NCBI GenBank assembly: GCA_000004985.1 | Contig: GG738882.1 | Source of the DNA: Naegleria gruberi | Lineage: Eukaryota | Direction: 5' to 3' (one strand) | Length of the DNA stretch: 64,000 bases | In this document: piece by piece, positions 1 through 64,000 of the stretch | Layout of the letters: every line of letters begins with the position of its first letter | Numbering within the stretch: position 1 is the stretch's first letter | Program-made: the position numbers and the translations under genes | Notes under the pieces: model-generated | Seen by the model: the letters and a program-made list of their open reading frames with translations, nothing else | Database searches by the model: none | Told to the model about the DNA's origin: nothing

Positions 1-420
1 CGTAAACGTTTGTTGGGAAAAAAATTTCAAATTTACAGGTAAATTAACGCTAAATTTTATCGTAAATTATTGACGATTTTTCAATAATGTTTAACGTTAA
101 ATATTATTGAAAAATTGTTATCAAAAAACGTTAATCATTAGCGAAAAATCGTCAATATTTCACAATAAAATTTGACTCATAATTGTCATCAATCATTAAC
201 GAAAAACTGTTAATGATTTACACACAACTCTAATAAAATTCCAAGTCGAGTTGTCGTCAATCCAAGTTCCGAAATTCCGACTAAATCCATCTGAAAAAAA
301 ATATACTCACTCACTTCCTGCTTCCAACTAAAAGCGTTCACTTCCTCTCATCTAATTCATCAGAAATGAAACACCAACAAGCTACTTACCATTAAATTAT
401 TCATCATTATCCAATAAATC

Positions 421-700
421 TATTGCATTTAAATTGAATAACTGTAAATAAATTAAATAAATTAAACAAATTACCATTAAATTATTGTAATACTCGTGAC
501 TCACTCGATTGAATTAAAATCTTCATCAAATCAACCTCTGCAAATACCATTGCTGATTAATTAAACTGTTGAATATCAATTAATATTATTGTATTTAAAT
601 TGAATAATTGTAAATAAATTAAACAAATTAAACAAATTACCATTAAATTATTGTAGTACTCCGACTCACCTATTGCATTAAAATCTTCATCAAATCAACC
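421..700. repeat. Two diverged direct copies of a ~110-bp AT-rich unit in intergenic DNA
   Basis: The copy at ~421-530 ('attgcatttaaattgaataactgtaaataaattaaataaattaaacaaattaccattaaattattgtaatactcgtgactcac') recurs at ~585-700 ('attgtatttaaattgaataattgtaaataaattaaacaaattaaacaaattaccattaaattattgtagtactccgactcacc'). Both copies are followed by 'tcttcatcaaatcaacct'. Confidence 0.7.
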
Positions 701-929
701 TACATAAATAAATTAAATAACAAATTACCATTACTTTGGGCCCTCTTTACATTCAATTTTACATAATAACAATTACCAACACAATTACATGAAGAAACTA
801 AAATGATGATGAATTCAGAGTGAATAATCTAATAAAACAACTAACCGAAATTGTTGCAAGGAAGTTAAAATGTGTGTCTTCCCATTTTTTTTATTAAATT
901 AAATTCCGAAAGGACGTGATTGTTTACAA

Positions 930-1196
930 TTAATTATCAGAATCAGTAGAACTGTTTGAATCTGTTGAAATTTCCTCTCTAACTCTCTTCTTACTGTTGT
1001 TCTTTTCATTCTTCTTCTTTGATTCATTATCACCTTTCTTCGATTTCTTCTTAGAGATCTCTTCAACTTCATTTACAGTGGATTCACTATTTGAATTCTC
1101 ACCCTCCAATTTTGCTTTAGCTTTGCTCTTGATTGTTCTAAAAACATTCTTGTACTTGGTAAGCTTGTTCTTATTTCTCTCAATACTTTTGCCCAT
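930..1196 (-). CDS. Small lysine/serine-rich basic hypothetical protein (88 aa)
   Basis: The ORF-track ORF reads 'MGKSIERNKNKLTKYKNVFRTIKSKAKAKLEGENSNSES...'. There are no recognisable motifs. The low-complexity charged composition could be spurious. Confidence 0.3.
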   Translation of the reverse strand: MGKSIERNKNKLTKYKNVFRTIKSKAKAKLEGENSNSESTVNEVEEISKKKSKKGDNESKKKNEKNNSKKRVREEISTDSNSSTDSDN

Positions 1197-2056
1197 ACAT
1201 TCGAAAATAATCTTGAATAACGTAATGTTGAATAGTCAAGTGCGATAATCGGATGATATCTTGATTTTGGACTTTGGTGAACCAGCTTAGGTATTATCTG
1301 AATCTGAATCCGAATCTGATCAGGGCATGAAATCAAAATCTCCAATTTTAAATCAAGATTGAAAGGCAACTCTCTCAAATTTGTTGCTATGATAAAGAAC
1401 TGGAATCATGGCCATCCTTCTCCAAAAAGGCAGAATTCATTGCTAAAGGGCAGTACAATCAACAGCATTTTACAAGTTCAGTTCACAGAAAATTTGGAGG
1501 TGCCTTCTTTACGGAAACAAATCTTGCTAATCCTTTAACACCTGCAGAACAAGTTCAATAGAATCCATTACGTATTAAGATACGTGTCAATTATGTGATT
1601 TTCTTGATCTGAATGAACCCTTAAATTCAGGACAATGTATTGCTGGCAACTATGTAGTGAGTAAGAAACGAGATGCTTTGATACAAAAACAAAGAAGGTT
1701 TGTCAGGTTGAGTCCTTTTCTAATGACTTTTATTCAATACAGCTTGCTATTGAAGATCCAAAACGTATCATTGAGATATCAAGGAAAAAAGGTTCCGTGT
1801 GTTATTCTTGACCCTTCCAAACAGGCCTAACAAGTATATTCCAGTTCATTACAACAATCAATACATTTAATATATGACTTGATTAATTTCAAGACTTGGC
1901 GAAATTTCAAATAGTTTCGAAAAAATTTACAAGTCGAGCTTGGGCAATTCTACATTTCGCTCACATCGCAAAAATCCATTAACAAAAAATCGTTAACAGT
2001 CAAGCCAGCATTTGCGAAAAGGGTTTAGCGGGATAATCGGAACTCAAACGAAAAAA

Positions 2057-3127
2057 ATGGAAAAACACTCAACACAACATTTATCGGAATCATTGGAAAC
2101 AAGGAAGAAACAAGATTTTAATGATGATACAATTTATGAAATTTTGTCTTTTTTTAATGATTTTAAATTTATTGTAATGAATTGTGCATTGGTGTCCAAG
2201 CAGTGGTTGAATGTTGTTTTATCATCATGTCGTCATCTTTCATTGGAATGTGGAAGAAAAGTCGAACTGAATGGCCAATTTTTACAAAATATTGCAACTC
2301 TAGAGATTAATACCACTTTTGATAATTACAAAAAACTTGTCTTGATGAAATCACTAACTGAACTTATTGGTTGTAACAATAATATTGGTAATGAAGGAGC
2401 TAAATATATTAGCAAATTGAAACAATTAACTCATCTTTATATTCTTAACAACGAAATTGATGATGAAGGAGCAAAATATATAAGTGAATTGAACCAATTG
2501 GTCAGTCTTGATATTTCTTACAATAATATTGGTGTTGAAGGTGCTAAATACATCAGTGAATTGAAACAATTGACCAATCTTGATATCTCTGTCAATCACA
2601 TTGGTGCTGAAGGAGCTCAACACATAGCAGAAATGAATCAATTAACCATTCTTAATATTTCCACCAATAATATTGGCTATGAAGGAGCTAAATATATTGG
2701 CAAATTGAAACAATTGACATGTCTTACTATTTTTAACAACAATATTGATGTTGAAGGAGCTAAATACATTAGTGAAATGAAACAATTGACCGATCTTAAT
2801 ATTTCTTACAATAATATTGATGTTGAAGGAGCTAAATACATTAGCGAATTGAAACAATTGACCGATCTCGATATTTCTATCAATCAAATTGGTGCTAAAG
2901 GAGTTCAATACATAGCGGAAATGAATCAATTAACCATTCTTTCTGCTTCTCACAATAATATTGGTGATGAAGGAGCTAAATACATTAGTGAAATGAAACA
3001 ATTGACCAATCTTGATATTTCCAACAATAGCATTAGCAATGAAGGAGTAAAATGTATAGAGGAAATGAAACACTTAACAGTTCTAAATATACGTCAGCCA
3101 GTCATGTTTAGTTTTAAAATAGCCTGA
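2057..3127 (+). CDS. F-box-like / RNI-type leucine-rich-repeat protein (about 11 x 24-aa LRRs)
   Basis: First ATG is at 2057 (MEKHSTQH...). The N-terminus has an F-box-like segment, 'IYEILSFFNDFKFIVMNCALVSKQWLNVV'. It is followed by 11 near-identical repeats 'N(N/H)IGxEGAKYISELKQLTxLDIS', a 72-bp DNA periodicity across ~2380-3060. Stop is at 3125-3127. Confidence 0.8.
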   Translation: MEKHSTQHLSESLETRKKQDFNDDTIYEILSFFNDFKFIVMNCALVSKQWLNVVLSSCRHLSLECGRKVELNGQFLQNIATLEINTTFDNYKKLVLMKSLTELIGCNNNIGNEGAKYISKLKQLTHLYILNNEIDDEGAKYISELNQLVSLDISYNNIGVEGAKYISELKQLTNLDISVNHIGAEGAQHIAEMNQLTILNISTNNIGYEGAKYIGKLKQLTCLTIFNNNIDVEGAKYISEMKQLTDLNISYNNIDVEGAKYISELKQLTDLDISINQIGAKGVQYIAEMNQLTILSASHNNIGDEGAKYISEMKQLTNLDISNNSISNEGVKCIEEMKHLTVLNIRQPVMFSFKIA

Positions 3128-3522
3128 AACTGGCCAAGTTGACTTCTAATGATATATAATAACACCACATAAAATTAACAGTACGCGACAGTCTATATAA
3201 AACTACTATTCATGAATTGTAATGTTTTCAAACGGTATTTCACGAGATAATAATCAATGTGCCATTATGAAAAATTACAATTTTAATTACAACAGCTTAA
3301 AAACAACATTTTCTGAATTATTTCACATGGTAATCTATTTTTCGCTGTTGATTACTAAATCTGAATCCTTACTTTAAAAAATGTCAAAACCTTGAAGTAG
3401 GTAAGGTCTTGCTCCTCTAAGTAAAATGCAATCCATTGGCGTTCCATTTCGAATGAAATCTCATAGCACACGACGTAATCTTTAACACAACAAATCCAAA
3501 AATAATCACAAAAAATTGGCCA

Positions 3523-6500
3523 ATGACACGACTCATCCATCAACCTGCTCTGACATGGAGGTTCCAACATCTCCTTCTCCTTTTGTTGTTGCTCAGCTTC
3601 ATTCTACTAGCACATCAGCAAGCAGAAGAAGAATTTCTTGATATTTTCCTTGAATATAGAAACGGAAAGGATTCTCCATCATGTTCTTCATTGCTTCATC
3701 CATGTAGAAGTATTGATTATGCTCTCGATTTATTATCATCATCAAATAATACCAATATTCGAATTAATTTATTGGATGATTATGTTCCTTGTGATTGGAA
3801 ATTTAAAAATTCAAATATTACAAAATTGTTAATATCTTCATCGAATAAGAGAAGTTTTAGTTGTTCTATTGGAGTAGAGGCGACGATTGTGCCATTTGTC
3901 AGATTTCAAAATTTGAATTTGAGGCTTTCAGGAGTTTTTAAAGGAAGTGAATTAGAGGTTGTCGATTGTTTGCTTTATTATTTTTATGCTATATATAATG
4001 GTAGTTTGACTCTGGATAATGTTACTGTTGGAAGTGAATTTATATTGAATGCTTTGCAACAGTCAACTGTATTGACTAGTTCAGAAACTATTGAAAAATG
4101 GGGAACAAAGATACATATTAATTCTGGTGCTATTGAAAAAAGAGAGGGTAAGATTTTGATTAGGAATTCTAGATTTATGGGAGTGGCTATGAGTGCACTT
4201 TACTATTGGGATGGTAATTTGCAAATTGAGAATTGTTCATTTGATTATTCTTTAATTCAATTCGAGTCTGGCCAAATCTATGCAACAGGAAATAATGACC
4301 TTGGAAGACCTGATTTTGTAGTTAGTAGATCTAATTTCTCAAAATCATCTTTTCAATTCGTTGAAGCCAAAAGTGTTACCATTTCGAATAGTCTTTTCAC
4401 CAACAATCTTCCAACTCATATTGGAAAGGTATTTGCAACCTTTAACGCTAAAACAGAATATCCTGCCCTGTATTTATCATCTCTATCTATTCTCAATGTA
4501 AAGATTGATGAAAGCAAATTTACAGGATGTGACATTGTTGGAGCTTTATATTTGGAAGGTGTAGGAATTTATGCAAATATTCAAAATACAATATTTAGTG
4601 GAAACTCAAACAGAAGGGGAGGATCTGCAATAACTGTAAAAGATATTTACAAGTTACATGTTCGTGCAACATTATTCGAAAACAATAATCAGTTATTCGA
4701 ATCGAACAATCTAAAACCAGATGAAGGTGTGGGTGGTGGTTCTATTTTTCAATATCAATCCATGCTTCAGGTTGTTCGGTGCTATTTTTTTAATAATTCA
4801 GCATTAATAGGTGGTGCTATTTTTTCTCAATACGCAAAACAATTTCAATCTTCAAGCAATGTGAGTATTACCAAGTTTTAATTGAAAATTCTAATGCCCA
4901 AAGATGTTTGAAAATAATACAGCTGTTTATGGAGGTGCCTATGCTGCCATTGATTCATTATATACAACAAATATAAAGCTGGAATATTCTTATTTTAATT
5001 GGAATAAGGCCAGCAAATATGGTGGTGCGATTTTCACACTGAAATCTTCACTTTTTTTAGGGCTAGAAAGTTCAGTTTCTGAAAATTATGCTTCCATATT
5101 GGGAGGTGGATTATATACTATTGGAACTAGATCTACAACAACAGGCAATGCCTACTCGAATAACTATTGTGGAAATGGAACACTTTCAAATTATGCATCC
5201 TTTCCAGAGTTTATTTCTTTAACAATTCCAGAAAAACAATTGAATTACACTAATCATATGGGAAATACTAGTATTCCACAATTCGAAATATCATTCGGTG
5301 AGAAAGTTACCCTAAATATTGATATATTTGATCAAATAATTGATCCAACTGTCAATTCATTGACAGAATATGATATTGAAGTCTTTGTCTCAAATAGTAA
5401 CCATGTAGTAGAGTTTCAGAAAATTTCTTCCAATGTTTTGAATGGAATTCTATATTCCAGATCTGAAAAGGAACTATCTGATAGAAATTCCACTTTAACC
5501 TTTACGATCAAAACAACATTATTTACTAAAGAAAGTTATTCTTCAAGTATTTCCATTCCAATTAGAGCAACTCGGTGTAGACCTTGGTTTAGTTTGCAAC
5601 GTGAACAAAAGATTGTAAAAGGAGATTTTGCATATTCATGCCAATTTAACACTCCTCTTATTATTCCATTTATATTTATTGCTTTCTTTATCATTAGTTG
5701 TTTGGCTTGCATTGTAATCACATTTGGTTGTGTTAAATTTCAAGGAATGAGGAGTAAGATTAAAATTCTCCATAAGAAAGAACAAGCAGAAGTGGAATTA
5801 ACTCAAAAATTGTTAGATTTGCAATCTCTGTATGCTTCAGAATTGGAGAGTAAACACTCAATCAAGAATTGGTTAATCAAGCTTGAAGATATTAAGGTTA
5901 TAAAGAAAATTGGAGAAGGAGGCATGGGTGTTGTCTATTTAGCATAGTAAGTTTTAGTATTTCATTTAAAGAGTGATTTCTGACATATCAAAGTTGGAAG
6001 AATGTTGAAGTTGCTTTGAAGAGTATCAAAATAGACGATGATGAAATGGATACTACTGAATTTGAACATGAATCTTCAATGCTTTCATCAATGAGACATC
6101 CAAATATTGTAAACTTTTATGGAGTTGTTCTTTCTGAACAATCCAAATTTATGGTAACTGAATATATGAATGGAGGTTGTTTGGAAAAGTTGATATACGA
6201 ATGTAAAATGAAGAAGAAGCATCTCACTTTGAAACAAAAAATTTCAATTCTTATTGGAATTTCAAATGGAATGAGTTATTTACATGGAGGAAAGGATAAT
6301 TGTATGATTATTCATAGGTGAGTTATTGAAAATGTAAATTATACTAATAGAAGTGATTCAGAGATTTAAAACCTGGAAATATTTTACTTTCTAATGATTT
6401 ATCACCAAAAGTTTGCGATTTTGGATTATCAAAACTTTCCAATGAGAGTTCAAACACTACCAAAACAGGACACGTTGGCACATTGCTTTTCATGAGTCCA

Positions 6501-6992
6501 GAAATTCTATTAGGTAAACATTACAATGAAAAATCAGATGTCTATAGTTTTGCAATCATCATGTGGCAATTAATGTTTGATGAGAATTTATTATTCCAAC
6601 ACAATTATGGAACTAATCAAAAGTTTTCCACAATCATGTCAAAACAGGAAATTGACACATTTGCTCAACTTGCCAATCAGACTTCTCTCCTACTAGTTCC
6701 AAAACTAATATCTGAAGGATTACGTTTGCCTCTTCCTACATTGCCAATTAATTCTCATTCACAAATAATGAAAATGTGGATTAGAGAATATTTCGTTATG
6801 GATGATTTGAAATATTCGAATCAAAATATGAGAATGAGTATTGCACAAGTCGATCCATTTGATAAGTATTTAACAGCTCTTAATTCAGTATTTTCATTGA
6901 TAAGCTCTTCGTGGCGTGAAGATTTTGAAAAAAGACCTTCATTTACAAATCTTGCTGAAGAATTATTAGAGATTAGAAATAAATTAGATTAA
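3523..6992 (+). CDS. Receptor-like protein kinase (TKL-like) with a parallel beta-helix-type ectodomain; 4 exons
   Basis: Exons are 3523..4860, 4904..5946, 5994..6317 and 6362..6992, derived by hand. Donors are GTGAGT(4861), GTAAGT(5947) and GTGAGT(6318). Acceptors are caaAG|(4903), caaAG|(5993) and tcAG|(6361). Introns are 43, 47 and 44 nt, and the frames join. The protein has a signal peptide (MTRLIHQPALTWRFQHLLLLLLLLSFILLA). The ectodomain carries repeated 'GGAIF/GGGLY/NxxxxGGAxY' motifs. The TM helix is 'LIIPFIFIAFFIISCLACIVITFGCV'. The kinase domain spans the introns: G-loop 'IGEGGMGVVYLAY|WKNVEVALK' (VAIK-like Lys), 'HRDLKPGNILLS', 'VCDFGLSK' and 'GTLLFMSPE'. Confidence 0.8.
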
Positions 6993-7312
6993 ATGTTGTT
7001 CTATCAAAGATTCCTTATGAGTAGAATGTTCAGACAAACAACACTCAATACTTTTCCACCAAATCCAACACTAGCAACGAATTATACCTTTCCAGCAGAG
7101 AAATTTACTTGACAGGTTCAGTACCTGATCTCCAAAATGCAATGACAACAATATGGGAATGAATATCTATTCGAAAGAGAATTTGCCTCAACAGAATTGG
7201 CAAATCTTTTCAATCATAGTGGAAATATCGACGAAGCCTTGTTAATATTGGAAGCAAGCTTACAAAGATGAAAAAGCACAAGATTAGAACTTGACAAAAA
7301 GTAAAATGAACC

Positions 7313-7384
7313 CTCCCGTGCCGGGAATTGAACCCGGATCTCCTGGGTGAGAGCCAGGTATCTTAGCCATTGGACCACACGGGA
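7313..7384 (-). tRNA. tRNA-Glu (anticodon CUC)
   Basis: Reverse complement: TCCCGTGTGGTCCAATGGCTAAGATACCTGGCTCTCACCCAGGAGATCCGGGTTCAATTCCCGGCACGGGAG. The acceptor stem TCCCGTG/CACGGGA and T8 are present. The anticodon stem is CCTGG/CCAGG with loop CTCTCAC, giving U33, anticodon CTC and A37. The T-arm is CCGGG-TTCAATT-CCCGG. It is very similar to canonical eukaryotic tRNA-Glu(CUC). Confidence 0.9.
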
Positions 7385-7618
7385 TTCTTGTGTATTTTCA
7401 AAAATTGTTTATGTATGAGGGAAACAACAGTTACATTTTGTTATATTAGTGTATTTATTATTTATTAACTATTAATACTCTTACCCAAACAAGACACCAG
7501 CGAGTTTAGCTTGCAAGGGTAGAGACCAAAAGTGAGTACCAAAACTTTTCATCAATCTTGTTCGCGCCAATGATAACCAGTACCACAAAACCAAACAAAA
7601 AAATGGATTAAAGCAATT

Positions 7619-10600
7619 TTATTTAAACTTGATTTTCTGAAGCATCTCCTTCATCAACCGTATCAACATTACCACTATTATCATTATCATCTGCACTAAC
7701 AACTTGGTCAGCAGATTTTTCATCCTTTGATTCTTCTTCAACCACTTGCTTTTCATTGTTTTCAATTTTGTAGTGGCGGATTCTTCCAATTCAATTTCAT
7801 CAGAAGTGATAATATTTTCGGCTGGTTTTTCAATTTCTGGAGGAGAAACTATTGTTGGTACTTCTTCAACTGGTTGTTCAATAGTAACCAAAGGCTCGGA
7901 AGAAGGTTCAAGTGTAGTTTCTTGTGGTTGTTGATCATCTAAAGTAGGGGTTACCTCTTCCATTTCAATATCCTTAGCAGCTTGCTCTGCAACTACTTCT
8001 TTAATTAGTTTATCTTCTTTCTTCTTTCGTATAGCAACTATTACAACTACACCAGCAGTGGCTATTAAAACAAGTACCACCAAAGTAACTGATACACCAA
8101 TAGCAACGTCATCATTCATTATAGCAATTAAGCCACTTGATTTTGTTGGATGACTAATTGTGCTTGTATCTGTATTTGGAATTGAGCTGTGATTTGGATT
8201 GACAGTAGAATTAGTAGGTGAGGTAGTATTTGTAGTTGAAGTATTATTACTAACTGTGGTAGTATTGGTGACAGAGGTATTATTGCTAACTGTTGTGGTA
8301 TTAGTAACTGTTGTAGTATTAGTGACAGAAGTGGTATTAGTAATCTCAGTTGTGTTCTTAACTTGTTCAACAGTATCTTGTTCAACAGTGGAGAACAAAC
8401 CAATAGTGAAAGTACCAGTACGTTTAACTTGAACAGAGAATGTACTTGTATCATTTGAGGCAATAGTACAATCAGATGATTCAACATAGGTAGTTCCATT
8501 CAATTCCATACACTTATAGGATTGGACAATCTTTCTAGTTTGTGGAGTTCTTTCAATTGACAATGTAGCCAAAGTTTCATTTGAGACAATATTCAATGAA
8601 TTTGTGGAATCGAAAACGTAGAATTCAAATGATTTAGAGGCAGCTGTAAGATTGTAACCTGATGTTGGTGTAGAAACCTTCATATAAAGCTTGACATTTT
8701 CAATTTCAGCTAGTTCAGGAAGTGAAGTAACTGCTTCATTAATCTTGAATGAGGATTTATCATTGACAAATTCATTCAATCCAGAGAGAGTAGGAACACT
8801 GACTAATCTGGCATAAGAATAAGATCCAATACCTTCACCTCTAATAGCAGGCATGTCAGAAACAACATTCTTAATTTCACATTCAACCAAATTGGCGAAA
8901 ACATTATCTAACTTGGCCAAATCACTTGTTGTAAGTTTACGAGACTTGGTTGATCTAAGCCTCATCAAATTACGAGCTTGAGAAAGTGAGGAAGTTACAC
9001 GACTTTCTAAAACACCTGCTGAACCCTTGGTAGAATCAATTTGATCGGCTCCCATCTTTACAGAACCACTTGAAGAAGCTCCTGAAATTGTATTATCCAA
9101 ATTATCGACAACCTTTGAAACAGTGTCATCATTCAAAGTACCAACACAACCACTGATGGATGAAATTACGGAAATCTTTGAATTGGTGGATTCAGTGCTT
9201 TGTTCAGTGAGAGATTCCTCAGTAGATGTTTGATCAAAGTATTTGTTAACAAAGTTAGAAGCAGCTTCTTGGAATTGTTGAGCTTGCTCAGCATTTGTTG
9301 GAGAAACAGAACCAATAACACTCATGACAGATGCCATTGATGAAACAGAGACAGATCCTTGATCAGAAGAGAGTGTATCGAGAGCACTGATAGCATCTGG
9401 AAGAGAGACAACTACTTGTTGAGTTGTTTCTGATGCAGCACCCATAGAGTCATAGACAATGACCTTAATATCCAATTCACCAGCTGGGAGTGTAACAGAG
9501 ATTGACTTGGTTTCTGACTTTTGTGAGAGAATATTCCATGTAGAATCGTTTTGTTTCTTATATTGGAATTCGTAGAAGAGTGGTGATTGTGGATCAGACC
9601 AACCATTACCACATTTAATCTTGAATTCATCCTTCAATGCAACACCTGTGGATGGAGAAACTTCAAATTCACCCAAAGTTGGAGGAGAGTTAACAGTGAA
9701 TTGAATAGAGGCAGAACCCTTCTTCTTACCATCTACAATTGTAACATCAACCTTATAAGTAGCACCAGGAGCAAGTAGAGATTTTGGAATTGTGATATAC
9801 TTCTTGGAAACAACAATTGAAGAATCAAATTCCATATCTGATGATGACCATGTGAAAACTCTTTGATTTGTCAAACTATCCAATACAGAAGTTTGCAAGA
9901 CCAAATCAACAGATGGATCTAATGAGGTTAAATCTGTATCTTTTGGTGGTTGAATTTGGACACGAATCAATCTAGATTTTGGTTCATCCAAGATTGTTAT
10001 TTGGAGAGAAGCTTGAGCCTTTCTTGTTCCTTTAACAAAGCTAGCTGTGAAGAGATACAAACCAGGTTCCATTTGATTGACAAACTGAAGACTTGTTTGA
10101 TCAATATTATTTTCATTAGCTTGGAAACCATTACACATTTCTGCTGTATCAGTATTCATACATGTCAATGAGACAATACCATCAGTTGAGCTTGGAGCAC
10201 TTGGATCAGACTTGTAGACAGAGAATTTAACATCGTTTTCAAATGATTGAGACAAGTCTTTAACACTGAATGCAACCTTCAATGGTAATGCCTTTGCAAC
10301 AACCTTGAAATGAACAACAGTGTCTGAGGCACCTTCTTGAGAAACAGTCAAGACAAAGTAGTAATCACCTTCTTCAGTAATCTTGGTAAAGTCATTACCA
10401 AATACTAACAATTCATTTTGAGTCTTAATTTCAACAGCAGTTTGAGGATAGCCAGGATCTTGTTGATAATTGTAAGTGATTGGACCTGTACCCTTATAAC
10501 ATTTTGGAGTCGAAATCATTGGAGTAATGACAGCCTTGCTACCAATTGTGAATGTAGATTCAAGACCATCCTTAAGTGTAACAAATGGTGCAGTATTTTC

Positions 10601-13600
10601 TGTAACTTCAAATTTGACTGTCTTGACAGTTTGCTCTTGAGAGAATGAGCTCTTTACTGTAACTTGAACCAAATAAGAACCAACACTAAGAGTTTCTGCT
10701 GTGAATGAAACACCAGAGCTAGTAACTGAAGCGAGGAGATTATCAACCTTTTCATCATCATCTGGGGTTGGAGCTTCAATGTTTGTCCAAGAGAAGAGAA
10801 GCTTTCTTCTATCCAAAGATACAGAACCAGATGCATCCAAATAGATACTACCACAAGCCTTTGAGATGGATGCCTTGTCAGTAGTCAATACAGCAGCAGG
10901 AGCAATACTTTGATATTCCTTCTTATTAACAAGAACATCTTCTGTTTCTTCACTATCAAGATAACTTCTGAACTTTAAGGTATCTCCAATATTAATTGTA
11001 GCCATAGAACCGAGGACAATTTGGAATACATTCTTTTCGTTAAAGATACAAACAGGATTGGATCCCAATGAATCAACATTGGCAATAACACTAGAACACT
11101 TGATTCTCTTCTTGATTGGTGTGAAAATTGTACCAACAATAGAGTCACCCTTTTCAGTGAAACCAAATGTTGTTTCATCAACCTTATAATCACACTTATC
11201 ACCGTACCAACCTGGTAAACAAGATTCACAGCTGGCACCAATTGAATTACCTTGACATGAGCATGTACCATCCTTATTACAAGTACCCTTTGAATTACAA
11301 TTAACTGAAGCAGAACAAGCAATTTGACAATTATCACCAACATAACCATCCTTACAAGTATTACAGAATTCTCCTACCCAATTGCTACCAGCACTACAGA
11401 CACACTTGAATTCAGAATTACAAGTACCATGACTATTACAAGTAAATTCATCAGAACATGTTCTTTCTAAACATCCTTCACCAGTGTATGCAGGAGTACA
11501 AATTGAACAATACTTTTGAGGGTCATAATTTCCACTACATGAACAAACACCGGATGAAATACATTTACCCTTAGAAGAACAAACAAATGAAGTGTTGGAA
11601 CGGTCAATACCATCACACTTAAAGTTTTGACAACTTGATCCATCATAACCATCATTACATTTACAAACTGGAACACCATTTTCAGCAACACAACTACCTC
11701 TACCACCACAAACACTCTTATCAGTTGCGGTAATACCATTACAAATTGCAATATCACATGTTGGACCAGTAAATCCATTCTTACATTTATCACAATAAGT
11801 ACCAGCAAAATTACCCAAACAAGAACAAGTATTTGGTGAAACACATTGACCACGGAATGAACAGCCACCTTCAGTTTCAGTCTTACCATTACAAGTTGGT
11901 GTAGAACAGTCATAACCTGAATAACCATTTTGACATTTACACAAGTTAGGAGAATCACAGGTACCCTTTGATGAACAAGCATCAGAAGCAGTACTTTCCT
12001 TTCCGTAACAGATTGGAGATTGACAATAACTTCCTGTATAACCTTGCTTACATGAACAAGTATCTTGATCAACACATGAACCCTTACCAGAACAAACTCC
12101 AGTTGCAGAGTATTCCTTTCCAAAACATGTAGTATTTGGTGGTAAATAACTGCCATAGTAACAATTTGAGGTTGGCAATGTGGAACAATCAGTTGTGAAC
12201 AAGTCAGGATGAGTAACTTCATTGTTGAGAATAATAGAGCAAACACCTGAACACCATTGCTTTTCTTCTGGAACACCCAAAGCTGAAGGATTACATGGAG
12301 TGAATGATTGATAGCACAAGAATTTCTTAATGGCTGCTTTACAATCGTCTCCACATTCAAGACCTCTACTCTCAACTTGTTTCAATACTTCAGAGTAGTT
12401 AGTACTGGTAGTTTGATCCAATTTCAACAAATTAGCAACAATCATGGTCTTGGCTTCAACGGCATTAGTGGCACCTACTGCAAAATTAGTATTCTTAATA
12501 CTGTACTTGACATGAGCCTTACAGAATGGAACGGATACAGATGGAGCAGAAATACAAGCTGGAGTGAGTGTGTAAATATTACATTCATCACCATAGTATT
12601 CTGGAGGACAAACACGCTTACATTTACCACTTGTCATTGAATAACCAGAAATACAAGATGAACATGGTTGACTAGTATTAGTAGTGAGATAGCCAGTGTT
12701 ACAGATACAAGTTGTAGTTGATGATGTAGTATCAACATATTGACATACACCTTGTCCACAACCATTCTTACAAACTGGATCAGTTCTTACACAGGTACCA
12801 AACTTGTTGACATAACCTGCTGATGTAGAACAAGAGCAACCAGTGGTTGCCTTGGAGAAACCTAACAATGAATTACAAACACAAACACCTGCCTTGGAAA
12901 GATAACCTTGAGTGGTATCACAATAGCATGATCCTTCATTGTCTGGCAAGTAACCCAAATCAGCATTACAGACACAAGCGTTTGAAACATTGACCAAACC
13001 AACTGGACAAGCAGTACATGGATTTGTACTGTCAACAGTGATAAACTTATTTCTACATTCACAATATCCAATAGTGGTATTAGTCTTGAAGAAACAATCA
13101 CCATTTGATCCACAATTCAAATCACACTTGACAAGAGGAGTAATACATTGACCATCCTTTAGAGTTAATCCTTCTTTACAGACACATCCTCCGGAAACTT
13201 CATCAGAAACAAATCCAAGTGAGCTATCACAGACACATTTTCCATCAGAGAGAACAAATCCAGATTTACACTTTTGACAATTTGAGCCAGCAAAGTTATT
13301 GAAACAATTACAGAGTTGGTTACCCTTAGCGTCCTTAGTACATTCACCATTAGCACCACAATTCAAAACGCATGGTTTAACTTCACAGAGTGAACCGCTA
13401 TAATTATCAGTACAATTACAATAGGCAGTTCCTGTTGTGTTGACACAAGTACCATGTTGACAATCGAGAGTACATGGAGCAATGGTACATTGAGTTCCCT
13501 TGAATCCTTGATAACAAGTGCAAGTATCAATTCCACTACAGCTTCCCATTCCTGAACAAACTGAAACATTATTCATTGAAATTCCGTAGCAGGTANNNNN

Positions 13601-16600
13601 NNNNNNNNNNNNNNNNNNNNNNNNNNNNNNNNNNNNNNNNNNNNNNNNNNNNNNNNNNNNNNNNNNNNNNNNNNNNNNNNNNNNNNNNNNNNNNNNNNNN
13701 NNNNNNNNNNNNNNNNNNNNNNNNNNNNNNNNNNNNNNNNNNNNNNNNNNNNNNNNNNNNNNNNNNNNNNNNNNNNNNNNNNNNNNNNNNNNNNNNNNNN
13801 NNNNNNNNNNNNNNNNNNNNNNNNNNNNNNNNNNNNNNNNNNNNNNNNNNNNNNNNNNNNNNNNNNNNNNNNNNNNNNNNNNNNNNNNNNNNNNNNNNNN
13901 NNNNNNNNNNNNNNNNNNNNNNNNNNNNNNNNNNNNNNNNNNNNNNNNNNNNNNNNNNNNNNNNNNNNNNNNNNNNNNNNNNNNNNNNNNNNNNNNNNNN
14001 NNNNNNNNNNNNNNNNNNNNNNNNNNNNNNNNNNNNNNNNNNNNNNNNNNNNNNNNNNNNNNNNNNNNNNNNNNNNNNNNNNNNNNNNNNNNNNNNNNNN
14101 NNNNNNNNNNNNNNNNNNNNNNNNNNNNNNNNNNNNNNNNNNNNNNNNNNNNNNNNNNNNNNNNNNNNNNNNNNNNNNNNNNNNNNNNNNNNNNNNNNNN
14201 NNNNNNNNNNNNNNNNNNNNNNNNNNNNNNNNNNNNNNNNNNNNNNNNNNNNNNNNNNNNNNNNNNNNNNNNNNNNNNNNNNNNNNNNNNNNNNNNNNNN
14301 NNNNNNNNNNNNNNNNNNNNNNNNNNNNNNNNNNNNNNNNNNNNNNNNNNNNNNNNNNNNNNNNNNNNNNNNNNNNNNNNNNNNNNNNNNNNNNNNNNNN
14401 NNNNNNNNNNNNNNNNNNNNNNNNNNNNNNNNNNNNNNNNNNNNNNNNNNNNNNNNNNNNNNNNNNNNNNNNNNNNNNNNNNNNNNNNNNNNNNNNNNNN
14501 NNNNNNNNNNNNNNNNNNNNNNNNNNNNNNNNNNNNNNNNNNNNNNNNNNNNNNNNNNNNNNNNNNNNNNNNNNNNNNNNNNNNNNNNNNNNNNNNNNNN
14601 NNNNNNNNNNNNNNNNNNNNNNNNNNNNNNNNNNNNNNNNNTTTGACAAGTACAATTATTTGGGGATGAGCAAAAACCTTTTCCTGAACAAACATTTCGA
14701 TCATTGTAGAGAGAAATTGAACAGTTGTGGAATTGACAATTCTCACCATAATATCCATCTTGACATGTACAATTATTTGGAAGTGCACATAAACCATGAC
14801 CACTACAAACCAATGAAGAAGTTGATGGAATAGAGGAACAGTTAAATAATTTACAAGTTTCTCCATAATAGTCCAATTGACATTCACACTTATTTGGTTG
14901 AGAACATTTACCATTACCAGAACAAGCTGATGAATCATCATAACGTACAGATGAACAATTATACAATTCACAATTATTTCCATAATAGCCTGCATTACAT
15001 TTACAAGTATCTAAATCAACACATGAACCATGGCTGGAACAAACATCTCTTGAATCAGCATAGGTGTTATCACAACTTGGAATTTCACAATTATTTCCCT
15101 TAAATCCACCGTTACACTCACAAACATCAATATCAGTACATTTACCATTACCACTACAAACCATAGTAGAATTTGATGGAACAGATTTACAATTATACAC
15201 TTCACATGACTTTCCATAATAACCACCCTCACAAGAACATTGATTTGGAGCAATACAAGGACCTCTTGATGAACATACAGAATTTTCATTCTTGTAAGTG
15301 CCATAACAATCAAATTGAGAACAATCCTTGCCATAGTATCCTTCTTTACATGAACATTGATCTGGAGCAATGCAGCTTCCCAAACCAGAACATACAAGTT
15401 TGTCATCTGAAACAATGCCGAAACACTTTGGTTTTTCACAAGCAGTACCAGAGTAGATTGCTTCAAAGGTAGAATTTCCAGATTGGAAGCAAACCTTTCC
15501 AGCATAATTGAACAATGCTAATACACCATCATTTTCAAGAACCAAAGTAAATGGATGACTAATTCCAGAGTCAGAACATGTTACAAATTTGTTAGGAGAG
15601 TATCTAACATCAGATCCATCTTTTGGTGATTCACCAATGAACAATAATTGACCAAGAGCTGAGACTTCAATACGAACATTATTAGCCTCAACATTCCATT
15701 CACTAACAACTTCTCCAGTTGAAACCTTCTTAATCTTGATGTAGGTTAATTCAACAAGGAGTACATATTGTCCATTATTAGAAACCAATGAAGAATTTCC
15801 ATTCACAGCCACAACATTCAAAGCACTTGAAATGAATGAATTGCTTGAATTGAAACCACCACAAGAACAAGTACTTGGTGAAACGCAGAAACCTTGTCCA
15901 GAGCAAACTTGGGCATCATTATTGAAAACGCCAGAACATGTAAAGACTGCACAGGATTCACCTTCAAAACCAGCTTTACAGGAACAATTGTTATGGGAAA
16001 GACACTTGCCATTTCCGCTACATGCAGAATTATCGAGTGAATTGACATTGAAACAGTCGAACTTTTCACATTGTTCACCATATTCATTGTTCAAACATTT
16101 ACAACTGTTCGGAGCTGTACAAACACCTTTACCTGAAGTACAAGCTTTGGAATCATCAAAGGAAAGACCGAAACATTCGTATTTTTCACATTTAACACCA
16201 TAATATCCTTCAGGGCAAGAACAATTATCTGGTGAAATACATGAACCAACTCTGGAGCATGGTGATTCACTGACAGAAATATTGTAACAATAGTAATTTT
16301 CACAACGATCTCCAGAATATCCTGGTTGACAAAGACACGAGTTAGGACTATCGCACACTCCATGGCCTGAACAAACAGTGCTATTGGAGCTTGAAAGAGC
16401 GTAACAATCATGGAATTGGCATTCAGGTCCATAATATCCGTCTAAACATTCACATTTTCCAGGTTGAGTACAGTTACCATTTCTAGAACAAGCATTGACA
16501 TCACCAGCAGCAAAGTTGTAACATTGTGGAATATTACAATTCGATCCACTATAATGCAAAGAGTCAGTTGAGTTGAATTCTACACTGGCAAAACAAACTG

Positions 16601-19600
16601 AACCCATAATATTGTAAACAACTAGGGAACCATCGTTTTGCAATACCATCCTGAATGGAGCAGTAGAAGAGCTACAAACAGGAACAAAATCTGGAACATA
16701 TTTGACAGCACTAGTAGTGTTATCCTTTTCTAAAATTCCGTTGAATGTAACGATGCCACTATTTGAAATTTCAATAGTGATATTATTGAATAGGAAATCC
16801 CACTTCTTAGCAACCACACCAGACATGGCATTTTCGATAGAAACAAAGTTAGTTCCAATCGAAAGCAAATACTTTCCATTGGCTGACTTTAAGGTTTGAC
16901 CTTCTTCCAAGACAATGCTGGAATGATTGGTTGAAATACTGTTATCAGCAGAGAGATCCAAACACAAACAAGTATCAATATCTTTACACAAACCTCTTCC
17001 TTCACAAACATTTGGATCACTATTCAAAACACCATTACACTTGTAATTATTACACATTTCGCCTTCATAAGATTTCTTACATTGACAAACGTTTGGAGAA
17101 ATACATTGACCAAAACCACTGCAAGTAGAAGGACTCTTTGAATCGACACCAAAGCAATCATATTTTTCACATTCAACACCATAGTATCCACTCTTGCATT
17201 TACAATTATTTGGACTCTTACATTCACCATTTAATGAACATGATTCATTGCTTGATTTACCATAACAGTAATAGGTTTCACACATCTGGCCAGAGTATCC
17301 TTCATGGCAAGAGCAATTATCATGAGCAATGCATTTACCAGACGAAGAGCAAACTGTTCCCTGCTCAGCATCAATATCAAAACAAGAGTAAATGGAACAA
17401 TCACTGCCTCCATATCCACTTTCACAAGAACAGTTATTAGGAGAAATACATGATCCTCTGGAGGAACATACAGAGCTGTCACTCATTAAAATACCATTAC
17501 AGTCATAGTGCTGACAATATGCTCCATAATATCCTTCTTCACATGAGCAATTATTAGATGAAGAGCACACACCATGTGATGAGCAAGCCATTGAGCTGTT
17601 AGAAAGTACTCCATAGCAAACTGGAATTTCACAAACAGCACCTCCATAGAGTTGACTGAATTGAGTTTGATTACTTGATTGATAACAAATATCACCTCTA
17701 GAATTGAACAATAACAATGTTCCTAAATCATCAAGAACCAATTTGTAATAAGAAGAAACTTTCCAATTCTTGCATTCTTCTGATTGGAATTGTCCAATAA
17801 TCAGAACGCCCCTATCACTAACATAAATGCTAGAAGCTTCCCAAGAGGAAATGACAGCACCATTACTAGTATCAACAATGATTGTAGAGTTTTCAGTGAT
17901 ATTCAATTGGAATTTTCCATTGGAAGAAATCAAAACTGATTCAAAAACTGATGTTGCATTATTTAGCAAGTAACTATTAGAGGAAGAAAGCCAATTACAT
18001 GAACATTCATCTTGAGCAACACAGAAGCCATGTCCAGAGCAAATATTACTATCATTATTAGCGATTCCACCACAAGAATATATTTCACAATTTTCACCAT
18101 AATAACCTGGTTGACATTTACAACTATTAGGGGCAGCACATTGTCCACGAGCTCCACAAACATCAGCCATTGATTTTTCAATACCACCACAATCATAGAA
18201 TTGACAATTATTTCCATAGTAACCATCTGCACATTCNNNNNNNNNNNNNNNNNNNNNNNNNNNNNNNNNNNNNNNNNNNNNNNNNNNNNNNNNNNNNNNN
18301 NNNNNNNNNNNNNNNNNNNNNNNNNNNNNNNNNNNNNNNNNNNNNNNNNNNNNNNNNNNNNNNNNNNNNNNNNNNNNNNNNNNNNNNNNNNNNNNNNNNN
18401 NNNNNNNNNNNNNNNNNNNNNNNNNNNNNNNNNNNNNNNNNNNNNNNNNNNNNNNNNNNNNNNNNNNNNNNNNNNNNNNNNNNNNNNNNNNNNNNNNACT
18501 TGTGGTACAGTAATAGAGTTCACAATTCAAACCTTGGTATCCATCTTTACATTTACATACATTTGGTTCAGAACAGTTACCCATTCCAGAACAAACACTT
18601 GGTTTCAATCTAGAAATACCATCACAATCAAAGATGTTACATTCATCTCCATAGTAGGATTGAGAACAAACACAGGTATCTGGAGCAACACATGAACCAC
18701 TTCCTGAACAAACCTTCGAATCATTGAATTCAATGCCATAACAGAGAGGAGTATTACAAATTTCACCACCATATTGAATCGTGAATTTTACATTTTCATC
18801 AGCATTGGTTTCAAAACAAATATCACCTACAGGTCCGTAAGTAATAAGTTTACCATTATTTTGAAGAACAAATCTATATGGATGACCAATTTGACTATTT
18901 GCACATTCTTGATTGAGGGTAACATTATCACCAAGAGAAAGAATACCCAAATCAGAAATTAGTAAAGCCAGTGAATCAGAACTATTTGTCTTGAATTCAT
19001 AAACAATAGAACCAGTAAGAGTATTTTCAACTCTTAAGGAATCAGTAGTGATGAAAGCTCTATAATTTCCATTATTGGAAACAATTGAAGTATTCATTGA
19101 GAGAACAAGATTGTTTTCCAATGATGAAATAATAGTATTGTTCTCAGAAGCATCAATGCAGGTACATGTGTCAATTGCAGAACAAATACCTCTTCTTGAA
19201 CAAACAGATGAATCAGTGTTTGGTAGTCCTTGACAGGTGAACGTCAAACATTGATCTCCAGTGTATCCAGCAGTGCAATTACAAGTATTTGGTGAAACAC
19301 ATGAACCGTGACGTCCACAGACTTCACTAGAGTTAAAGGCTATACCATAACAATCGTGGTTTTCACAATTATTGCCATAGTAACCATTTTGGCATTTACA
19401 ATTATTTGGAGCCACACATGATCCCATTCCAGAGCAAACATTTGATTCATTCTTGTGAATTCCGTCACATTCAAAATGTTCACACTCATTTCCGTAATAT
19501 CCATTCAAGCATGAACAATTGTTTGGAGCAGAACATGATCCAAATGAAGAACAAACTGTCGAAGCTTTCAAAATCTTTCCATAACAATCATAATTTTCAC

Positions 19601-22600
19601 AATTTTCACCATAATATCCATTTTGACATTGGCACTTATTTGGTTGAGAACATGAACCTTTTCCAGAACAAACTGAGGCATCTGAGAAGACAACTCCTGA
19701 ACATTTGTGATATTGACATTCAGCACCATAGTAACCTTCTTGGCATTCACAAGTGTTTGGAGCAACACAAGAACCAAATCCTGAACAAACATTTGTATCA
19801 TTTGGAAGTTTAGAATAACAAACTTGAGCATTACATTTTTCTCCACCATAGTATTGTGTAATATTTACACTTTCACCAGTACTTTCGAAACATTTAATAC
19901 CACTAGCAGAGTACAAAACCAAAGAACCATCATCAACCAATTGTAATCTGAAAGGATGATCAAAGATATTGCACTTTGTGTTATCATTCAAAGTGAATGA
20001 GGCTCCCTTAGATTCGTAGGTACGATTACCATAGACAGTAATGACACCTTGAGTTGAAATTTCCAATGTTTGATTAATCAAGGAAGTTCTCCATTGTGAA
20101 ACAATTCTTCCACTAACATGTTCAACTCTAAGGAATTCATAACCGAAGGATAATGCGTATTTTCCATTAGCTGAGGTGAGAGTGCTAATACCTTCCTCAA
20201 TAGCAACATTGGATTTAGCAGAACTCATAAATGTACTGTTTTCTGTAAAGTCTTTACAAGAACAAGTATTAATTGAGGAACATATACCACTTCCAGAACA
20301 AACCTCAGAGTCAATATTTTGAACACCAAAGCATTCATAAGCTTGACAAGCATTTCCAGAGTATCCGTTATTACATTGACAATTGTCAGGAGAAGTACAT
20401 TTACCAAAACCGCTACAAGCATCAGTAGAATTGAAAACTTGATTGAAACACTTGTACCATTCACAATTATTTCCATAGTACCCCTTATCACAAGTACAAG
20501 AATCTGGTTTCAAACATGAGCCCTTTCTTTTACAAACTGAGGATTCATTGAATGCAACTCCATAACATTCAAAATAGTCACAATTTACACCACTATAGCC
20601 ACTATTACATGAACATTTGTTTGCAGAATCACATGAACCGTTTCCAGAACAAGCTGATGTTTCGTTATATAATACTCCAAAACATTCATAGAGTTCACAA
20701 TTTGCTCCACTATATCCTTGTTGACAAGTGCAGTTATTGAGAGAAACACAATCACCTCTTCCAGAGCATACTGATGAATTGACATTAATAATTCCAGAAC
20801 AAGTGTGATATTGACATTTATCACCAGTAAATCCTTCAGCACAGTTACACTTATTGACTGCAATACAAGAACCACTTGAGCTACACACATACGGATTTGT
20901 AGCCATCAAACCATGGCAAACTGGAGCATCACAATTGATGCCTCTATAACCAGCATTGGCTGCATTAGAAATGGATGATTCACTATTGTTAGTAGACCAA
21001 CAAAGTCCACTTTCTGAAATCAGTTCTAAACCAAAATCACTCAAGAATAGTCTGACTGTGCCAGATTCAGTACAACTGGCAATTGTATCTGTTTTTTGAC
21101 TAGTTACAATAATGAGAGAGTTACCACTTAATCTTAAATTTGGTTGGGAATTGTATGACCATTGTTTTCTAACTTCCATAGTAGCTGTTTCAATAACAGA
21201 AACGTTATATTTACCAACAAGTAATTGTAAGATTTGGTTTGGTGATCTTAATGTGCTGTTTTCACTCAAAACAACATTGTCATTACTAGTAATAATTGAT
21301 TCAGGAGTAATGTCCATACAAACACAAGAATCTGGTGCTGAACATACACCCCTACCTCCACAAACACTTGTGGTATTACTCTTATTGATTCCATTACAAT
21401 AATAGGTATTACAATTGCTACCACTATATCCTTGTTGGCAGTTACATGTATCTGGAGAATTACATGAACCATGATTACTGCAAACTCCATTCGTATTATA
21501 AGGAATATTGAAGCAATTATAGCTTGAACATTGCTGACCATAATAATTATTATTACATTGACATTTTTCTGGAGATTGACATGCACCCCTACCTGAACAA
21601 ACAGTAGCAGTATTCTTGAAACTAGTTCCAAAGCAATTATAATTTTCACATTGTAAGCCATAATATCCTTGTTGACATACACAGTTATCAGGACTAGAAC
21701 AAGTACCCCTTGATGAACAAGCTGAAGAAGAAGAATGGGAAACACCATAACAGGAGAAAGTTTCACAATTAGGACCAGAATATCCAGTATTACAAGTGCA
21801 GTTATCTGGTGAAGTACATGATCCTTTTCCTGAACACACAGATGCATTAGTATATAACACTCCATTGCATGTGTATTTTTCGCAATCAATACCAGTGTAT
21901 CCTGTATTACATATACAGTTGGCATTTTTACATGATCCATGTTTAGAACACACTCCTATATTATTTTCTCCTAGTGTATTACAATAGAAATTGGTACACT
22001 CTGCCCCACCTACTGAGCTAAGCAAATTTTGGTATAAGGCAGTACAAATATTACCTAGAGGATTTGCTATAACCAAGTTACCAGTATTGTCAATTACTAG
22101 ATAGAATATAGATTTATCCTTGCAAGAATATACACTTGGAGCTGATGATGTAATTGCCACAGTTTCGTGATGTCTTAAAACGCTAGGATAATTATCCAAG
22201 TAGAGGTAACCATCATAGCTGTCTATTTGAAGTGCAATGCTTCCAAATTTTTCAAGAATTAATGCACCATTAGAGGTATATAATTTGTGTCTTCCATTAG
22301 GAGATATTAAGGAAATATCAGGTTTGCTAATTCTTCCTGGGTTAATTACGAATGAATTGGTTGAAGTAATCTTTGCTTTTGAACAGTCACATTCACCAGG
22401 AGAGACACAAAATCCATTTGAGCTACAAGAAGTATTTGAAGTGGACAATTCATTGTAACAATAATAGTCAGCACAAGTACTTCCACTATATCCAGCCTTA
22501 CAAACACAGTTATCTGGTGAAGTACAAGAACCATGGCCGGAACACACAGATGCATCACTGTTTAAAACGCCATCACATGTGAACTTTTCGCAATTAGTTC

Positions 22601-25600
22601 CAAAATAACCACCGCTACAAGTACAAGCTCCTTCTGAACAATTACCTTGACCTGAACAGACACTACGACTGGTCTCCAGTACTCCATTACATTTAGTCAA
22701 TTCACAATCTGTACCTGCATATACATTTAACACTGCAAGGTTGATTGCAGAACAAATATAAGATCCTTGATAAACAACCAAGTTTCCAGTATTTTCTAGT
22801 ACAAGCGTATATTGAGAATTACGATCACAAGAATAAGAAGTAGAAGTAAGAGAGGTAATAGTTAACTGTTGATGAACATCGGACAACACAAGCAAATGAT
22901 CAGAAACATATAAATATTTGTTGTCTGTAGCCTGCTTGAAAAGAAATTGTTGAATTGTTTCACCTTTTCGTTTCAAGTCAAAGGATTGAGTTCCTGATTG
23001 GAATTTGTATTTTTCATTTGTGGAAGTGAGTGCAAAATCTGAATACTGGTTACCATGGCTCATTTTGTAATGGTTTTGATTGACGCCACCTATTAGCTTT
23101 AGTGTGCTACATTCACATTTATCAATATCATAACATTGGCCATTACCTGAACATGAAAGAGGAGATGAGTAGAGAACTCCACTACAGTGGTAATCAGAAC
23201 ACCATGTGCCACTGTATCCTGTTTTACATGAACATGTATTCTTATCAATGCAAGAACCATGTCCTGAACACACACTAGTAGAGGTATTTAAAATGTTATT
23301 ACAAGTGTACAAGTGACATTCAATACCTCCTAACCCAGTTGGACAAGTGCAACTTTCTGTACTGTCACATTTTCCAATACCACCACAGACAGTAGGGTCT
23401 GAATGGTTCTTTCCATTGCAGTACCAATTGTCACAAGTAGGTCCCGAATATCCATATTGACAATGACAAGTATCAGGAGCAAAACAGTAACCTTTGCGAC
23501 TGCAAACAGAACTATCGCTGTTTGCCTTTCCGTGACAATAATAGGTTCCACAGGTGGTTCCAGTATAGTTTGCCTTACATGTACACACATTTGGAGTTAA
23601 GCATTCTCCATTTCCATTGCAGGCATTACCATTTGTATCGAGTGGACATTTTGTAATTTCACAATAATCTCCAAAATAGCCATCCTCACACTTGCAAGAA
23701 TTTACGCCAATGCAAGTACCACGCGAACTACAAACGGATGAATTTGTTGGAGAAATTCCATTGCATGTAAATGTTTCACAGTTTGATCCATTAACCAAAG
23801 ATTGTGTGGTACTTTCTGCAACGTAATAACTATCTTTTGTTGATGCATAACATTTACTTCCATATCTATCTCTTGTAACCAATTGACCATTATTTTCAAG
23901 ATTCACCGTAAATGGATATCCATAACATGGATAAGTTTCCACCGTGTAAGGCATGTTTCCATAATCACCCTCAAAAGTAGGTTTTCCCAAAGCATCCAAA
24001 AAAAGTTTTGTTGAATAGTAATTATTATATATCGCCCAAATAACAGATCCTGTTTTGAGATTATAAACAAATGCGTTAGAATAATTTGGGAAACTGAATT
24101 TGTATTTTCCATTTGGTGAATACAAGGCAACACCAGAAGAATCAACTTGGAAAAAGGAATCTGACTTTGACAATGCGTAAGTTCGGGATTTAGTAGGTAC
24201 ATCAGCACATTTACATGTATCATAGCTAGTACAATAACCTTGTCCAGAACAGACTGCAGATAAATTGGTAGCACTTACTCCAAAACATGTGTAATTTTCA
24301 CATGCAATTCCTGAATGACCAAAGTTGCATTGACAATTATTTGGAGAAACACATTTACCATTATAAGAACACGAAATTGGCAATGAACTGTCATAGCCGT
24401 TACAAGCAAACTTTTCACATCTAGTGCCACTATAACCAGCTGTACAATTACAAGTATTTGGAGCAATACATTGACCTCCAGATGAACAAACTGTTGAGGA
24501 ATTCCAAGCAATACCAAAACATGCTTGTATTTCACAAGATTCTCCAATGTGACCATCTTTACATTGACATGTGTTTGGTTTAGTACATGAACCTAATCCA
24601 GAACAAACTGAACTATCGTTATGCTCGTATCCAAAACAGTCAAAATATTCACAAACATCTCCATAGTAACCTGGCAAACATGAACAATTGTTTGGTGATG
24701 TACATTGTCCATGTGCTGAACATACCGAACTATTGGTAGAGAAAATATTATTACACTCATACTTTTCACATGTAATTCCATAATATCCAGGTTGACATTG
24801 GCAATTATCAGGTTCAACACAAGTACCATGAGATGAGCAAACCAAAGATGAATCAAATGGAGTACCATAACAATTTGAAAGTTGGCAATTATTTCCAAAA
24901 TAGGAGGAATTAAATGTACTGTTTGAACCAGTTGAGTAACAAACATGTCCAAGATGATAATTAACTAGCAAGAGATCACCATTATTAGTGAGAACAATTC
25001 TGAATGATCCTCCAGCACAGTCTATTTCTCCAAAGAGTTTAGAAGCACTTTCTTCAGTTGCATTTATGGAAATATAACCATAAACCAAAACAGTACCATT
25101 GGAATCAACTTCAATTCTTTGATTCCAAAGACCAGTTGACCAAGTTTTCATAATACTGTTTCCAGAAGTTATCATAATTTTGTTGTCTTGAATAATGAAT
25201 TGATATTTTCCATTAAGGGAATACAATTCACTGCCGTTCATCATTACAGTAGAATTACCATCAAAATAGAATGAATTTCTCGATACAAAATCAAAACAGG
25301 TACACTTATTTGGAGAAATGCAAACACCCTTTCCAGAACAAACATTTTCATCGTTTCTATTCAAACCATCACATTCGAATTCAGTGCAATTATCTCCGTA
25401 ATATCCTGTATTACATTGACAAGTATCAACTGCAATACATGAGGCAAAAGCTGGACAAGCATCAGGTGAGAATCTCGAAATACCGTTACATGCCCATTCT
25501 TGACAATTACTACCAGAATATCCTGGCTTACATTCACAGTTATCAACATGAGTACAATTACCAAAACCAGAACAAACCATACTCGAATTTGCACTCACTC

Positions 25601-28600
25601 CAAAACAAGTATCAAATTCACAAAAGTTTCCAGTGCGATTACTGAAACAATTACATTCATTCGGTCCAACACATTCACCATTTGAAGAACAATTTCCAGA
25701 GCAGGTAAATTGGTCACAATTCAATCCAGTCCATCCTTCCTTACATTCACATGTTGGTGGAGATTGAGTACCCTCATTGGTGAGACATTTGCCATTACCA
25801 GAACAAACTCGAGGAGAATTGAAAGTAATTCCAAAACAGCCTAAAACTGCACACTCCTCGCCAGCATAATATCCTTTACATTGACAGGTGTTTGGTGAAG
25901 TACAAGAGCCATTTCCTGAACAAACACTTGAATTATCGTGAGCAATACCAAAGCATTCAAACATTTCACAAATGTGTCCCCTGTATTCTGAATTACATTT
26001 ACATGTATTTGGTGAAACACATTTACCTTTTCCAGAACAAACACTTGAATCGCTCTTATAAATCCCATAACAAGCAAACTTTTCACAAAGGTCTCCATAA
26101 TAGGTTGAATTACATTGACACTTCTTTGGACCAACACAAATTCCCTGTTGATTACATTCAGATGTAAATTGAGCAGAATCAAAACATTCAAATTTTTCAC
26201 AATTAGAACCAAAAGCTCCTTCAACACATGAACAAGTTTCAGGGGCTACACAATTTCCATTGCCACTACACACACTAGAATTTGAGGAAAGAATACCATT
26301 ACACTTAAACTCATTACAAGCACCAAACAGATACTTGTAAGTGCTATTGACAGAGATGGTATAACAGAGCACATTGGCTGATGTGTAAACTGCCAAATCA
26401 CCTGTATCTTGGAGAACGACAGTAAATTGGCCTCCTTCACAAGTTTGATCAGTAATTGGTGTTGATATGACATTGACTGTGGAATTTCCATCTTCTTCAA
26501 TGGTAACATTTGAAAAAGTCAATTCTAATTGACCATTGGCAGATATTTTCAATTCTGCTTCGGAACTTTCAGAATTTACTTGATACAACAATTCATTGGT
26601 CTTGACATTCATAATGGAAAAGTTGCCTTGATTCATTGTTGCCTTATAAATTCCATAGGTTGAGGAGAGTGAACTGTTTGAAGAAAGAACAATTCCTCCT
26701 GTAGTGGCAATCTTGAAATTATCAGAACTAATCTCTCCAATACATTGACATTCATCAACGCCCACACAAATTCCCTTTCCAGAACACACCTTCTTGTTAT
26801 TACTCAAAATACCATAGCATGTGAAATCTGAACAATTATCACCAGTGAACCCAGTATTGCATTGACACTTATTTGGACCAATACATTTACCATTCCCACT
26901 ACAAACGTTGGAAGAAGAAGGATCGATATCATTACATGCAATATATTCACAATTTGTACCATTAGCTCCAGCAGCACAATGACATGTATCATTTGCGACA
27001 CAAACACCATTACCAGAACAGACCAAAGAAATGTTTGCGCTTGGAATACCTGCACAGTAAATAGGTGGTTCTTCACTTTGGGTAGAATTGGATGTATCTA
27101 TGAAGGTGGAATTATCAGTTGATGTTCCATTGTTTTCAGAACTAGTTGAATTATTATCAATCAAAGTACTGTTATCAACGAGTGTGCCATTTTCAACTTT
27201 TGTACTATTATCAGAGATAGTACTGTTATCAACAAGCGTGGAATTATCAGTCAAAGTACTATTGTCTGTTAAGGTACTGTTATTATCATCACTAGGTAAA
27301 GTTTCATTACCACCAGGTACAGTACTATTGTTATCAACTTGTGTACTATTATCATTTGTAAGAGTACTATTATCAAAAATAGTGGAATTTTCATTCAAGG
27401 TACTGTTATCACTAATGACTGTTTCATTACCACTTGGTAATGTACTGTTATTAATGAGTGTGACATTTTCAACTTGTGTGCTGTTATCAACAGTTGTTTC
27501 GTTAGCATCTGATACTGTACTATTATCAACTTGTGTACTATTATCAGAGATAGTACTGTTATCAACCAGAGTGGAATTATCAGTCAAAGTGCTATTATCT
27601 ATCAAAGTACTATTATCAACTTGTGTACTATTATCATTTGTAAGAGTACTATTATCATAAATAGTGGTGTTTTCATTCAAGGTACTGTTATCACTAATGA
27701 CTGTTTCATTACCGCTTGGTAATGTACTGTTATCAATTAAAGTACTGTTTTCAGCAAGAGTTGAATTTTCTCCTTTTGGCAAAGTTTCATTATCAAAGGA
27801 AGTAGTATTATCAACAGTTGTTTCATTACCACTTGGTAAAGTACTGTTATCAACGAGAGTGCCATTTTCAACTTTTGTGCTATTATCAGAGATAGTACTG
27901 TTATCAACCAGAGTGGAATTATCAATCAAACTACTATTGTCTGCTAAGGTACTGTTGTCTGCAAGCGTAGAATTATCCTCAGTTGGCAAAGTTTCATTAT
28001 CAAAAGAAGTGCTATTTTCAGCAATTGTTTCATTAGGCATTTGATGCTGTACTATTATCTATCAAAGTACTGTTATCAATGAGTGTGCCATTTTCAACTT
28101 GTGTGCTGTTATCAATTAAAGTGCTGTTATCAACAAGAGTTGAATTATCTCCCTTTGACAAAGTTTCATTACCAAATGAAGTGCTGTTATCAACAGTTGT
28201 TTCGTTAGCATCTGATGCTGTATTATTGTCAATCAAAGTACTGTTATTTTCAACGAGTGTACTATTATCACCAGGTAAAGTCTCATTACCATCTGGTAAT
28301 GTACTATTATCAGCCAAAGTACTGTTATTTTCAACTTGTGTACTATTATCAGAGATTGTACTATTATCAACAAAAGTTGAATTATCAATCAAAGTACTAT
28401 TATCTATCAAAGTACTGTTATTATCATCACTAGGTAAAGTTTCATTACCACCAGGTACAGTACTATTGTTATCAATTAAAGTACTGTTTTCTGCTAGAGT
28501 GGAATTTTCTCCTTTTGGCAATGTTTCATTATCAAAGGAAGTAGTATTATCAACCGTTGTTTCAATACCTCCTGGTAAGGTACTATTATCAACAATTGTT

Positions 28601-29691
28601 TCATTACCGCTTGGTATAGTTTCATTTGCATCTGATGCTGTACTATTATCCATAACTGTAGTATTAGAATCGTTTGATCCTTCAACAGTTGAGTTCTTTT
28701 CATCTGAGGATACACCGTTATCATTTAAGGTACTATTATCAGCAAGAGTGGAATTATCAATTAAAGTAGTGTTATCAAGCAGCGTACTATTGTCAAATTG
28801 TGTGCTATTATCAGAGATAGTACTGTTATCAACCAGAGTGGAATTATCAGTCAAAGTACTGTTGTCTGCTATGGTACTGTTGTCTGCAAGCGTAGAATTT
28901 TCCTCAGTTGGCAAAGTTGCATTATCAAAAGAAGTACTATTATCAACCAAAGTACTGTTATTTTCAGCAATTGTTTCATTAGCATTTGATGTTGTATTAT
29001 TATCCATAACCGAAGTAGTATTATTGGAATCGTTTGATCCCTCAATGGTAGAGTTCTTTTCATCTGAGGATACACCATTATCAACCAAAGTACTGTTATC
29101 AACGAGTGTGCCATTATTGTCATAGAGAGTACTGTTATCAAGAGTTGAATTATCAATCAATGTACTATTATCTATCAGAGTACTGTTATCAGCAAGTGTA
29201 GAATTTTCCTCAGTTGGCAAAGTTGCATTATCAAAAGAAGTACTATTATCAACCAAAGTACTGTTATCAACAAGCGTGCTGTTGTCAACAACAGAAAGAG
29301 TACTATTGTCCTCTTGTGTGATATTATTGGAAGAATCAACAGAAGGTGAATTAACAACAAGCAAATCACTACAAGTTGGACCTCCATATCCATCGTTACA
29401 TGTCTCACATATTCCAGTCTCGACGTTACAACTGCCATGCTCACATATTCCATTCACATCTGTACAATTCTCTTGGCAATAAGTAGAGTTGTAAGCATAG
29501 TAAGACTCTGCACAAGCGCAATTTGCAGCTCCGCAATCACCCTTACACAATGGGTCAGTAGGGCATGAACTTAATGCAACATCATTGTCAGCCTTAATAA
29601 AAGTAATCAAGGCAAAGAAGAAGAGCAAAACTACAAGCAAAACTGCTCTCTTCTCCAGCAAGATGGTTAATTTCATTTTTTTTACAGTCAA
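7619..29691 (-). CDS. Giant surface glycoprotein gene (~22 kb, ~7,000 aa) interrupted by assembly gaps and two apparent 1-bp frameshifts
   Basis: Three minus-strand ORFs are contiguous: 28033..29691, 13569..28040 and 7619..14995. (1) Signal peptide 'MKLTILLEKRAVLLVVLLFFFALITFIKA'. (2) Cys-rich N-terminal module 'CPTDPLCKGDCGAANCACAESYY...CETCNDGYGGPTC'. (3) About 750 aa of 'DNSTL/V/I' NxS/T pentapeptide repeats (27080-29340). (4) At least 11 units of a ~110-aa bulb-type (B_lectin/comitin-like) module followed by 5-9 EGF repeats of ~32 aa ('C.G......VCSG.G.C..PN.C.C..GY.G..CE.F.C'). Example lectin module: '...LYSLNGKYQFIIQDNKIMITSGN...IVLTNNGDLLLVNY'. This part spans ~14642-27075. (5) After the gap: EGF/Cys-rich region, a Cys-rich 'LECGDDCKAAIKKFLCYQSFTPCNP...' module, and ~600 aa of beta-rich repeats resembling PKD/REJ modules. 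(6) Thr-rich stalk 'TNTTSVTNTTTVTNTTTVSNNTS'. (7) TM helix 'IGVSVTLVVLVLIATAGVVVIVAI' followed by 'RKKK'. (8) Acidic tail. The ORFs join through a 1-bp indel at ~28035 and are split by N-runs. Confidence 0.8.
13597..14641. other. Assembly gap (N-run, ~1045 nt) inside the giant gene
   Basis: Run of n. ORFs 13573..14655(-) and 13576..14646(+), translated as X, are gap artefacts. Confidence 0.99.
14642..27075 (-). repeat. Tandem coding array of tenascin-type EGF repeats (~96 bp) punctuated by bulb-lectin-like modules
   Basis: Regular Cys spacing in the translation. At least 11 lectin-like modules each carry 'NGKY' and 'NNG(D/N)L(V/L)' motifs typical of beta-prism II lectins. The array is interrupted by the N-run at 18237-18497. 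Confidence 0.75.
18237..18497. other. Assembly gap (N-run, 261 nt) inside the giant gene, in frame as sized
   Basis: Run of n. It is 87 codons, so the ORF continues through it. Confidence 0.99.
27080..29340 (-). repeat. Coding minisatellite: 15-bp (pentapeptide 'DNSTL') N-glycosylation-sequon repeat array, ~2.2 kb
   Basis: On the plus strand, 'agtact(a/g)tt(a/g)tcaac'-type 15-mers are reiterated about 150 times. The translation is '...DNSTLVDNSTLIDNSTLTDNSTISDNSTQVDNSTL...' with occasional 'PSGNETL'. Confidence 0.85.
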
Positions 29692-30431
29692 AACTTGTGC
29701 AAGTGTATAAATACTTTTATTCCATTAAGAATACTTGTTTTTAAATAAGGACCTTAGAGGAGATCGCGTGAATCAATAGCAAATAGCATCGCCCAACACT
29801 AGTGTTGTTGAATATTTACTGGTAAGTGTGCACCTAGAGGATTTGCTTTAAATTTATCACTCGTATGTTGGTTTTCAAGATGCATAAACCACAAACAAAA
29901 ATATTGTTAGGGGCACTGTATGCAGCCTTGACCTTTCAACAATAATCCCAATTCCATGTTAATCCTTCAGTTCCTTATTTATCTATTAGAAAAGTCCAAA
30001 ACAAAGTTTGCTTTGAGTTTAATTACCAAGGCAATGAACCTCATCCATGTTACATCTATGTTTGTGCAAAATATGTGACACTCGATTATGTGCATCTTGT
30101 GTCCTTTTCGAGACATTTTCTGGTTCAACAAGGGCGTATTTGCTCAATAGAATGGAAATAAGGATGAATATGAACAATTTTAATTGGGGTTGCAACATGA
30201 CAATCCCAATGATCAACAATTCTCATCAACTTTGTTTCAGAATAGTTGAACATATATTAGAGATTAATTTTCAATGTAATTCTTATCAAACTATCGCAAA
30301 ACAACCATCCCAACACTCTTCTGAGATTTAATGAACTTATCATGGAGAAACGCCGAATCAATCAAACAACAACTTTCAATCTCCCTAATTGAAAGATTCG
30401 CTCAACAATTTCCGATCCTTCTATGGAATAT

Positions 30432-31112
30432 TTATTGTCTATTGTAAGAAATTACAGACACCAAATACATAATCGGTCTCCAATCAAATTCAGGTAGTTC
30501 AGCCTTAACTGTTATTTCCCAAGTTTCCATCAAATTAACAAATGGTTTTGTTGCAAGTTTAGCATAAACAAGACTTCCATCTGCTGACTTTATATCGATA
30601 TCAATAGTAGCAAATGAAAGGTTTTCTTCTGCATGAGCTACTTGTTCATTAGCACTGTTAAAGATCTTGTATTTTCGTAAAAGGAATGTAAATTCCTGTT
30701 CAATTTTTCCCAATGTCTGGAATGGCACTTCGGTATCGTTTTGACAGACTGCAATATCAACCTTCTGACCCAAAGAGAAGATGGTTCCTCTGCCCTCACA
30801 ACTTCCCAAATCCTCTGGGGTCATCAAATCAATACGATAAGGAACAGCCCAAGATCTAAACTTCATCTTGCCCATCCTATTCGCATCCTCAACAGTTTCA
30901 TTAAATATACCAAATCTTGATAAGCCAAACTCCTTTTGCATTGTTATTTTTGATCCTATAGGGAAGTACTTTAAGTTATCTGTGCTGTAACAATATTGAG
31001 GAGGAATACTGTTGATGATACCAATCGGAAGAAGAATTGCCAATGTCATAATTACTACACAGCAAAAAAAAGCACATCCACATAGTGAGAAGAAGACATT
31101 ACTCTTGGACAT
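30432..31112 (-). CDS. Membrane-anchored hypothetical protein, possibly Tubby-C-like / LURP-one-related / scramblase-fold
   Basis: The N-terminal hydrophobic anchor is 'FFSLCGCAFFCCVVIMTLAILLPIGII'. The C-terminus 'ETWEITVKAELPEFDWRPIMYLVSVISYN' resembles LOR/DUF567 endings. The assignment is weak. Confidence 0.4.
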   Translation of the reverse strand: MSKSNVFFSLCGCAFFCCVVIMTLAILLPIGIINSIPPQYCYSTDNLKYFPIGSKITMQKEFGLSRFGIFNETVEDANRMGKMKFRSWAVPYRIDLMTPEDLGSCEGRGTIFSLGQKVDIAVCQNDTEVPFQTLGKIEQEFTFLLRKYKIFNSANEQVAHAEENLSFATIDIDIKSADGSLVYAKLATKPFVNLMETWEITVKAELPEFDWRPIMYLVSVISYNRQ

Positions 31113-31299
31113 TGCTTAATAATAATAATTTACAGGTATTGCGTTGTCTTGTTGTTGAGAGAATTTCGACGCAACTGTGTTGAGTCTTTTTTTGATAATT
31201 GAAAACTGCCTGTAATTGCTCAAGGTTCATTACAGCGAGTAGAGGCAATGTAGTAGTATTAGTATTCAACTCAACATTTTAAAAGGAATAAGTAGTTAA

Positions 31300-33201
31300 T
31301 TAAATTGACAAGTTGATAGGTCCATTCTCGATCATTAATTCAAAGGGTGTGTTTACCCCATTTTGCTTCCATCCATTCTTTTCACTCTTTTTCAAAAATT
31401 CCAAAACGTCCTTTGCATAATTATTGGCTCTGAATTTCATCAATTGATGTATGACTTTCACAGGTATCTTACCTTTAAAGTCTATACCTATCAGCTGATA
31501 ATATTTACATGTATTTTCGTCAATATGTTTGAATGCCCAGCCAACTAGTGATAATCCCTTAATAGAATCCTTAATTGGTTTTTCCTTTGGATGGTTTACT
31601 GACTTGACACACAGAAAATAGGTATCACTACTAGGGTCGTAGATTGATGAAGCACAATACATAAAGACTCGATCCTTTGCAGGCCATTTCATTCTGTAAA
31701 CTTCTTGCGTAAATTCACATGCTAGGGTGGTATCTGTTTTTAGAATCCTATCAAGTTGCTCAGAGGATTTCAAAAGCTTGTCATATAATTTTCTATTTTC
31801 TGTATCTAGTAAGCATTTCATCACTTTTTTACAATTGAAAGGAAATAGTATCTCATATTTGAAAAAGTTAATCTTGCTGTCTTCTGTGGACTCCATTCTA
31901 TAATTTTCAGTCGATGTGAATACTTCATAGTTTTTTCCCTTCTTGATCCTGGACCAAAATTCCTCATTCCATAAGTAGTATTTGAGTAGAGAAAAGTGTT
32001 CAACAGTAATAGATGTTACATTCAAATTTTGAATGAATGCAATAAAATTTTGATGTGTTACTGGCTTGAGTGTTGCAACCTTGTCAAGGAGTTGCTCAAT
32101 AGACTCTTCCTTTTGCTTCAATTCTAGAAACCTTTGGAAACGATCACATTTTAGAAATAAGGGAAAACACAACTCCTTCAGTGTATAGGTCACGCATGCT
32201 TCTATTTCATTGAATACATTGAAATAATCTCTAAAAAACTCATCCACCGAAATGGAGTCTACATTAGAAATATGAGTGCAAACATTAATAGACGGAATAT
32301 CATTATCTTCACAAATTAAATCCCCCACAAACAAATCGCCTTCATCAATAGAAGTACGTCCTCTATCACTCGTTGAAACGTCAATAGCAGTTGCATTAGA
32401 ATCTCCTCTTTTTCTACTGCTTTCCAATGCTTGAGAAGGAACAGAGGAAGTTGATACATTACTATTGTTTCTACTCCTTGAAGCTTCAATCAGAGAAGTG
32501 GCTAGCTTTGTAACATCCTTAGGAGTTGATGAAAGAGAGACTCTCCGTGGACACACGTATTCATTGTCATCATTTACAAGTCTAGAAAAGATTTGTATTG
32601 ACTTTTCTCTAATTGAGTGAGGTACATCAAGAAGAGTATCCTGATTCTTCCAATTTCCATCATTGATATAATCATTGTAAATTTCAATAGCAAAGTTTAG
32701 TTTGTTTGTGTTGGACTTTTTAATTTTCATCCATCCAATCTTCTCCAAACAATAATAATAATTAGAAGGTAGTGTATGATATTTGGATTCTCCGTAGGAA
32801 GATTGTGATAATGAAACCTTTCCCTTTGTATTCAGACTTGTTGTACCACTACCAGTACTACAAATATCCTCATCATCATCAAGATTACTATCCATTCGGT
32901 GGGCCATCATTGATAAACTCTCACTCGTTAAATCATTCCTCAAATATTCAACAAAACAAGTTTTAGTTTCCTCCTCATCCAAAACATCCTCAAACGAAAA
33001 TACATAATCATTGACATTAAAAGTCAAGAGTGGTTGTGATTTTTCATCGGCTGATGAGACTGAACTGCTTCGTCTACCTGCTCCTCCTGATGAAGAAGCA
33101 ACTTCAAAGTTTTCCTTGGTACCACTCCTTGATGAACTGCTCGCTCCATACAATGATGATGACATGTTTTTTGTGATTAGTAATGATGATTCCATCTCCA
33201 C
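31300..33201 (-). CDS. START (StAR-related lipid-transfer) domain protein with a possible N-terminal RGS-like domain
   Basis: The C-terminus 'DRVFMYCASSIYD...ENTCKYYQLIGIDFKGKIPVKVIHQLMKFRANNYAKDVLEFLKK' matches the START C-terminal signature (DxKGxIP). The N-terminal 'FEDVLDEEETKTCFVEYLRNDLTSESL' is RGS-like. The Ser-rich N-terminus is low complexity. Confidence 0.55.
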   Translation of the reverse strand: MEMESSLLITKNMSSSLYGASSSSRSGTKENFEVASSSGGAGRRSSSVSSADEKSQPLLTFNVNDYVFSFEDVLDEEETKTCFVEYLRNDLTSESLSMMAHRMDSNLDDDEDICSTGSGTTSLNTKGKVSLSQSSYGESKYHTLPSNYYYCLEKIGWMKIKKSNTNKLNFAIEIYNDYINDGNWKNQDTLLDVPHSIREKSIQIFSRLVNDDNEYVCPRRVSLSSTPKDVTKLATSLIEASRSRNNSNVSTSSVPSQALESSRKRGDSNATAIDVSTSDRGRTSIDEGDLFVGDLICEDNDIPSINVCTHISNVDSISVDEFFRDYFNVFNEIEACVTYTLKELCFPLFLKCDRFQRFLELKQKEESIEQLLDKVATLKPVTHQNFIAFIQNLNVTSITVEHFSLLKYYLWNEEFWSRIKKGKNYEVFTSTENYRMESTEDSKINFFKYEILFPFNCKKVMKCLLDTENRKLYDKLLKSSEQLDRILKTDTTLACEFTQEVYRMKWPAKDRVFMYCASSIYDPSSDTYFLCVKSVNHPKEKPIKDSIKGLSLVGWAFKHIDENTCKYYQLIGIDFKGKIPVKVIHQLMKFRANNYAKDVLEFLKKSEKNGWKQNGVNTPFELMIENGPINLSI

Positions 33202-33419
33202 TCATCAAGTGTTTTTCCTTATGAGCATCCATGAATCTTTTGGAAGAAGATATGTTGAATAAAGCAAGTAATATTCATTATTCAGAAAATATATTCCTAA
33301 CATTTTCATTCTCACCATGAACGGATTAAAGTAGGCCAATTAGTTGTTCGTCGACAACAATAATAATCTTCACATGCTGGTTGTATATTAACACCTAATA
33401 ATTTTCTTTTTTTAAAAAA

Positions 33420-33953
33420 ATGAAACTCTTGTCAATTATGTTGTTGGTGCTCTTGATGAGTACTCTTGTTGTTGTTTTTGGACAACAATCAAATATTAAT
33501 AATTCAACAGGTGTTGGCATTCATGTTGATGAATTGGTTGAATATTATTTAGGAGATCCATCCGATCGTCTCTCAAAGGAAGCAAAAATTTTAACTCCTC
33601 TTGATGAACGTTGTGTAGGCACACAAAAATCATGGACAACAGCTTCTATCTTGTCATTGATTCTAGGAGGTCTAGGAATTGATAGATTATATATTGGACA
33701 TGTAGGAATTGGTCTTTTAAAATTGTTTCTTGGTTTGGCCTTGTTTGGATTTTCCATCTTCAGATGCTGCTTTACCTTTGCTTTTGATACCCAAAAATTC
33801 AATAGAAAGAACAGTATGATGTGGTTGAGTTTTGTTAGCTTGGTGACAATATTCTCATTTGTTCAATTCTTATTGTGGATAATTGATTTGGTTCGTATCA
33901 TGACCAACTCTGTATTGGACGGAAACAATTGTCCCCTCAGTTACTCTAGCTAG
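33420..33953 (+). CDS. TM2 domain-containing protein
   Basis: A signal peptide is followed by 'SILSLILGGLGIDRLYIGHVGIGLLKLF' and 'LWIIDLVRIMTNSVLDGNNCPL'. Both are characteristic TM2-domain motifs (GxxGxDRFYLG...W.IDxxxI...DG). Confidence 0.75.
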   Translation: MKLLSIMLLVLLMSTLVVVFGQQSNINNSTGVGIHVDELVEYYLGDPSDRLSKEAKILTPLDERCVGTQKSWTTASILSLILGGLGIDRLYIGHVGIGLLKLFLGLALFGFSIFRCCFTFAFDTQKFNRKNSMMWLSFVSLVTIFSFVQFLLWIIDLVRIMTNSVLDGNNCPLSYSS

Positions 33954-34221
33954 GAATTTTGAATCTTACATTCCAATAGAACATGAAAAGACAAAGGAAG
34001 TCCAACTCCAATGGATGCACAAATTACAAATTATTGTTTGTAATTTATAATTTATTCGTACGTGGAGTTGAAAAGTTTAACCTCAATATTTCCACTCCAA
34101 TCTCCTCGGGGCTCAGATCAGAACTGTGAAGTTCCAGCACGTATTGTAAGTGTATACAACTGTTGCAGTAAACAATTGCTCTTCAAGTTGCGTTTATACA
34201 GTAACTTGATGATGGGTGGTT

Positions 34222-35044
34222 TTATTTTACAATGAGTGAAATCTCTGAAACAACCTCATCAAAATTATCGGCTTTTCTCTGAGAAGAATCTGTTTTGAAC
34301 AGTTCGAAGGGGTGTATCTGAGCTGTACAACCATTCTCCTTAAATAAATTGTAAACCTTCTCCTGTTGATCTTTTAGCAACGTATTTCTAACTGCAAACA
34401 ACCAAATTATGTCACTGTTTACATATTGAGAAACAAGCTTGGATACGAGAGGCCAGTGTCTGATAGATTCAATTGTCCCATTTAATGAACGTGAATTTCA
34501 AATGAAATAATTCAAACAATACGTACCCTTTTCCTTCCATTTCAAGCCATCCCAATTCATCCACTACTAGGAGAATTTTCTCTCCAACTCTATTTTCCTT
34601 CATTAAGCTTTGAAGTTTCTCCTCCAATAATTGGCTAATCTGACCAAAAACTTCATTATTGAAAATCCAACGAGGTTGCTTTGGTTTCTTTGCCTTCATA
34701 TTTTCAGACATGATTGAAACTGTATCCTCAGGATTGAATTCTGGATTGAGAGTTGCCAATTTAAAAATCTTCTTCTCCTCATTCTCTCCAATTAATTTGG
34801 TAAGGAAATGAATTTCTATTGCCGTACGATGTTGTTCAATATTTACAATTTTAATTTGCTGACTATTATGAGAAGACTTTTCTTGATTCACTTGATCGCC
34901 TTGTTTCTGATCATAGATAGAAGGTTGCACAAAACCAATTACATTCACTGAGGACACCTCTCCAATAACACGTTCCAATGCTGTAGTTTTTCCAAATCCA
35001 ATTTCCCCTCCAACTAGGACGACACTATGCAATTTTTCGACCAT
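34222..35044 (-). CDS. NTPCR/THEP1-family P-loop nucleoside triphosphatase; 2 exons
   Basis: Exons are 35044..34527 and 34459..34222, intron 34460-34526 with donor GTACGT and acceptor atctatCAG. The Walker A is 'VVLVGGEIGFGKTT'. 'LLVVDELGWLEMEGKG' parallels NTPCR 'VIDEIGKMELF'. Exon 2 adds '...HWPLVSKLVSQYVNSDIIWLFAVRNTLLKDQQEKVYNLFKENGC...' ending in TAA at 34222-34224. Confidence 0.65.
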
Positions 35045-36042
35045 TTTTAATAATTGATTAGGATCCGATGATTCGTAATTTGAAGCCTTGCTGATTGTTG
35101 TATCGTTGCCCGATTAATGATGAAGAATCTCCCTGCCAGTGTGGTTTCAATATTTTTTTATATTTTATTAAATCATTGGAATTTTGTACAAAGGTCTCAT
35201 TTGGTTTCCAGTTTTCTATTCTTCTTCATGATGTGTAAAAGATTGAAGTGATCACATGAAGAATTATTAGAAACGAAACAAGTATTGTTCATTTAAGGAC
35301 TTTGCAAGGCATGATTGAGACTTTTAATTTGGTTTAGGCGCCCTCAGCATGCTTTGTAACAATTTGCAAGATTCAACTACTGTACGAATCTCATTCAACC
35401 TCAATGTATTTACAGTAAAATGAGAAGAAACAAAACGAAAGTATCATCCCAAAAGGAATCAACACAAAATATCAACTTATAAATAACTCATTACGTTCCG
35501 TTTCCGAGACAATAAATCATCAACACTTACTAAAATCATCTTTTTTTACAACCTAAAGTCTCTTTTAGGGTCTTCCGAATCCGAGGAATTTATTTCCTCT
35601 CCGGTTTCCTCTCCGAAATACGGAGTTCTTAACTGTAAGGCAAAGCAAGGACCACAAATAGTCGTTGAAAATCATGAGTGACCTCAGCAGGAGACAAATT
35701 ATTTGACTCGCAACACGACAAGCATTTTCTACCCTTCAAAAATAATAATCAAGCATTTTCTTCCCAACAACACAGACCCACTTCAAAATGCCGATCCACA
35801 CAGCTGTGCAAATCATACGGGCTTTGAGGTACCACGAACATTAAACACTTAGAAAAAAAACTCTCAACCGACACTCCACAAAATCCTCCTTGGACTCCTC
35901 TTCACTTCTTCAAAGGCTTTAACTCCTTTGATTTTCCAATTACCTTCCAATAACAACAACAACGAGAAGATTTTGTACACATCCAATAATTAGTGGTGCT
36001 GCATCTATTATAACGTTTGTGTCTTGACAACTGTTTAACTAT

Positions 36043-36052
36043 ATATAATTGA
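36043..36052 (+). promoter_or_regulatory. TATA-like element upstream of the Myb gene
   Basis: 'tatatataat' lies ~200 bp upstream of the ATG at 36252. The ~1 kb leader region (35.3-36.25 kb) is C-rich and not typical AT-rich spacer. Confidence 0.3.
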
Positions 36053-36251
36053 CACAATTCTAAACTCTCTCAAGTTACTGTATCTATCTGAGAATCATTC
36101 CTTTGCAATAAGCAAAACAACAACAATCAACTACTATTATCACATTGACTCAATTGGACGTTGATCCTTTGTTTCTGAAAACTCCCTCTCTCTTGTAAAT
36201 ATATACATTACACTCACATACTTTGACAACAAACCCAGTTAGTTTGTAAAT

Positions 36252-37836
36252 ATGGTCTCAAAGAATCAAGCCAACATTGAAACAAGTGACTCTGCTTGTT
36301 CTTCACCTCAAAAGATTAAAAAGAGCAAAAAGACAAGTCAACTGACTAATTCCCCACCAAGCATTCCACTCACTCTTACCCAAGTTCTGCCAAAGCAACG
36401 TAAAGAGTACACCATCCAGCAGAAACGTGAGAAATGGAGTGATGAAGAACACGACAAGTTTATCGAAGCCATTAGGTTGCACGGCAGAGATTGGAAGAAG
36501 GTTGAAGAATTTATTGGAACCAAGACAAGAAAGCAAATTAGATCCCATGCTCAAAAGCATTTCGAAAAGATGAAAAAGACTGGTGAAGAATTTCCAGCTC
36601 CAAGAGCAAAGAAAAAGAGTTCCAAACCTTATCCATCCAAGTAAGTATATTTTTTCACATGCATTCTAATTTTATTCACAATTTATTTAAAATTCCATCC
36701 ATCCACCTTAATGAACTCTTAACAGGAAAACAAATGAGATTTACAATGCCTTGTCCAATGAACAAATTGTCTCCAACTTGAAGAACATCCCTAATGAATT
36801 TTTTGAAAAGTTGATTGCTCAACATGATGTCACTGATGCTATCCGATTGATTCACTTGTTGGTAACGACAGACTCTGCCAAGACTTTCTCTGAACAAGAA
36901 AGAGCACTCATAAAGACTATTATACACAATGCTAACATTCTTTCTGAGAAGCAAAGACAATCATCCATGAGTAGCGAGTCCACCAATCACTTGGTGTTTT
37001 TATTATCGATTTTTACTAATTTTGCTGATTTGTTTGATTCTAACGATAGGTCAAACAAGGTATCTAGTCCAACAAGCCAAGCTGCTGCTAGCACTCAATC
37101 ACCAAAACCTAAGCATGCTTCTGAAAAGAAGGAGTCAACCCCAGTTGTTAAAACAGAATCCGTTGATGATTGGAATTCCTCTGTTAATGCACTTGTTGTC
37201 GAGGAAGAGCTTGCAGATTTTAATCAAGTTCTCAACAATCAAAAGCATCAACAACAACAACACCAATTATTGCAACAACAAATGGAATCCAACCAAGCCC
37301 TCAATCCTAATGCTTTGTCTTCGATATTCCCACATCTTATGCTCATGAACTCAAAGGCAAACATGTCTACCAACCAACAAATGCCATCCACATCTACTGT
37401 CGATGTCATGAATGCAATGATGAGCTCAGATGCTGATCAATACACTCAATACTACAATGTTATTGATAATGTGAGTAGTGCCTCATCATTCTCTGGTGAG
37501 GAAAGAGATTCATTCTCACAGACCTTTGATGATGGTACTTTTGGTATGATGTCCAATCCTCACACTACTACAATGCTTAATCCAATTGCACTTTGTAATC
37601 CTATTACAGTTTGTCCACCTCAACAATTCATGTATATTCCAACCATTTTGCTTCAACAACCAGCTCCAGAGCATTTTTGTAATTTCCAAATTCCAACCAA
37701 TACCTTGTACATAGCGCAACAACCTTCGACGAATCCTCAAAATTTTGACCAATCTATCTTGTCCTTCTTTGATCAAAAGGACAATGAAGAGCAATCTGAT
37801 TCATTCAATGTAAATACCATTTTTGACACTTATTAA
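36252..37836 (+). CDS. SHAQKYF-class Myb-like DNA-binding protein; 2 exons
   Basis: Exons are 36252..36640 and 36726..37836, donor GTAAGT at 36641, acceptor aacAG| at 36725, intron 85 nt, and the frame joins (...PYPSK|KTNEIYNALSNEQ...). The Myb/SANT domain is 'WSDEEHDKFIEAIRLHGRDWKKVEEFIGTKTRKQIRSHAQKHFEK'. The C-terminal half has a poly-Q tract, 'QQQQHQLLQQQ'. Confidence 0.8.
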
Positions 37837-38244
37837 AGTACTTGTAAATATTCCCATTTCTAATAATTATTCATGTGTTCCATTCTTATTTTTCAACTTC
37901 ATCAATCTTAGTTTCCATCATTACTTGAACTGTCTCTCAACCAATTTCCCAATGGTTGTGTTCTGTAACTTGGTAAATGGGAAAGACACAGGAAAGACCT
38001 GTCATGCCATTTGTTTTTAATTTGATTTGTTTGAGAATCTTTGAGATTTATTTAAATGGGGATAGGAAAAATCGAACCGAAAAATCATTCCGTAGATTAC
38101 AAAACTTACAAAAAATCTATTTGAAATCCCAGCCAATTCAGAAAGTCTTCTTTTTCAATTAGAAAAACATCCATTTTCGTATTAAAAGAAGGAAAATTAG
38201 AGAAAAATTCTTGATTTTTTACCACTTCAAATTATTGAATGAAT

Positions 38245-38796
38245 TTACATCATTGCCATGTACTTTTTAACATCTTGTAAATAGGTTGTATAATATTCAA
38301 TATAGCCAGTCCATTCATGCCACAATCGAACCACAGGTGTATTCAATCCAGTAATCATTTCTCTGTGAACCAATTTGGTATTTCTCTTATCCAAATCCTC
38401 AGCAACCACAAAGTAATGATCCCCACTGAAAATATACTTGTGTACCATGACTCCAACCCATCCAAATTGATATGGATATTGCTTTGGAGACCAATGAGAA
38501 AGAACAACATCAGTTTTACCCAATTTTTCCAAATCCACTTTAAACTTGGTTTTTCCAACTATCATACTGTTTGTTGGAGCATTGGCAGGATCAATTTCAT
38601 ACAATCCTTTCACCATTCCGAGAGGATAATTCCTCTTATCAATAATATATTTAAATACTTGATCAGGTGTTTTGTTTTCAATCACTATTGAACGATCGAT
38701 CAGGAATGATAATTTAAAATCATTATGGTACAATGCATAGGAATAGAAAAGTCCCCAAGCTGCAGCCAAACTAATAGCAATCTCCTTGTAGTACAT
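38245..38796 (-). CDS. Hypothetical protein with an N-terminal TM anchor (183 aa)
   Basis: It starts 'MYYKEIAISLAAAWGLFYSYALY' (hydrophobic). No confident family assignment from sequence alone. Confidence 0.45.
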   Translation of the reverse strand: MYYKEIAISLAAAWGLFYSYALYHNDFKLSFLIDRSIVIENKTPDQVFKYIIDKRNYPLGMVKGLYEIDPANAPTNSMIVGKTKFKVDLEKLGKTDVVLSHWSPKQYPYQFGWVGVMVHKYIFSGDHYFVVAEDLDKRNTKLVHREMITGLNTPVVRLWHEWTGYIEYYTTYLQDVKKYMAMM

Positions 38797-39162
38797 TTTT
38801 TAATTAAATTGAAATATGATGATTCTTCGACTGGCGATGCTGATGAAATATTGCGAGTCAATCAAAATGCTGTATGGAATGAAACTTCCTCTTCAATTTG
38901 AACTCGGATATGAAATAGCTTCAGCCACAATATTGAATTTAAATTGATTAACAATAACCCATGCAAATTTACACCAAAAACTAGAATATTCGATGAGAAT
39001 TTTTATTTTGTTTTGAATTTTAAAAAAATGTTCGTTAGATAGCGCGGCAATTTGTTGCTAGTATTCAATTATGCTTCTTGAATCATCAAGTGGAGACACA
39101 ATTAATAGGAAAATCACATAAAACATAAAACATCACATGACTGCAAAAACAATTAGAACAAG

Positions 39163-40272
39163 ATGAAGATAGGCTACGTTGGTATGAATAGGGCACTCAA
39201 ATTAACAACCTCCAATACAACCCGATTGAATAATGTTTCTCCAAAGAAGATTAAAGAAAAATTGCTAGTTAATATTGATCACTTGAAAAAGATGCTCAAG
39301 TGGAATGTTCAGAAGAATTTGCTCTTCTTTAGAATTGGAAGTGAATTTGTGCCATTTGCTAGTCATGAAAAGGTTCGGGATGAAGAATTCAAGCAAGAAT
39401 TTAATTGGATTGAGGAATGCGAAGATGATCTAAAGGAGATTGGAAAGTTTGTAAAGGAAAATAATATTAGAATTAGCATGCACCCTGATCAATTTGTATT
39501 GATTAATTCACCTGATATGGAAATATTCAATAGATCCTATGAAGAATTGAACTATCACGCTCAATTGATGAATACTATGGGATTAGATACCACTCATAAA
39601 TTCCAAATACATTTGGGTGGAAAGTATGATGACAAGAGAAAGTCAATGCAAAGATTTGTTGATCGATACAAGAATAATTTGAATGATGCTATCAGGGCTC
39701 GATGTGTATTGGAAAATGATGATAGAATTTATAGTTTGGAAGATGTGTATTGGATACATCAACAATGTGGCATTCCAATTCTCTTTGATACATTGCATCA
39801 TGAATGTTTGAATTCAAATGGTGACTCTTTAGAAGTGGCATTCAAGAAAGCTGCTAGTACTTGGGATCCGGTTAAGGATGGTGTTCCTCTTATTGACTAT
39901 TCAGATCAAGAACCAGGTGCACGTATTGGAAATCATAGAAAGAGCATTGAATTGAAGCATTTCAAGAAGGTAATTTGTGACAAGTTAATGAAATGCAAGA
40001 ACGATGATGGAGAATTTATTGAATTTGATGTCATGTTGGAAATCAAGGATAAGGACGCTAGTGCCATTAAGATCTTACCAGTCTTTTTAAAAGGTGTTGA
40101 GGATAGAGAAAAGGATCCAGAACCAACTGAGGATGACAATCAAGAAGATTTAAAAGTCCAAGTATTAGAGGAAGATGAGGACGAAGCAGTATCGAGTGAG
40201 GAAGAAAAACCAAAGAAGAGAAAGAAGGCACCAACCAAGAAGGCATCCACTACCAAGAGAAAGAAAAAATAA
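39163..40272 (+). CDS. uvdE: UV damage endonuclease (UvdE/Uve1 family) with a Lys-rich, NLS-like C-terminal tail
   Basis: 'MKIGYVGMNRAL...NLLFFRIGSEFVPFASH...IRISMHPDQFVLINSP...LNYHAQLM...FQIHLGGKYDDK...RCVLENDDRIYSLEDV...CGIPILFDTLHH' matches conserved UvdE blocks. These are GyvsiN, fRisSdlfPfash, iRlSmHPdqF, LeyHa, vviHlGG and LvLENDDk. The tail is '...KPKKRKKAPTKKASTTKRKKK'. Confidence 0.85.
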   Translation: MKIGYVGMNRALKLTTSNTTRLNNVSPKKIKEKLLVNIDHLKKMLKWNVQKNLLFFRIGSEFVPFASHEKVRDEEFKQEFNWIEECEDDLKEIGKFVKENNIRISMHPDQFVLINSPDMEIFNRSYEELNYHAQLMNTMGLDTTHKFQIHLGGKYDDKRKSMQRFVDRYKNNLNDAIRARCVLENDDRIYSLEDVYWIHQQCGIPILFDTLHHECLNSNGDSLEVAFKKAASTWDPVKDGVPLIDYSDQEPGARIGNHRKSIELKHFKKVICDKLMKCKNDDGEFIEFDVMLEIKDKDASAIKILPVFLKGVEDREKDPEPTEDDNQEDLKVQVLEEDEDEAVSSEEEKPKKRKKAPTKKASTTKRKKK

Positions 40273-40400
40273 ACCAACACTCAATATTTCAATAACAAGG
40301 ATTTCTCACGTTCTTATTTGGTGGTTGTGTAAAGATAGGGGTGTTTGACATGATATGGACACGATGCCCTTTTGATCTGTTGAGTGAACCGACAGAAAAA

Positions 40401-42131
40401 ATGCAAACAACGATTCTTATTCACCTTCTGCTGACATTTCTATGTTTCAATCTTGTGAGACAAACAAGAGCAGCATTCCAGTATAATAACTCACTCACAC
40501 AAGTTCTTCATCCAACACAGGAATGTCTACTAAATCCACCTGTTAATAATTTCTATTATTCATTCCTGTACACAATTGACTCACCACTACAGGATTATTG
40601 TGGAATGAATTATAGTGAATCATGCTCCTCGATTTGTGGAAATACCATCATTATGAATGTCAAGTCAACATCAAATCTTGATGAAATGACAGGATTGATT
40701 AATTATTGTTTGTATTGTGATAGTTCAGAGTCTTTGGAATTTAGGAAGAAATTGGTGGACGGAGAATGTGCTAGTTTTGCAATAGGAAATGCAAATGTTG
40801 GACCGAAACTATACGAAATGATGGAATATCACTGTGGAGAAAATAACATTCCTTTGGTTGATCTGAGTTTCGTCAATACGGATTATTTTAGTCGAAATCT
40901 CTACACATCCAAGAATAGTACTCTTGATTGGAAAACGATTATTTCTCTCTTTTTTTCCAAATATTACCCTTCATCACAATATTCGAAACCTCCACCATTG
41001 GAAATTCCTGTGCTTTGTTGGTGTAATTATCAAAATGCAGATTCTCAAACATTCTCCCACCAATGCTTTGATGTGAATTCCAACTTTCTAATGTACAGCT
41101 ATAGAGTAAGTCCTCTCATTCTGACAATAGTTTTCTTTCTGCTATTCATTCTTCATTTCATCTTTCTGGTAATTCCTAAATTTACAGAGAGAATCATCAA
41201 GCTCAAGAAGGCCCTCTCATTTGACCACGAATTCAAACCAACCTCCTTCAAAATCAAATACACCATCCTCCATTTCATTCACATTTCCATTCATCCACCA
41301 GTTTTATTTTCCATTACTTTGTTTTTACCATTCATTGAGAATTTGATCAGAGTTTTGAGTAATTATGCATTTTTCTATTCATATTATATGAATTATTTTG
41401 TTGGGATATTTAGAGGATTGGGAGGATTGTGTGGATTGTGTGCGTATAGTTCTTTAGTCATATTGTGGTCTCACTCAATTGACTTGGCGAATACGAAGAA
41501 GGAACAACCAATGTTTCTTTCAAAGATTAATATGGTCATTCTGGGATTGGTATATATTGGAGTGGCCATTACACTGATTACACTATTTGCTCTCTTTCTT
41601 ACCATTGATCAAAATAGTGCCTATATAGTTGTGTCAGTTTCGGCTCTCATTTACACATTGAGTTTCGTATTGGGATTTATAATATACGGCTTTAAAATGA
41701 TTCACAAACTCAGAGCTAGTAATATTTGGGAGTACAAATTTACCAAATTCATACTTTCCATCTCAATCATCTCCACAATAGTTTGGATATTATCAATCCT
41801 AATCTTTATCACTTACTCATTTGGATTTGACATTTTTGGAAATTTCTTTGGAAATGCAAGAAATATCATTTTGGATTTATGTATAATTTCAATGACCATT
41901 CTCTCCTCCTACATTACTATCAATGAGGAGGGTTTCAAGAGATTATATGGTGAGAAAGTGTATCTCTTGATTAGTCTTTCATGTTTCTCATTGAAGAATC
42001 ATGATTCAAAGACTGGTACAATGATGAATTCGAATAATTATTTGAATACTGCTGGTGGAAACAATAGAAATAAGGAAGATTTCAAAACGAGTCAGGAATT
42101 GGAATCAAAAGAAGTAATCGATCAAGTCTAG
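40401..42131 (+). CDS. Seven-transmembrane receptor-like protein with a Cys-containing N-terminal ectodomain (possibly LUSTR/GPR107-like)
   Basis: A signal peptide 'MQTTILIHLLLTFLCFNLVRQTRA' is followed by a ~230-aa ectodomain and seven hydrophobic helices (LILTIVFFLLFILHFIFLVIP ... IILDLCIISMTILSSYITI). The ORF-track ORF extends to 40341, but 40401 is the more plausible start. Family placement is tentative. Confidence 0.55.
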   Translation: MQTTILIHLLLTFLCFNLVRQTRAAFQYNNSLTQVLHPTQECLLNPPVNNFYYSFLYTIDSPLQDYCGMNYSESCSSICGNTIIMNVKSTSNLDEMTGLINYCLYCDSSESLEFRKKLVDGECASFAIGNANVGPKLYEMMEYHCGENNIPLVDLSFVNTDYFSRNLYTSKNSTLDWKTIISLFFSKYYPSSQYSKPPPLEIPVLCWCNYQNADSQTFSHQCFDVNSNFLMYSYRVSPLILTIVFFLLFILHFIFLVIPKFTERIIKLKKALSFDHEFKPTSFKIKYTILHFIHISIHPPVLFSITLFLPFIENLIRVLSNYAFFYSYYMNYFVGIFRGLGGLCGLCAYSSLVILWSHSIDLANTKKEQPMFLSKINMVILGLVYIGVAITLITLFALFLTIDQNSAYIVVSVSALIYTLSFVLGFIIYGFKMIHKLRASNIWEYKFTKFILSISIISTIVWILSILIFITYSFGFDIFGNFFGNARNIILDLCIISMTILSSYITINEEGFKRLYGEKVYLLISLSCFSLKNHDSKTGTMMNSNNYLNTAGGNNRNKEDFKTSQELESKEVIDQV

Positions 42132-42446
42132 CACTTTTACTAACTTTGACTTGTTGAACAATGAAAAAGGATGAAATTATTATTGGAAACTACAATAATT
42201 GTAAAGGTCAATTAGAAAGATAATTGAATATTTAACATGCCTTCCATTGAAATGAGTACTTGGTATAGAATTACAACATTCCATCCAATGGAAAGATTAG
42301 TTTAAAAATAATTCTAATCTCATTGAGGTCGTACTTGGCAATATCAATTAAATTAGTGATTACATGACTATTGTGGCGTCTTTTTTTATTCCCAATAAAG
42401 CTAACGCTCCAATGTAACGAAACCTTTCGTGTAATTCAAAAAAAAA

Positions 42447-45032
42447 ATGCAGAAAGTTATTTTCCTATTGCTGGTTCTGATATTTATGCTTGTGAAAGAG
42501 CAAGCTCACGCGTATTCGAATGTTTATTCTGTCAAGAATACTGTGCAATCATTTTGTTTCTCTCCCAACGGACTTTCTCTCTATCTAGCATCGCAAGATA
42601 ACGCTATTCGAAAGATGGACGAAATTCACCATAATCACATTCAAGCAGTTGCTTGTGATCCTATGGCACATTCTGGTTACAGCGGTGATGACAGCGATGC
42701 CATGTTGGCTGGCTGCCATCTGTCAAACAAGCAAGGAAGCTTGCAAGTTTTGTATGGAAAAGTTTATTTTGTTAATGGCTTGGCGTTGAGAATGGTTGAT
42801 GAACAAGAAGGTATCATGAAGACTATTCTTGAAGATGACATTTCATCCATGTATGTGAATGACTATGAAGAAATTATTTATGCCTCTGGTAATTCGATTA
42901 AGAAACTTTCGGATGGTTTCGTCCAAGTTTTAGCAGGTGGATCAGAATGTATTGGTGATCAAGATGGATTATTCATGAAGGAAAGTTGCGTTTCACCAAC
43001 ACATGTTGTTCAAGACGAAAGATCTGAAGGAGTAATTTACTTTTACGATGAAAAGTTAAAAGTCATTAGAAAAATCAAAGACGAAATTGTTACCACAGTT
43101 CCAGGAAGTAAGTTTACAATTAATTTTTGAGAATTTAATGAAAATGAATCAATAGCCAGTGGATTTTCAATCTTTGACGTAAAACATGGAATGGTCTATT
43201 GTTCAAATGGTAAATTGATCAAGAAAATTCAACATGATGGAACTTTCCAAATTTTGAATGGAATTCCAACAAAGTCTACAATTTCCATGCTTAAAATTTC
43301 ACCGGAATGGAGTGAAGATGAAGTTTATTTCATTTCTCAAAATGGAGATCTCCAAAAAATCAATTATCTTGGAAAATTGGAAACAATTATTTCCAAATCA
43401 GTTTTCAAACCTAAATTTTATAGAACTAGAACAATTTTACAACAATTTGAATATAAGGGAAATAATAATACTTGTTTCTATTATTGTAATGGAACAACCA
43501 ATGGTACTGTTAATGGAAATAGTTCAAACTTTGGAAACAATACTTTTGGTAATAACACATTTGGTAATAATACATTTGGTAATAATACTAATGGAAATGA
43601 AACAAAGCCAAATAATGACAGAATTGACTATTATCCAACTCCAATTCTTCAATCACAGGTTTCTGAAGATGGATCTGGTGTTAGATTTGTAATTACATTT
43701 GGTAAATCGGCTGCGTACACTCATCGTTTATTCTATGTCCAGGATTCGAAATATGACACGAAACTTTGTAAGAATACCTATTTAGAAAGAGCCATTCCAA
43801 TGACTCGGTTAGAATCTTCAGATATTACACTAACTCAAAACTATTCTACCAATTACATTCCATTAGCTAATTTAATTAACAATACTTCAGTTGATAAGAA
43901 ATTGACAGCTGACTATTTACAATTAACTATTAATTTGGCTTTGGAATATATTGACAATGAGGGTGAATTTAATGGAGGATTCTGTAGAGCTTATATTTAC
44001 AAAACTTCACAAGTTATTAATGTGTTTTATTCCACCAACATTATTTCATCACTTTCTGTCAATAAGTTACTGGACTATTCCTATAATATTTATCCTCAAC
44101 TTGTTACAACAGATAGTAACAGTGGTGCTGGTAGTTTAATTGTTGAGCTCATGTTAGAAACTAGCAATCTCTCACTTATTCAATTCACATTCCAAAACTC
44201 TACAAATCCAAACAGCAATTTCATAATCAATAATGTCGAATATCAATTCCAATCAAAATCATTCAAATATTGGAAGATTTCCATGAAAACTGCTTCAAAG
44301 GCTTTTGATTTCACAGGAACCTCACTCTTCTACTCTAAATTTGAATCAACCAGAGGATATATTTTCAATGATTACATTCCACTCGTCATTAATTATCAAA
44401 TTGCAATTCCTCCAGAAGAAAAAAACACAACTGTGAAATATTCGCTATCTCTCTCTGGAAATGACTTGGTACCAAAGTCTTCATTCGCCCTTGGTGATTC
44501 AATCTTTGTAAGAATGACAGCTCAATTCAGTTATGGAACTTACAAGTTGAGAGCCAAGTCAGCTGTCTTGTGTTGCATGAAGGAGTTTAGTCCTGCACCA
44601 ATTTATGATCCTTCCAAAAATTTATTTGGATGCTCCACCTATGATTCTAACACAATGGATGTTTGGAAATCTCTCTATTCAGGATTTGTTTCAAATTCTC
44701 AAATGGAAATTGTAGAATTCCCATCTCCAGAAAGTACTCACATTTTCAATTTCAAACTCAAATATGATTATTTCCCTGTGAGAAGTAGTTCTTACACTGC
44801 TGCTTGTTATATTCAAACAACTGGTGGATTAAAGGAACCTAATTCTAGAGAGATTCATTCTGAAAGTTATCCAGAAACTGAAGTTCATCCATTGAGTGTC
44901 ATTATTCCAGAAAGTACTCAACCAAAACCTATTACTTCTACCAAGACTGTATCATCTGTCAATTCTTTGCACAGTTTCAATTTGATGATGGTTTTATTAT
45001 CACTTTTAATTGGTCTCTTTATCATTTATTAA
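42447..45032 (+). CDS. Type-I membrane glycoprotein, hypothetical; 2 exons
   Basis: Exons are 42447..43107 and 43156..45032, donor GTAAGT at 43108, acceptor aatAG| at 43155, and the frame joins (VTTVPG|T SGFSIFDVKHGMVYCSNGK). Signal peptide is 'MQKVIFLLLVLIFMLVKEQAHA'. There is a 'GNNTFGNNTFGNNTFGNNTNGNET' repeat. The C-terminal TM helix is 'FNLMMVLLSLLIGLFIIY'. Confidence 0.65.
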
Positions 45033-45126
45033 GAATAATGAATAAATAATCTTTGAATTATTCTAATTGATTAGTTTCAATTTCTTTTTCTAAGTTTCAT
45101 TTTACAATTAATATACATTATTTTCA

Positions 45127-45510
45127 CTAATTCTCTCCAATAAATCTAATAATTTCCTTATAAATATGTTCTCTCACAGCCGTATCATGTACTTCATCAA
45201 ATCCTTCCACAAGATCATCATCATCATATTTATTCGGATTGACTTGTCCCTTTCCACTCTCCCAAACCAACCCTTGAATTTCATAAATAATATTCATAAT
45301 TTCATCTTGATCAGCATTGGAGGCAATTGTTGTTGGTAATTTATTGTCGGTTTTCAATTTTTCCAATACTTTCCTTGTGTTCTCTTCTACTGCCTTCCCA
45401 CCAGCAATTGTAAACATTCCGAAAGTGTTGGGTGTTTTTTTGAATAACATTCTCTTCATTTTGGAAGCAAAGTTTGTGAGGTTCTGTTCTGCTTCTTCAT
45501 GTTGCGACAT
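45127..45510 (-). CDS. Hypothetical soluble protein (~127 aa)
   Basis: ORF 45127..45543. The likely start is MSQHEEAEQNL at 45510. No family recognised. Confidence 0.4.
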   Translation of the reverse strand: MSQHEEAEQNLTNFASKMKRMLFKKTPNTFGMFTIAGGKAVEENTRKVLEKLKTDNKLPTTIASNADQDEIMNIIYEIQGLVWESGKGQVNPNKYDDDDLVEGFDEVHDTAVREHIYKEIIRFIGEN

Positions 45511-45808
45511 TTTTTTTCCAGTAAAATAAAGAAATTCGAACAATTCCCAAGTTCCATTTAATTTATTGTAAATTCAACACGTGTTTTTAATACAACACAA
45601 AGTTCAACCATTTATGACATTCAATCTTCATTCCAAAATTCATTAAGATTGCACGCCTACACTTTTGGAAAAACAATCCTTTTTGGAAAATGTGCTCATG
45701 TTAAATTTCTTTCATTAAGAGTTATGTATCTTGAATTTCGAGAGTATGTAAGAATAAGAAGAAGAGTATTATTAAACCAACTATTCAAAAAAACAACACA
45801 ACAACAAC

Positions 45809-46375
45809 ATGATGATAATAACTTCGGAAGCAGCACTTGATAAAATCAAATCTTCATCATCATCACAACATATTGCACAAAAGCAAGTGAGGTTTCACCC
45901 AAGTACATCATCGGACCCTCTTCATAAAGAAGAAGAAATCATAATACAAGATGAAATTGAACTGTTTGAACAATCTGCTGCCGTAACAACAACAGTTACA
46001 AGACTGAATGAAGAAGTGCCACCATTAAGTACTGTTTGCAAATCTTCATCAGTAGTATTTCATCTTCCCTCATTAGAATCATTGGCACAAGATATCAAAA
46101 ACTCACCTCCTTCTGAAGTAACTCAATTAGTGTTACCATCACCACTAGTTGGCAATGTTAAGTATCCTGTGATTACAATTCCACTTTTGGTGGGAATTAT
46201 TTGTTTACCTGTAGTTGGAACTGTTATAGGTTTGATTGCTTTTTTGAAATTTAAAAAGACATTTGAAAGTGTCAGAATTTGGATAATTGTGAGCATTGTG
46301 ATCAATTTGATGATTTGTTTGCTTACTGCCATAATCATTATACAAGTAATTATCATATTAAATCTCAGTAAATAA
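45809..46375 (+). CDS. Hypothetical protein with two C-terminal TM helices
   Basis: ORF 188 aa with hydrophobic segments 'VITIPLLVGIICLPVVGTVIGLIAFL' and 'IWIIVSIVINLMICLLTAIIIIQVIIIL'. Confidence 0.35.
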   Translation: MMIITSEAALDKIKSSSSSQHIAQKQVRFHPSTSSDPLHKEEEIIIQDEIELFEQSAAVTTTVTRLNEEVPPLSTVCKSSSVVFHLPSLESLAQDIKNSPPSEVTQLVLPSPLVGNVKYPVITIPLLVGIICLPVVGTVIGLIAFLKFKKTFESVRIWIIVSIVINLMICLLTAIIIIQVIIILNLSK

Positions 46376-46406
46376 GTTCTCAAATGTTGTTCGTTTCATG
46401 GTTGAA

Positions 46407-46412
46407 TAAAAA
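46407..46412 (-). terminator. Pol III T-run terminator immediately 3' of the 5S gene
   Basis: Plus-strand 'aaaaa' at 46408-46412 gives TTTTT on the minus strand directly after ...GTAGTC. Confidence 0.6.
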
Positions 46413-46530
46413 GACTACAGCACCACAGGTTCCCAAGTTGTCTCCAACCTCAGTACTGATGTGGCTCGACGATGCTTAACTTCTCAAATCGGACGGGATG
46501 AGGTGCATTCATCGTGATATGGCCGTAGCC
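46411..46530 (-). rRNA. 5S ribosomal RNA gene (solitary)
   Basis: Reverse complement: GGCTACGGCCATATCACGATGAATGCACCTCATCCCGTCCGATTTGAGAAGTTAAGCATCGTCGAGCCACATCAGTACTGAGGTTGGAGACAACTTGGGAACCTGTGGTGCTGTAGTCTT, 120 nt. It carries canonical 5S blocks (GGCCATA, CATCCCGTCCGAT, AGTACT, GGTTGGAGACAAC, GGGAAC, GGTGCTGTAG). As I recall the Dictyostelium 5S rRNA, it also has 'GGTTGGAGACAAC'. Confidence 0.9.
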
Positions 46531-46669
46531 ATTCAATATCTTAAAATGTGAATAATAAATCATAGCCATTCATTTCCTTAAATTAAGGTTTATCAACCAA
46601 CCCTTTTTGGTAAAGATCGATAAGAAAAGTACAAATTGGAGAGATGTTTATTAGAAATTACTTTTGAAA

Positions 46670-47165
46670 TTATTCAGCTTTCTTTTTAGATAAATCCAAC
46701 CATCCTAATCCAAACTGATTCAATAAATCATCAATAACTTTCTCTCTACTGGACATGAATGGTTCAATGTAACAATTATAAACAAAGTGAGCTCCACCTA
46801 AATGATGATTAATATTTAAATAATTCGAATAATATTATTACAAAATTTTCGAATAAATTTACTTACCAAAGTTTGTATTAACTTTAAAGATCAACCACAA
46901 CAAGAAGAGAATTTTAACTTCAAAATAGAAAGGAATCCAATAAATTAACCATTCGAAAAAGCATTCGAAAGTGATCACAAAAGCATAAACTGACCAATAA
47001 GTCAACTAATTCCGATCATTAAATAATTAAATAATTTAATTTACTTACCCATTGCTTATCATCTTCTTCTTCCTTTGTTTTCAAAGCTTGGAATGATCTA
47101 AAAGCAGGATACAATGCTCCGAGAAGATTAGAAATTGATCGAGAGATTAAAAATCCAAACAACAT
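46670..47165 (-). CDS. HVA22/REEP/Yop1 (TB2/DP1) family protein; 3 exons, missed by the ORF track
   Basis: Exons are 47165..47049, 47005..46867 and 46797..46670. Introns are 47006-47048 (GTAAGT...aatTAG) and 46798-46866 (GTAAGT...catttAG), and the frames join. The protein reads 'MLFGFLISRSISNLLGALYPAFRSFQALKTKEEEDDKQW|LTYWSVYAFVITFECFFEWLIYWIPFYFEVKILFLLWLIFKVNTNF|GGAHFVYNCYIEPFMSSREKVIDDLLNQFGLGWLDLSKKKAE'. It aligns block by block with REEP5 (...[65 protein letters not shown]...) and with the plant HVA22 N-terminus. Confidence 0.75.
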
Positions 47166-47203
47166 TTTTTTTAATTTATTGATGTGTTTGAAAGGTGAAA
47201 GGT

Positions 47204-49206
47204 TTAGAATAAATCACTGTATGCTGATGGAGTTGTTACAACTTGTGCTGCAGCTTGATAATTTTCATAAGAACCTGCGTCAAAAGAATTGTTTGGGAAT
47301 TGATCATAGGTTGGTGGTGGTTGTTGTTTCATATTCTTTGTGACACCTTCTAGATAGCTTAACAGAGCTGATAGGACAGCATCATTTTGAGAGACTGGAG
47401 AGCTATTGGCTGATGCATTACTATTTCTATCGGTTACTATCATTTCTTTTTGAGGAAGTGGGAAGTTGTTTTGTGGCATTAGATTTCTTTGAATTACTGC
47501 TTCCATTTCGTCAATTAGTGGTTTATATGCAGTAGATAGCCGCACATATCGTTTGGCAAGTGTTGTAATTGCTCGGTAATCCTTCTCCAAGAATGTAAAA
47601 TAATCCACAGTAATAACCTTTTTAGATGATGTGGTAATTGAGGAAATCCTAGGTCTTAATCCTCTCTCAATTAATTTACAAATGTCCAAATGATATTGAC
47701 AAGTTGTGGTAATACTAGCTAGTATTGTAGAGAGAGAATATCTGTAATTTCACAAGTCATTAAGAACTTGGTATTGAAAAATACTTACGGAAATAGTTCA
47801 TGTTCAGTCATTAACGTAATTTTGAGTGCAATCTCTTCCACAGCACTTGGAGAAATATCAGGTATTCTACTCAAGAATAATAATTTGAATCCCTCCACAA
47901 TAATGAATGAATGCATATGTTGAGATTTGAAAAATGTCTCCGAGTGACAATCAACCATCATTTTGATTAAACGTTGACGATAGCTAGAAACTGCATTGAA
48001 CACTGCTTCAATAACTTGTTTGAAAAGCATGAAATTTTCAGTTGTGACAACAGCGTTTTTCAAATAGTCCCATGTACCAGGCAACAATATCTCAGAAATT
48101 GACTTGTCCAGAGAAACTTCCAAAATCTTTGGTAACCCCTTGATGAAAATGGCAAACTCATTTGGGGAATGTTGCTCAGCTCCACCCACAACAAAAGCTC
48201 TATGTTTCTCTAAATTCTTCTCATATAAATCCAAAGTTCTGTTTTGATTCTCCGAAAAGTAGAAATCTCCAAATAATAAATAGTATCTAGACCTTGGTAA
48301 ATCTCCATATCCAATAAAGTATGCTCCCATATTGTGACAAGCTCCAACAAAGTAAAAGTTTGAAAAGTAATCTGTCGAGAGTTTGGCAATTTCCAATTCA
48401 CATCTCTTGGCTGTGACTTGAGCAAAGCTCAACTGAGCAGTAATTTGTTCAGATAAAGCCAATGCTGACAAGTAAAAGGCAAATAAACACTTCATCTCAG
48501 CCTCTGTTGTGATAAATTCATTGGGAGGAACAATAATTTGTGGTGAACCATTCAAAAATTGTTGTAAACATGTCTTTACAAAAAATTCAAATTTGACCCT
48601 TTTCAAAACGGGATGTCCACTACAAAGGAAAGTATAATACAATTCTACCACATTCATTGGTGAAACTGTACTTGACATTGTTTGTGGAAATTGTGGTGAC
48701 TGACCGTTTATGTGAGTTGGTGAAGTGTACGGAAGAGATGATGATGGGATGGTGGTTGGTAAATTTAGAGGCATGCTATTGAGTAATTGATGTTGTAGTT
48801 GATTGTCAATTGAGGGAGTACTATTTGATTTGTCAGTATTATTGGACGATGATGACTTTTTCCTTCTCTCCGTTTTGGTTGGATAAGCGTCCGAGCCTTT
48901 TCCTCGTTTTCTTGGTGTATTGTACTATTTGTATGAGATTGAAGAAATGATGATTATGATGAATACTTACTGTACATTTGAGTCCTCTGGCTGAACATTT
49001 AGAGCATTCAGGAAGCTTTTTATCACACTTATATAAAACGTGTAATCAATGATATGTTGTAACTACTACTAGACACCTACCTTTTTGTGTAGAGATCGAC
49101 ATTGAATGCAGGCTATTGGGTGAAAGCCTTCCGGAGCAGTTAATCCATCTCCAATATTATAATCTTCATCCTCTGATAATGAAGCTTGACTTTCGGTTTT
49201 CTTCAT
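47204..49206 (-). CDS. Zn(II)2Cys6 (Gal4-type) binuclear-cluster transcription factor; 4 exons
   Basis: Exons are 49206..49081, 49027..48971, 48924..47789 and 47741..47204. Introns are 49028-49080 (GTAGGT...tataAG), 48925-48970 (GTAAGT...aaaTAG) and 47742-47788 (GTAAGT...ttaCAG), and the frames join. The zinc cluster spans exons 1-2: 'ACIQCRSLHKK|CDKKLPECSKCSARGLKCT|YNTPRKRGKG'. This merges ORFs 47785..48774 and 47204..47689 and adds two short 5' exons. Confidence 0.65.
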
Positions 49207-50028
49207 CTTGCTATTCTTGTTGTTGTATTCGTTTTATGTGATATGTCTCTTGTTGCTATCTTTTTACTATTAGAGAGAATTAATACTTGTTCTTCTTGTG
49301 ATGTTGAGCATCATACACAGGATTAAAAAAACGTTCCTCTTCTTCTTATTGTTATTTTGTTGTTGTTGTTGTTCCTATTGTTGTTCTTATTGTTGTTACT
49401 TCTCTCACAAGAAAGCACCTTGCTGGTTATAACGGCTGGTCAGAGATTTCAGCTGTTTTTTTCTCTCTTAAATAACAGTATAAAACCAGATGATACACAA
49501 ACCTCGGTCTCCTTCCTAATAAAACAATTGCTTGCATCCTTCCATCATCATCTCTCAACACTTTTATCTTTGCATTCCATCATTTTTTCGATATTGTCAT
49601 CATATTCTATCAAGCAGTGAGCCATTCTACTTGTTCAACTCCTCTCTTTTGAAAAAAAAGTGTCGGTGTTATTTTACGCTTCTGTTTGAGGCAGCATTAA
49701 ATAAAGTCCTCGCTCTCTGCCTATCGGATGATTGACACAATTAAGGATAATGTAAAATGTGTCCTCGTTGATTGCTTGTTAGGAAGTTACTGTCCTTCTT
49801 GGATTTCATTTGCTAGTTACTGTAAAGTTCAAGAGATGGTGGGATGGTTGTAAATTTAAATACAGGAAATAAGAAGTATTATGAAAACAACCTAAAATAA
49901 TAATGAAATCAATCACTTGTTGAAAGATGTATGAATTACACCTTCAGTGAAAAGTCACTTGAACTGGCTTACTGATGTTTGAAAGCTGTCAAAAGTTAAA
50001 AAATCAATCAAAAAAAATAGACATCAAA

Positions 50029-50489
50029 ATGGTTCTTTGTGCTGGTGATGAAATTCAATTAACTCTTGTCAGAGGAAAAAACTTGAAAGCTGCAGATTCG
50101 AACAATCTCAGTGATCCATTTGTGACTTTTGAATCAAGCACTGGACAAAAATCCAAATCAAAAACCATCAAGGATACATTGAATCCGGAATGGAATGAAA
50201 AATTCACATTTAAATTGGATAAAAGTGAAAATTTCATGCTTGTTATGCAAGTTTTTGATTTTGATTTAATCAAAAATGTATGTAAAGATTAATTAATTAT
50301 ATTAGAAATATTATTCGAAACTTTGTGAAAATATTTGAATTGACTTTCCAATAGGATTTTCTCGGATCAACAACAATTACAATTTCTGATGAAAAGTATG
50401 ATATTGGAAAGGAACATGAAACTGAATTACCACTCCATGCAACAACCACTGGATCATTGGTCATTCGTTTCACCATTGTCAGGAAATAG
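50029..50489 (+). CDS. Small single-C2-domain protein; 2 exons
   Basis: Exons are 50029..50277 and 50355..50489, donor GTATGT at 50278, acceptor aaTAG| at 50354. The C2 signature is 'IQLTLVRGKNLKAADSNNLSDPFVTFES...KTIKDTLNPEWNEKFTFKL...LVMQVFDFDLIKN|DFLGSTTITISD...'. Confidence 0.7.
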
Positions 50490-50530
50490 ACAATTTCTTG
50501 TACACACATTTAATAATTGAATAAAATTAT

Positions 50531-52441
50531 TTAATAAAAATATGCTTGCTTCTTTGAATTATAAGTTTCTTCATCTAGACAGACCAGTGAACAGTCTCTA
50601 CATTTAGTAAAGCATGCAACAATATCCTCTGGATTAGTGACAAGTACAGGAATTGAATCACTAAGAGGAACTCCCTTTTTGAATGCTTCTGGTGCGTACT
50701 TGACTAAAAGCTCTTTGTTTAATCTGTAAAAGAAATAGGTTGAGACAGGAGTTGGGTTAACAAGGAACCATTGCAAAACTTCTTCTTGCTGTTTCACATC
50801 AAATAAGGAGACAATTTCCATTGCTCTACTGTGTCCAATATTTTGTGAATTATGAGCAATTCCTTCTTTTAAGAATGTCCTACACCACTTTTTCCTTACT
50901 TCCATATCACAATAATTACTTAAGATTTGTGATCCCAATACAAATGCATAAATGTCTGGTTGTTTTCTTGCTAGTTCCAAAATCTTTTCCATATTTTCCT
51001 CATAGTTTTGATAGGTAAAAGGTGGTAATCCCCATGCCTGTAACACCTTTGATTGTATTGAATTATTCTCATCCCTAAATTGTAAAAATAAAGATGGTTT
51101 GGTATCGGCTATCATTTTTACTATTCTTGGATCTTCAGTCACCTTGGTTGAAAAGTTAACTATTGATTGAGGATTGATTGCAAAAAGTTTCTTTGCAAGA
51201 GGTCTGCAATCTTTCCAGAAGGCCGGCAAATAAGTGATGAGGCTTGGATTTTTCATCAATATCATTTCAACAATTTCCTTGTCTTGTAATAGTTCTTCTT
51301 GATTCAAAAATGCAGGGAAAGATGTCATATCTTCAATTTGATTGATTCCTTTGATTACCAATTTGCGGAAACCAGGGGTAGAGTAGGGAATATATTCCAA
51401 AGAGTAAGGTTTGGAAGAAACAGCAATTTCTAATAATTCTTGATGATTTCTCAGAAAATTAGAACTGAGATATTTGATAGCAAATCCATTTTGTTTTACA
51501 GCTTGAGTGACAACCTGCTTATCTTGCAAAAACTTGGTGCAATATTTTAACATTTTACCATGTGAGTTGACCAATCGAAGGCAAAAATCTCTATCTTCCA
51601 AGAAGGATTGAGGTATTTCCTTACCAATCTTGTAGTAAATTTTTGCAGCCTTTACAAGAAAATCTGGATCATTGAATTTTGGAGAGATTGCACTAATGGT
51701 CTTGGCAATTTGTTGAGGAGAAAGATCACGAGCTGTAAAATGTTTCAATAAACAAAGAGCTAATGGAGTGGATGTCACACCTGCAGGTAGTCGATTAAAT
51801 ATTTGTCTTCCACAAGCAATTTTACAATACTTTTGGAAACTATCTGCCTCAATTGTAAACATTGATGAAGGTGGATCGAATAGAGCATCCCATATATTAG
51901 TTTTTGTATTGTAATGGCCACTTGTACTAATAACAAGGTTATTATATTTCCCATTCGGAACTAGGACAATGTTATCACTAATACTAACAAGGTTATTCGT
52001 CTTTTCCCATAACTTGATTGGATATATCCAGTGTGCAGGATACGAATAATATGAATAGCTGGCAACATTCATATCTTCATCGAAATGTCTCGTCATCATC
52101 AGTAACTCTTTAATAATAAATGGAATTTTACAATTTAATTCAGTTTCAACTCTTTCAAATTCCTGTTGATATCGTTCTCTATATTCATCATCACAATCAA
52201 TTAATTGAAATTTATCAATCAAATGTTCATTATAAATAGTCAAATACTCCCGAAACACTCTACGAAAATAATTTAAAAAGGTGGCAACAAGTTGTCGATT
52301 CGTCACTCTAAAATTGCTCGATTCTCTGAATGGAATAAAACTGAATAATAATTCTAAAATTTCCGATGGTAAATCAAGTAATTTATAAAGATGATTGGAG
52401 GTGGTGGAAATTGTTGTGATCATAGTTTGATCGTGTTGCAT
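50531..52441 (-). CDS. F-box-like protein with DUF4116-type repeats
   Basis: The N-terminal F-box motif is 'LLDLPSEILELLFSFIPF'. The C-terminal half contains 'DKQVVTQAVKQNGFAIKYLSSNFLRNHQELLEIAV'-type DUF4116 repeats. Confidence 0.55.
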   Translation of the reverse strand: MQHDQTMITTISTTSNHLYKLLDLPSEILELLFSFIPFRESSNFRVTNRQLVATFLNYFRRVFREYLTIYNEHLIDKFQLIDCDDEYRERYQQEFERVETELNCKIPFIIKELLMMTRHFDEDMNVASYSYYSYPAHWIYPIKLWEKTNNLVSISDNIVLVPNGKYNNLVISTSGHYNTKTNIWDALFDPPSSMFTIEADSFQKYCKIACGRQIFNRLPAGVTSTPLALCLLKHFTARDLSPQQIAKTISAISPKFNDPDFLVKAAKIYYKIGKEIPQSFLEDRDFCLRLVNSHGKMLKYCTKFLQDKQVVTQAVKQNGFAIKYLSSNFLRNHQELLEIAVSSKPYSLEYIPYSTPGFRKLVIKGINQIEDMTSFPAFLNQEELLQDKEIVEMILMKNPSLITYLPAFWKDCRPLAKKLFAINPQSIVNFSTKVTEDPRIVKMIADTKPSLFLQFRDENNSIQSKVLQAWGLPPFTYQNYEENMEKILELARKQPDIYAFVLGSQILSNYCDMEVRKKWCRTFLKEGIAHNSQNIGHSRAMEIVSLFDVKQQEEVLQWFLVNPTPVSTYFFYRLNKELLVKYAPEAFKKGVPLSDSIPVLVTNPEDIVACFTKCRDCSLVCLDEETYNSKKQAYFY

Positions 52442-52585
52442 TTTTTTTGATCTTGAAAATTCAATTTTTTAGAGATGAACTTTTTGTAAATTTCAAAAAT
52501 GCAATGGAACTTGGAAATTTGCTAAAAATCGTGTTTCTTGAATGTCAATTAGAAAATTGAAAAATCAAGAATAATTGAAAGTTTA

Positions 52586-54295
52586 TTAGAGTTTTGTCTT
52601 TTTGTACATGGACTTGAGTGCCTTTTGTCTAAGATCTTCCATTTCTTCAACGGATCGTTTGTTTTCTCCTCTATCAACTTTGATTCGGTCAGTTTCGTAA
52701 ATGGAGGCAAGATTTTTCTTTACTTCATCCTTTCTAAAGTTCTTTTCATAGGTTGCTAGATTGTGGACCTTAGCTCCTAAGGCAGTGGTACAATTTCTTG
52801 AAACCAAATTAGAAAGTTCAGCAATTTGTTTCAACAATTCACTTTCGTTTTCAATTTTTTTGTACTTTTTCAAATATTGTTCAAGAATGAAAACTTCAGA
52901 TCTGCAATCATAACAATGATCCATTCCTTCAACTTGCACGTTGTGTGGATAATAGTGAACTCTTGTTCTGGTATTGAAATAAAACATTTGACTTTCGTAT
53001 TTTGCAGTATCGTATGGAATAGTTCCACAATCTTTTGAACATACTAATCTTGTTTCGGTTGTTGTTTGAGGTCCCCATACTGGCAAGTAAATATCTCCCT
53101 TCAAATATTCATAGCTCTTCTCAGATTGTGTATCATAAGGTAGACGAAACTTGAGCATGGACATTTTTGGTTTAATTGTCAAATGCCAATTCATTTGTGC
53201 TTGATTATCCCACTTGACACACTTTTCAATCTCCTCACGGTGCTCTACTGTTTGATTTTCATTTCCCTTCTCTGGTTGAGCTGTTCTAATATCACTAATA
53301 AACAACACATTTTTATCAGCATACTTTGCAGCCAACTCATCAGTAAAGAAATCATTCACAATTGTAATCTTATCTGTTGGTTTACAAACAAATGGACTTG
53401 GATCTACAAGTACGAAACTCAAATCAGGAAATAAATCACTCAAAAAGTTTGTGTGGTGGCCAGGAGCAGCACCTGCATAAACAACAATTGCACCAGGATA
53501 ACCAAATTCAGTTAAGAATTCAATTTCTGACATGAGTAATTTACGTTGACCCCAGTGAATGACACTCTTCAACTCTGACTTTCTTCTACGGTAAGTTTCT
53601 TGAGGATCGTGTGGTTGGAGTATACGATTGGTTCTATCGAATGGTTTCTCTTCAATGTGTGGATCATTGTAGTGCAATATTTGTTCACAATGTGGATTTG
53701 ATTTCTTATCTGGCCATTCGTAATTTTCATATTGTTTCTTTCGGTAGGAGAGAACGAATTGATTGGGAGCTCTGTTGAATTGATGGTAGAATCGAACTCT
53801 TCCTTGCGGTTGTTGATAGGAAGATGTATAGGAATGTGGAGGAGAATATCTATCCTCATCCCTTTTTCTGAATCCTGCTTGTCTGATATAAGAAGAAGAA
53901 GAAGCAGAAGCATGATAATATTCTTGTCTACCATATGAAGGCCGTTCTTCTCTTTCTTGATAATGAACATGAGAAGAATGGAAAGGCCTTATGTTGCCAG
54001 CATTTCGTGCCTTAATTGGTTTTCTATCCTGATAAGGGGACGCAGAGGAACCAACACTGAAGCGTTCTTCTTCCTCATGATATTGGTGTTGGTAATTTCG
54101 TTGTTTATTATCTGAACGATAAGAAGAATTATCAACAACAAAATTATCCCTTCTGGAAGAAATGTATTGCCTATTGCTGGAGCTGCTAAAAGTTGAACGA
54201 GTTCCATCTGGTTGTTGAGGAGTATCACATTGTCGAGAACGTTGGAGGTTGTTGTTGTGATTATTGTTGGTTTGAGGGTGGCCACGATTGTTCAT
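52586..54295 (-). CDS. Poxvirus VP39-like mRNA cap (nucleoside-2'-O)-methyltransferase homologue with an RS/RY-rich N-terminal region
   Basis: The catalytic domain aligns with vaccinia VP39. 'HWGQRKLLMSEIEFLTEF..GAIVVYAGAAPGHHTNFLSDLF' matches 'YQGQLKLLLGELFFLSKLQ...[22 protein letters not shown]'. 'VLFISDIRT' matches 'IILISDVRS'. 'FRLPYDTQ...YLPVWGPQTTTETRLV' matches '[34 protein letters not shown]'. Residues ~1-230 are low-complexity R/S/Y/Q-rich, e.g. '...RSDNKQRNYQHQYHEEEER...YRRRKS'. Confidence 0.7.
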   Translation of the reverse strand: MNNRGHPQTNNNHNNNLQRSRQCDTPQQPDGTRSTFSSSSNRQYISSRRDNFVVDNSSYRSDNKQRNYQHQYHEEEERFSVGSSASPYQDRKPIKARNAGNIRPFHSSHVHYQEREERPSYGRQEYYHASASSSSYIRQAGFRKRDEDRYSPPHSYTSSYQQPQGRVRFYHQFNRAPNQFVLSYRKKQYENYEWPDKKSNPHCEQILHYNDPHIEEKPFDRTNRILQPHDPQETYRRRKSELKSVIHWGQRKLLMSEIEFLTEFGYPGAIVVYAGAAPGHHTNFLSDLFPDLSFVLVDPSPFVCKPTDKITIVNDFFTDELAAKYADKNVLFISDIRTAQPEKGNENQTVEHREEIEKCVKWDNQAQMNWHLTIKPKMSMLKFRLPYDTQSEKSYEYLKGDIYLPVWGPQTTTETRLVCSKDCGTIPYDTAKYESQMFYFNTRTRVHYYPHNVQVEGMDHCYDCRSEVFILEQYLKKYKKIENESELLKQIAELSNLVSRNCTTALGAKVHNLATYEKNFRKDEVKKNLASIYETDRIKVDRGENKRSVEEMEDLRQKALKSMYKKTKL

Positions 54296-54529
54296 TTTTC
54301 GAAAGACGAAATCAATAAATATTTGATTGAGGCGCCACCTTACATGTTTTTTGTCTAAGGATGTTGAAAGATATTCAAGATGGTAAATAGTTGGGCATTA
54401 TGATTATCGTGTTGATTTAAATTCTAATAATTTTGGATGATATTTTCGCACAGCTTTGTTTCGTAATATATTTTCATAATAATTTCACACTAATTTTCCT
54501 TCTATTGAAAAATGTTGATGAATTAACTA

Positions 54530-56266
54530 CTACTTGGAAGATAATCCGTAATTCATGTTGAATAGTTCTTGTATTTCAGTCGAATCCAAGAAGGGTTCCA
54601 AATCTGTTTCCACTTCCGAGCCAGCTGAGAAACTATCCAAAAAGCTGTTTAAACTTTCTTCATATTCCTTCATTCGGTGTTGAACTAGATTTTCATCCTC
54701 CCTTTCTGTTGTTGGAGTCAGGTCATTAAGATTGGAGATGTATTGGAAAAACTCATTGGCAGATTCAATTTTTGATAAATCCACAGTTGGGGGAGAAAAG
54801 CTCTGATTGGTAATGCATTCATTGAGGGCGTTATAGAATTGTTTCCTCTCAATTATTGTTTCAATTTCCTTAATCATATTGTGGTGGAAGAGTTGAACAC
54901 CCTTGTATCGTTTAGAGAGAATTTGAAGAGCTCTCAAATCTTTTGAAAGCACCTGATAGTAATCAATGGCACCTAGAGGAGAAGAAACGTCACAATTCTT
55001 GCGATCTCCCTTTTCAATGAGTTTAACAATTTGCAAATGGATTTTACAAGCAGCAGCAATTGGAGCAATCAAAAAGGAAGGAGAAAATGATAATTGGCCT
55101 GATTCAGTTGTGGTGGTTATTTTCAAAGCGCATTCTTCAATTTTATCCTTTCCTCTATTCATTTCAGTATAAATTCTAATCTTGAGTCCATTTCCAACAA
55201 TTTCTGCAATATCATTAAGAGTTCCAGAAACCCTCTGATTCTTCATCATCATTCCTTTACAAATACTAATTACAGCATCCAACATTTGAATGAAAATCAC
55301 ATAGGTACTCTCTGTTAATTTCTGGTCCAAAATCATACTCCACTCCTTTGGGAACTTGACGCCAATATGTTTTTCAGCAATTTCATGCCAATCTTTTAGC
55401 ATTCCCATAGCCGTATTCTCACTCTTGGCTTCACAGGTAAGAACTTGCTTGAATTTTTTCAAATTTATCTGATACTTTGTTGCTTTTAAATCGTCAATTG
55501 GGTTTTCATCTAAATAAAATTCAACAAATTTAAGGTAAAATCTAGCAGTTTTCAATTTTCCACATCCAATTTCATAACATGCCAAGTATGCATAGGCACT
55601 TGCTACATAAAAATTAGAGTGTTCATCGAAAATCTTGCTGAGAGCATCTCTGGCTTTACGTGCTGATTCATCTGCTGTTGGTGATGCAAGAGTTTCCTGC
55701 TCAATTTGTGCCTTAATAGCCATAAACATGGCCTTGACCTCTTTACAATTCGGTAATGAATCATCCTTACTCAATAAATAAGTTTCCAATTCCTTCGGAT
55801 TAATAACCCAAATCTCAGACATCATTTCTTCATAAATATCCAAATATTTCCTCATCTCTGCAAACTCATTAATTGTCTGATAAAGATTTCCTCCAACTCC
55901 AACTCCAGCACTAATATTACTTCCATTACCACCAATAGAAGAATTTGTAATAATACTTCCTGAATTAATTGTCAAATTATTAATCGAAATTAAATTATTA
56001 CAAGTTTCATTGAACGATGAATTTTCCATCTGGAATGTAATCTTTCCATCATTATTTGATTTCTTCTTCTTCCGAATCCTAGAGGCTCCCTTCTTTGCCT
56101 CTTCATAAACACATTCAACCTTCCTCCATTTACATCCACTACATGATGGCAATGCCCGATCGCAACATTTATGAAGACGTTTACAATTATTGCATGCTAT
56201 TGGATGGAATTGTGGTTTTTCTTCATCTATTGTGCCTGGTGATGGTGAGGATAATGGTTGTTGCAT
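54530..56266 (-). CDS. Zn(II)2Cys6 binuclear-cluster transcription factor (second copy of the class in the window)
   Basis: The N-terminus carries 'ACNNCKRLHKCCDRALPSCSGCKWRKVECVY' followed by a basic stretch 'RIRKKKK'. It is a single continuous ORF. Confidence 0.7.
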   Translation of the reverse strand: MQQPLSSPSPGTIDEEKPQFHPIACNNCKRLHKCCDRALPSCSGCKWRKVECVYEEAKKGASRIRKKKKSNNDGKITFQMENSSFNETCNNLISINNLTINSGSIITNSSIGGNGSNISAGVGVGGNLYQTINEFAEMRKYLDIYEEMMSEIWVINPKELETYLLSKDDSLPNCKEVKAMFMAIKAQIEQETLASPTADESARKARDALSKIFDEHSNFYVASAYAYLACYEIGCGKLKTARFYLKFVEFYLDENPIDDLKATKYQINLKKFKQVLTCEAKSENTAMGMLKDWHEIAEKHIGVKFPKEWSMILDQKLTESTYVIFIQMLDAVISICKGMMMKNQRVSGTLNDIAEIVGNGLKIRIYTEMNRGKDKIEECALKITTTTESGQLSFSPSFLIAPIAAACKIHLQIVKLIEKGDRKNCDVSSPLGAIDYYQVLSKDLRALQILSKRYKGVQLFHHNMIKEIETIIERKQFYNALNECITNQSFSPPTVDLSKIESANEFFQYISNLNDLTPTTEREDENLVQHRMKEYEESLNSFLDSFSAGSEVETDLEPFLDSTEIQELFNMNYGLSSK

Positions 56267-57003
56267 TTTTTTGTTTGAGGTAATTGAAAGTCCGAAACAA
56301 ATATGGAGAGGAATTTGTTTTCCTTCCTAAATATGAAACGGAAAGGTGTTTTTAAAAACTGCGCTCAATCAACAACCTTAATCATCATTCTATCTGAAAT
56401 CTAACTAATTGTATCATCAAGGAAATTGAAAATTTTATGGAGAATTGAAAGAAATCCAACAGTTGTTGCGGTGTTATCCAGGGGGGACCAATGTTGATGT
56501 CCGCGTGTTACTGAAAATTAAATTAATAAAAATTATGGGTCAGAAAACGCCTTTGCTCCAGCCAATTTCAAAAAATATTCTTCTCCTTTCTTTTACGAAG
56601 ATTTTAAATTACTTGGCTACTGTGGAATGGATCTGGCTTATTACTTTGTTACATTAAATGATCGCTTTCATTATGGTGCTATATATCATTTTCTATCTAT
56701 AGGATGAATCTTGTCTTATTAGAATAAGTGCATTGGAAGTCTGAAAGTGGAGTTCCTAATTTATTGTTTTCCTCAGAGGAAAAATGTTGGCTTGTTTCCA
56801 CTACCACTATTCGACGCCTTGTTATTCAACAAATATATGAAATAAAGATTCGATAGTTTAGTATAGAAAAGAATAACATCTATAGATGGTTTTCTGAAAT
56901 CAAGGAAGATGGATACAGTACATATCTCAGATAATAAGCTTTGGATTGATTTTATTTTTTTAATAACGGCATGGTTGGAGAAATTGATAATAATTTTATT
57001 ATA

Positions 57004-58319
57004 TTATAGTGATTTGGCAATTATTTTATCCAATGAATCTTTCATCTCATTTCCATTCGAATCAACCATTAAAAAAGATTTTTTCAAATCCTTAATGAGC
57101 TTAAAATGATTTTTCACATTTCGAATAACAGATTCCTTGCCGAACACATGTTCTAATATTTCTTTCAAAGCAATAACATCAGCAGCAGCTGTATGCTGAT
57201 TTTCAATTGATTTTCTAAATAACTGTTGATAAATGTTACCTAATTTACATTGATTTTTCTCTAATTTCAACGCTTTCTTCAAAATTGGAATTGTATCTAA
57301 GAAAATGATATGACTATTTTTCAAACCATCTATTGTCTTTGAATTATTCATTCTCCAGTAATTGAAAGCACGATGTAGAACACTTTTGTCGAATGGTGCA
57401 TTATGAGCAAGAATTAAGGATTTCTTTGGTAAGAAATCAACAATTAATTTAACTGCTTCCATTTCCTTAGTTCCATTTTGCACCAATTCATTTGTGATTC
57501 CTGTTAATTTTTCAGCATCTCGTAAAATTTTCACTCTAGGAAGGATATATTTTGGAAATGATAAAAATCTATCTTTTGAAATATTATAAATATAACAATC
57601 AGTTGGAGCTCTTGTTTGAAGATCAGTTGTTTCAAAGTCCAAAATCAATACATCATATTCCTCAATAGATTCAATAAGACTACATTTGAATTGATGAGTA
57701 GTGCAGCCACCATTATTAAGACAACATTGTCTACATGATTTACAAGGTGCTTTTGTTGCTTTCCTTTTGTTACCACATTGGCACATTTCAATTCTAATTG
57801 AATTACACTTAGTTGATTTCTTTGGAGGAGGGTTTGTATTTGTATTTTGAGAGTTATTAGGTTGTGGTGTTTTTTGTGTATTACATTCAAACATTACTTC
57901 ATCCTCTTCCTTTTCCATTTTGAATTTTTCTAATCTAATCTTCCTACATAATTCTTGCTGAAGAGCATTTGTTAAATAGCAAGAATTCACCATACAATCG
58001 GATATTACTTTAGCCTTATCAGTTGAGCAATCATGTTTGGTCTGTAAATGATTTGACAAACTCTTTCCAATCACATAATTTTTTTGACATAAAGGACAAA
58101 CAATTGGATCGTTCTTGTTGCTGACTACATCAGTATCTTTCCGTAATGGAATTGAGTTTTGTTTCATATTAATGCTCTTAATTATTGTTTGCACATTGCC
58201 AATTACATCTTTTGGAACAACAATTTTTTTTACAAAATTATCTGGCAATGGAGGAATATCATATTCCAATATGAATCTTCCAATTGTAATGGTTGACTCT
58301 GCGTGAATTCCATAGCCTG
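57004..58319 (-). CDS. DEDD-family 3'-5' exonuclease (DnaQ/RNase T-like) with C2H2 zinc finger and Cys-cluster; 5' end unresolved because of an assembly gap
   Basis: Exonuclease motifs are 'VLILDFETTDL' (Exo I), 'ILAHNAPFDKSVLHRAF' (Exo II) and 'HTAAADVIALKEIL' (Exo III). The C2H2 finger is 'CPLCQKNYVIGKSLSNHLQTKH'. The Cys cluster is 'CQCGNKRKATKAPCKSCRQCC'. The track's N-terminus 'MLKKXXXX' lies across the 50-N gap (58320-58369), so it is an artefact. Confidence 0.65.
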
Positions 58320-58369
58320 NNNNNNNNNNNNNNNNNNNNNNNNNNNNNNNNNNNNNNNNNNNNNNNNNN
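58320..58369. other. Assembly gap (50 N)
   Basis: Run of n. Confidence 0.99.
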
Positions 58370-58455
58370 ATTTTTTTGAGCATAAAATTTTTATCAACTC
58401 AATTTTATTGTTTACAATTTGTCGAAATACTAACGTTGCATCGTTCCTCGCAACT

Positions 58456-59301
58456 CTACACAATATTAAGTCTGGCATAATGATCAGATATTTTAAATTT
58501 TGGTAATGAAAATATCCTGGCAGATTCTGAAACGTGATGAATATGTTTGATTTCAATAACTTTCCTTAATTGTTGGAATAATTCTAAATCATTCATATTT
58601 GGAACTTTATGTCTCAAAATACTAAACAATAATTCTAATCCATTAGTTGAAATGGTTGAGGTCATAACTTGATAATCAAAACTACTATCAAAATCACATT
58701 CTTCATATAAATATTCTTCATCTTGACAATTACACATCACATTAAACACAGAACTAACCTGACTACAATCAGAAAGTGAATCAGAATCATTCTGTTCATA
58801 ATCTATACATTTCTTCAACATTACCCAAAATCTTAAAATTGAAGCAACTCCTATTTTTGTTTGATCTGATATAAATGTCGTACTATTTACATATCTGATA
58901 ACCTTTTTCATATAATATATTTTATCTATTAATCCATAGTTATCTTCATCATGACATAAATTATAAAAAAGTGACATATATTTTAAATGTCTATAGAGAT
59001 TTGAAACTAATTGTAACTCTTCAGATGGCAATAAACGTTTCAGACGTATTTGATTTGCTAAATGATGTTTAAGAGTTTCTGTATTAGATGACTTTTCAAT
59101 AATATCAACAATATTTTCAAAATCTAATTGTGCATCCAGTATTTGGTAAACATCTTCACCCTTAGTCATCAAATATCCTTCTGATATTTTAGAAATTGGA
59201 GGAACACTTTCAATTAAGTTTTTTTTTAGATCATTTTTGATCTTTTGTAATGCAGATATTAATTTTGGATCTATCAAGTGTAAAACAGCATCCAAATTCA
59301 T
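58456..59301 (-). CDS. Hypothetical protein (281 aa); possibly the 5' portion of the downstream exonuclease gene
   Basis: It is a long ORF on the same strand immediately upstream of the gap. There are no recognisable motifs. Linkage to the exonuclease cannot be resolved across the gap. Confidence 0.4.
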   Translation of the reverse strand: MNLDAVLHLIDPKLISALQKIKNDLKKNLIESVPPISKISEGYLMTKGEDVYQILDAQLDFENIVDIIEKSSNTETLKHHLANQIRLKRLLPSEELQLVSNLYRHLKYMSLFYNLCHDEDNYGLIDKIYYMKKVIRYVNSTTFISDQTKIGVASILRFWVMLKKCIDYEQNDSDSLSDCSQVSSVFNVMCNCQDEEYLYEECDFDSSFDYQVMTSTISTNGLELLFSILRHKVPNMNDLELFQQLRKVIEIKHIHHVSESARIFSLPKFKISDHYARLNIV

Positions 59302-59325
59302 TTCATCTCTAACAACAACATCACT

Positions 59326-59425
59326 TTTTGGAGTGAGTATTCAACTCACTAAAGTTTATTGTAAACAATACACCAAGAAATAGGAAAATTTGTCTAAAAA
59401 ATTTTCAACATTGAGCAAGCTTAAT
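59326..59425. repeat. Dispersed ~100-bp direct repeat 'B', copy 1
   Basis: 'ttggagtgagtattcaactcactaaagtttattgtaaacaatacaccaagaaataggaaaatttgtctaaaaaattttcaacattgagcaagcttaatactttgattc' is nearly identical to 60306-60405. Confidence 0.85.
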
Positions 59426-60305
59426 ACTTTGATTCAAGGAGAGTAATTTTTTCAACCAGAGCAAGAAACAGCACGATAAACCTAGCACCAATTCTCTTCC
59501 GACCAGACATCCGGTTCCTTCATCTTCAACATTCGGACTGTTTATAATAATTGTTAAGTCAACAGAACACATTAACACTTTCAAAACAGTTGTTCTTCTT
59601 CGGAAAGCTCATATAGTCAAGGTGATACACAACAACAAGTATCCTTTTTCTTGATGGTTGCAAAAGTGAACGCTAAAGGATAGAGTTCAACCATACGCAA
59701 GTAGATAAGATTATTTCCCAAGAATACTTACTTCGGAATAAGTGGAGACAACTCATCACTTCCACCTTAGGCTCTCTAGTCTTTTATGAAATTCATGAAC
59801 CTTAAGACTGATGAACCAGCAAGTCTCCATCTCACCTAATAACAGTAACTTGATTGCTAACAAAGGATTCAGGGCTTCAATCAATCCTTCCGAATATATT
59901 GGACATAATGAGTTATGGGCTAGATGTTTTAAATTTGAAAATATTATCAGCCAAGCATATAATCTTGAACACACACCGCCACTTCCACATGTTATTAATA
60001 TTCCTGTTGACCTCCAAAATTGAATACCCTTAATGATCCATTCACAGCGAAACCTATTTATTCATCACGATTAGTAATCATTGACTTGATGTTCTCCAGA
60101 GAGGTGATGTTTTGATTTAAGCTAATGCATGGATTCAGGCTCCTTGAAGGCACATTCTCCATTTATATGGAATAATTAGCTTGTATGGTTTATCTAGATA
60201 GTTGAGTTTGTGGTTAAGTTTTAGCCAATCACGTATCAAAAGAATTAGGTTGCTAGTATGGGCTCATAATTTCCGAATTTATTGGTGTATTGTTGGATAA
60301 ATTGG

Positions 60306-60405
60306 AGTAAGTATTCAACTCACTAAAGTTTATTGTAAACAATACACCAAGAAATAGGAAAATTTGTCTAAAAAATTTTCAACATTGAGCAAGCTTAATA
60401 CTTTG
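60306..60405. repeat. Dispersed ~100-bp direct repeat 'B', copy 2, preceded by repeat 'A'
   Basis: It is the same sequence as 59326-59425 with one mismatch (gtaagt vs gtgagt). Immediately upstream is 'gctcataatttccgaatttattggtgtattgttggataaatt' (repeat A, 60262-60305), which recurs at ~60902-60945. Confidence 0.85.
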
Positions 60406-60508
60406 ATTCCCCACCACCCACCCCAACACTCGGTGAGTATATTAATTCTTTTGATACGTCTTTATTGTTATTTTATTAGTGGTGTTATCAAGGACTTTGT
60501 GGTGCTTA

Positions 60509-60665
60509 AAAATCTGCGCTCAATAGGCCAACATAGAACTGGGTTTTAGGGTTGGTGAGGGGATTTTTAGGTGTTATAGAGGTGATCAAATTTGATGCTT
60601 GATGAAGATCTGCGCTCAATAGGTCAACATAGAACTGGGTTCTAGGGTTGGTGAGGGGATTTTTT
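60509..60665. repeat. Tandem duplication (~97-bp unit x2)
   Basis: 'atctgcgctcaataggccaacatagaactgggttttagggttggtgaggggattttt' at ~60513-60570 is repeated at ~60610-60668 ('...ggtcaacatagaactgggttctagggttggtgaggggatttttt'). Confidence 0.8.
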
Positions 60666-61123
60666 GGAGTGTCAAAGACTCTGTGGGTGTTTGAATAATG
60701 GTTGTAGTATTGGACGAGGTAATTGTAATGGAATTGATTCTATTACAATTAGGCAAGATTTTCTTGAAAATTAATTTTCAAGTTTTTCATCTTGTCAACC
60801 ATTATTCGGTTTGCTAGTATTTCAAGGGTAATAGATTAGTAGAAATTGGTTTTGTGGTTGTTCAGTGTTGAAAATAATCTATTACGTGCGTGTAGTAGAA
60901 TAAAGCTCATAATTTCCGAATTTATTGGTGTATTGTTGGATAAATTCGAATTAATTCGAAAATGGTGTTATAATAGCAAGATAGATAATTCCTCGCAAAG
61001 ATACAACTTCATTATCCATCATTGGATTCCTTAATCTTTTGAGAATGTGTATATAATCTTCAACATGTTACATTGCAAATTAATAAAAACAAGATTGAGA
61101 ACAAGTAATTATACTAATGGGTA

Positions 61124-61909
61124 TTAAAGCTCAGGGACTGTTTCACCTTTAAGGTGATTCAGCCTTGAGACCTGCTTTAATGGATATAAATCTTTATTAG
61201 CATCAACATGATACCACTCAGTATAATATTGTTTCATATAATTTTCGACTGTATCAATTTTAAATTCTCCATCCGCGCAACTACCAACTATTTCAATGTC
61301 ATTCCTATTCCATTTCTGAGTTATTTCTTGCAAATATTTCAATACCTCAGCCTGAGCATTCTTTCCTGGTAAATTAAATGCAGCTACAGGAAGAGAGAAA
61401 TAACCAGCTGTATCTATCAATTCAAAAACTACCACTTTTCCACATAAATCAATATTATCTATTTCTAATTGTAATAATTCTAAAAATGATTTAGGACCAT
61501 TTTCAAATCCAAAAATATTTCCCTTCACACATGTCAATAAAGATCGCACGGTAACAATATCCCAACTAATTAAACTAAACGAAGTTTGATTTTTCTTAGA
61601 TGTGAATTCTTTGGTCAGTTTCTCGATACTCTCTTCAGTATAAAGATGGCCATATAATAGTCCCTTGTTCCAGGTTTTAAGTGTGTTCTTATGAGGAGCT
61701 TGTATATTGCAACCATTGGATCCCCTGAAAATATCTATTAGTTTTTCTGATGAATAAAATCTAGCAAACTTCCAAAAATTCTTTACACATTGTGGATACT
61801 CTTTAGTTGTGTTGGGATGTATAATTCGTTCCATTTCATCTTTAATTCTAATGAGGTGAAAATCAAGATCATTTCCATTTTTTGAATAATTGTCAATTAA
61901 ATTCACCAT
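61124..61909 (-). CDS. Hypothetical protein (261 aa)
   Basis: A long ORF with ordinary composition and no recognisable motif. An in-frame upstream extension is open to a stop at ~62010 without an ATG. Confidence 0.45.
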   Translation of the reverse strand: MVNLIDNYSKNGNDLDFHLIRIKDEMERIIHPNTTKEYPQCVKNFWKFARFYSSEKLIDIFRGSNGCNIQAPHKNTLKTWNKGLLYGHLYTEESIEKLTKEFTSKKNQTSFSLISWDIVTVRSLLTCVKGNIFGFENGPKSFLELLQLEIDNIDLCGKVVVFELIDTAGYFSLPVAAFNLPGKNAQAEVLKYLQEITQKWNRNDIEIVGSCADGEFKIDTVENYMKQYYTEWYHVDANKDLYPLKQVSRLNHLKGETVPEL

Positions 61910-63337
61910 TTGTTGGTACAGTTCAGATTTGCTTTCAGCTTCTTCAACTTTTAGTTTTTTAATTTTTTTGTCTAACTCCTTTTTTGTGACCCAAGTTGCA
62001 AACAGAACAGAATTTTACAACCATGTCAGCCGTGAGAAGTTTGTTGATTTTTTCTTGATGTCATCTTGAAACGTCATTAATGATGATGATGATGTTTCGT
62101 GAGTTATTTTTTTTTTGAAATATTAAACAAAAAAATAGAGGGTAATTTTACTAATATATTCAAGAATTATTTTCTCAATGAATATATGGAGAAAACAATC
62201 TAAGTACTCAGATATTTCTATAAAACATGTATTGATCAATATATTCTAAAATTGTTATTTTGAATACTATGAATTCATAGTAAATTGGTGATTGGAAATT
62301 TTTAGTTTTTCAGAAGAAGTAAATTTAAGCCACTTTCCGAAAGAACAATAAAAAACCTTCTTTCCAAATGAATATATTAATTGACCTCACCTCCAGTCAA
62401 AAAGAGAGATGTAATTACCAATAGATTCTATAGTGAATTGATGAAAAAGCGAAATCCTTGTGTAAGGTTGTATTGTTTGTTGCCTTAAGGATGTAATTTT
62501 TTTGAAAAGTATTTGTAGCCAAACTTGGTATCGTTCTGTTAGTCATGTTCATTCCTAGTAAATACCATTGTGGCACTGTTCAACGTTTCACATAATATGT
62601 AAAACAATGTAGACTACAAACTCTAAATATTAGAAGACTTGAAACGATTGTGCAATATATTTATTTTTTGTTAGAAATGAATGTGAAATTTCTCTGCTGA
62701 TAAATTGCTGGTCAAAACAAGCCTACCCTTCAGGCAAGCTCTTTTTCATACATCCTTTATCTGGCACCAGAGAAATTTTTAAAACAACAGAAGGATGATG
62801 TAGAGACCCTATTGTGAAATGTTTATATGTTTAAGTCATTATACACGACCTCTGTTAATATAGTAATCGTTTTCAAAAAATTTCCATAATAGAAATTCCT
62901 GCCAAAAATATGAGTGGTAATTTCCAAATACTCAATATTCCAAACTATAGAAGTGGCACCAACAAGCTCTTTACAATACGTAGTAAACCACCTATTCAAC
63001 ATATATTGAGTAGATGAGGTTCTGAGTTGGTTGTGCAACATGTTAATTTGTTATTGGAAACTTTATTTATTAATATCATTATAAATACAAAACATAACAC
63101 CTTCTAAATTTCAAAGGAAGGTGCACCAAACGTGAATATGAAGGGCTCTTCAGATGAAGGTGTGAAGTTAAATGTACATGAATTCCGAGAGCAAAGTCTG
63201 GTACCTTTGGTAAGTAACACGAGTTTCAGGCCATTTATGATCTCTATGTTCCCCCCTGTGTTATCATGTTAAAGATTGAAAAGACTAATTTGGATGACTA
63301 ATAAATAACCGAAATAGAGCAGAAAAAAATTGGCTAC

Positions 63338-63979
63338 ATGATGCTGTATCCACGAGTATTGAATCATCCTCTATGCATTGTACTCTTCCTATTGTCCTTG
63401 TTTCTAACTGTGACTCTTGTCCATACCATTTCCTCCGAACCAAATTCCAACATTGAAATGTTAATTTTCACACCAAAAGAACCTTTCACAACAGTTGACA
63501 TTAGAGGTTCTGTCTCTTGCACACAAGCCAATGATTATGGATTTGAAATACCGAGTGATTATACTGTGGATAGCATGGAAGTCACATACATGTTTACAAA
63601 ATTTTATCCATTCAGTTCAGATCGTCAAGATATTACAATTTATGTAAAGATTGGAAGTGTGGCTAATTCTACTCATTATGATGCAAAAAAAGAGTCCATT
63701 TCCACACCACTTGTAATTGAGAGCTCATCTCAGGAAATACCCATTCGAAACACAACTGTTTATTTCCAAGTATTAGGAACAGGAATGTGCAAAGATAAAT
63801 TGGAGAATTATTACAAGGTTACCTTCAAGATTTATCCAACAAGATTTCCTTGGTGGGCAACCTTACTGATAGTTTTGGGAGGAATGATTGGATTATTTAG
63901 TGTGTTTGCATTATTGACCATTATTGGACACAAGTATAAAGAATGGAAACGTAGGCAGCAATATACTGAGAATATTTGA
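63338..63979 (+). CDS. Hypothetical type-I membrane protein (213 aa)
   Basis: The N-terminal signal/anchor is 'LCIVLFLLSLFLTVTLVHT'. The C-terminal TM helix 'WWATLLIVLGGMIGLFSVFALLTIIG' is followed by a basic 'HKYKEWKRRQQY'. Confidence 0.5.
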   Translation: MMLYPRVLNHPLCIVLFLLSLFLTVTLVHTISSEPNSNIEMLIFTPKEPFTTVDIRGSVSCTQANDYGFEIPSDYTVDSMEVTYMFTKFYPFSSDRQDITIYVKIGSVANSTHYDAKKESISTPLVIESSSQEIPIRNTTVYFQVLGTGMCKDKLENYYKVTFKIYPTRFPWWATLLIVLGGMIGLFSVFALLTIIGHKYKEWKRRQQYTENI

Positions 63980-64000
63980 TAGTTTAAACAATTTTGGGAG

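What the first reader, a model, noticed from the sequence alone, without database searches (positions are those of the whole stretch)
52586..54295. Cellular homologue of poxvirus VP39-type cap 2'-O-methyltransferase fused to an RS/RY-rich N-terminal domain
The C-terminal ~330 aa aligns motif by motif with vaccinia VP39. The blocks are GQxKLL, VVYxGxAPGxH, the LISDIR/LISDVRS block and the Pro-rich cap-binding segment. VP39-like methyltransferases are best known from poxviruses, some other nucleocytoplasmic large DNA viruses and kinetoplastid cap-4 enzymes. The usual eukaryotic cap1 enzyme (CMTR1) is FtsJ-type instead. A nuclear, apparently intronless copy is notable. Its long Arg/Ser/Tyr-rich N-terminus resembles SR or CTD-interacting regions, suggesting co-transcriptional recruitment. 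Its origin could be ancient eukaryotic or acquired from a giant virus.
Basis: partly seen in the sequence, partly recalled or inferred. Interest (0 to 1): 0.75.

Follow-up and report, generated by a model that had tools for sequence, protein, structure and literature searches.

The report
Naegleria VP39-type mRNA cap ribose methyltransferase
This is an already catalogued Naegleria gruberi nuclear gene for an enzyme that methylates the sugar of a nucleotide next to the mRNA cap; the family is common in protists and giant viruses, so the find is ordinary, except that its closest tested relative marks the third nucleotide.

Summary
Window 52586-54295 (-) is an intact 569-aa ORF. Residues 233-472 match Pfam PF01358 (E=3.6e-22), and residues 242-445 match VP39 crystal-structure sequences (E~1e-10; 2e-27 with a family profile). 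A confident AlphaFold model finds only VP39 structures as top hits. The K-D-K-E tetrad (K252/D335/K382/E414), the AdoMet contacts and the m7G-pocket residues (Y235/Y387/E434) are all present.

It is not new. The protein is identical to N. gruberi XP_002674806.1 (NAEGRDRAFT_70140, UniProt D2VMH7), which UniRef already names a cap-specific 2'-O-methyltransferase. Werner et al. 2011 placed a Naegleria gruberi member in the TbMTr2 branch. The family is large (4,451 representative clusters) and spans many cellular eukaryotes and giant viruses.

The N-terminal 184 aa is S/R/Q/N/Y-rich low-complexity sequence. It is not an RS domain (RS/SR dipeptides are not enriched) and is not conserved in N. lovaniensis or Willaertia.

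One refinement: the closest biochemically tested relative (55% identity) is the Medusavirus Cap3MTase (JBC 2026). That enzyme methylates the third transcribed nucleotide, not the first as VP39 does. I found no sign of recent viral acquisition. Low interest overall; the prediction of cellular cap3 is testable.

The parts
52586..54295 (-). Complete single-exon CDS, 569 aa plus stop; identical to N. gruberi XP_002674806.1 / EFC42062.1 / NAEGRDRAFT_70140 / UniProt D2VMH7
53744..54295 (-). N-terminal low-complexity extension, aa 1-184 (S/R/Q/N/Y/P/H-rich, poly-Ser runs). Lineage-specific and probably disordered. Must be translated, because M1 is the only in-frame ATG upstream of the catalytic Lys and the frame has 0 stops in 231 codons
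53600..53743 (-). Subfamily-conserved pre-domain, aa 185-232 (W..NPHCEQ..R224), conserved in Naegleria, Willaertia, Medusavirus and other eukaryotes; absent from VP39
52880..53599 (-). PF01358 (VP39-type) Rossmann-fold methyltransferase core, aa 233-472
53591..53593 (-). Y235, equivalent of VP39 Y22 / TbCom1 Y18 (stacks on m7G)
   Evidence: residue roles from PMC1636459
53540..53542 (-). K252, first Lys of the K-D-K-E tetrad (VP39 K41), inside GQRKLL
53453..53485 (-). AdoMet-binding motif I, VVYAGAAPGHH, aa 271-281 (Y273, G275, G279, H281 = VP39 Y66, G68, G72, H74)
53291..53293 (-). D335, catalytic Asp (VP39 D138), in LFISDIRT; R337 = VP39 R140
53150..53152 (-). K382, second catalytic Lys (VP39 K175)
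53135..53137 (-). Y387, equivalent of VP39 F180 / TbCom1 Y187 (second aromatic of the m7G sandwich)
53054..53056 (-). E414, catalytic Glu (VP39 E207)
52994..52996 (-). E434, equivalent of VP39 E233 / TbCom1 E253 (H-bond to m7G)
52904..52945 (-). Subfamily-specific H451...DHCYDC (C461, C464). Together with H202 (53690-53692) these form a conserved H-H-C-C quartet; possible Zn or structural site (inferred)
52589..52879 (-). C-terminal helical, Lys-rich tail, aa 473-569 (K 17.5%); first two helices modelled with confidence, the rest less so

Best explanation
The ORF is the Naegleria gruberi nuclear gene NAEGRDRAFT_70140. It encodes an active, AdoMet-dependent, m7G-cap-dependent RNA ribose 2'-O-methyltransferase with the VP39 fold. 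Proposed mechanism, inferred from VP39 and TbCom1 structure and mutagenesis: Y235 and Y387 sandwich the m7G base and E434 hydrogen-bonds to it. AdoMet sits on Q250/Y273/G275/G279/H281/D298/D335/I336/R337. The K252-D335-K382-E414 tetrad activates the 2'-OH of a cap-adjacent nucleotide. The protein belongs to a large subfamily shared by cellular eukaryotes and giant viruses. The only biochemically tested member of that subfamily is the Medusavirus Cap3MTase, which methylates the third transcribed nucleotide of m7GpppN-RNA and not the first or second. My estimates for the target position of the Naegleria enzyme are: nucleotide 3 about 0.4, nucleotide 2 (as TbMTr2) about 0.3, nucleotide 1 about 0.15, mixed or other about 0.15. 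The first 184 residues are a lineage-specific, low-complexity and probably disordered extension. This extension is not an RS domain and its role is unknown; nuclear targeting or condensate partitioning are guesses. The gene has been inherited vertically at least within the Naegleria/Willaertia lineage and is not a recent viral insertion.
For: Shown here:
- PF01358 hit at E=3.6e-22.
- VP39 by sequence, 1e-10, and by profile, 2e-27.
- VP39 by fold, with ranks 1-21 all VP39.
- All four catalytic residues, nine AdoMet contacts and three of the four m7G side-chain contacts are conserved and nearly invariant across 46 relatives.
- 100% identity to deposited N. gruberi XP_002674806.1.
- 55% identity over 286 columns to Medusavirus YP_010801901.1, against 28% over 197 columns to VP39. 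P0022 is confirmed to be that accession.
- Orthologues lie on large cellular contigs of N. lovaniensis and Willaertia magna. The Naegleria+Willaertia clade has 100% bootstrap.
- Two homologues occur in the heterolobosean Pharyngomonas.
- The neighbours are cellular genes: F-box/DUF4116, Zn2Cys6, RNase_T, UvdE, LRR, START, 5S rRNA, tRNA.
- GC3 is 0.28, against 0.26+-0.05 for neighbouring ORFs.

From the literature:
- The Cap3MTase is cap-dependent and specific for nucleotide 3 in vitro (PMC13393146).
- TbCom1/TbMTr2 is a cap2 enzyme whose Y18/Y187/E253 bind the cap (PMC1636459).
- A Naegleria gruberi member lies in the TbMTr2 branch (PMC3113572).
Against: No activity, substrate or expression data exist for this protein. 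Position specificity cannot be read from sequence: VP39 (position 1), TbMTr2 (position 2) and Cap3MTase (position 3) share the same catalytic and cap-binding residues. The equivalent of VP39 D182 is T389, although the corresponding D192A change in TbCom1 is harmless. Deep branches of my NJ tree are unresolved, with bootstraps below 30%, so grouping with the Medusavirus enzyme rests on percent identity rather than a supported clade. I could not obtain TbMTr2 or TbMTr3 sequences to place them myself. Whether cap3 exists in vivo is unproven even for Medusavirus.
Confidence: 0.85

Rival explanations
1. It is the orthologue of trypanosome TbMTr2/TbCom1 and makes cap2, that is, it methylates the second transcribed nucleotide.
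For: Werner et al. 2011 placed Naegleria gruberi in the branch containing TbMTr2. Naegleria (Heterolobosea) and kinetoplastids both belong to Discoba (established taxonomy). The Y-Y-E cap-binding residues are the TbCom1 type, with Tyr rather than Phe at the VP39 F180 position. JGI names many close metagenomic homologues 'cap2 methyltransferase'.
Against: The Medusavirus Cap3MTase is 55% identical to the Naegleria protein but only 31.8% identical to TbMTr2. In a side-by-side assay it gave cap3 where TbMTr2 gave cap2. The 2011 tree pre-dates any cap3 biochemistry. The 'cap2' names are automated transfers.
Confidence: 0.3
2. It is the cell's cap1 enzyme (first-nucleotide 2'-O-methylation, like VP39), standing in for an absent CMTR1.
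For: VP39 is the structural prototype. Werner et al. note that Monosiga has a TbMTr2-branch member and an hMTr2 orthologue but no detectable cap1 enzyme. Some subfamily members carry G-patch and WW domains, the same accessory domains as CMTR1 (the CMTR1 architecture is from general knowledge). VP39 and CMTrs show relaxed positional specificity (PMC9479742).
Against: The two characterised relatives that are closer than VP39 do not methylate position 1. I could not check whether N. gruberi has a CMTR1 or TbMTr1 orthologue.
Confidence: 0.15
3. The gene is a recent acquisition from a giant virus, or part of an endogenous giant-virus element.
For: The family is abundant in Nucleocytoviricota: 46 IMG/VR loci; Pithovirus, Mimivirus-like, Tupanvirus and Orpheovirus in BFVD; Medusavirus at 55% identity. 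The gene is intronless.
Against: No viral hallmark genes occur in 64 kb. The neighbours are cellular, including 5S rRNA and tRNA genes. GC and GC3 are within the range of the neighbours. Orthologues are present in N. lovaniensis, Willaertia and Pharyngomonas, with 100% bootstrap for Naegleria+Willaertia. Most IMG/VR homologues are more distant (27-47% identity) than the cellular eukaryote ones. An ancient exchange between viruses and eukaryotes, in either direction, is not excluded.
Confidence: 0.05
4. The N-terminal 184 aa is a functional SR-like or CTD-interacting module that recruits the enzyme co-transcriptionally.
For: Arg-rich charged or low-complexity N-terminal extensions recur in the subfamily (Medusavirus R 30%; P0052; Pharyngomonas b). 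Other members carry WW, G-patch or ankyrin domains there instead. One CTD-heptad-like 'DRYSPPHSY' at aa 148-156 resembles three R[DE]YSPP copies in P0052.
Against: RS/SR dipeptides are not enriched (5 against 6.6-7.1 expected, P=0.87), nor are RY/YR; only SS runs are. The extension is not conserved in length or sequence even in N. lovaniensis (54 aa) or Willaertia (73 aa), and the family median is 18 aa. No Pfam domain matches it.
Confidence: 0.1
5. It is a catalytically dead or repurposed protein, for example a poly(A)-polymerase processivity factor like the second role of VP39.
For: VP39 is bifunctional, and the Pfam family is named for that role.
Against: Every catalytic and AdoMet residue is intact and invariant across the family. 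The processivity role of VP39 depends on the poxvirus VP55 partner (general knowledge; PDB 2ga9), which has no known Naegleria counterpart.
Confidence: 0.03

Closest known systems
Acanthamoeba castellanii medusavirus Cap3MTase (YP_010801901.1; Takemura & Ishige, J Biol Chem 2026, PMC13393146)
   Same: 55% identity over 286 aligned columns (BLASTP E=1e-94). Same K-D-K-E tetrad, Y-Y-E cap pocket, NPH pre-domain and H-H-C-C/DxCYDC motif. Both have an Arg-rich low-complexity N-terminal extension.
   Different: Viral rather than cellular. 427 aa against 569 aa. Its N-terminal extension is 61 aa and R/E/D-rich, against 184 aa and S/R/Q/N/Y-rich here. Its activity (nucleotide 3) is proven in vitro; the Naegleria protein is untested.
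Trypanosoma brucei TbMTr2 / TbCom1 / TbMT48 (cap2 2'-O-methyltransferase)
   Same: A cellular VP39-type enzyme of a discoban protist. Cap-dependent, with Tyr/Tyr/Glu cap-binding residues. Werner et al. 2011 place Naegleria gruberi in its branch.
   Different: Much more distant by the only figure available (31.8% identity to the Medusavirus enzyme). It acts on the spliced-leader cap 4 pathway, which Naegleria is not known to have (general knowledge). I did not align it here.
Vaccinia/monkeypox VP39 (cap1 2'-O-methyltransferase and poly(A) polymerase subunit; PDB 1av6, 8b07)
   Same: Same fold (Foldseek E~1e-18, target TM~0.8), same catalytic tetrad and AdoMet contacts, and an aromatic m7G sandwich.
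   Different: Only 28% identity. VP39 lacks the NPH pre-domain and the H-H-C-C motif, has Phe rather than Tyr at position 180, methylates nucleotide 1, and has a second role with VP55.
CMTR1/CMTR2 (hMTr1/hMTr2), the FtsJ-type cap methyltransferases of animals
   Same: Same chemistry (K-D-K-E ribose 2'-O-methylation of cap-adjacent nucleotides). Some subfamily members carry G-patch and WW domains, like CMTR1.
   Different: A different branch of the RrmJ/fibrillarin superfamily. FtsJ structures match the model only at E~1e-4 with TM~0.3, and there was no Pfam FtsJ hit.

Membership tests
VP39-type cap 2'-O-methyltransferases (Pfam PF01358 PARP_regulatory) | Profile match above the curated gathering score | tested here: met
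   79.1 bits against a cutoff of 25.4, E=3.6e-22, aa 233-472 covering profile positions 16-264 of 292
VP39-type cap 2'-O-methyltransferases (Pfam PF01358 PARP_regulatory) | K-D-K-E catalytic tetrad | tested here: met
   K252, D335, K382 and E414 align to VP39 K41, D138, K175 and E207; conserved in 45-46 of 46 relatives
VP39-type cap 2'-O-methyltransferases (Pfam PF01358 PARP_regulatory) | AdoMet-binding residues (VP39 Q39, Y66, G72, H74, D95, D138, V139, R140) | tested here: met
   Q250, Y273, G279, H281, D298, D335, I336 and R337; residue list from PMC1636459
VP39-type cap 2'-O-methyltransferases (Pfam PF01358 PARP_regulatory) | m7G pocket: two stacking aromatics plus an acidic residue (VP39 Y22, F180, E233; D182 auxiliary) | tested here: met
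   Y235, Y387 and E434 are present. The D182 equivalent is T389 (not conserved in the family; D192A in TbCom1 is near wild type). This rests on alignment only, with no coordinates.
VP39-type cap 2'-O-methyltransferases (Pfam PF01358 PARP_regulatory) | VP39 three-dimensional fold | tested here: met
   AF2 model pLDDT 88.3; Foldseek PDB ranks 1-21 are all VP39, E~1e-18, target TM 0.7-0.8
VP39-type cap 2'-O-methyltransferases (Pfam PF01358 PARP_regulatory) | Cap-dependent ribose 2'-O-methyl transfer | not testable with these tools
   Needs recombinant enzyme and m7GpppN-RNA
Medusavirus Cap3MTase-like subfamily (eukaryotes plus some giant viruses) | High identity across the whole catalytic domain, including the pre-domain and C-terminal motif | tested here: met
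   55% over 286 columns; BLASTP E=1e-94. The H202/H451/C461/C464 quartet is shared: HHCC in 118 of 157 aligned sequences, absent in VP39
Medusavirus Cap3MTase-like subfamily (eukaryotes plus some giant viruses) | Supported monophyly with the characterised enzyme to the exclusion of TbMTr2, TbMTr3 and VP39 | tested here: inconclusive
   NJ tree, 153 sequences, 200 bootstraps: deep nodes below 30%. VP39 was the outgroup. TbMTr2 and TbMTr3 sequences were not obtainable
Medusavirus Cap3MTase-like subfamily (eukaryotes plus some giant viruses) | Methylation of the third transcribed nucleotide | not testable with these tools
   Defined by LC-MS/MS in PMC13393146
TbMTr2 (trypanosome cap2 MTase) orthologous group | Phylogenetic placement with TbMTr2 | not tested
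   Literature only: Werner et al. 2011, Figure 6 text
SR/RS-domain proteins | Enrichment of consecutive RS/SR dipeptides | tested here: not met
   5 RS+SR in aa 1-184 against 7.1+-2.3 in shuffles (P=0.87); the longest run is a single dipeptide
Endogenous giant-virus element | Neighbouring viral hallmark genes or deviant composition | tested here: not met
   21 neighbouring ORFs scanned, none viral; GC3 0.28 against 0.26+-0.05 for neighbours

The most novel reading that the evidence does not exclude
This enzyme, and the several hundred cellular homologues at 45-55% identity in Heterolobosea, Amoebozoa, apusomonads, Capsaspora, choanoflagellates and rotifers, are cellular Cap3 methyltransferases. 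On this reading, 2'-O-methylation of the third transcribed nucleotide (cap3) is a widespread and overlooked feature of eukaryotic mRNA outside kinetoplastids, and Medusavirus captured the gene from a host rather than the reverse. The 2026 paper that characterised the viral enzyme describes it as belonging to 'a distinct viral clade' and mentions no cellular relatives.
Probability: 0.3. Interest if true: 0.55.

Novelty: already known. Interest (0 to 1): 0.22.

Why it matters
As a gene discovery it does not matter. The protein is deposited and auto-annotated, and a Naegleria gruberi member was placed in this family in 2011.

Its residual value is as a pointer. The only enzyme proven to make cap3 in vitro, from Medusavirus in 2026, turns out to have close cellular relatives in many free-living eukaryotes, Naegleria included. 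That makes the question 'do non-kinetoplastid eukaryotes carry cap3?' directly testable. Naegleria gruberi can be grown in culture, and an existing assay is available (m7GpppGAAAA substrate with LC-MS/MS).

Tried and rejected
1. Gene-fusion or neighbourhood link to the RNase_T exonuclease. A Rotaria homologue (P0119) fuses PF01358 to PF00929, and an RNase_T gene lies two genes upstream in the window (57004-58383). BLASTP between the two shows no similarity (best E=7.9). I treat this as coincidence.
2. Conserved synteny. N. gruberi, N. lovaniensis (L001) and Willaertia (L002) have different neighbours, so no operon-like or functional context emerges.
3. Obtaining TbMTr2 and TbMTr3 sequences for my own tree. 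No supplements are held for PMC3113572 or PMC13393146, and the supplement of PMC9479742 holds only figure legends. The afdb50 fold library was unavailable. The homologue search lists only the best 120 hits, all from the close subfamily. I ran no further search on this.
4. Biopython NJ with bootstraps timed out. I replaced it with a numpy NJ. Only the Naegleria+Willaertia and Medusavirus clades are supported, and deep nodes are unresolved.
5. RS, RY and Y-S dipeptide enrichment in the N-terminus is not significant. R next to D/E is marginal (P=0.046, uncorrected). Only SS runs are enriched.
6. Intron evidence for long residence in the genome. The Willaertia model differs from the DNA through a mis-called intron or a frameshift near a poly-T tract, which is not clean evidence of a real intron.
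7. Literature search for Naegleria together with CMTR1 found nothing.
8. Weak Pfam hits at or above E=0.04 (CDGP, NADH_4Fe-4S), and PDB hits to Mediator Med15 (E=0.38) and SdaI (E=1.3), are noise.
9. The short ORFs overlapping the N-terminal coding region (53183-53434 on the + strand; 53569-53970 and 53989-54285 in another frame of the - strand) are by-products of low-complexity composition.
Full report
**What is there**

Window 52586-54295 on the minus strand is an uninterrupted 569-codon ORF with an ATG start. M1 is the only in-frame Met upstream of the catalytic region; the next Met is residue 255. The frame has no stop in the first 231 codons, while another frame has 21. The whole ORF, including its odd N-terminus, is therefore the gene product unless an unseen upstream exon exists.

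- GQRKLL, aa 249-254
- VVYAGAAPGHH, aa 271-281
- LFISDIRT, aa 331-338
- LKFRLPY, aa 381-387
- TTETRL, aa 412-417

**Is it a VP39-type methyltransferase?**

Yes, by every test I could run.
- Pfam PF01358 (PARP_regulatory, the VP39 family) matches aa 233-472 at E=3.6e-22, 79 bits against a gathering score of 25.4. No other methyltransferase family was reported.
- phmmer against PDB sequences returns only VP39 entries, at about 1e-10. A profile built from 46 relatives returns VP39 at 2e-27.
- An AlphaFold2 model of aa 183-569 is confident (pLDDT 88.3, pTM 0.88).
- In Foldseek against the PDB, the first 21 hits are vaccinia or monkeypox VP39 (E about 1e-18, target TM about 0.8). The next fold is bluetongue virus VP4 at 5e-7, and FtsJ follows at 1e-4.

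I aligned VP39 onto the family. The mapping is:
- Catalytic tetrad: K252, D335, K382, E414 (VP39 K41, D138, K175, E207).
- AdoMet contacts: Q250, Y273, G275, G279, H281, D298, I336, R337.
- m7G pocket: Y235, Y387, E434 (VP39 Y22, F180, E233).

These residues are nearly invariant in the 46 relatives. The one difference is that VP39 D182 corresponds to T389. The equivalent D192A mutant of the trypanosome enzyme keeps near wild-type activity (PMC1636459).

**Whose gene is it?**

The protein is 100% identical to 'predicted protein [Naegleria gruberi]', XP_002674806.1 / EFC42062.1 / NAEGRDRAFT_70140 / UniProt D2VMH7. UniRef already names it 'Cap-specific mRNA (nucleoside-2'-O-)-methyltransferase'.

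The window looks like a compact eukaryotic nuclear scaffold:
- a free-standing 5S rRNA gene and a tRNA-Glu;
- neighbours encoding an F-box/DUF4116 protein, a Zn2Cys6 protein, an RNase_T exonuclease, UvdE, LRR, START and eIF2B-epsilon-like proteins, and a giant EGF/REJ protein.

No viral hallmark gene is present. The gene's GC3 (0.28) lies within the range of its neighbours (0.26+-0.05).

Orthologues sit on large cellular contigs of N. lovaniensis (64% identity) and Willaertia magna (57%), with different neighbours. Naegleria+Willaertia form a clade with 100% bootstrap. The heterolobosean Pharyngomonas has two homologues. A recent viral insertion is therefore very unlikely.

**How common is the family?**

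Very common. An exhaustive phmmer scan of 1.84 billion cluster representatives found 4,451 at E<=1e-3 and 1,301 at E<=1e-30. The best 150 are all 36-68% identical to the query.

Named close relatives, at 42-55% identity over about 288 columns:
- Capsaspora and Thecamonas
- Mastigamoeba and Ceratiomyxa
- the choanoflagellates Microstomoeca and Acanthoeca
- the rotifers Brachionus and Rotaria
- Medusavirus

At least 46 IMG/VR giant-virus contigs carry relatives at 27-47% identity. BFVD lists Pithovirus, Mimivirus-like, Tupanvirus, Orpheovirus and Cedratvirus members. Some cellular members add WW, G-patch, ankyrin or RNase_T domains.

**What the literature already says**

(a) The N-terminus. Residues 1-184 are rich in S, R, Q, N and Y, with poly-Ser runs. 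RS/SR dipeptides are not enriched (5 against about 7 expected), nor are RY/YR. No domain matches this region. The extension is 54 aa in N. lovaniensis and 73 aa in Willaertia, N/Y-rich in both and not alignable. The family median is 18 aa.

It is a lineage-specific low-complexity extension, not an RS domain. Arg-rich or charged extensions do recur in the subfamily, including in the Medusavirus enzyme, so a generic role such as nuclear import or condensate partitioning is possible but untested.

(b) The best functional model is not VP39. Takemura & Ishige (J Biol Chem 2026, PMC13393146) purified the Medusavirus protein YP_010801901.1. By LC-MS/MS it proved to be a cap-dependent 2'-O-methyltransferase specific for the third transcribed nucleotide, distinct from VP39 (nucleotide 1) and TbMTr2 (nucleotide 2) run side by side.

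That protein is my hit P0022. It is 55% identical to the Naegleria catalytic region (BLASTP E=1e-94). It is only 29% identical to VP39 and 32% to TbMTr2 by the authors' figures. Naegleria against VP39 is 28%. The paper does not mention cellular homologues.

(c) A subfamily signature. The two proteins share an 'NPH' pre-domain and a 'DxCYDC' motif. H202, H451, C461 and C464 occur together in 118 of 157 aligned sequences. They are absent from VP39 and are lost together in distant viral homologues. This suggests a structural or zinc site, but I had no coordinates to test it.

**Mechanism and its uncertainty**

Cap-dependent ribose 2'-O-methylation is strongly supported (0.85). The target position is not readable from sequence. 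My estimates and reasoning:
- Position 3, about 0.4: the nearest characterised relative.
- Position 2, about 0.3: the Werner tree and the shared discoban ancestry with trypanosomes.
- Position 1, about 0.15: some protists lack CMTR1, and the CMTr literature shows relaxed positional specificity (PMC9479742).
- Mixed or other: the remainder.

My NJ tree leaves deep nodes unresolved, and I could not obtain TbMTr2 or TbMTr3 sequences.

**Verdict**

The gene is already known, the family is widespread in cellular eukaryotes, and the 'RS domain' reading fails its test. The one useful addition is the link to the newly characterised Cap3MTase. It predicts that Naegleria and many other protists may carry cap3, which an existing assay can test directly.

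Noticed in passing
window 7619-28040 (-): Two overlapping giant ORFs (4,823 aa and 2,458 aa, overlapping at 13569-14995 in different frames). They are packed with EGF_2 and Teneurin-type EGF repeats and carry a REJ (polycystin/receptor-for-egg-jelly) domain. This is probably one surface protein of about 7,000 aa split by an intron or a frameshift.
   Followed up: partly
window 52904-52945 and 53690-53692 (-); family alignment: A conserved H202/H451/C461/C464 quartet (NPH ... YxH ... DHCYDC) is specific to the eukaryote/Medusavirus subfamily. It is HHCC in 118 of 157 aligned sequences, absent from VP39, and lost together in distant giant-virus homologues. It may be a zinc or structural site and has not been described in the papers I read.
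   Followed up: partly
window 53837-53863 (-), aa 145-153; P0052 N-terminus: A CTD-heptad-like 'DRYSPPHSY' sits in the N. gruberi extension. An unnamed EukProt homologue (P0052) has three R[DE]YSPP copies in its own R/Y/D/S-rich extension. It is a single copy here and is absent in N. lovaniensis and Willaertia.
   Followed up: partly
proteins P0090, P0104, P0113, P0021, P0107: Choanoflagellate and Ceratiomyxa members of this VP39-type subfamily carry G-patch and/or WW domains. These are the same accessory domains that flank the unrelated FtsJ-type CMTR1, which may be a convergent architecture for coupling to Pol II or splicing.
   Followed up: no
window 57004-58383 (-) and P0119: An RNase_T exonuclease gene lies two genes upstream of the methyltransferase on the same strand, and a Rotaria homologue fuses PF01358 to an RNase_T domain. 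The two exonuclease domains show no specific similarity (BLASTP E=7.9), so this is likely coincidence.
   Followed up: yes
L002:10001-11333 (Willaertia magna JBEGDK010000021.1): The deposited Willaertia gene model (P0003, 394 aa) lacks about 39 aa of AdoMet motif I-II that the DNA does encode in frame 0. The reading frame shifts near a poly-T tract, which indicates a mis-called intron, a tiny intron or an assembly frameshift.
   Followed up: partly
window 46412-46530 (-) and 7313-7384 (-): A free-standing 5S rRNA gene (105 bits) and a tRNA-Glu(CUC) lie among the protein-coding genes.
   Followed up: no
window 50531-52441 (-) and 54530-56266 (-): The immediate neighbours are an F-box-like protein with three DUF4116 repeats and a protein with a fungal-type Zn2Cys6 binuclear cluster, the latter being unusual outside fungi. 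A UvdE UV-damage endonuclease lies at 39163-40272 (+).
   Followed up: no
window 53600-54295 (-), alternative frame: One alternative frame of the low-complexity N-terminal coding region has only 2 stops in 231 codons, which produces the 98-aa and 133-aa overlapping ORFs. I read this as a compositional by-product rather than an overlapping gene.
   Followed up: partly

What the first reader, a model, noticed from the sequence alone, without database searches (positions are those of the whole stretch)
59300..61000. Repeat-rich, gene-poor patch: ~100-bp direct repeats 1 kb apart, an A/B mosaic and a 97-bp tandem duplication. Possible decayed non-autonomous element
Repeat B (59326-59425) recurs at 60306-60405. 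Repeat A (60262-60305) recurs at 60902-60945. A 97-bp unit is duplicated in tandem at 60509-60665. There is no long ORF inside. Both B copies begin with a GT(G/A)AGT motif. The arrangement could be a solo-LTR/TRIM-like or other non-autonomous mobile-element remnant, or a local segmental rearrangement beside the exonuclease gene.
Basis: seen in the sequence. Interest (0 to 1): 0.5.

Follow-up and report, generated by a model that had tools for sequence, protein, structure and literature searches.

The report
Mobile-element insertion splitting a Naegleria gene
The repeat-rich patch is a precise 1.6-kb insertion of non-coding mobile DNA, most likely two head-to-tail copies of one small transposon family, which recently split a transposase-like gene of the amoeba Naegleria gruberi; it is an ordinary kind of event in a transposon-poor genome.

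Summary
The repeats are real, with coordinates off by 2-6 nt. The window is Naegleria gruberi, not a dictyostelid. The patch lies inside one minus-strand gene (about 61930 to 57004), which encodes a P-element-like RNase H domain, a BED finger and an RNase_T exonuclease. The two flanking ORFs are annotated as separate proteins. Three related loci (L001, L135, L136) are collinear with the window but lack 59330-60946, so this stretch is a 1,617-bp insertion.

Its layout is LE-U1-RE|LE-U2-RE. Repeat B is a 106-nt left end (1 mismatch) and repeat A is a 42-nt right end (identical). U1 and U2 are unrelated, and TT follows each unit.

- There are no terminal inverted repeats.
- A 27-nt subterminal inverted repeat has a 13-nt perfect core (reached by 1 of 5,000 shuffles).
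- Both ends carry small hairpins.
- E2 has an internal 96-nt tandem repeat.
- The insertion site is TTTTT|C.
- There is no coding capacity and no Rfam match.

Best reading (about 0.45): two head-to-tail non-autonomous elements with Helitron2/HINE-like architecture. Main rival: one non-autonomous element with split direct repeats, as in Ngaro, PAT and VIPER. The LTR/TRIM, intron and local-duplication readings are rejected. Genome copy number could not be tested. Interest is low to moderate.

The parts
59330..60303 (+). Element E1 (974 nt including the terminal TT at 60302-60303): left end, unique interior U1 (59436-60261, 826 nt) and right end.
   Evidence: Junction alignment with the empty site of L001. 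End comparison. Absent from L001, L135 and L136.
60304..60946 (+). Element E2 (643 nt including the terminal TT at 60945-60946): left end, unique interior U2 (60410-60904, 495 nt) and right end. It abuts E1 head-to-tail.
   Evidence: U1 and U2 share no similarity.
59330..59435 (+). Copy 2 is at 60304-60409. The block is 106 nt with 1 mismatch (59335 G / 60309 A), and similarity stops abruptly at its inner edge.
60262..60303 (+). Copy 2 is at 60905-60946. The block is 42 nt with 0 mismatches. The A-B adjacency at 60262-60409 is the head-to-tail joint.
59332..59350 (.). Left-terminal hairpin AGTGAGT-ATTCA-ACTCACT (7-bp stem). The E2 copy at 60306-60324 has one stem mismatch. It contains the GT(G/A)AGT motif.
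   Evidence: The folding z-score is only -1.4, so this is supportive evidence and not decisive.
59364..59390 (.). Subterminal inverted repeat, left arm (AACAATACACCAAGAAATAGGAAAATT). Its partners are 60268-60294 in E1, and 60338-60364 with 60911-60937 in E2. It is 27 nt at 85% complementarity with a 13-nt perfect core.
   Evidence: I1-I4. A 13-nt perfect inverted match is reached in 1 of 5,000 shuffles. The pattern has 5 matches in the window against 0.31 expected.
60276..60303 (.). Right-terminal stem AATTTAT..14 nt..ATAAATT, enclosing the inverted-repeat core. The E2 copy is at 60919-60946.
60472..60670 (+). Internal tandem repeat of E2, about two copies of a 96-nt unit. The well-conserved part is 60509-60574 / 60605-60670.
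   Evidence: Not reported by TRF.
61124..61909 (-). Host gene, 5' ORF fragment (261 aa), annotated in N. gruberi as a separate 236-aa predicted protein (P0001). It carries a TNP-like RNase H N-terminal domain.
60947..61059 (-). Host gene, short coding piece stranded between the two insertions (...EDYIHILKRLRNPMMDNEVVSLRG...ELIR). It contains a 4-nt frameshifting deletion at about 60974.
58456..59329 (-). Host gene, ORF fragment downstream of the insertion (KSDVVVRDEMNLDAVLH...), annotated separately as a 281-aa predicted protein (P0003).
57004..58319 (-). Host gene, 3' part: a BED-like zinc finger plus an RNase_T (DEDD) exonuclease, collinear with the same unit in L135. It is separated from the previous part by a stop codon and an assembly gap (58320-58369).
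61068..61202 (.). Second, unrelated 135-nt insertion in the same host ORF. It is flanked by the 8-bp direct repeat TCAACATG (61060-61067 and 61203-61210) and has no convincing terminal inverted repeats.
   Evidence: Absent from L001, L135, L136, P0004 and P0006.

Best explanation
The patch is a precise 1,617-bp insertion (59330-60946) of non-coding mobile DNA into the coding sequence of a minus-strand Naegleria gruberi gene that encodes a P-element-like (TNP-like) RNase H domain, a BED finger and an RNase_T exonuclease. It consists of two head-to-tail members, E1 (974 bp) and E2 (643 bp), of one non-autonomous family. Both have the same 106-nt left end (repeat B) and 42-nt right end (repeat A), and their interiors are unrelated. 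The middle 'A-B mosaic' is simply the joint between the two elements. I think the family most likely moves by an HUH (Rep/helicase, rolling-circle or single-strand) mechanism of the Helitron2/Helentron type, supplied in trans. In that mechanism the transposase recognises the subterminal inverted repeats and terminal hairpins, nicks at a T run, and transfers one strand without duplicating the target (TTTTT|C here). The second element either inserted at the T-ending terminus of the first, or the two were co-mobilised by read-through of a termination signal. Shown: the insertion, its exact borders, the end structure, the lack of coding capacity, and the recent disruption of a gene that was previously under selection. 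Inferred: the transposase class, the strand-transfer mechanism, and the order of the two events.
For: Insertion: L001 (about 79% nt identity) aligns 61071-60947 and then jumps directly to 59323-58561. L135, L136 and the proteins P0004 and P0006 break at the same point. Removing 59330-60946 rejoins ...ELIR|KSDVVV... in frame, as in L001. Family structure: the left end is 106 nt with 1 mismatch and the right end is 42 nt with 0 mismatches, both sharply bounded, while U1 and U2 are unrelated. The architecture matches published criteria for HINE/Helitron2 in these respects. (a) It is non-coding: nothing in 5.8 billion proteins, nothing in Pfam at E<=10 and no credible Rfam match. (b) It has asymmetric subterminal inverted repeats with a 13-nt perfect core (1 of 5,000 shuffles). 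(c) It has a short palindrome beyond one inverted repeat and a stem at the other end. (d) It has a central tandem repeat (compare). (e) Each unit has at least two T's on each flank, and the pre-insertion site CACTTTTT|CGAA matches 'between TTTT and T/C, no TSD'. (f) The sizes of 643 and 974 bp compare with about 657-673 bp for non-autonomous Helitron2. (g) Closely abutting same-family neighbours are reported, for example FoHeli4 inserted 2 bp from another FoHeli4. Recency: the host ORF diverges 0.39/0.34 at third codon positions against 0.06/0.11 at second positions when compared with L001. It has no stop codons once the two insertions and one 4-nt deletion are corrected.
Against: No Rep/helicase partner was found in the window, and no literature found here reports Helitron-like elements in Naegleria. 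Only this one locus is available. No further copy turned up in the window or in the metagenome, viral or prokaryote collections, so mobility as a family rests on two adjacent units. The polarity is unusual. The T run abuts the hairpin end, and the inverted repeat lies 7 nt (not 0-4) from the other terminus. The layout therefore fits the 'HLE2-reverse' type rather than canonical Helitron2/HINE. The hairpins are not statistically remarkable on their own (z about -1.4 to -2.5). The only E1/E2 difference weakens the E2 hairpin without compensation. A 2-bp TT duplication cannot be told apart from 'no duplication'. A heterogeneous head-to-tail pair with near-identical ends is explained more economically by the single-element split-repeat model.
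Confidence: 0.45

Rival explanations
1. The patch is one non-autonomous element with split direct repeats, of the kind carried by tyrosine-recombinase retrotransposons (Ngaro, PAT, VIPER: A1-[internal]-B1A2B2). Renaming the first reader's B as 'A' and A as 'B', the patch reads A1-U1-B1.A2-U2-B2. The internal B1.A2 joint would template the joining of the ends into a circle. A recombinase supplied in trans would then integrate the circle by crossover at the short sequence TT shared with the target, without a duplication.
For: The order of the repeats is formally that of split direct repeats. This model needs one insertion event and not two exactly adjacent ones. It explains why the ends are near-identical (1/148) while the interiors are unrelated, and why the same TT sits at the left border, the internal joint and the right border. 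DIRS-order elements integrate without a target duplication at a 3-bp identity. Decayed DIRS-order sequences have been reported in N. gruberi. A short non-autonomous relative, SIRE of VIPER, is a precedent.
Against: In described elements B1, A2 and B2 are contiguous or nearly so (about 30 bp between A2 and B2 in SIRE). Here 495 nt, including a tandem repeat, separate them. There are no ORFs and no trace of RT, RNase H or recombinase. A fully non-coding split-repeat element is not described in the papers read. The model does not predict the 27-nt subterminal inverted repeat, the terminal hairpins or the T-run target.
Confidence: 0.2
2. These are non-autonomous derivatives of a recombinase-type DNA transposon, such as an IS607-like serine recombinase (the type linked to Fanzor2, which occurs in Naegleria) or a Crypton-like tyrosine recombinase. 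A circular form carrying the A.B joint would integrate by exchange across the dinucleotide TT.
For: IS607-family elements have no terminal inverted repeats and no target duplication. They carry subterminal repeat motifs and the same dinucleotide at both termini and at the target. Here TT is present at all three junctions, and TATTG-type motifs recur in both ends (sequence). Fanzor2 is reported from Naegleria lovaniensis and only in IS607-type elements.
Against: No recombinase or Fanzor ORF is in the window. IS607 ends are described with direct repeats, not an inverted pair plus hairpins. Non-autonomous eukaryotic IS607 derivatives were not found in the literature read. Nothing here specifically points to this class beyond the 2-bp identity.
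Confidence: 0.08
3. These are two cut-and-paste (DDE transposase) miniature elements, each with a 2-bp TT target-site duplication, that landed side by side.
For: The junctions are arithmetically compatible with a 2-bp TT duplication per element. The elements are small, non-coding and AT-rich, with inverted repeats near the ends.
Against: The actual termini (GGAGTGAG... and ...GGATAAA) are not inverted repeats of each other. The inverted repeat starts 34 nt from one end and 7 nt from the other. A second independent insertion into the very dinucleotide that bounds the first is very improbable for a TT-targeting enzyme.
Confidence: 0.07
4. The patch is a local segmental duplication or rearrangement, or a solo-LTR/TRIM remnant, without a discrete mobile unit.
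For: Repeats A and B have copy number 2 in the 64-kb window, and no further copy was retrievable.
Against: The whole block is a codon-exact insertion relative to three related loci. U1 and U2 match nothing else in the window. The left border has only B and the right border only A, so there are no complete terminal repeats. There are no TG..CA ends and no 4-6 bp duplication.
Confidence: 0.03
5. The patch is an intron or an introner-like element that is removed from the host mRNA, suggested by the GT(G/A)AGT motifs.
For: GTAAGTATTC at the start of B is identical to the 5' end of a real intron in this window (48968 region). The host ORF is otherwise almost intact.
Against: The motifs are on the strand opposite to the host gene. 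On the host strand the insertion begins TTTATCC and has no GT before an in-frame stop seven codons in. On the plus strand the element ends ...GGATAAATT with no AG. Rfam finds no group I or II intron.
Confidence: 0.02

Closest known systems
HINEs / DINE-1 (non-autonomous Helentron derivatives) and non-autonomous Helitron2 elements such as Helitron-1N1_CRe
   Same: They are non-coding and a few hundred bp long. They have asymmetric subterminal inverted repeats of about 13 nt, a short palindrome beyond one repeat and a stem at the other end, and often central tandem repeats. They insert into a T-rich site with T's on both flanks and no evident duplication, with 'between TTTT and T/C' described for Helitron2. 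Same-family elements are found abutting each other.
   Different: The T run abuts the hairpin end, which is the reverse of the canonical polarity and closer to the 'HLE2-reverse' (FoHeli3-5) or proto-Helentron layout. The inverted repeat is 7 nt rather than 0-4 nt from the near terminus. The element does not start with T/TC unless one flanking T is assigned to it. No Rep/helicase partner is known for Naegleria from the evidence here. There is no sequence similarity to any retrievable element.
Split-direct-repeat tyrosine-recombinase retrotransposons (Ngaro, PAT-like, VIPER, and the short VIPER derivative SIRE)
   Same: The repeat order A1 ... B1A2 ... B2 has near-identical repeat pairs. Integration occurs without a target duplication at a short identity. 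DIRS-order remnants are reported in N. gruberi.
   Different: Known elements carry gag, RT/RH and YR between A1 and B1, and have A2 and B2 (nearly) contiguous. Here there are no ORFs at all and 495 nt lie between A2 and B2. The subterminal inverted repeat and hairpins are not part of the known definition.
IS607-family serine-recombinase transposons (the carriers of Fanzor2 in eukaryotes)
   Same: They have no terminal inverted repeats and no target duplication. They carry subterminal repeat motifs and an identical dinucleotide at the element ends and the target.
   Different: The dinucleotide is TT rather than GG. The ends here have an inverted pair and hairpins rather than direct motifs. No recombinase or Fanzor ORF is nearby.

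Membership tests
HINE / Helentron-derived non-autonomous element (criteria of PMC4067079) | No coding capacity | tested here: met
   No start-to-stop ORF longer than 72 aa. The six-frame segments match nothing in 5.8 billion proteins and nothing in Pfam at E<=10.
HINE / Helentron-derived non-autonomous element | 12-15 bp subterminal inverted repeats, close to one terminus (2-4 nt) and 38-60 bp from the other | tested here: inconclusive
   A 13-nt perfect core sits within a 27-nt inverted repeat at 85% complementarity (1 of 5,000 shuffles). The core is 7 nt from the right end and 34 nt from the left end, so the asymmetry is present but the near distance is larger than described.
HINE / Helentron-derived non-autonomous element | Short (5-10 bp) palindrome near the terminus beyond the distal subTIR | tested here: met
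   A hairpin with a 7-bp stem lies at 59332-59350 (60306-24 in E2), 2 nt from the left terminus and 13 nt outside the inverted repeat. It is not statistically strong on its own.
HINE / Helentron-derived non-autonomous element | T-rich target with at least two T's on each flank and no target-site modification | tested here: inconclusive
   On the plus strand the flanks are TTTTT|E1|TT|E2|TT, and the empty site is CACTTTTT|CGAA. This is compatible, but a 2-bp TT duplication cannot be excluded from one locus. The T run lies at the hairpin end, which is the reverse of the canonical orientation.
HINE / Helentron-derived non-autonomous element | Shares its termini with an autonomous Rep/helicase(-endonuclease) element in the same genome | not testable with these tools
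   The N. gruberi genome outside this window is not searchable here, and there is no Rep/helicase ORF in the window.
Helitron2 (criteria of PMC3627910) | 5' ATIR 0-2 bp from the end forming a 5' hairpin; 3' ATIR 20-30 bp from the end, immediately upstream of a 3' hairpin; insertion between TTTT and T/C | tested here: inconclusive
   Both ends can form stems and the inverted repeat is asymmetric. The pre-insertion site is TTTTT|C. However, the distances are 7 and 34 nt, and the T run is next to the hairpin end, not the ATIR-proximal end.
Canonical Helitron (Helitron1) | 5' TC, 3' CTRR with a hairpin about 11 nt upstream, and insertion between A and T | tested here: not met
   The ends are GGAGTGAG... 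and ...GGATAAA(TT), and the site is T|C or T|T.
Split-direct-repeat YR retrotransposon (Ngaro / PAT / VIPER) | Repeats in the order A1 ... B1A2 ... B2 with A1=A2 and B1=B2 | tested here: met
   59330-59435 = 60304-60409 and 60262-60303 = 60905-60946, with the internal pair adjacent.
Split-direct-repeat YR retrotransposon (Ngaro / PAT / VIPER) | B1, A2 and B2 clustered at the 3' end (A2 and B2 contiguous or nearly so) | tested here: not met
   495 nt (U2), including a tandem repeat, separate A2 from B2. Known elements show contiguity, or about 30 bp of separation in SIRE.
Split-direct-repeat YR retrotransposon (Ngaro / PAT / VIPER) | Encodes RT/RNase H and a tyrosine recombinase, or shares its repeats with an element that does | tested here: not met
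   No RT, RH or YR remnant is present in any frame. Sharing of repeats with an autonomous element elsewhere in the genome is not testable here.
IS607-type serine-recombinase element | No TIRs, no TSD, and the same dinucleotide at both termini and at the target | tested here: inconclusive
   TT is present at the left border, the internal joint and the right border, and in the empty site. Other models explain this equally well.
LTR retrotransposon / TRIM / solo LTR | Complete direct terminal repeats (TG..CA), a 4-6 bp TSD, and PBS/PPT | tested here: not met
   The left border has only B and the right border only A. The ends are GG... and ...TT, and there is no 4-6 bp duplication.
Cut-and-paste (DDE) MITE | Terminal inverted repeats at the very ends, flanked by a family-specific TSD | tested here: not met
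   The termini GGAGTGAGTATTC and (rc) TTTATCCAACAAT are not complementary, and the inverted repeat is internal.
Spliceosomal intron / introner | GT..AG (or AT..AC) boundaries on the host-gene strand that restore the reading frame | tested here: not met
   On the minus strand the insert starts TTTATCC and there is an in-frame stop after 7 codons. The GT(G/A)AGT motifs are antisense to the host gene.
Host gene: TNP-like (P-element / THAP9-type) transposase family | Pfam TNP-like_RNaseH_N, preceded by the P-element HTH domain | tested here: inconclusive
   The window ORF scores 16.4 bits against a cutoff of 24.6. The L001 homologue gives collinear HTH (E 0.031) and RNaseH_N (E 0.009) hits. The relatives P0005 and P0017 score 20.3 and 27.7 bits, the latter above the cutoff. 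Catalytic residues and the C-terminal RNase H half were not examined.

The most novel reading that the evidence does not exclude
The insertion may represent a mobile-element type not yet described. One possibility is a wholly non-coding element built on split direct repeats (A1-U1-B1.A2-U2-B2) that also carries Helitron2-like subterminal inverted repeats and hairpins. That would link joined-end (circle-junction) transposition to a trans-acting enzyme in a lineage, Heterolobosea, whose transposons are almost unstudied. The other possibility is the first recently active 'reverse-polarity' Helitron2-like family in the transposon-poor genus Naegleria.
Probability: 0.2. Interest if true: 0.5.

Novelty: new member of a known kind. 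Interest (0 to 1): 0.3.

Why it matters
There are three modest consequences.

1. Annotation. Two N. gruberi 'predicted proteins' (P0001 and P0003), and probably the adjacent exonuclease ORF, are fragments of a single gene. That gene encodes a P-element-like RNase H domain, a BED finger and an RNase_T exonuclease, and it was broken recently by two insertions and a frameshift.

2. Genome biology. N. gruberi is reported to be only about 0.28% transposable elements. Near-identical element ends inside a gene that was under purifying selection until recently indicate that at least one non-autonomous DNA element family has been active lately.

3. Classification. The ends give an exact probe (a 106-nt left end and a 42-nt right end) for finding the family and its autonomous partner in Naegleria genomes. 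That search would show whether rolling-circle, tyrosine-recombinase or serine-recombinase transposition operates in Heterolobosea.

None of this would surprise a transposon specialist.

Tried and rejected
- Dictyostelid framing was rejected: the flanking ORFs are 100% identical to N. gruberi proteins.
- Metagenome scan with the 18-mer AACAATACACCAAKAAAT. The pattern was too permissive, and that was my error. 
- More specific scans found nothing real. The prokaryote genome scan gave one Lachnospiraceae hit that does not extend beyond the pattern. Two viral scans with 26-29-mers of the ends gave no hits.
- The 16-nt match to the inverted-repeat core at 48908-48923 lies in a coding exon of a Zn2Cys6 gene and is a chance match.
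- The concatenated six-frame ORF segments of the insertion matched nothing in 5.8 billion proteins or in Pfam at E<=10. There is therefore no captured gene and no decayed transposase, RT or recombinase.
- A permissive Rfam scan of 59000-61300 gave only sub-threshold miRNA/snoRNA-type noise. The best was mir-87 at 28.7 bits against a gathering score of 49. There was no group I or II intron and no rRNA.
- Exact-product look-ups of the window ORFs found no other contigs, so no strain or transcript comparison was possible.
- A search for a transposase partner among the other large ORFs of the window found only ordinary cellular domains.
- Literature searches found no description of Naegleria Helitrons, MITEs or named repeat families.
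- A PDB sequence search of the host protein was uninformative.
- The LTR/TRIM, DDE-MITE, intron and local-duplication readings were rejected for the reasons given in the membership tests.


Full report
**Observation.** The repeats are real.
- Repeat B is 59328-59435 = 60302-60409: 108 nt, one mismatch, BLAST E 5e-50.
- Repeat A is 60262-60306 = 60905-60949: 45 nt, E 8e-16.
- The tandem duplication has a period of 96 nt (60509-60574 / 60605-60670, 92%, E 8e-22). A more diverged, gapped 5' part reaches back to about 60472. Tandem Repeats Finder did not report it.
- No ORF inside exceeds 72 aa.
- GTGAGT at 59333 and GTAAGT at 60307 open the two B copies, and a third GTGAGT lies at 60433.
- None of the repeats occurs elsewhere in the window. 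A 16-nt match at 48908 lies in a coding exon and is chance.

**Organism and setting.** The window is about 33% G+C. It carries a free-standing 5S rRNA gene and one tRNA gene. The two minus-strand ORFs that flank the patch are 100% identical to 'predicted proteins' of Naegleria gruberi: P0001 and P0003. The dictyostelid framing is therefore wrong.

**The patch is an insertion in a gene.**
- A related contig, L001 (ENA metagenome, about 79% nt identity), aligns to the window's minus strand as 61901-61203, then 61071-60947, then 59323-58561.
- The junction alignment shows that L001 reads GATTCGTAAATCTGATG (..ELIRKSDVV..). The window reads, on the minus strand, CG-AA-[TTTATCC...CTTACTCC]-AA-[TTTATCC...CTCACTCC]-AAAAA-GT.
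- Removing 59330-60946 (1,617 nt, a multiple of three) rejoins ELIR|KSDVVV in frame.
- Two more distant loci, L135 and L136, and the proteins P0004 and P0006 found by the exhaustive HMMER search, break at the same point.
- L135 is collinear with the window from 61930 to 57133 apart from the insertions. It carries three adjacent same-strand ORFs, the last with an RNase_T domain.
- P0006 runs from the TNP-like part through a BED finger that matches window 58251-57934.
- The host is therefore one unit of about 61930 to 57004, and the 'exonuclease gene beside the patch' is its 3' part.
- Relatives hit Pfam TNP-like_RNaseH_N: P0017 at 27.7 bits (above the cutoff) and P0005 at 20.3 bits. The L001 protein adds a collinear weak P-element HTH hit. 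The window ORF itself is sub-threshold.

**State of the host gene.**
- Against L001, divergence by codon position is 0.149/0.057/0.391 in the 5' part and 0.166/0.106/0.342 in the 3' part. The ORF was therefore under purifying selection for most of that divergence.
- In the window it carries three lesions within about 260 nt: the 1,617-nt insertion; an unrelated 135-nt insertion (61068-61202) flanked by the 8-bp direct repeat TCAACATG; and a 4-nt deletion near 60974.
- With these corrected, a 565-codon frame has no stops.
- L001 has its own 5-nt insertion.
- The lesions are therefore recent.

**Anatomy of the insertion (plus strand).**
- The layout is CACTTTTT | E1 59330-60301 | TT | E2 60304-60944 | TT | CGAATT.
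- Both units start GGAGT(G/A)AGTATTCAACTCAC and end GTTGGATAAA.
- The shared left end is 106 nt with one mismatch, and the shared right end is 42 nt (including the TT) with none. Similarity stops within a base or two of those blocks.
- U1 (826 nt) and U2 (495 nt) are unrelated to each other.
- The 'A/B mosaic' is therefore the head-to-tail joint.
- The very termini are not inverted repeats.
- A 27-nt inverted repeat (85% complementary, 13-nt perfect core AACAATACACCAA) lies 34 nt from the left end and 7 nt from the right end. A perfect inverted match that long arises in 1 of 5,000 shuffles.
- The left terminus forms a hairpin with a 7-bp stem (AGTGAGT-ATTCA-ACTCACT), which contains the GT(G/A)AGT motif. 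The single E1/E2 difference weakens this hairpin in E2.
- The right terminus forms a 7-bp stem around the inverted-repeat core. The folding z-scores are modest.
- The interior is non-coding: nothing matches in 5.8 billion proteins or in Pfam at E<=10, and there is no credible Rfam match.

**Mechanism.** I compared the anatomy with published criteria.
- HINEs are non-coding. They have 12-15 bp subTIRs placed asymmetrically, a 5-10 bp palindrome near one end and often central tandem repeats. They target T-rich sequence with at least two T's on each flank and make no target modification.
- Helitron2 elements have 8-15 bp asymmetric TIRs and hairpins at both ends. They insert between TTTT and T/C without a duplication, and their non-autonomous copies are about 650 bp.
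- One FoHeli4 lies 2 bp from another.
- Helitron/Helentron elements often carry central tandem arrays.
- The patch matches in kind on every structural point. However, the T run abuts the hairpin end (reverse polarity), and the inverted repeat is 7 nt rather than 0-4 nt from the near terminus.
- An exactly adjacent second insertion is very improbable for a random TT-targeting enzyme. It is natural if the element end itself is the target or if termination was bypassed.
- I therefore favour two head-to-tail non-autonomous Helitron2/HINE-like elements, mobilised in trans by an HUH Rep/helicase (confidence about 0.45). The enzyme class and the strand-transfer steps are inferred, not shown.

**Main rival.**
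- The order B-U1-A.B-U2-A is formally the split-direct-repeat arrangement A1-...-B1A2-...-B2 of Ngaro, PAT and VIPER retrotransposons.
- Those elements integrate as joined-end forms without a duplication, at a 3-bp identity in DIRS1.
- Decayed DIRS-order sequences are reported in N. gruberi.
- This single-element model needs one event. It also explains the near-identity of the repeat pairs and the TT at all three junctions.
- Against it, known elements have B1, A2 and B2 contiguous, or about 30 bp apart in SIRE, whereas here the gap is 495 nt. There are no ORFs or RT/YR remnants, and the inverted repeat, hairpins and T-run target are not predicted. I give it about 0.2.

**Other rivals.**
- An IS607-like serine-recombinase reading is compatible with the TT junctions but otherwise unsupported. 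Such elements have the same dinucleotide at their ends and at the target, no TIRs and no duplication, and Fanzor2 occurs in Naegleria. I give it about 0.08.
- DDE MITEs with a 2-bp duplication fail on the absence of terminal inverted repeats.
- LTR/TRIM fails because each border carries only half of the putative repeat.
- Local duplication fails on the empty sites and the unique interiors.
- An intron or introner fails because the splice-like motifs are antisense to the host gene, and the host strand has no GT before an in-frame stop. GTAAGTATTC is identical to the start of a real intron in this window, which explains why the motif caught the eye.

**Limits.**
- Everything about the family rests on one locus.
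- My metagenome scan used too short a pattern and returned only chance hits.
- The viral and prokaryote scans were negative or chance.
- Exact-product look-ups found no other N. gruberi contigs.
- No paper found here describes Naegleria Helitrons or named repeat families. One preprint puts the N. gruberi transposable-element content at 0.28%.
- Repbase could not be consulted, so the family may already be catalogued there.

**Verdict.** It is an ordinary kind of event in an under-studied, transposon-poor genome, with a clear annotation consequence and an unresolved but testable classification. Interest is 0.3.

Noticed in passing
window 61060-61210: A second, unrelated 135-nt insertion (61068-61202) sits in the same host ORF. 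It is flanked by the 8-bp direct repeat TCAACATG, has no convincing terminal inverted repeats, and is absent from all relatives. An 8-bp duplication is typical of hAT or P-type elements, but the class is undetermined. It creates the stop codon that ends the annotated protein P0001.
   Followed up: partly
window 61058-61146 (minus strand): A candidate 89-nt intron (GTGAAAC...TTGAAG) lies within and just beyond the 135-nt insertion. If spliced it would keep the reading frame (...NHLK|DYIHILKRL...) and turn part of the insertion into 19 extra codons. The splice sites are weak and there is no transcript evidence.
   Followed up: partly
window about 60974; L001 2548-2552: There are independent frameshifts in the host ORF. 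The window has a 4-nt deletion 27 nt upstream of the large insertion. The related contig L001 has a 5-nt insertion (AAAAG). Both copies are therefore disabled in different ways despite a history of purifying selection.
   Followed up: yes
window 57004-61930 (minus strand); L135 1-4209: The N. gruberi annotation has at least two separate 'predicted proteins' (236 and 281 aa), plus the exonuclease ORF. Relatives show one collinear unit: an N-terminal region, a TNP-like RNase H domain, a BED zinc finger and an RNase_T exonuclease. I do not know of a P-element-like protein fused or linked to a DEDD exonuclease being described. Whether it is a transposon gene or a domesticated gene is open.
   Followed up: partly
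L001 1-1503; L136 1891-7471: Non-LTR (LINE-type) reverse-transcriptase ORFs lie immediately upstream of the host-gene homologue in two related loci. They are on the same strand in L001 and on the opposite strand in L136, where Exo_endo_phos, RVT_1 and RNase_H domains are present. They are absent from the window. This suggests that the gene family sits in transposon-rich neighbourhoods.
   Followed up: no
window 61910-63300: Upstream of the host ORF there is another 1.4 kb without ORFs of any length. The N-terminal 197 residues of the relative P0009 (cysteine-rich, zinc-finger-like) have no counterpart in this stretch, so the 5' part of the host gene may be missing or decayed.
   Followed up: partly
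window 60410-60440: Directly after the left-end block of E2 comes a C-rich run (CCCCACCACCCACCCCAAC). It is followed by CGGTGAGTAT, a third copy of the 8-mer GTGAGTAT that starts the terminal hairpin. This could be a remnant of a duplicated left terminus or a chance match.
   Followed up: no
window 60495-60582, 60720-60751, 60763-60782: The E2 interior holds a weak sub-threshold mir-87-like hairpin match that overlaps the tandem unit (28.7 bits against 49). It also holds two palindromes, one of 32 nt at 87.5% and one perfect 20-nt palindrome (CTTGAAAATTAATTTTCAAG).
   Followed up: no
window 13596-14641, 18237-18497, 58320-58369: There are three assembly gaps (runs of N). The third lies inside the host gene, between the 281-aa ORF and the BED/exonuclease ORF, so the junction between them cannot be read.
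   Followed up: no
window 46412-46530 (-), 7313-7384 (-), 7619-28040 (-): The window also carries a free-standing 5S rRNA gene (105 bits) and a tRNA-Glu(CTC). Very long minus-strand ORFs (2,458 and 4,823 codons, spanning gaps) suggest a giant gene.
   Followed up: no
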